A stretch of DNA of 24,000 nucleotides from Methanothrix sp. (GCF_030055635.1 NZ_JASFYM010000004.1:18541-42540), one strand, 5' to 3'; positions 1 through 24,000 are shown, counted from the first letter of the stretch. Numbers and translations are program-made. The notes: a model not told the origin generated them from the letters alone.

Positions 1-127
1 ATTCCACGCATCTATATGAGCTCTCGGTCTGGATTCTGGGATCCTGCTGATCTGAGGAGCGCGGAGTGGTGTCAGAAAGCCGGCGCTCCACTGTCAGACA
101 GCAAATGAGAACACGTTCAGGCCACAC

Positions 128-664
128 TCACATCGCAAAGATCTCCAGTATCCTTTTTGATATGTGCTCCGCTGCGCTTTCAGGGTCCATCGTGGTCGTG
201 TCGACTACAATTTCCGGTCTGAGAGGCTCCTCGTATGCCACACCGACGCCCGGGACCCTGGCGCCTGAGGCGGCTTTTTTGTATACGTTCTTCGGCGCGA
301 ACTCCGCCTTTCTGGCAGCCTCCCTTTCCATGCACACATCCAGTGGGGCCTTTATGTAAACCTCCGCGAACCTATCCACGAGCTTTCTCGCGAGATCTCT
401 GTAGCTCCTCCGGTTTGCAGTCGCATCGATGATCACATTGACGCCTGCATCGCATAGCAGCTTCGCCATGTATGCAAGGCTCGCATATACGATATCCCTC
501 TCCTCATCTGTGTACCTCGGATTAGGCGTTATCACCTTTCTTATCTCGTCGAGCTCCAGTATCCTGGCCTCGACGCCCATCCTCGAGAGGTGCTCCCTCG
601 TCCTTCTGGCGATCGTGGTCTTGCCGCATCCGGGAAGACCGGTGAACCATACAGCCCAGGCCAT
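128..664 (-). CDS. cysC: Adenylylsulfate (APS) kinase family P-loop kinase
   Basis: Track ORF 128..733. A Walker A motif, WFTGLPGCGKTT, follows directly after the internal Met (ATG at 664). LELDEIR sits where APS kinases have LDGDxxR. The C-terminal block VYKKAASGARVPGVGVAYEEPLRPEIVVDT resembles the APS-kinase YKKARAGEIxxFTGIDxPYExPxxPEL block. I prefer the start at 664 because the 23 upstream codons are Cys/Arg-rich and family members begin just before the P-loop. Confidence 0.75.
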   Translation of the reverse strand: MAWAVWFTGLPGCGKTTIARRTREHLSRMGVEARILELDEIRKVITPNPRYTDEERDIVYASLAYMAKLLCDAGVNVIIDATANRRSYRDLARKLVDRFAEVYIKAPLDVCMEREAARKAEFAPKNVYKKAASGARVPGVGVAYEEPLRPEIVVDTTTMDPESAAEHISKRILEIFAM

Positions 665-1013
665 GGTCAGGAGTGTGGCAGGCGATCTAATAAAGCTGCG
701 CACACAGCCAGCACAGCGAAAGCCATGCATCATCGGTTAAGGGTGGGTTTAACAGTGTGTGTGGTTCTGTGGCTGGCCACACGATATCCTGCATTAACCA
801 AAACAATACTCTTATTTTGGAAGAAAACATCCCTTATCTGGTTATTGGCTTTAATCTTATTCGGACAGATCCCAGAATATTTGAAAATTTTAATATAAGT
901 CGCTGGATCAATAAAAGCGGAACATATTAATATGCCACATTCAAGCTTTTAAGTCAAAACAAATGTAGTTATCTGAAAATCAGTCTGATGAAGGTTCATG
1001 AAATATCAACAAC

Positions 1014-2237
1014 TTGCAGTTTGGTGGTGAGATCGTGTTGGAGTATGATAGCATAACCAAAGCTAGGTCATTAAATCCAAAGCGGCTTAAGGTTCTGCAC
1101 ATTGCTGGTTTGTTTCCCACAAAGCAAAACCCTGTTGCAGGAATTTTTGTTTATGAGCATGTGAAGGCAACAGCACTACACTGTGAGGTGATTGTTATAT
1201 ATGCAGAAAGCGTATATGAGCAAGTTAATGGTCCTTATGAGATCGAAGACAATAGGGATAACACCATTCGTGTTTTGCGCATACGCTGCAGGAAGTCTCC
1301 TCTCCCCAAGACATCTTACCTCATTTATATGTGGGGTATATTTGCAGCATTTCGAAAGCTATTGCGTGAGGGGTGGCAGCCTGATGTTATTCATGGGCAT
1401 ATATACTCTGCAGGTGTTCCAGCAGTGCTGATAGGGAAGCGCTATGGAATACCGGTGGTTATCACCGAACATTATACGGGATTTCCGTTAGGGATAATTC
1501 GGGGTATTACCAAACAAATGGCGAAATTTGCCTTTGAGCAGGCAAACATGGTATGTCCGGTGAGTGATTATCTGAGAAGATGTATAGAGGCGTATGGAAT
1601 AAGGGCGCGTTTTCGTGTGGTCCCCAATGTTGTTGATACATCGCTTTTCGCACCTGAGGATACAACCCATATGAGAGAGTCGAATCTAAAGCGATTACTT
1701 CTTGTGGCATTGTTAACCCCCAAGAAAGGCGTGCCGACACTACTTCATGCTCTGGCCCTACTTAAGGAGGTGCGGAATGATTTCGTCCTAGATATTGTGG
1801 GTGATGGTCCGAATCGTGCTGAGTATGAAGACTTGTCTAGCAAACTTGATTTACAGGACATTGTCCGATTTCATGGATTTTTGAAAACTAAGCAAGAGGT
1901 TGCGAAATTCATGAAACAATGTGATATTTTTATTCTTCCCAGCTATGTTGAGACTTTCGGTGTGGTGCTGATCGAAGCTTTAGCTTGTGGGAAACCAGTA
2001 ATTGCTTCAGATATAGGGCCATCACGAGAGATTATAACTGATGCTGTGGGAAAACTTGTCGCACCTGGTAATTCAAAAGCTTTAGCGGAGGTTATCAATT
2101 ATATGTTAGACCATTATCAAAATTATTATCCGATAAAGCTAGCAGAATATGTTAGACAACGGTACAGTTATGAGATTATAGGAGAACAATTTTATAAAAT
2201 ATATAAAGAATTAAGTAATCCTACAAGTGGTGCGTGA
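1014..2237 (+). CDS. Glycosyltransferase, GT-B fold, family 4 (GT4)
   Basis: 407-aa ORF. Canonical GT4 C-terminal EX7E region, SYVETFGVVLIEALACGKPVIASDIG. N-terminal KVLHIAGLFP...GG-type start. The start codon is uncertain: TTG 1014, or in-frame GTG 1035 or TTG 1038. Confidence 0.8.
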   Translation: MQFGGEIVLEYDSITKARSLNPKRLKVLHIAGLFPTKQNPVAGIFVYEHVKATALHCEVIVIYAESVYEQVNGPYEIEDNRDNTIRVLRIRCRKSPLPKTSYLIYMWGIFAAFRKLLREGWQPDVIHGHIYSAGVPAVLIGKRYGIPVVITEHYTGFPLGIIRGITKQMAKFAFEQANMVCPVSDYLRRCIEAYGIRARFRVVPNVVDTSLFAPEDTTHMRESNLKRLLLVALLTPKKGVPTLLHALALLKEVRNDFVLDIVGDGPNRAEYEDLSSKLDLQDIVRFHGFLKTKQEVAKFMKQCDIFILPSYVETFGVVLIEALACGKPVIASDIGPSREIITDAVGKLVAPGNSKALAEVINYMLDHYQNYYPIKLAEYVRQRYSYEIIGEQFYKIYKELSNPTSGA

Positions 2238-2324
2238 ACGTTATGCACTGCTGCATGAGATTGGAACATAGTGAGAAACCAACCACCTTGTATCATATTA
2301 AATAAAATTATTTCAAATATATTT

Positions 2325-3653
2325 ATGAATAACAGAAATTTTGCTAGAGGAACGGCAGTCACATTTTGTGTAGGCATACTCAATTTGCTTTTGGGTATGG
2401 GAACTTCCGTCATTTTGGCCAGAATTCTGGGCCCAGAGGGTAATGGAGCATATTACATTGCTTTGCTTCTCCCTTCTTTTATCATAACTTTCGTCAACGT
2501 TGGGATTGGTCCTGCAACGGTCTACTACGTGGCCCGCGGTGAGTTTCGTTGGCAAGAGATTCTAGGGAATAACGTATTGCTCAGTATAGCTATTAGCGTC
2601 GCCGGAATTCTAACTGGTTTAATAGTTGTGATATTCTTTCGAGAAATAGTATTTCCCGGTATTATGACTGAATATCTTCTTCTAGCGTTAGTTCTTGTAC
2701 CATTGGAGATCTTTTTCTCCTACCTCCATTACATATTGCTTGGTGCACAGCGCATCGAGGATTATAATTACGCTCAGGTTTGTCAGTCTGTTCTTTTTTT
2801 TGGGTTTGTTTTTATTGCTCTTTTCCTTTTTAGAGCTGGAGTAGCTGGAGCAATACTTGCTGGAATATTTACGTGGATTATTGTAGATCTCATAATACTT
2901 CGATTAACTAAGAAGATTGCCGGAGGAATCAATTTTAAGCCCAACATTTGCTACATAAAGAGGGCAAGCAAATATGGTATTCAGGCGCATATATCAAATA
3001 TCCTGGGCTTTCTCAATTACCGGATAGACATGGTTCTTGTGAATTTCTTTTTAGGACCTGCAGCCGTTGGGCTTTACGCTGTGGGGGTCGGGCTGGTAGA
3101 AAGGCTCTGGATCATCTCCCAATCTGCTAGCACAGTTTTATTCCCAATAGTTTCTGCAGAGACTAATGAGCGTAGTAGGAAAGATTTTACTCCCTTAGTA
3201 GCTCGTACAGTAATGTGGATAACTACATTAGGCGCTTTAGCTTTCGTGTTTTTTAGTCGTTATATTGTACTTCTTCTGTATTCTGAGAAGTTTTTGCCCA
3301 CAGTCGGCGCTTTGCAGGCATTACTACCTGGGATAATAGCGCTTAGTGCTGGTAGAGTGTTGGCGAACGACATTGCTGGGCGGGGATTTCCACGCCTGAA
3401 TATTTACAGTGGAGTAGCTGCTGTAATTACTAATGTGGCCCTCAATCTATTATGGATTCCCACCTACGGGATTGTAGGTGCTGCTTGGGCTTCTACAGTA
3501 TCATATGTGGCTTCGTTCCTATGCTTTATCTACTTTTATTCTAAACTATCCGGCAACCGATGGAGCATAGTTGTTTTACCGCAAAAGGGTGATTTTTCAC
3601 TCTACTGGAAGAGTGCTAAAGCAACATTTAAGTGGGTGTGTTGGTGGAGGTAA
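2325..3653 (+). CDS. Polysaccharide/oligosaccharide flippase, Wzx / MOP superfamily (AglR-like)
   Basis: Highly hydrophobic product of about 440 aa with many predicted TM helices. The N-terminus NFARGTAVTFCVGILNLLLGMGTSVILARILGPEGNGAY is typical of Polysacc_synt family flippases. ATG 2325 is preferred over the track start 2271, whose extra codons are non-hydrophobic and AT-run derived. Confidence 0.8.
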   Translation: MNNRNFARGTAVTFCVGILNLLLGMGTSVILARILGPEGNGAYYIALLLPSFIITFVNVGIGPATVYYVARGEFRWQEILGNNVLLSIAISVAGILTGLIVVIFFREIVFPGIMTEYLLLALVLVPLEIFFSYLHYILLGAQRIEDYNYAQVCQSVLFFGFVFIALFLFRAGVAGAILAGIFTWIIVDLIILRLTKKIAGGINFKPNICYIKRASKYGIQAHISNILGFLNYRIDMVLVNFFLGPAAVGLYAVGVGLVERLWIISQSASTVLFPIVSAETNERSRKDFTPLVARTVMWITTLGALAFVFFSRYIVLLLYSEKFLPTVGALQALLPGIIALSAGRVLANDIAGRGFPRLNIYSGVAAVITNVALNLLWIPTYGIVGAAWASTVSYVASFLCFIYFYSKLSGNRWSIVVLPQKGDFSLYWKSAKATFKWVCWWR

Positions 3654-3716
3654 GAACTTTGAATCTAAGCTGCATCTGGAGTGGATCAAACAACTATAAA
3701 TTGTGGGGAGGTCAAG

Positions 3717-5567
3717 TTACACTGTCTGAGGTTGCAAATCATAAGCCCTTAACCAGAGTTCAAGATTGATAACCCTCCATATAAGTTCACTCCAGTTTTT
3801 TTGCACATTGTGTTTATCCTCTATCATTTTCTCAATCACTTCTGAGCGCCAGTACGGCCTAGACCTGAATTTATCTGATTTTATTATACTAAGAACCATA
3901 TCTCTAAACTGCTTGTTTTCAAGCCAATTATCATCTGGCGTTGCGAACCCAATCTTATCCTTACGTGATAGGATCATCTCAGATACAAGACCCTTTAGTG
4001 CCCTTCGCAGTATATATTTAGTAATGCCGTTCCGTATCTTTAAATTTGCAGGAAGGCCGGAAACAAACTCTACCAGCCGATAGTCCAAAAAAGGTACTCT
4101 CGATTCTATGCTCCACCGCATGGAGTTCTTGTCCTCGTAGCGTAAAAGCTGCGGTAGGCTGTACTTAATAAGATCGCTCCAGAGCGCATGGTTCAGGCTG
4201 AAACCTCTCTCCTTTATAATATTGACACTGGATCCTTTATAGAAAGGTTTGAGATATTTTAGCCTTTTGTTCCAGAGATAATGAAAAACAGAAGTAAGGC
4301 CAAGCTTTAAAGCAATTGTTGCCGAAAAAAATAGCATTAATTCTAATGGTGTTTCTTCTGCTGACTGCAATGCTTTTGCAGCTTCACGTAGCTGCATGTG
4401 AATTAAAGAATCAAAAATATAATATTTCATATAAATTCGATAACCTGCAAATAGTTCGTCAGCACCTTGGCCATCCAGTAGGACTTTCATTCCCGTTTCA
4501 TTTGCTAGCTTCATAACACGATACTGACCATATATGCTCAAAGAACGAAATGGTTCCTCCTGTGTGCGAATAAGGTCCTGTAGATCCGCAATCAGATCTT
4601 CGGTGGTAGGAGTTACCGTGAATGCATTAACTTTTGTATCCTTAACAACCTCACGAATATAATGCGATTCGTCCATCCTATGATTAGGAAAAACCATAGA
4701 AAACGTATTAATTAATTGATTGATCTTGGATTTCTTCATGATGTAAACAATGGCTGATGAGTCAATTCCACCACTCAGACAGGACCCAACAGGAACATCA
4801 GCAATAAGTCTATATCGGACACTGTCCTCTAAAAGGGATCGTACCTTTGCTTTAACCGTCTCCTCATCGTAAAAATCCGTTCTGGGGATTTTATTTAAAC
4901 GATCTTTTAAGTTGTACCAAGAGATTAGTTTCATATCCTTTCGCTGGAGATCATAAATCATATTTTCTCCAGGCATAAGTCTGTGAATGCCTGAGAAGAA
5001 CGTCTCACGTCTGTGATCCATTAAACCAAACGCCAGATAATCATATATGACGCTGTCTTCTGGATGCACTTTGAAATCGTGCTCTAATATTCCTTTAATC
5101 TCTGAGCAAAATATCAAGCCTTTATCGCTGATATGATAGTACAGTGGCTTTACACCAAACCTATCTCGGCTGAGGAAAAGCTCTTTTTTCGCTTTATTGT
5201 AGATTGCAAAGGCCCACATGCCATTAAATTTCTCCACGCAATAAGGGCCCCACTCCTCATATGAATGCAATACCACCTCGGTGTCGGTTTTGGAGCGAAA
5301 TTTATGACCTGCAGAAACAAGTATTGAGCGAAGTTCCACAAAATTATATATTTCTCCATTATATACGATCCACATGCTTTCATCTTCATTGGGCATCGGC
5401 TGATGACCAGCAGACGAAAGATCGATTATAGAAAGCCTGCAATGACCCAAGCTTACGAGCTCATCTATGTATGTACCGGCATCATCTGGACCTCTGTGTT
5501 TTATCGCATGATTCATCTTTGAGATTAGCTCTTGATCATTCCAGGTAAAGCCACATATTCCGCACAT
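3717..5567 (-). CDS. asnB: Asparagine synthase (glutamine-hydrolysing)-type amidotransferase
   Basis: MCGICGF N-terminus supplies the Ntn nucleophile Cys directly after Met, so the start is at 5567 rather than 5594. PP-loop CLSGGIDSSAIV. C-terminal YEDKNSMRWSIESRVPFLD block typical of AsnB. Length is about 616 aa. Confidence 0.85.
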   Translation of the reverse strand: MCGICGFTWNDQELISKMNHAIKHRGPDDAGTYIDELVSLGHCRLSIIDLSSAGHQPMPNEDESMWIVYNGEIYNFVELRSILVSAGHKFRSKTDTEVVLHSYEEWGPYCVEKFNGMWAFAIYNKAKKELFLSRDRFGVKPLYYHISDKGLIFCSEIKGILEHDFKVHPEDSVIYDYLAFGLMDHRRETFFSGIHRLMPGENMIYDLQRKDMKLISWYNLKDRLNKIPRTDFYDEETVKAKVRSLLEDSVRYRLIADVPVGSCLSGGIDSSAIVYIMKKSKINQLINTFSMVFPNHRMDESHYIREVVKDTKVNAFTVTPTTEDLIADLQDLIRTQEEPFRSLSIYGQYRVMKLANETGMKVLLDGQGADELFAGYRIYMKYYIFDSLIHMQLREAAKALQSAEETPLELMLFFSATIALKLGLTSVFHYLWNKRLKYLKPFYKGSSVNIIKERGFSLNHALWSDLIKYSLPQLLRYEDKNSMRWSIESRVPFLDYRLVEFVSGLPANLKIRNGITKYILRRALKGLVSEMILSRKDKIGFATPDDNWLENKQFRDMVLSIIKSDKFRSRPYWRSEVIEKMIEDKHNVQKNWSELIWRVINLELWLRAYDLQPQTV

Positions 5568-5750
5568 CACATGATGTTTTGAGAGACTAGGCAAAGTATT
5601 TTGCGGATAGACCTATTTTAAGGCATATCTAGTTGAATCCACTCATTAGTATAGAATAATAATAGAACCCTCTGATCCAGAAAGCTCTACTCAATCTGGA
5701 TCTCCGGTAATTTGCGGATGTGATCCTAAGTTGTTATGAAGATACGAACA

Positions 5751-6953
5751 TCAAGATAGAGTATTATAAAGCCCAACCAAGGTATTTGCAGATTTTTCCC
5801 AGTTGAAGCGAGTCTCTGCTGCCATTTTACCATTCTTTCCGAGCTGCTCAAGCATTCCTTTAGATTTGGCCTCTATGACTTTCATGGCAAGATCTTTGTG
5901 GTTACCCGCCTGAAATATTATTCCGCATTTGGACTCGGATATCATCCTTTTAAGGGATGCAACATCACTAGCCAAAATGGGCTTTCCATAATACATATAT
6001 TGGCACATCTTATGGGGAAAAGATTTCTCTGTAAGACGGTTTCGGTCGTATGGCAAAGCACATAGGTTGCTGATTTTAATATACTTCATCGCTTCGATAA
6101 ATGGAATCCAACCCGTAAAAGTCACGTGGTTATCTAACTTTAGCTCTCTAACTAAATTCCTGAGTTTTGCTTCGATTAAACCATCTCCCACCAAGATCAG
6201 ATGCGCCTCAGGAATTGATGAAATGATTAAAGGCATAGCCTTCAACAAAGTTTCTAATCCTCTGTGGTTTGAGAAACCCCCTACATAAGAAATTATGAAT
6301 TTTTTATCAAATTTTTGGAGACCGGATGTCTCTGATACAACTTCTGATATATTATCAAGTTCATCCAAATCTACTGCATTATGCACAACAAAGATTTTTT
6401 CTTTTGGATAACCCATCTTTACCAGTCTGTCGATCTCTTCCTCAACAACTACTATTATACGGTCTACACATTTAAGACAAAACTTTTCTTCTATGGCTAA
6501 AATCTTAGATAGCAAGATTATAGCAGCGCTCTTTATACCCTTCTCTGTCTTGAAACCCCAAGAGTAAATCATTTCCACATAATCTTCATGCATATCGAAA
6601 ACTACTGGTTTCTTCAGTAGTCTGCCAGCAACACAGGTCGCTAATGCAAGAGGAAGATCATGCACATGAAGGACGTCGGCTCTATTTTTAACAGATGTTT
6701 TTATAATATGAAATACTAATAAATATCTATATAGAAAATAATATAAAAATCCGCCTAGCGACTGGACGTCGTAAAACGGAAGGTTGACCCTGTTTATCTT
6801 TATCTGATCTAAGGTTTCTTCACTTTTTTGGCTTTTTCCTTTCCTGCATAATAAAAACACACTATGCCCAGCCTTTGAAAGTGATTTCGATTCCTTTTTA
6901 ACCCTGATATCTGGAGGATATAAGTTATCAGACAGTATCATCTGTATGTTCAT
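5751..6953 (-). CDS. Glycosyltransferase, GT-B fold, GT4 (WbuB-like KxxxY subtype)
   Basis: About 400 aa. HVHDLPLAL N-domain motif. C-domain FISYVGGFSNHRGLETLLKAM...LILVGDG...FPHKMCQYMYYGKPILASD. The track start is TTG 6995; ATG 6953 (MNIQMILSD) is preferred. Confidence 0.8.
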   Translation of the reverse strand: MNIQMILSDNLYPPDIRVKKESKSLSKAGHSVFLLCRKGKSQKSEETLDQIKINRVNLPFYDVQSLGGFLYYFLYRYLLVFHIIKTSVKNRADVLHVHDLPLALATCVAGRLLKKPVVFDMHEDYVEMIYSWGFKTEKGIKSAAIILLSKILAIEEKFCLKCVDRIIVVVEEEIDRLVKMGYPKEKIFVVHNAVDLDELDNISEVVSETSGLQKFDKKFIISYVGGFSNHRGLETLLKAMPLIISSIPEAHLILVGDGLIEAKLRNLVRELKLDNHVTFTGWIPFIEAMKYIKISNLCALPYDRNRLTEKSFPHKMCQYMYYGKPILASDVASLKRMISESKCGIIFQAGNHKDLAMKVIEAKSKGMLEQLGKNGKMAAETRFNWEKSANTLVGLYNTLS

Positions 6954-7035
6954 GCTCTCAGATCCACCCCTAAGTACATTAGAGATGTAACCCAAACCAC
7001 GACAGCACGTATAACTTCCAGTCCAACACTCCCAT

Positions 7036-8013
7036 CTACCCCCACACCCTCTCGTACACCTCTTTCACCCGCTCCACGTTCTCCTCCCAGAACCTGTAGT
7101 CGCTCTCCTTCATTCTTTCAGGCTCTCTCTCCATGCTCTCCTCCACTGCGCCTCTAAGCTCGTTGCTCCTCACGACCCTGAGGTTCTTCCTCTTCTCCTC
7201 CAGAGTGATCCCAGCAGCGACAACCTGCTTTCCCAGGTTCAGGTACTCGTTCAGCTTCCATATGCTCTTGTCTGTTGAGTACAAGGTAAGCGCGTTCTCC
7301 CTTCTCGGTATTATGCAGACTCTGGCCCTTCTCACAAGCGCTGCGACCCTGGTGTGCGGCTGCCAGCCGAGCGCTTTAACGTTCTCTGTCTTTCTCCTGA
7401 GGTACCACCATGCGAACGGCCCGCCTCCCACGATCCAGAACTCCCTCTCCTGCATATCCCTCGCGAGCCTGAGAAGTGAATCAATGCCCTCCTGCTCGCA
7501 TACCCGCCCGACGAATATCACAGCATCCTCTGACTCGAGATCATCTCCAACCTCCGTGAAGCTCCTCTGCGGGTAATTTGGGATCACATGTATCTCCTTT
7601 CCGGGCGCATAGGACCTGGCCTTCTCCTTCAAAGGGGTGTTCACCGTGGTTATAAGATCAGCAGCCTCAGCCAGCTGCCGCTCGAAGCGCTCGCATACAC
7701 CCCTCGCGATGGAACCGAAGCGCAGCTGCGTCTCCACACCCCATGGGGATCTGTAGTCGTATATGAGGCGTCTGTATCCAGATCCACGCAGCGCGGGAAG
7801 CCAGTGGTATATGACATCAGGAACGTTGAAGAGATGAACGACATCAGGCCTTTCCCTCAGAATGATCTCTCTGGCCTTTCTTGCTATGGAGATCCAGTTG
7901 ACCGTACCAAATCTCGGGACCACGGTCTCATATCCGAGATCCCTCAGCGTAGCCTCGAAGAGCCTGAGCCTCGTCGTCCTCTCCGGCTGGTTTGCAAGAA
8001 GCAGCACCCTCAT
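7036..8013 (-). CDS. Glycosyltransferase (GT-B-like, short)
   Basis: 325 aa and GC-rich. MRVLLLANQPE start, VVHLFNVPD, IFVGRVCEQEGIDSLLRLA...WIVGGGP, and KLNEYLNLGKQVV in place of the EX7E segment. The assignment rests on motif layout only. Confidence 0.65.
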   Translation of the reverse strand: MRVLLLANQPERTTRLRLFEATLRDLGYETVVPRFGTVNWISIARKAREIILRERPDVVHLFNVPDVIYHWLPALRGSGYRRLIYDYRSPWGVETQLRFGSIARGVCERFERQLAEAADLITTVNTPLKEKARSYAPGKEIHVIPNYPQRSFTEVGDDLESEDAVIFVGRVCEQEGIDSLLRLARDMQEREFWIVGGGPFAWWYLRRKTENVKALGWQPHTRVAALVRRARVCIIPRRENALTLYSTDKSIWKLNEYLNLGKQVVAAGITLEEKRKNLRVVRSNELRGAVEESMEREPERMKESDYRFWEENVERVKEVYERVWG

Positions 8014-8063
8014 CTGAGTTCATCTCCACCTTCGAGCAGCGGTGGTTGCAGTTCCTGCTCTCA

Positions 8064-9185
8064 TCAATCTTCCGCAGCCCTCCTCAGCACGCCCTCGTAC
8101 CTGGCTGCAAGGGCACGCCAGTCGTATCTCTCAGCGATCTCCCTGTACCTTCTCCGATCCTGTGGACTCTCCAGAATCCTTTTGACCTGCTGTATGAAGC
8201 TATCTCTGTCATCATAGTAGTAGAGGCTGTCCCCGAGAAGCCGCTCGAGCGAGAGCATTCTTGTGGTGAGAACAGGCCTGCCGCATGCGAGGTAGTTGAA
8301 GATCTTGCCGCCTGCGGCATACTCGTTCTTCTTCATCATTCTCAGAGGATTGAGACCTATGTCCATCGCAGATATGTACCTGCCGAGCTCCGCGTAAGGC
8401 ACAGCTCCAGTGAAGATGATCCTGTCCCTAATACCCAGCCTCTCAGCCATATCCTTTATGCGCTCGCCGTAGTCCGTGAACAGGCTCGGGCCCACAACGA
8501 GCAGTGTGACATTGAGCTCAGGAAGAGCGCTCACAACGGTCTCGAGATCGACCCAGTACTCCAGCGATCCGACGTAGCCTATCACATCGCCCTCAAGGCC
8601 AAGAGCGCTCTTGGCCTTCCCGGCGTCGATCGGTTTCAGGAGAGCTGTATCCACGCCGTTCGGAATGACCTCGACATCACGAACACCGATGCCCCTGAGA
8701 TACTCTTTGAGCTCCTGGGTCACGGTGATCACAGCCCTGGCGTGCCTGAGGTTGTACCTTGTGATCGCCCTGACCCCGAGCTTGACAGCCCTGCCGAAGA
8801 GCGATCCCGGGTAGTATATCGATGCGGACTCCTCCAGGTGATCGAGATAGTCGAAGACCACCGGAGCATCTGTGAGGTTCGCCATGAGCGAAGGGAGTAT
8901 GTTCGCTGAGAGTATCACATCAGAGTCACTGGCAGCATCGCGAATCACGCGGAGATGAGATAAAGCGCTTGTGATGTAGTAAATGGACGGGTCCTCAGCT
9001 CTGGAGGATCCTGCCCTCACAAGAGAGCATCTCGTCCATCTCGGGCTGTTATCCCTGAACCTCGAGAGCTCGAAGTGCAGGACCCGCACATCATGCCTCT
9101 CCGCTATTATATCGAATATGAAATTCAATCGATTTGGAAATGGGTGCCTTATCCAGTCGGTTGTAGGTATGACCAGTATCTTCAT
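8064..9185 (-). CDS. Glycosyltransferase, GT-B fold, GT4
   Basis: MKILVIPTTDW start (ATG 9185; the track start 9209 adds 8 codons). IGYVGSLEYWVDLETVVSAL...LLVVGP...IFTGAVPYAEL...GGKIFNYLACGRPVLTT. Confidence 0.8.
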   Translation of the reverse strand: MKILVIPTTDWIRHPFPNRLNFIFDIIAERHDVRVLHFELSRFRDNSPRWTRCSLVRAGSSRAEDPSIYYITSALSHLRVIRDAASDSDVILSANILPSLMANLTDAPVVFDYLDHLEESASIYYPGSLFGRAVKLGVRAITRYNLRHARAVITVTQELKEYLRGIGVRDVEVIPNGVDTALLKPIDAGKAKSALGLEGDVIGYVGSLEYWVDLETVVSALPELNVTLLVVGPSLFTDYGERIKDMAERLGIRDRIIFTGAVPYAELGRYISAMDIGLNPLRMMKKNEYAAGGKIFNYLACGRPVLTTRMLSLERLLGDSLYYYDDRDSFIQQVKRILESPQDRRRYREIAERYDWRALAARYEGVLRRAAED

Positions 9186-9257
9186 GGGCGATCTGAGGAG
9201 AATCACCAAAATATATAAACTAGCTGCATATCTGGTTTCTGTTCAGGGCGTGAGAAT

Positions 9258-10454
9258 CTGAAGGCTGTCATACTTGCTGCCGGAGAGGGGCACAGGTGCA
9301 GGCCCCTGACCCAGACCAGGCCCAAGGTCATGCTTCCCCTGGCGAACATGCCGTTCATGGAGCATGTCGTCAGAGCCCTTGTGGATAATGGTATAGAGGA
9401 GATCGTGGCGGTCGTCGGCTATCAGAAGGAGCGGGTGATGGATTACTTCGAGGATGGTGTGAAGTTCGGCGCCCGCATAACATATGTCTTCCAGGAGGAG
9501 CGTCTTGGTACAGCACACGCACTACGCAGGGCGCAGAAGCAGATCGATGATCAGTTTCTGGTCCTGAACGGCGACAACATACTGGACAGCAGAGCTGTAA
9601 GGGATCTCTTAAGCGCGGATGGCGATTACGTCATCCTCGGCGCGCTCAGGGAGCATGCTGGGGATTACGGAGTTCTTGTCGTTGATGGAGATGTGGTAAA
9701 GCAGATCCACGAGAAGCCGGGGAGGGCATGTGCGGGCATCGTGAACACAGGCGCGTACAAGATGATGCCCGATATCTTCGATGAGATACCGAAGACGCCA
9801 ATATCCGAGAGGGGGGGCTATGAGATCACCCAGACGCTGAGCCAGATGCTGGAGAGGGGTGTGAAGATCAGAGCAGTCGTCACAAAGGGGATCTGGGGAG
9901 ATGCGGTCTTCGCATGGGATCTGCTCGCCGCAAACAGCATTGCAGCTGGCTTGATGAAGGCCGGGATTCGTGGGGAGATAGAGGATGGTGCGGTCATCAG
10001 AGGGCCGGTCGCGCTCGGAAAGGGCAGCCTGATCAGATCCGGATCCTACATAATCGGTCCCGTGCTCATAGGCGAGGGATGCGACATAGGCCCAAATGTA
10101 ACGATTCTACCATCGACGACAATTGGTGATTCAGTCCGTGTTGGATCGTTCACGGAGATCAGGAACAGCATCGTTATGAGAGGGTCAAGGATAGGATCGA
10201 TGTCTGTCATATCAGACTCTGTCATCGGAGAGGACTGCTGCCTCGGCGATATGTGTTTGGTGGAATCGGGCAGCTCACTGGCAGAGGTCGAGGGAGAGTT
10301 CTACAGAGCTGAGTTTGGCGCTGTGATGGGCGATTCTGTGGTTGCAGGGAGCAGGATTATGATGTTGCCATGCAGCGTTGTGGGATCCTCTGCCAGACTC
10401 GGGTCTGGTGTCACGATCCGGGGCAGTGTGGAGCGGGGGAGCCGGGTGGTTTAG
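9258..10454 (+). CDS. glmU: Bifunctional sugar-1-phosphate nucleotidylyltransferase / acetyltransferase (archaeal GlmU-like, NTP-transferase plus left-handed beta-helix)
   Basis: The nucleotidyltransferase core runs from LVLNGDNILD onward. C-terminal hexapeptide repeats include IRGPVALGKGSLIRSGSYIIGPVLIGEGCDIGPNVTI. The stop TAG 10452-10454 directly abuts the glmS ATG. The conserved N-terminal loop KAVILAAGEGHRCRPLTQTRPK is encoded at 9261-9329, upstream of the first canonical start (ATG 9330). The 5' end given here is therefore the in-frame CTG and is uncertain. Confidence 0.7.
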   Translation: MKAVILAAGEGHRCRPLTQTRPKVMLPLANMPFMEHVVRALVDNGIEEIVAVVGYQKERVMDYFEDGVKFGARITYVFQEERLGTAHALRRAQKQIDDQFLVLNGDNILDSRAVRDLLSADGDYVILGALREHAGDYGVLVVDGDVVKQIHEKPGRACAGIVNTGAYKMMPDIFDEIPKTPISERGGYEITQTLSQMLERGVKIRAVVTKGIWGDAVFAWDLLAANSIAAGLMKAGIRGEIEDGAVIRGPVALGKGSLIRSGSYIIGPVLIGEGCDIGPNVTILPSTTIGDSVRVGSFTEIRNSIVMRGSRIGSMSVISDSVIGEDCCLGDMCLVESGSSLAEVEGEFYRAEFGAVMGDSVVAGSRIMMLPCSVVGSSARLGSGVTIRGSVERGSRVV

Positions 10455-12272
10455 ATGTGCGGGATAGTTGCATACATAGGCACCGAGAAGGCTGGCCCCA
10501 TACTCTTCGATACGCTCAAGAGGCTCGAGTACAGGGGCTACGACTCCGCGGGGATAGCTGTCTCATCGAATGGCAGCATGGAGGTTCTGAAGGCCGCGGG
10601 AAGGATCTCAGATCTCGAGATAACCTACAGATCCATGGGGGAGCCCGGGGGCTCGATGGGTATAGGACACACCAGATGGGCAACACACGGGCGACCCAGC
10701 GATGAGAACGCGCACCCTCACACCTCTGGGGATATTGCGGTTGTTCACAATGGGATAATAGAGAATTACCTTGAACTCAGGGAGCAGCTCAGGGATAGGG
10801 GATACGTATTCACATCGGAGACGGACAGCGAGGTTCTGGCGCATCTGATCAACTACTACTACAGCGGGGAGACTAGTGGGGAGCTTGCAGCATCCGTCTC
10901 AAGGGCTCTGAAGGATGTCAGAGGATCCTACGCGATAGTCGTCATGGCATCAGGTACGCCGTACCTTGTATGCGCAAGAAAGGACAGCCCTCTGGTGATA
11001 GGAATAGGCAGATCCTCCAACTACATAGCCTCTGATGTTCCCGCCCTGCTGCCGTACACACGCGAGGTGATAAGGCTCAGGGATGGTGAGATCGCGGTAG
11101 TTCACAGGGATAAGATCGAGATACAGGACCTCTCCGGGGCTGTGCGTGAGCCTGCGCTGGAGCGCATCACATGGGATGCGGATGCTGCGGAGCGCGGCGG
11201 CTACCCGCACTTCATGCTCAAGGAGATCCACGAGCAGCCGAGGGCGGTTCAGGAGACTCTTGCAGGAAGGATCTCCGAGATGGAGGGCGATGTCAGGCTG
11301 GACCTCGGGCTCAACCAGTGGGAGATGCAGACCCTGCAGAGGGTATCGATACTTGCATGCGGCACATCATATCATGCAGGCCTTCTGGCACGCTACTTCT
11401 TCCCGCGCATAGCCGGACTGCCCGTTGATGTTGAGGTCGCGTCCGAGTTCCAGCACATGCAGCTCCGCCCGGGAACTCTCCTGGTGGCGATATCGCAGTC
11501 CGGAGAGACCGCAGACACGCTCATGGCGCTCAAGAAGGCGAAGACATGTGGCGTCAAGAGCATTGCTATAACCAACGTCGTCGGAAGCTCGATAACAGAG
11601 ATCGTCGATGCCACGATATACACGAGATGCGGTCCTGAGATCGGGGTCGCGGCCACGAAGACTTTTGTCGGGCAGCTCGTGGCGCTGGTTCTTCTCGGGA
11701 TAAGGCTTGGCAGGGCGAGAAACCATCTGCTTCCGGAGCAGGGGAGGAGGCTGCTGGGAGAGCTATCACGCCTGCCAGGGCTCATACAGACAGTTCTCGA
11801 GAAGAGGGATCAGATAAGGGAGATTGCCCGGAGGTTCTCAGGTGCGGACATATACTTCTTCATAGGCAGGGATATTCTATACCCCATAGCTCTCGAGGGC
11901 GCTCTTAAGATGAAGGAGATCGCATACATACCGGCGGAGGGGTACCCTGCGGGCGAGCTGAAGCACGGACCTCTCGCACTGATCGCTGATGGCACCCCTG
12001 TTGTGGCGTTCGCGACCTGCGGGGATAAGATATACTCCAACATGAAGGAGGTCCGGGCTCGCGGCGGGGAGGTGATAGCCTTCGCCAGAGAGGGTGACAG
12101 GGAGGCAGCTGAGATCACCGACACGGTCGTAGAACTCCCCAGCACACTGCCGGTCTTCTCCGCGGTCCTCTGCACCGTGGGGGTCCAGCTCCTCGCCTAC
12201 TACACCGCACAGATCCTGGGAAGGGAGATCGACAAGCCCAGAAACCTGGCGAAGAGCGTTACGGTGGAGTGA
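10455..12272 (+). CDS. glmS: Glutamine--fructose-6-phosphate aminotransferase (isomerising)
   Basis: MCGIVAYIG Ntn start, GHTRWATHG, SQSGETADT SIS motif, and a C-terminal KPRNLAKSVTVE. 605 aa, full length. Confidence 0.95.
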   Translation: MCGIVAYIGTEKAGPILFDTLKRLEYRGYDSAGIAVSSNGSMEVLKAAGRISDLEITYRSMGEPGGSMGIGHTRWATHGRPSDENAHPHTSGDIAVVHNGIIENYLELREQLRDRGYVFTSETDSEVLAHLINYYYSGETSGELAASVSRALKDVRGSYAIVVMASGTPYLVCARKDSPLVIGIGRSSNYIASDVPALLPYTREVIRLRDGEIAVVHRDKIEIQDLSGAVREPALERITWDADAAERGGYPHFMLKEIHEQPRAVQETLAGRISEMEGDVRLDLGLNQWEMQTLQRVSILACGTSYHAGLLARYFFPRIAGLPVDVEVASEFQHMQLRPGTLLVAISQSGETADTLMALKKAKTCGVKSIAITNVVGSSITEIVDATIYTRCGPEIGVAATKTFVGQLVALVLLGIRLGRARNHLLPEQGRRLLGELSRLPGLIQTVLEKRDQIREIARRFSGADIYFFIGRDILYPIALEGALKMKEIAYIPAEGYPAGELKHGPLALIADGTPVVAFATCGDKIYSNMKEVRARGGEVIAFAREGDREAAEITDTVVELPSTLPVFSAVLCTVGVQLLAYYTAQILGREIDKPRNLAKSVTVE

Positions 12273-12562
12273 AAGCAAGCGGTTCAAGTTTCAGCAAAGC
12301 CCATTGCCTCCCAGCATCGGCCCACAACGCATTTCCATGAAAAGAGGATGCGTAGAACCACAGGTCATACGGCTTTGGCACGCTTTTCATCGCGTGCTGC
12401 GTCGTTAATGTACCGCAAAAACATGCTTACTTATTCGCGCCCGCAACTGAACCTTTGAATCTTTTTTTACATGCCCCCCTGCGCGGGACTCATGATCTGC
12501 ATGCTCATAGCAGTTCAAGGCCAATTTGTATGAGGTTCGGCCACTTGTTATTACCATAATAC

Positions 12563-12570
12563 TTAAATAT
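12563..12570 (+). promoter_or_regulatory. Candidate TATA box for the TroA-like binding-protein gene
   Basis: TTAAATAT lies about 32-39 nt upstream of ATG 12602, at the end of a 320-nt non-coding stretch. Confidence 0.35.
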
Positions 12571-12601
12571 AGAACTTAGTAACTAACATTTTGTGATTGG
12601 T

Positions 12602-13399
12602 ATGAAGAAAGCGATATTGCTTCTGATTTTAGCGCTAATCGCTGTTCACTCAGCATCTGCTGAGCCGATCAAGATAGTGGCCACGACTTCCACATTGGAG
12701 GATCTCATAAAGGGCGTGGGAGGGGATTATGTTGAGGTCACCTACATAGTATCCTCAGGAGTATGCCCCGACCACTGGGATCTGAAGCCATCACAGGTTG
12801 CCGCTCTGAACGAGGCGAGCATAATATTCCAGCACGGGATGGAGGGATGGCTGAAGAACGTCACGCGGCCTGATCAGAAGGTGGTAGTCCTCTCCGGTCC
12901 CTGGAACACGCCTCAGATGGCGATAAACAAGACCCTGCAGATCGCGGCTGCTCTCAAGGAAGCCGATCCGGAGCATGCAGAGGAGTACGATAGGAGAGCG
13001 GCGATGCTGGTCGAGCGCTTCCGGAATGTCTCCGAGGTTCTGAGCAAGCAGGCTAGGGAGGCTGACACAAAGAATGTGAAGGTCCTCTGCATGGAATGGC
13101 AATCTGGATTCGTCTCGTGGATGGGATTTGATGTGGTGAAGACATACGCCTCTGAGGAGAAGCTCTCGCTGAAGGATGTTAACGATTTGATCGAAGTGGG
13201 CAGGGAGAATAACGTCTCAATAGTTGTGGACAACCTCCAGAGCGGTGTGAGGGTTGGCGAGCAGATAGCCAGCGAGATAAACGCAACGCATGTGGTACTC
13301 ACGAACTTCCCCGGAGCGATCGAGGGAACAGAGACGCTCGATAAGATGATGCTACATAATGGAGAGGCGCTGCTTGCAGCAGTCCCCAAAGCCGCTTGA
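12602..13399 (+). CDS. Secreted TroA/ZnuA-like (cluster 9) metal-binding solute-binding protein
   Basis: Signal peptide MKKAILLLILALIAVHSASA. IKIVATTS...GVCPDHWDLKPSQVAALNEASIIFQHGMEGWL matches the family layout (usually DPHxYxxxP...ADLxxxNG..E.W). ATG 12602 is preferred over GTG 12593. The product is shorter than typical family members. Confidence 0.65.
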   Translation: MKKAILLLILALIAVHSASAEPIKIVATTSTLEDLIKGVGGDYVEVTYIVSSGVCPDHWDLKPSQVAALNEASIIFQHGMEGWLKNVTRPDQKVVVLSGPWNTPQMAINKTLQIAAALKEADPEHAEEYDRRAAMLVERFRNVSEVLSKQAREADTKNVKVLCMEWQSGFVSWMGFDVVKTYASEEKLSLKDVNDLIEVGRENNVSIVVDNLQSGVRVGEQIASEINATHVVLTNFPGAIEGTETLDKMMLHNGEALLAAVPKAA

Positions 13400-13558
13400 T
13401 GGCCCCTCTGCGGAGGAATTTTCTCCTGAGGCTCATGTAGTCGAATCGTCGGAGTGGCGAGCTATAATAGCTCCTCAGGTACAATACACCATCTCTCTGC
13501 TGGGTTACCGATCCGCCAAATCACCAGGATGAGCCTCTCCAGATTTTTATTCAAGGCT

Positions 13559-13770
13559 GATCGAAGCGGTAGTCTACCTACGACGTGTGGATAAACGCGA
13601 AAGCAATAGCGTTAGGCGATTCATGGTCATCAATCACGCTGCAGGGTATCGGACGAGTATTAACATGTCCCAGGATGTTGATTTCCATGCAGACTTTGTT
13701 CAAAATAAACACATCTGAGTGGGCCGGCCCATCAAGATCCACTCACAGAAGGTAGACTACCGATCGAAGC
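13559..13770. repeat. Pair of composite sites, GATCGAAGC plus the palindrome GGTAG-N-CTACC, in a convergent intergenic region
   Basis: The left site at 13559-13579 reads GATCGAAGCGGTAGTCTACCT. The right site at 13750-13770 reads AGGTAGACTACCGATCGAAGC. The 13-nt cores (13567-13579 and 13750-13762) are exact reverse complements. Confidence 0.5.
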
Positions 13771-13853
13771 TCTGCGCCAAAAACCATTCAGATCGGCTTC
13801 TTCCCGCTCTCCGAGCGTGGCCAAAATCAGGAGAGCTTCCGCACAACAGCCCT

Positions 13854-15065
13854 TCAGAGCAGGCTTCTCCTGTCAGCGAGCCCCAGAATATTGAGCAGCC
13901 CGAGCAGGTTCTCCCTGGATATCGATCCGTCGGAGACCTTCTTCAGCACATCCTTCGCATTGAATGCCACTCCAAGTCCCGCATTCTGTATCATGATGCA
14001 GTCATTCGCCCCGTCCCCGACAGCGACGATACTGTCAGGGCTTATTCCCTCGATCTCAGCGAGCCGCTTGACTATCTCCCCCTTCGCCTCTGCATCGATT
14101 ATCTCGCCCTTGATCTCCCCAGTCAGACGGCCGTCCTGTATCTCCAGCTCATTGGCGAATGTGTAGTCGAAACCCAGCCGCTCCTTCAGGACATCTGTGA
14201 AGTATGTGAACCCTCCGCTTATGAGCGCTATCTTGTACCCCATCTGCTTCAGGTGGTGTATGAGCTCCTCCGAGCCGGGAGTCAGGGAGAGCTGATCCGC
14301 GATCTCCTTCAGCGCAGAGACCGGCATGCCCTTCAGAAGCCTCACGCGGCGTCTGAGCGATTCCTCGAAATCGATCTCGCCGTTCATGGCCTTGTCTGTT
14401 ATCTGCCTGACCTCCTCATCGACGCCAGCGAAGCTTGCAAGCCTGTTTATTATCTCGAAGTCCACAATCGTCATATCCATGTCGAAGACGATCAGGCGCT
14501 TCTCCTTTCTGGCCTTATCCAGCCTCTGGACCACGACATCGAGGCCCAGACGCTCGCACTCTGATCTGATCCACTCCCTGCACTCGTCCGGATCGGATTC
14601 ACCGAAGTCCATCACGAACTCTATGGATATCAGATCGCCGCGCGCTGTCACCGCAGCCCTCTCGATGTTGATGTCCCTGGCGGACGCGACAGATGCGACA
14701 TCTCTTATAATTCCAACCCTGTCCCGTGCTATTATAGTGACCACATAGAGGTTCTTCCTGCTCCTCCTTATTCCACGGTACCTCTCCAGCGGCAGGAACA
14801 TGCACTGGATCCCAAGTGACTCAGAGCGTCTCTGCATCTCCCCCTCAAGCTCCTCTGGTGTGATCGCTGCCCTGCTGAAATCCGCGACCACAGACATGAT
14901 GAACAGACCCTGGAGCACCCTCTGATCCATGTCCACTATGTTCACATTCCGCTCTGCGGGGAGCTGGAGTATATCGCGTATGAGGCCGGGCCGGTCCCTC
15001 CCCACGAATGATATCACCCACAGGTCTTTAAAATGATCTTCAGGATTGGCGCACATAACCAGCAT
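13854..15065 (-). CDS. serB: Phosphoserine phosphatase with N-terminal tandem ACT domains
   Basis: HAD motif I is LIVFDMDMTIVD, motif II is ALISGGFTYF and motif IV is GDGANDCIMIQNAGLGVAFNAK. Two ACT-like repeats are present: VISFVGRDRPGLIRDI and VVTIIARDRVGIIRDV. Confidence 0.85.
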   Translation of the reverse strand: MLVMCANPEDHFKDLWVISFVGRDRPGLIRDILQLPAERNVNIVDMDQRVLQGLFIMSVVADFSRAAITPEELEGEMQRRSESLGIQCMFLPLERYRGIRRSRKNLYVVTIIARDRVGIIRDVASVASARDINIERAAVTARGDLISIEFVMDFGESDPDECREWIRSECERLGLDVVVQRLDKARKEKRLIVFDMDMTIVDFEIINRLASFAGVDEEVRQITDKAMNGEIDFEESLRRRVRLLKGMPVSALKEIADQLSLTPGSEELIHHLKQMGYKIALISGGFTYFTDVLKERLGFDYTFANELEIQDGRLTGEIKGEIIDAEAKGEIVKRLAEIEGISPDSIVAVGDGANDCIMIQNAGLGVAFNAKDVLKKVSDGSISRENLLGLLNILGLADRRSLL

Positions 15066-15302
15066 GCTCCTTCGTCCATCTCAGTGAATCTGCCGTATGA
15101 GTTCTGACAGTGATGTGCAAAGCGCGGATGCAGCTCATTGAGGGCAGCCTGCTGTTTCTCGATCCCATGCGCTCCCGGGAGCCACCTCCGCAGAGCGGGC
15201 GTTCAGAGGGGATCTCCGGGCCTGAGATCTGATCCGGCCTGTGCTCATGCGTGCGCAAAAGAAATCTGGAGACGGATGACATTGGGCGTGATGGATGCAT
15301 TT

Positions 15303-16151
15303 CTAGTATTTAGATTTGAAGCTGTGACCTCCTCTCAGGCCCGAAGACGGAGCTTCCTGCTGCTCTCCATCAGTGGTCTGATACCTCCGGGATGCATCGA
15401 CCTCTGTGGTAGCAGAAGCTCTCCACAATGCCTCTCCGAGGTCTCTGTACATTCGGGCGAGAGCGGATCCTGCTGTTATTGCTATGGGCTCGCGCTCTCC
15501 GGATACGACCACGAGCACATCTCCCCTGTCTGGTATCATCGCGCAGATCCCCCTCTCCCTCCACGGGTGGATTCTCCGCTCTGCGCCCGGGATGTTCCAC
15601 GAAGGTATATCTTCGGGAGATACAGCCCTGATCGATACGCTTCGTTCATGTATATTTTTTATGATTTCATTCACATGCCGGAATATGTTGTACAGATCTC
15701 CCAGACTCTCGAGCAGGGCTGGGTTGATTATGAGGATATCCCTCTCAGCTCTGGATAGCACCTCCACAACCTTCTCGCACACCCTGCCGGCTCCCTGATG
15801 CACCCATATCCCCATCTCCTCCTCGCGCCCGGAGCCATCAGCTGAGTACACCTCCTCCAGCGCGTGCAGCGCAGCCTCTGCATCGGTCATGAAGCTGCTC
15901 TTAAGGCGCTCGAGCGCTGCAGCAGGATCCGCGACCCTGTACCTCATGGGCTTCGAGGGCTGGACCTCCACTATGCCCCTCATCACGAGCCTCTTCAGAG
16001 CGCCATAAACCGCAGGCCTGGGTATTCCGGAGATCTGGTGGATCTCAGAGGCTATCCCCGCCTTGAGTCGGGTCAGTGCTGTGTAAACCCTGGCCTCGTA
16101 CTCCGTGAGCCCGAGGTCGCGCAGAGCTTTGATCGCATTCTTCTCCGACAT
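15303..16151 (-). CDS. TrmB-family transcriptional regulator (winged HTH plus C-terminal TrmB domain)
   Basis: The N-terminus LRDLGLTEYEARVYTALTRLKAGIASEIHQISGIPRPAVYGALKRLVMRGIVEV is the TrmB HTH signature. 282 aa. Confidence 0.85.
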   Translation of the reverse strand: MSEKNAIKALRDLGLTEYEARVYTALTRLKAGIASEIHQISGIPRPAVYGALKRLVMRGIVEVQPSKPMRYRVADPAAALERLKSSFMTDAEAALHALEEVYSADGSGREEEMGIWVHQGAGRVCEKVVEVLSRAERDILIINPALLESLGDLYNIFRHVNEIIKNIHERSVSIRAVSPEDIPSWNIPGAERRIHPWRERGICAMIPDRGDVLVVVSGEREPIAITAGSALARMYRDLGEALWRASATTEVDASRRYQTTDGEQQEAPSSGLRGGHSFKSKY

Positions 16152-16204
16152 CCTGGCTATATCTTTGATAGAAGGTTTTATATGTCTTTCTGTAAAGTAA
16201 CAGT
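16152..16204. promoter_or_regulatory. 53-bp divergent promoter region between TrmB and the radical SAM gene, with one shared AT-rich TATA-like element
   Basis: TTTTATAT at 16176-16183 is the only strong AT-rich element. It ends about 22 nt before ATG 16205 (+) and, read as ATATAAAA, starts about 25 nt before the minus-strand ATG at 16151. Both genes would then be leaderless or nearly so. Confidence 0.4.
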
Positions 16205-17728
16205 ATGGTCGTTATGGCATTAAATACAATAGACAGAGATGTGGCTTCCGTCTGTCCGGTGTGTCTCAGGACTGTAAGTGCGCACATATTCCAGCGGGAT
16301 CAGGCGGTCATGATCCGGAAGTCCTGTCCGGAGCATGGAGAGTTCGAGGATGTCTATTGGTCCGATGCCGAGCTTTACAGAAGGTTTATGAGATATGTTG
16401 AGACTGGCAGAGGCATAGAGAACTTCATCACAAAGGGAGACTGCCCGCTCAGCTGCGGTCTCTGTGATAACCATAAAACCTCAACGCTTCTCGCGAACAT
16501 AGATGTTACGACGAGATGCAACCTCGCATGCCCGATATGCTTTGCAGATGCATCTCCAAAGAGGGTCTACGAGCCCACAATGGAGCAGATCGAGCGCATG
16601 CTGAGGATCCTGCGGGAGGAGCGACCTGTACCATGCTACGCTGTGCAGTTCTCGGGCGGAGAGCCCACTGTACGTGAGGATCTCCCTGAGATAATGGCCC
16701 TCGCCAGGAGCATGGGCTTCACGCAGATCCAGATCGCCACAAATGGCCTGAGGCTTGCGTCATCCCCAGGTCTTGCGAGAGAGCTCAGCGAGGCTGGACT
16801 GAGCACGGTCTATCTCCAGTTCGATGGGGTGGATGAAGGGCCGTATATCAAAATGAGGGGCAGGGACCTCCTCGGCGTGAAGCTCCGCGCGATAGAGTCC
16901 TGCAGGAGAGGTGGGCTGAATAGCGTGGTTCTGGTACCGACTGTCGCGAAGGGAGTTAATGACGTTCAGCTGGGAGAGATCATAAGATTCGCGAGCCGTA
17001 ATGTGGATGTCGTCCGCGGGGTCAACATGCAGCCCATATCATTTGCGGGAAGGGTCGAGGAGGCGGAGCGAAAATCGAACAGGATCACCATACCTGACCT
17101 GATACTCTCCATCGAGGAGCAGACTGATGGGGAGATCTCCAGGGATGATTTCTATCCGGTCCCCTTCGTCGCCCCGGTCTCAAGGATCGTGGAGGTGCTG
17201 ACCGAGAGGCCCAGACTTGTCTTCACAGTCCATCCATGCTGCGGTGCTGCCACCTACGTCTACTGTGAGGGAGACAGGCTGATACCCATAACGAGGTTTG
17301 TGGATGTGGAGGGCCTGATGGAGAGGCTCAGGGATATCCTGCAGGACTACAACGGATCGAGGATATCAAGGCTGAAGATTCAGGGGTCACTTCTGAAGGA
17401 CCTCCCAGGGTTTATAGATGAGAGCAGAGCCCCGAAGGATCTGCACATCACAAAGCTCCTGATGAATGTGCTCAGAACAGGCACCTTCGATTCGCTGAGG
17501 GAGTTCCACTCAAGGAATCTGTTCATAGGCATCATGCACTTCCAGGATCTGTACAACCTGGATCTAGAAAGGGTCAGCAGATGCGGTATACATTACGCCA
17601 CCCCGGATGGCAGGATCATACCGTTCTGCACGTACAACACGATCCACAGGAGCGAGGTGGAGAATCGGTACTCCATCGCTGAGGCATGCGCACCGCCACA
17701 GCGTCTGGGTGTGTCTCCGGTCACATAG
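16205..17728 (+). CDS. Radical SAM enzyme with N-terminal Cys/His ribbon and auxiliary cluster motifs; Tes / GDGT-MAS (tetraether lipid synthase)-like architecture
   Basis: CPVC...CPEHG ribbon at aa 17-44. A first CX3CX2C, CPLSCGLC, lies at nt 16442-16465. The radical SAM CX3CX2C, CNLACPIC, lies at nt 16517-16540. QFSGGEPT SAM-binding motif. C-terminal Cys-rich HPCCGAATY and CGIHYATPDGRIIPFCTYN. The radical SAM call is strong; the Tes-family call is from memory of that family's layout. Confidence 0.8.
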   Translation: MVVMALNTIDRDVASVCPVCLRTVSAHIFQRDQAVMIRKSCPEHGEFEDVYWSDAELYRRFMRYVETGRGIENFITKGDCPLSCGLCDNHKTSTLLANIDVTTRCNLACPICFADASPKRVYEPTMEQIERMLRILREERPVPCYAVQFSGGEPTVREDLPEIMALARSMGFTQIQIATNGLRLASSPGLARELSEAGLSTVYLQFDGVDEGPYIKMRGRDLLGVKLRAIESCRRGGLNSVVLVPTVAKGVNDVQLGEIIRFASRNVDVVRGVNMQPISFAGRVEEAERKSNRITIPDLILSIEEQTDGEISRDDFYPVPFVAPVSRIVEVLTERPRLVFTVHPCCGAATYVYCEGDRLIPITRFVDVEGLMERLRDILQDYNGSRISRLKIQGSLLKDLPGFIDESRAPKDLHITKLLMNVLRTGTFDSLREFHSRNLFIGIMHFQDLYNLDLERVSRCGIHYATPDGRIIPFCTYNTIHRSEVENRYSIAEACAPPQRLGVSPVT

Positions 17729-17874
17729 CTGCTCCCCCGTTTAAATCCGGCCTGCAGATAGGCACAGCGACTTCACGGGTGCCTGCCGGTTCCTGGCGCA
17801 GCTGCCGGCCGCACATCCTGCAGATTCGCCCCGCGCACGCCGGTGAAAACAATCTCCCAAAGGAGGATGGCAGC

Positions 17875-18810
17875 ATGAGATACTCAGTGGAGTTGATATC
17901 GCCAGAGAGAAAGATCGAGCTCGCCGAGGAGTACGCGGATCAGGTCCTGTATGAGGTCAAATCCGAGATATACGGATGCTGCATAAAGCTCCTCACAGGC
18001 ATGCGTGACGTGAGGGGCAGGTGGGAGGATAGCTTCTACTTCATGTCCCAGAGCGTCCGCTCCCACGGGCGGATGTATGTTGTTAATGATCCAGGCGGGA
18101 AGAACCGAGTTCTCTATGATCCCCATTCGAAGACCGCGTTCCTTTTGAACTTCGATTACTATGGATGGATAAAGTCTCTGGCTTTATCACTTGCTGGAGA
18201 CATACTGGAGGATGAGCACGGTATCCACTCGGTGCATGGCGCATGCCTTGACCTCGATGGCAGGGGCATATGCATCATCGGAGGCCCTGGCACGGGAAAG
18301 ACGACCCACACCTACGGCCTTCTCAGGGATCCCAGGGTGAGGGTGGTATCGGATGACTGGTTCTTCGGGAGGATCTACGGCAAAGATGTCCTGGGCTACG
18401 GATCCGAGAAGAACTTCTACATAAGATCTGAGCTCTCGGGCATCTGGAGGGAGTTCTCCTGGCTTGTGGAGAGGGCGGAGCTCGATTCCATGGGTCGTGG
18501 AGTCGTAGACCTGAGATGGGCCATAGGGAAGGGCAGAATACTGCCTCTCACCACCATCCGACACGTGTTCATTCTCAAACGAGATCATTCAGACAAACAG
18601 ATCGTACGTCTCTCTTCTGAGGATGCCCTTCAGATAGTCGAAAAAAACGGTTACTTCAACCCCCATCTGCTCGTCGATGGGGATCTCAAGAGGAGGATAC
18701 GGAGCGGGTTCTTCAGGGCGATGCTCTCCAGCGCATCTGTATGGGAGGTCAACACCACAGGAACGCCTGAGGAGACCCAGTCTATGATAAGAGATGCGAT
18801 CGGCGTTTAG
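17875..18810 (+). CDS. HPr-kinase C-terminal-domain-like / PEPCK-like P-loop protein, function unknown
   Basis: P-loop IIGGPGTGKTT (nt 18280-18306 covers GGPGTGKTT), followed 17 residues later by VVSDDWFFG. This is the GxxGxGK[ST]...[LV][IV][AS]DD spacing of HprK/PEPCK-type kinases. GGAGG at 17862-17866 lies 8 nt before ATG 17875. The track's longer start at 17686 overlaps the radical SAM 3' end and adds Ala/Arg/Pro-rich sequence. Confidence 0.6.
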   Translation: MRYSVELISPERKIELAEEYADQVLYEVKSEIYGCCIKLLTGMRDVRGRWEDSFYFMSQSVRSHGRMYVVNDPGGKNRVLYDPHSKTAFLLNFDYYGWIKSLALSLAGDILEDEHGIHSVHGACLDLDGRGICIIGGPGTGKTTHTYGLLRDPRVRVVSDDWFFGRIYGKDVLGYGSEKNFYIRSELSGIWREFSWLVERAELDSMGRGVVDLRWAIGKGRILPLTTIRHVFILKRDHSDKQIVRLSSEDALQIVEKNGYFNPHLLVDGDLKRRIRSGFFRAMLSSASVWEVNTTGTPEETQSMIRDAIGV

Positions 18811-18827
18811 TCCAACGCCTGTGACCT

Positions 18828-19211
18828 TCACCTGATGTCCATCTTCACCTTTCCCATCGAGGAGAGGTAGGCCACCTCCTTTCCGGGCTCGAGCTTCGAC
18901 TTCATATCCTCTGTTATCGGCACATCTATGGTTGTGTAGTCCTTGAGATCCATGAGCTGAACACTGGTCTCACCCACTGAGAGCACCTGCCCTGTCTTCC
19001 GCTCGACTATCGGAGCGTAGACCTTTGTGGTGACCGGTGCAACGATGGACCGCTTCTGGTTGTCGAATATGCCTATCGCGTCTATCCTCGCCTTGGCAGC
19101 TCCATGCTTGCCAGGCTTCGAATGCGCTATGCTCTTTATTATGCAGGGCTCGTCATCGATTATTATGTACCTTCCTTCCTTGAGCGTCCTTATCTCTACT
19201 TGCTCCTTCAT
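18828..19211 (-). CDS. eif5a: Translation initiation factor 5A (aIF5A)
   Basis: The full 127-aa product has the hypusine/deoxyhypusine loop SKPGKHGAAKARI; the modified Lys is K35, nt 19107-19109. A C-terminal OB-fold region is present. Confidence 0.95.
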   Translation of the reverse strand: MKEQVEIRTLKEGRYIIIDDEPCIIKSIAHSKPGKHGAAKARIDAIGIFDNQKRSIVAPVTTKVYAPIVERKTGQVLSVGETSVQLMDLKDYTTIDVPITEDMKSKLEPGKEVAYLSSMGKVKMDIR

Positions 19212-19260
19212 TTGAGATCAACCCAGGTCTTTCGTCTTCCGGTGGAATGATCTGATCATA

Positions 19261-19268
19261 TATTTAAA
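19261..19268 (-). promoter_or_regulatory. Candidate TATA box for aIF5A
   Basis: The minus strand reads TTTAAATA, about 50 nt upstream of the start codon at 19211. This matches the archaeal TTTAWATA consensus. Confidence 0.4.
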
Positions 19269-19504
19269 GGTGAGGAACATGTTCAGCTCTGTATTATCAT
19301 AATTCCACATCAATCCTGCACAGGCCCGATGATCTCAACGGAGTCTAAATCGACAGATGGATCGTCAGCAGTAGGTACCATACGGAAGATTGATCAGGTT
19401 AAACTGCAACGTAACTGTAAATTGTGTCGGAGCAATGTGTACTGAAATGTGATACATTGTGCCCATCCCCGATACGGCTCGTCTCCCTCAGGTTGGCGAT
19501 CACC

Positions 19505-20485
19505 ATGAACTGCAGATCGACAGTCTTCCTGATGGCCATCATGCTCATCTCCGCCACAGCTGCAGAGTGGCCTGGCTGCAAGTTCCAGTGCACTGCCAAG
19601 GATGTGGTGGTTGAGAGAGCATATCTCGGAGACGCATCAGGCAACCCCCTCCAGCCCTGCTCTCAGGGCGCTGCCTCGAGTGCATACATCTGGATCACCA
19701 TAACAAACAGGGCCAGCGCTCCGAGGTACAACCTGGTTCTGCTCGCGGATCTCGTTATTAATGGCGATCTCGAAAGAATCGAGAGATGCGTGCTTGATGT
19801 TTTAGAGGGCAAATCGACCAGGTCTTTCCCCATATACAAGATTGAGTGGAACTGCGGTGAAGAACTGCGCATAAAAGATGTGATCCTGAGCTGGGAGACA
19901 TCCGGAGCGAAAGCTTGCGATATATCAAGGATGAAATGCGGCGAGAGGACGACGCAGTGCTATGCATACCCAGAGATGAGAGTCGACATCCCGCTCTCAG
20001 CAGGTTTTGGGTATAAGGCGAGCTGCCGTAGTGTAAATCTCATAGATCTGACGAGGGGCGGAGCAGCTCCCTACACCTACGACTGGGACCTGGGCGATGG
20101 GAGCAGGAGCTCTGCGGCAAATCCGGTGCATGCATATTCGCGTCCGGGGAGATACCTCGTAACTCAAAACGTAACCGATTCAAAGGGCAGATCAGCCAGG
20201 AGCTCATCTCTCATAATAATCGAGGGATGCTCCTGCGAGATCGATGGACCTGAGGTGGCATGTGAGGAATCGGTTCAGAGATACACAGCAAACGCCACCG
20301 GCAGAGAATACATATGGATGCTTGATGGCCGGGAGATCGGACGCGGAGAGAGCGTGGAGATCTCATGGTCGGAATCCGGCGCTGGAATCCACGAGCTCCG
20401 GCTGATCGCAGCTAACATTTCGTGCGTGAAAGAGATAAGAGTCATACCAAAGCCAGAGATCTTCATATCATTTGTGGAGGAATGA
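19505..20485 (+). CDS. Secreted PKD-domain surface protein
   Basis: Signal peptide MNCRSTVFLMAIMLISATAAE from ATG 19505; the track GTG 19424 adds a Cys-rich leader. A Cys-rich N-domain follows. A classical PKD motif, YTYDWDLGDGSRSSAANPVHAYSRPGRYLVTQNVTDSKGRS, lies at about 20050-20225. A further Ig-like module follows. The stop TGA 20483-20485 overlaps the next ATG. Confidence 0.8.
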   Translation: MNCRSTVFLMAIMLISATAAEWPGCKFQCTAKDVVVERAYLGDASGNPLQPCSQGAASSAYIWITITNRASAPRYNLVLLADLVINGDLERIERCVLDVLEGKSTRSFPIYKIEWNCGEELRIKDVILSWETSGAKACDISRMKCGERTTQCYAYPEMRVDIPLSAGFGYKASCRSVNLIDLTRGGAAPYTYDWDLGDGSRSSAANPVHAYSRPGRYLVTQNVTDSKGRSARSSSLIIIEGCSCEIDGPEVACEESVQRYTANATGREYIWMLDGREIGRGESVEISWSESGAGIHELRLIAANISCVKEIRVIPKPEIFISFVEE

Positions 20486-23400
20486 CGCTGCTCTCATCCA
20501 GGATCCGAGGATTCGCGGTGATGGTGCTTCTCGTAGCTGCGTGCTCCGCAGATGATGGTAGGAGCATCACTCTCACCGGACCTGAGGGGGATTACATCTA
20601 CCACTGGATCGCACAGGTGGATGATGAGGTGATCGCCCAGGGTGATGAGCGTATATTCACATTCCAGCTTCCCGAGACGCCAGGGAAGAGGGTGAAGGTC
20701 ACGCTTCTTGTTAAATCCATTGAGGGCGGATGCGTCAACAGCTCCTCGATAGAGATCGTGACGGGACAGCTCGGCAGGTCCGAGATACATCTCGATAAGG
20801 ACTGTGTGTACACAAAACCGGTCCATGTTGGCGATTCTGTTATCTACACCTACAACGTCTCTAATACAGGGGAAAGCGATCTTTTCGATCTCAATCTCAC
20901 AGACTCACACAGCTGGGGTCCTGGGTGTGAGCCCGTTTACATCAGCGGGGATGATGGAGACGGCGTTCTCAACCCCGGGGAGACGTGGCACTACGAGGCG
21001 AGGTTCACGCTCCCGGATCCCAGGAAGTATGGCATGACAGGCGATGCGGTTCTCAGCATAATGGCAGCCCCGGATACGGGCGAGATCGTAAGGTCGCTGC
21101 TGAAGAGAAAGCAGAGGCTGGAGGCGAAGCTTTCCATCGTCAGAGAGAGACAGAGGAGCTTTAACCTCTCCAGAGCTCAGACATTCTCCTACATTAGACA
21201 AAGACTCAGGTTCGAGAACCATACGAACAGCATCACCGGGGAGTATCTCCTGGAGTCGTTCGATGCGGGCGGCGCTCTGATCTCCAAAGAGTACAGCGAC
21301 CCGATATCGCGCGCGAGGCTCAGAACCGAGTACAGGCGCGACGGTCGTGTATCCTCCGAGGAGTGTCTCTTCGAGCTGACAAGAGAGTACATTAAAATTG
21401 AGTACGATGCGCCATCTCCCGGGTATAAAACGTATACAATAACAGATTACACCACAGGAGACACGCTCATAGCGATTCAGGATCCTTTCGGGAATATCGT
21501 GAGCAAGGAGTACCGCAGGACCCCAGGCTACAGGGTGTACGAGGAGCGGGTCATGCTCACGAACATCGCAACAGTCACGGCCAGGGATGCCAGCGGTCTT
21601 GTGGTATCTGCGATCGACACCTTCACGCTCGATGTTCTCAGGCCTCTGCCCGCGCTCAGGGTCTACAAGAGCTCCGATCCTGAGATCGCATTTCGCGGCT
21701 CGTTCCTGAACTACACGATCAGCTATGAGAACGCGGGATCTGAGGATGCGCATGGTGTTGTGATAAGGGAGCACTACGATGGAAACTTCAGCTTCATCTC
21801 CTCATATCCACCACCCGACTCCGGCACGAACGTGTGGAATATCGGGGATCTGAGAGCAGGAGAGTCAGGCACGATACGCATCCTGGGAAGGACATCAGAT
21901 GAAGCAGATCTCATAACGAACAGGGTCGAGATCCGTAGCGCTGATGGGTCCGGTGATGAGTATGTTCTTAATACCACGGTCGTCAGCACAGGCCTAAACA
22001 TAAGCAAGAGCGCGTCACCAGGTCTCGTGGTGCCTGGATCGAGACTGACGTACAGGATAAAGTACAGCAACGATGGGTCATACACACATAAAGACGTCCG
22101 CATAACTGACATTTTAGATCCCACGGTGGAGTACCTTAGCGCGTCTCCGGCACCGTCTCATACCTCTGGTAACACCTACACCTGGAGCATACCGGAGCTC
22201 GCGCCCGGCGCTGGCGGGGAGATCGAGATCAAGGTACTGGTCGGAAGCACTGACAGGGATTTCATCGTCAACACATACCGCATAGATTCTGACAGATTCA
22301 CGGGGGTTAACAGCACCCTCATCACAGGTGTAATCCAGAGCCTGTGGGTGAACAAGAGCTCTGACAAGGATGTGTACGCGCCAGGCGAGGATGTCGTGTT
22401 CACGGTGAGATTCGGCAACAAAGGAAACTACGAGGCGCATGATGTCAACCTCACGGATGTGCTCCCTGACCTGGAGCTTATAAGCGCCTCTGGCAACCCC
22501 TCCGCGAGGGGCAGGACGCTCGTGTGGAACATCGGAGATCTGAGAAGCGGCGAGAACGGGACGGTGGTGATAACGATGAGGGTGCCGGAGAGATCGAACC
22601 TCATTTACAATGAGAGCTCAAGCGTCTCTGGAGAGGGTTTCGTCAGGGTCAGAAAGAGATTCTCGACTGCCATCGAGTCTAAGTCGCACACAAACAGGGC
22701 GTACATCACCGGGTACTACAGCGATGATGGGAGAAAGGTTTACCACAACGCCTCGACCTCGAAGAGCATAACGGTCGCAGGAGATCCGGGATCTGAGATC
22801 AGGACAGGAGAGCACGGGAGCGGCTACTACGAGGAGGAGCTCCTGGCGAACCTCAACCTCTCGAGCAGGAACGTCTCAGTTGAGAAGGATCTCTTCGCGG
22901 AGCAGAGGCCCACAAGCTTCTCTCTGCCCCGGAGAAAGATCGAGTTCAGATCATCATGGTTCGAGAGCACCGAGTCCAGGAACCGGAATCGGGGAGAGAT
23001 GATCGAGGGGAGCTACATGTACGCCAGGTCCCTGGATCTGAGCAGCAGGTACCAGGCCGACCCGAACCAGACCACCTTCAGGGAGGTCTCGGAGGTGGAG
23101 CAGGGCGTCATGCGCATTAGATACGTCTCGAGGGATACATCATCGCTCATAGACGAGAGATACGCGGGGAGCTTCAGATCTGAATCATCGATCGACTCAT
23201 ATGGAAGCGGTCTTGCGTACAGGAGAGCATCATCCGGAGAGGGTTTTGTCGGTTCTGAGCTCCGTGCAGGATCGATGGAGTCCAGGGAGAGCGGCAGCGG
23301 TTACTATCGCTCAGACCTGATCCGCCAGACCGAGATCATGAAAAGAGATCTTGAGGCGTCGAGCTCAGATGTGAACACGACGCTGGACGGGAGGGAGATC

Positions 23401-24000
23401 AGGTTCAGCAGCCTCTGGCATGAATCATCAATGACAGAGGACCGATCAAGGGATCTAGCGATGATGGAGCGCATAACCCATGCGAGGTACATCAGGATGG
23501 AGTCTGAGCTCAGCAGATCAACCCTCTCGATGCTGGGGGAGTTCGAGGGGAGAGGAGAGATCAGAGCCACGATGGGCAGGCCTGAGACGCTCCGGGTTGA
23601 GCAGGATCTCGCCGGCATGTACACAGTAGATCTCGCGGTGAGCGTTTACGCCGTGCCGAAGCATCTCTATCCTCACATCAACATCACGAAGATGGCGGTG
23701 CCTGTCGATGAGAACAATGTGCTGTTCATCATAAATGTGACAAACGATGGGAACGAGCCGCTGAGGGATGTGATTGTCAGAGACGTGCTTCCCGAGGGTC
23801 TGGAGATGATCAACTCCACGCTGCGGCCTTCGATGGAGGGAAGATGCATCAACTGGAGCATACCGCTCCTGGAGATCAGCAGGAGGATGGAGATAAGGCT
23901 CTTCGCAAGCATGGATCCTGAGATTGATATCTTCGAGAATCACGTCAATGTGGCAGCAAGAGCTGAGAAGGGTGATGTATCAGCAGAGGCCTCCGTCAGG
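20482..24000 (+). CDS. Giant secreted/cell-surface repeat protein, 5' partial (at least 1173 codons, continues beyond the window)
   Basis: I read every codon by hand in the frame aligned to position 1. There is no in-frame stop from ATG 20482 to base 24000; the nearest upstream in-frame stop is TAA 20413-20415. The N-terminus MTLLSSRIRGFAVMVLLVAACSADD has a signal peptide with a lipobox-like VAAC. A CARDB/DUF11-like domain with GDDGDGVLNPGETWHY lies at about 20791-21018. A basic, possibly coiled segment lies at 21080-21230. It also carries a YD-like stretch, four DUF11-type repeats and two SGEGFV/GSGYY modules. It is not in the supplied ORF track. Confidence 0.85.
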   Translation, partial: MTLLSSRIRGFAVMVLLVAACSADDGRSITLTGPEGDYIYHWIAQVDDEVIAQGDERIFTFQLPETPGKRVKVTLLVKSIEGGCVNSSSIEIVTGQLGRSEIHLDKDCVYTKPVHVGDSVIYTYNVSNTGESDLFDLNLTDSHSWGPGCEPVYISGDDGDGVLNPGETWHYEARFTLPDPRKYGMTGDAVLSIMAAPDTGEIVRSLLKRKQRLEAKLSIVRERQRSFNLSRAQTFSYIRQRLRFENHTNSITGEYLLESFDAGGALISKEYSDPISRARLRTEYRRDGRVSSEECLFELTREYIKIEYDAPSPGYKTYTITDYTTGDTLIAIQDPFGNIVSKEYRRTPGYRVYEERVMLTNIATVTARDASGLVVSAIDTFTLDVLRPLPALRVYKSSDPEIAFRGSFLNYTISYENAGSEDAHGVVIREHYDGNFSFISSYPPPDSGTNVWNIGDLRAGESGTIRILGRTSDEADLITNRVEIRSADGSGDEYVLNTTVVSTGLNISKSASPGLVVPGSRLTYRIKYSNDGSYTHKDVRITDILDPTVEYLSASPAPSHTSGNTYTWSIPELAPGAGGEIEIKVLVGSTDRDFIVNTYRIDSDRFTGVNSTLITGVIQSLWVNKSSDKDVYAPGEDVVFTVRFGNKGNYEAHDVNLTDVLPDLELISASGNPSARGRTLVWNIGDLRSGENGTVVITMRVPERSNLIYNESSSVSGEGFVRVRKRFSTAIESKSHTNRAYITGYYSDDGRKVYHNASTSKSITVAGDPGSEIRTGEHGSGYYEEELLANLNLSSRNVSVEKDLFAEQRPTSFSLPRRKIEFRSSWFESTESRNRNRGEMIEGSYMYARSLDLSSRYQADPNQTTFREVSEVEQGVMRIRYVSRDTSSLIDERYAGSFRSESSIDSYGSGLAYRRASSGEGFVGSELRAGSMESRESGSGYYRSDLIRQTEIMKRDLEASSSDVNTTLDGREIRFSSLWHESSMTEDRSRDLAMMERITHARYIRMESELSRSTLSMLGEFEGRGEIRATMGRPETLRVEQDLAGMYTVDLAVSVYAVPKHLYPHINITKMAVPVDENNVLFIINVTNDGNEPLRDVIVRDVLPEGLEMINSTLRPSMEGRCINWSIPLLEISRRMEIRLFASMDPEIDIFENHVNVAARAEKGDVSAEASVR
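21655..22590 (+). repeat. Three tandem DUF11 / TIGR01451-type 'conserved repeat domain' units inside the giant ORF
   Basis: Units lie at 21655-21987, 21994-22335 and 22342-22590. Each starts hydrophobic-x-K-S, then G(S/E)xLxYxIxYxNxG, then a hydrophobic DxL(D/P) strand, then W(N/S)I(G/P)(D/E)L..GE.GTI.I. Examples are NVWNIGDLRAGESGTIRI, YTWSIPELAPGAGGEIEI and LVWNIGDLRSGENGTVVI. Confidence 0.75.
22615..23640 (+). repeat. Two copies of an uncharacterised SGEGFV ... GSGYY ... (K/E)I(E/R)F(R/S)S.W.ES module inside the giant ORF
   Basis: Copy A, from 22615: SGEGFVRV..(52 aa)..EHGSGYYEEELL...RRKIEFRSSWFESTESRNRNRGEMIEGSYMYARSLDLSSR. Copy B, from 23221: SGEGFVGS..(17 aa)..ESGSGYYRSDLI...GREIRFSSLWHESSMTEDRSRDLAMMERITHARYIRMESELSR. 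Confidence 0.6.
23683..24000 (+). repeat. Fourth DUF11-type repeat of the giant ORF
   Basis: ITKMAVPVDENNVLFIINVTNDGNEPLRDVIVRDVLPEGLEMINSTLRPS...CINWSIPLLEISRRMEIRLFA. The order of elements matches the repeats at 21655-22590. Confidence 0.65.

Follow-up and report, generated by a model that had tools for sequence, protein, structure and literature searches.

The analysed DNA, a window of 24,000 nucleotides from Methanothrix sp., ends within a gene that is preceded by a small gene on the same strand (Table 1). Re-translation found no stop in frame +1 from the ATG at position 20482 to base 24000, an open run of 1173 codons or 3519 nt, as an earlier note on this DNA had stated. With stops occurring at a frequency of 0.046 per codon at the base composition of the window, the chance of such a run is about 1.3e-24. 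The absence of this frame from the mechanical ORF list, which had been remarked upon, is due to the frame running past the end of the window, since the lister leaves out any ORF that is cut off by an end of the source sequence. The five minus-strand ORFs opposite the gene (20905..21774, 21774..22124, 22114..22440, 23304..23624 and 23518..23943) are all present in that list. The gene is the largest in the window, the second largest encoding 625 aa. However, it is neither 'giant' nor overlooked, having already been annotated by NCBI. Over its length, the window product is 100% identical to the public protein WP_348530588.1 (P0001), which is named "DUF11 domain-containing protein [Methanothrix sp.]", is found in Methanothrix MAGs and has the same start in its public annotation. 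The preceding in-frame stop lies 22 codons upstream of this ATG, with no plausible start in between. The public protein has 1237 aa (orthologues 1236-1292 aa), and therefore just 64 residues and the stop lie outside the window; these residues were taken from P0001 and not from the window DNA.

The plus frame is the coding frame and is under purifying selection. Its GC content is 0.69 at the third codon position, compared to 0.51 and 0.45 at positions 1 and 2, and the differences from the 86%-identical orthologue at locus L001 number 100, 76 and 362 at codon positions 1, 2 and 3; of the codon changes, 286 are synonymous and 161 are non-synonymous. The converse reading, in which the minus-strand ORFs (20905-21774 and others) are the true products and the long plus frame is unexpressed, can draw on the presence of these ORFs in the mechanical list. 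We give it practically no credence, because the third-position GC content and the substitution pattern match the plus frame, strong Pfam and NCBIfam matches sit in that frame, and orthologues of 40% identity keep it open over 1236-1292 codons. Long antisense ORFs are, moreover, to be expected opposite a gene with 69% GC at third positions.

Table 1. Features of the sheath-core gene and its upstream partner; residues are those of the main protein unless stated otherwise.
Feature	Residues	Coordinates	Strand	Basis or remark
Upstream operon partner	326 aa (own protein)	19505..20485	+	Predicted secreted, Cys-rich; PKD and Ig-like domains
Main gene CDS (DUF11/CLIPPER sheath-core protein)	1-1173	20482..24000	+	First 1173 of 1237 codons in window
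Signal peptide (predicted)	1-24	20482..20553	+	Read from sequence; pLDDT <50 for residues 1-26
N-terminal Ig-like beta-sandwich	28-93	20563..20760	+	Six predicted strands
DUF7507/CLIPPER_2 Ig-like domain	101-177	20782..21012	+	Pfam PF24346
Long basic alpha-helix	197-225	21070..21156	+	AlphaFold2, pLDDT 84-90
Beta-hairpin ladder, ten short and two long strands	233-386	21178..21639	+	AlphaFold2, pLDDT ~90
DUF11/CLIPPER domain 1	392-500	21655..21981	+	Pfam DUF11; putative triad K396/E430/N480
DUF11/CLIPPER domain 2	503-617	21988..22332	+	Best Pfam DUF11 stretch 505-604; putative triad K509/D543/N597
DUF11/CLIPPER domain 3	619-702	22336..22587	+	Best TIGR01451 stretch 625-671; K625, D659
SH amyloid-like core domain 1	~703-903	22588..23190	+	SH-core HMM; internal duplication
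SH amyloid-like core domain 2	904-1056	23191..23649	+	SH-core HMM, module profile, hhalign
DUF11/CLIPPER domain 4	1062-1173	23665..24000	+	Pfam DUF11; putative triad K1070/D1101/N1153

The small upstream gene encodes, in this order, an N-terminal domain without known family (Pfam returned noise only), a PKD domain and an Ig-like domain; the SH-core HMM described below detected no core in it. The stop codon of this gene shares bases with the start codon of the main gene (ATGA), and the gene lies directly upstream of the main-gene homologue at loci L001-L005 (tblastn E-values of 1e-36 to 1e-177), while L006 has a weak partner match only. The small PKD-domain gene is thus a conserved operon partner. 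The same cannot be said of the glycan-biosynthesis cluster 8 kb away, to which the earlier note had drawn attention. This nearness is not conserved at any related locus with upstream sequence, and a functional tie inferred from synteny was rejected, as the neighbours differ at L002-L006. The proximity therefore carries no functional weight.

The signal peptide that had been noted is visible in the sequence, with a basic n-region (R7, R9) and a 10-residue hydrophobic stretch (FAVMVLLVAA), followed by C21-S-A and then DD. VAAC at its end suits the lipobox pattern [LVI][ASTVI][GAS]C, and the CSA-DD junction suits signal peptidase I. The proposed lipobox thus fits the window protein as a pattern, but its Cys is restricted to the closest clade: 3 of 9 close orthologues were seen to have Val at -1 (LTVC or VSVC in P0007, P0008 and L002), and members of 40% identity have no Cys at this position and carry ordinary AxA-type signal-peptidase I sites. 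Read side by side, the N-termini of most complete family members show a hydrophobic stretch together with an AxA-type site.

Among the N-terminal domains, the Ig-like beta-sandwich gave only noise in a Pfam search of the isolated domain at E≤10; by eye, it looks like the C-terminal domain of the upstream partner. The domain that follows matches DUF7507 (best stretch 101-177) with 83 bits and an E-value of 1.6e-23, and CARDB scores marginally over its cut-off, in agreement with the previous description of Ig-like/CARDB-like domains. The basic segment was likewise correctly recognised: residues 201-250 contain 13 K/R against 4 D/E, and a long helix is predicted for 197-225. However, the stretch described as 'YD-like' is a look-alike only. 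No RHS/YD repeat (PF05593) was found at E≤1 in the whole protein or at E≤10 in residues 195-392, and the helix/hairpin segment matched no known family in Pfam (E≤10) or in a phmmer search of PDB sequences. The hairpin ladder is specific to the family, and many of its residues are at least 90% conserved in the family alignment (A1).

The DUF11-type repeats proposed earlier are far above the cut-offs of both models, with 188.4 bits for Pfam DUF11 (PF01345; cut-off 24.6, E-value 4.9e-56) and 120.3 bits for TIGR01451 (cut-off 24), each in 5 stretches. All four of these CLIPPER domains appear to keep a putative Lys-Asp/Glu-Asn isopeptide triad. The Lys, Asp and Asn of the crystal structure 9IFR, in columns that we identified ourselves, line up with the first triad, the only one that was aligned to them; the other three were read by eye against the first, and all positions are known from sequence and not from 3-D geometry. 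In an alignment of 49 sequences with 40% mean identity, the 11 triad residues with a conservation value are invariant or at least 90% conserved; the position of the twelfth, D543, was read by eye against domain 1. All three residues of domain 1 are at least 90% conserved, as is K625, and K509, N597, D659, N738, D1101 and N1153 are invariant. In domain 3, the order of secondary structure elements places the strand with the Asn (N738, 'HTNRAYI') after the first long hairpin of the module that follows. The isopeptide bond of 9IFR confers thermostability and proteolysis resistance, and the stalks of fibrillar adhesins are typically made up of DUF11 proteins (PMC12617251). The window protein resembles these CLIPPER adhesins in its HMM match, in the register of the triad and in the tandem arrays within a long secreted protein. 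It differs in that the solved example stems from a Gram-negative bacterium, in that one triad has Glu in place of Asp and in that the known adhesins are held by sortase, archaeosortase, OmpA-like or membrane-segment anchors, none of which was found here, where sheath cores are present instead. Phmmer matches of a single CLIPPER domain to phycobilisome linkers in the PDB were dismissed as chance.

The duplicated module that had been left unassigned lies between the third and fourth CLIPPER domains. The duplication is real (BLASTP E-value of 1e-7 within the protein), but the module can be assigned: by profile, it corresponds to the sheath (SH) core. A profile of the family module scored 65-95 bits against six SH-core sequences, compared to at most 7 bits on 300 shuffles; these six references were taken from the alignment of Medvedeva et al. 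(Supplementary Data 3) and all come from two-core proteins. Hhalign of the module against the SH cores gave 99.9% with an E-value of 5.8e-32 over 165 columns. In the reciprocal direction, an HMM of the six cores scored 20.7 bits on residues 750-900 and 57.4 bits on residues 904-1055. It detected two cores in family members as well, among the matches listed, and gave less than 2 bits in DUF11 proteins outside the family that are without the module. The motif EHGSGYY occurs in core 1, the strands of which are 15-22 residues long; core 2 has the motifs DSYGSG, SGEGFV and ESGSGYY. The model of the module, about 350 aa, consists wholly of long antiparallel strands (pLDDT 88.9, pTM 0.82).

At sequence level, the module is not significantly similar to the major SH proteins, which are short, single-core and highly transcribed (one of M. 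thermoacetophila PT among them); it scored 3-17 bits against these, with a best shuffle of 10.9 and an hhalign value of 25%. What connects the module to the sheath protein verified by experiment is therefore the published classification by structure and not our own comparison. Scores against the viral SH-like proteins (Medvedeva et al., Data 1) were at most 16 bits, near shuffle level, and we claim no relation to them. The matches of the module profile are mainly whole modules of about 370 residues, with no lone single cores among the longer proteins listed. Pfam returned noise only (E≤10) for the isolated module and for the isolated Cys-rich tail described below. Foldseek searches of the isolated module against PDB and BFVD gave nothing better than an E-value of 0.015 and a TM-score of 0.2, the matches being long-strand beta barrels, pore-forming toxins and similar proteins. 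With the whole-protein model, a Foldseek search of the PDB returned generic multi-Ig proteins only (complement, integrins, ciliary proteins; TM≤0.14), and phmmer found no match of the whole protein among PDB sequences.

Beyond the window, residues 1174-1237, as read from P0001 and the orthologues, form an acidic tail, conserved across the family, that has 6 Cys within roughly 60 residues and is free of hydrophobic segments. No C-terminal sorting signal (archaeosortase/PGF-CTERM) or membrane segment was found in the last 64 residues, nor was there a sorting-domain match in Pfam. The protein contains 26 N-X-S/T sequons where 9.0±2.7 are expected from 1000 shuffles, an approximately three-fold enrichment, and the family members contain 26-48. 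The sequons and the sheath-core match are in line with the earlier proposal of an envelope, sheath or adhesin glycoprotein. The product is most likely a surface protein of about 135 kDa from a sheathed Methanothrix, predicted to be exported by the Sec pathway and to be heavily N-glycosylated.

About 50 clusters of the family were found, and those that bear a name belong to Methanothrix or Methanotrichaceae or are labelled just Euryarchaeota. Near-family members are 1064-1713 aa long and module-bearing proteins reach 3778 aa, while tandem module and Cys-rich tail alike are kept throughout the family. The order of domains is signal peptide, Ig-like domain, DUF7507, basic helix, hairpin ladder, three CLIPPER domains, tandem module, fourth CLIPPER domain and Cys-rich tail. 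Two-core proteins of Methanotrichales with 1301, 1292, 3778 and 1727 aa are listed in Table S1b of Medvedeva et al. (PMC11576556), and these lengths equal those of P0040, the L003 ORF, P0181 and P0110 among the homologues found here. Since it combines Ig-like CLIPPER domains with two tandem SH cores, the window protein is placed by homology in the Ig-decorated, two-core SH class, the 'sheath adhesins', for which Medvedeva, Borrel and Gribaldo (ISME J 2024; PMC11576556) proposed that the Ig chains make the sheath adhesive. The signal peptide, the two consecutive cores, the Ig-like chains and the Methanothrix host are shared with this class, which was defined by computation only and in general terms. 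The cores were matched here by profile. The class has been known since 2024, and the window protein appears to be a further member. What our analysis adds is the CLIPPER identity of the Ig domains, their seemingly intact putative triads and the placement of CLIPPER domains on both sides of the cores, as well as the Cys-rich tail, the helix/hairpin module and the conserved PKD partner gene.

We favour the view that the protein is probably a sheath adhesin, the cores of which are co-polymerised into the hoops with an isopeptide-locked Ig stalk pointing outward, a mechanism that we infer. After export, the two long-stranded beta cores would pair along their edges with the major sheath subunits and so be built into a hoop, and this insertion would account for the lack of an archaeosortase, lipid or membrane-spanning anchor. 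Disulfide cross-links may come from the Cys-rich tail at the C-terminus. The CLIPPER domains, each with a spontaneous Lys-Asn isopeptide bond, would form a heat- and protease-resistant stalk that keeps the N-terminal Ig-like, helix and hairpin domains clear of the sheath, where these distal domains could make contact with surfaces, with partner cells or with further filaments. The small PKD protein encoded on the same transcript probably acts as a co-subunit or as an assembly factor. Three observations count against the sheath adhesin: the compact and confidently modelled two-core fold might be self-contained and non-polymerising, the Ig-bearing SH genes are poorly transcribed in cultures of M. 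thermoacetophila (PMC11576556), and the module is without significant similarity to the short major SH proteins.

The first and last of these observations would also suit a free-standing fibrillar adhesin or envelope protein outside the hoops, in which the module is a self-contained base or binding domain and the protein is attached to the cell surface through a Cys21 lipid, or else through disulfide or non-covalent contacts with the S-layer or sheath. The VAAC pattern in the window protein and most close orthologues, the predominance of whole modules among the profile matches with no lone cores in the longer proteins listed, and the frequent use of DUF11 proteins as adhesin stalks (PMC12617251) point in the same direction. 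We nevertheless consider this rather unlikely, because the lipobox is broken in 3 of 9 close orthologues and missing at 40% identity whereas module and tail are conserved throughout, because no other anchor signal is present, and because the module is homologous to domains that the structure-based survey classed as sheath cores. These tandem cores, together with the Cys-rich tail, could alternatively belong to a structural accessory of the sheath with Ig domains as spacers, such as a linker between hoops, a factor that starts or ends the assembly of rings, or a component by which the spacer plugs are fastened to the sheath. In the M. hungatei sheath, which has a hoop architecture, disulfides join rings and hoops (PMC10593813), and Medvedeva et al. 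(PMC11576556) raised the possibility of minor SH variants joining hoops or giving support to plugs; the low expression of such proteins, the architecture conserved across Methanotrichaceae and the fixed partner gene are consistent with this role. It is, however, improbable in our view, as five Ig-like domains plus a distal helix and hairpin module exceed the length needed between adjacent hoops, and as the number of Ig domains varies widely, in keeping with the range of protein lengths given above. Such variation typifies adhesins exposed at the surface and not structural parts of fixed form.

Worldwide, Methanothrix is among the major producers of methane, and it makes up the backbone of the granules in anaerobic digesters. 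Ig-decorated sheath proteins are obvious candidates for the adhesion between its sheathed filaments and for their attachment to minerals and to syntrophic or parasitic partners. If the sheath adhesin view is true, it would represent an unusual principle of anchoring, namely an adhesin that is woven into an amyloid-like wall. The residue-level map of the signal peptide, the four putative triads, the two cores, the tail and the partner gene makes this idea testable. A more specific and speculative version, which we regard as doubtful, is that the two-core module does not just passively copy the sheath subunit but serves as a dedicated 'amyloid co-polymerisation anchor' that is structurally continuous with the Ig stalk, with the PKD partner as an obligate co-subunit. 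As the N738 strand follows the core's first long hairpin, an isopeptide bond between K625 and N738 would covalently join the stalk to the core sheet and might thus staple it to a beta sheet embedded in the sheath. This would amount to a sortase-free fixing of surface proteins in an amyloid cell wall.

Several known proteins share part of these features. The SH protein Mhun_2271 of M. hungatei (PMC10593813) is similar by description, in that it is secreted by a sheathed methanogen, its antiparallel beta sheets are large and its cysteines are proposed to link neighbouring units. In contrast to the two-core window protein, it is a single-core protein of about 40 kDa with a helical cap; it serves as the main building block, and experiments have placed it in the sheath. 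The Chlam_OMP6 model (PF03504) matched one DUF11 domain with 35.0 bits against a threshold of 34.1; Chlamydia OmcB, to which this model relates, is likewise a DUF11-related, cysteine-rich envelope protein, but it belongs to the bacterial outer-membrane complex and its overall architecture is unlike that of the window protein. MTCT_1020 of Methanothermobacter sp. CaT2 is, like the window protein, a large secreted methanogen protein with DUF11 repeats, and a nonsense mutation in its gene accompanies the loss of aggregation (PMC6759345), a precedent in favour of the sheath adhesin view. It differs in its length of 3162 aa, its C-terminal membrane anchor, its CnaB/RrgB-like repeats and its lack of an SH core, and the wall of its host is of pseudomurein and unsheathed, whereas the host of the window protein is sheathed.

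The + strand frame that begins at ATG 20482 (frame 1, hereafter the main gene) translates into 1173 sense codons up to base 24000, as the earlier note had claimed, and at the base composition of the window such an open run has a chance of about 1e-24. This ORF is missing from the mechanical ORF list because the list omits ORFs running off the source; the five minus-strand ORFs named in the earlier note are all present in it. The probability that these are expressed instead of the main gene is negligible, since codon-position GC (0.69 at the third position versus 0.51 at the first and 0.45 at the second) and the substitution pattern mark the + frame as the coding frame. Indeed, relative to the orthologue at the related locus L001, 100, 76 and 362 differences fall on codon positions 1, 2 and 3, and synonymous codon changes (286) outnumber non-synonymous ones (161). 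The start codon overlaps the stop of the upstream gene (ATGA), and the public annotation starts at the same codon. Word-indexed searching across 5.8 billion proteins turned up a 1237-aa protein with 100% identity, deposited as MDI9616245.1 / WP_348530588.1 (‘DUF11 domain-containing protein [Methanothrix sp.]’), and therefore just 64 residues lie outside the window. No gene in the window is larger, as had been stated, but the main gene is not giant: it is a real, ordinary-sized and already annotated gene, with orthologues of 1236, 1236 and 1292 aa on three Methanothrix MAG contigs. Its family comprises about 50 clusters of 35-88% identity, and the named ones are all Methanothrix or Methanotrichaceae, or labelled Euryarchaeota only.

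The profile searches that had been proposed matched the main protein for both DUF11 (Pfam, E 4.9e-56, five stretches) and TIGR01451 (NCBIfam). Pfam additionally reported DUF7507 (1.6e-23), DUF7619 and marginal matches to CARDB and Chlam_OMP6, whereas the RHS/YD models that were tried did not match the segment described as ‘YD-like’. The domain borders come from an AlphaFold2 model (mean pLDDT 81) for which 49 family sequences were aligned. DUF11 domains were renamed ‘CLIPPER’ in a 2025 survey (PMC12617251).

Domains of the main protein and positions of genes and regions discussed in the text
Feature	Position	Candidate triad	Remark
Signal peptide	N-terminus		disordered in model
Small Ig-like domain	aa 28-93		model
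DUF7507	aa 103-176		model
Basic helix	aa 197-225		model; 29 residues
Ladder	aa 233-386		model; ten short hairpin strands and two long
Three DUF11 domains	aa 392-700		model
DUF11 domain 1		K396/E430/N480	
DUF11 domain 2		K509/D543/N597	
DUF11 domain 3		K625/D659/N738	
Segment with CLIPPER 3 Asn strand	aa 619-745 (window 22336-22800)		
Array of antiparallel strands	aa 708-1054		model, pLDDT ~90; 350 residues, strands of 15-22
Fourth DUF11 domain	aa 1066-1172	K1070/D1101/N1153	model
Low-GC region	window 1000-7000		
Radical-SAM gene and overlapping 374-aa ORF	window 16205-18810 (+)		
aIF5A gene	window 18828-19211 (-)		
Partner gene	window 19505-20485 (+)		326 aa
Second surface protein	L002 5938-8751		937 aa
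Transposase	L002 14468-15181		rve family
NosD/beta-helix protein	L003 7784-9976		
NosD/beta-helix protein	L004 13226-15199		

The long-strand array had been described as an unassigned duplicated module. The duplication itself is evident, as aa ~778-905 are related to ~936-1050 (BLASTP E 1e-7), and aa 700-1062 modelled alone gave a pLDDT of 88.9 and a pTM of 0.82. No Pfam family was found for the module by Pfam search, and Foldseek found no structural neighbour in PDB or BFVD (best E 0.015, TM ≤0.2). A module profile retrieved 279 representatives from 1.84 billion proteins, most of them matching over the whole ~370 residues, in host proteins of up to 3778 aa; the named ones are Methanotrichaceae. 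Medvedeva et al. (2024, PMC11576556) used structure and profiles to survey the sheath (‘SH’) proteins of archaea; they described a core of two six-stranded sheets, counted 63 proteins with 2-3 consecutive cores, and gave the name ‘sheath adhesins’ to variants that bear strings of Ig-like domains. On six SH-core sequences from their alignment, all out of two-core proteins, our module profile scored 65-95 bits, compared with at most 7 bits on 300 shuffles, and hhalign aligned module and cores over 165 columns (99.9%, E 5.8e-32). Conversely, an HMM of the six sequences gave 20.7 bits for aa 750-900 and 57.4 bits for aa 904-1055 of the window protein, found two or three cores per family protein among the matches listed and three in an ANME-1 protein, and found no core in module-less DUF11 proteins outside the family. 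In addition, the lengths of two-core Methanotrichales proteins in Table S1b of that survey (1301, 1292, 3778 and 1727 aa) are those of matches obtained here. The duplicated module is therefore the tandem SH core of Medvedeva et al. Five short single-core SH proteins, one of them from M. thermoacetophila PT, scored within the shuffle range, and the link to a protein physically known to build sheath rests on the published classification (PMC11576556). The ANME-1 cluster archaeon protein (P0055, 1770 aa), with its three core matches at ~aa 1186-1710, also carries DUF11, DUF7507, LTD and NosD domains; the module is thus not confined to Methanotrichaceae.

CLIPPER domains flank the SH cores on both sides. 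The family profile places K396, E430 and N480 against the Lys, Asp and Asn taken as the triad of 9IFR, a CLIPPER crystal structure with an isopeptide bond, in an alignment that is weak alone (E 0.06); for the 9IFR Asp, our residue count is one off from the number printed in PMC12617251, which we took as a numbering detail. The triads of domains 2-4 were read by eye against domain 1. Eleven of the 12 candidate residues, D543 being left out, are invariant or at least 90% conserved in the 49-sequence alignment, and isopeptide bonds are predicted to form in these domains. The Asn strand of CLIPPER 3 (‘HTNRAYI’, N738 invariant) follows the core's first long hairpin, so that Ig domain and core appear interdigitated, and a stalk-to-core isopeptide staple is possible. 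The same order is seen in an M. harundinacea two-core protein of the published alignment.

The lipobox-like VAAC noted earlier is present in the window protein but is not conserved: position -1 is Val in 3 of the 9 close orthologues seen, and distant family members have AxA-type sites instead. A signal peptidase I cut after CSA is predicted to be at least as likely as the lipobox reading. The C-terminal tail of the identical full-length protein is acidic, contains six cysteines and has no hydrophobic segment; this tail is kept across the family. No other anchor signal was recognised. The main protein has 26 N-X-S/T sequons against 9.0±2.7 in 1000 shuffles, and its relatives have 26-48, a richness that is typical of an archaeal surface glycoprotein. 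In the family member P0042, ‘CGFVLDWLPCC’ directly follows the last CLIPPER domain (compare aa 1174-1237 of the full-length protein), and several Methanothrix viral SH-like proteins (Medvedeva Data 1) end in ‘CGA(I/V)SVDWLPC(M/I)’; this likeness may be a coincidence, because profile scores to the viral proteins are not significant.

The gene directly upstream shares 4 bp with the main gene; its product has a signal peptide, a Cys-rich N-terminal domain, and one PKD and one Ig-like domain. This partner immediately precedes the main-gene homologue at five related loci out of six, while the remaining one gives a weak match; the two genes form a conserved cassette. The N-terminal domain of ~170 aa starts at ‘WPGCKFQC’ and matched no Pfam family; it is 36% identical to the partner at a distant Methanothrix locus.

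The best-supported reading of the main protein is that of a sheath-incorporated adhesin on a CLIPPER stalk. It would be exported and N-glycosylated, its tandem cores would enter the sheath hoops via edge-strand pairing with major subunits, and its Cys-rich tail may form cross-links; disulfides between rings are known from the M. hungatei sheath (PMC10593813). The isopeptide-locked stalk would then hold out the distal part (Ig-like, helix and hairpin domains) to mediate adhesion, the role proposed for the Ig-decorated SH class by Medvedeva et al. (PMC11576556) and loosely paralleled by a Methanothermobacter DUF11 aggregation protein (PMC6759345). As alternatives, the protein may be an adhesin that is not built into the sheath, or an accessory part in the structure of hoops or plugs; the homology to SH cores of the published catalogue speaks against the former, and a stalk longer than a hoop linker would need speaks against the latter. 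By homology the protein is a new member of a class that was described recently and has so far been defined by computation. CLIPPER domains on both sides of the cores, the possible staple and the conserved partner gene are worth recording for this class.

The glycan cluster 8 kb away, to which the earlier note had drawn attention, is real but says nothing specific about the main gene, whose other neighbours were not found to be conserved across the related loci. The low-GC region of the cluster (37-43% versus ~55% in the remainder of the window) has genes for two GT4 glycosyltransferases, for a Wzx/MurJ-like flippase and for an asparagine synthase, and looks like a horizontally acquired part; the cluster continues to 12272 at normal GC with more GT4 genes, a GlmU-like gene and GlmS. 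The radical-SAM protein has an HMPTM-type N-terminal zinc ribbon, and its gene overlaps by 43 nt a 374-aa ORF with only a sub-threshold HPr-kinase C-terminal match; the aIF5A gene also lies in the window. At L002, a second surface protein, in which DUF7507 matches five stretches and DUF11 one, is encoded just upstream of the cassette and a transposase downstream. NosD/beta-helix ‘copper-binding’ surface proteins are encoded near the cassette at two distant Methanothrix loci, L003 and L004, and this type is listed among the expressed surface proteins of M. thermoacetophila (PMC10470525).
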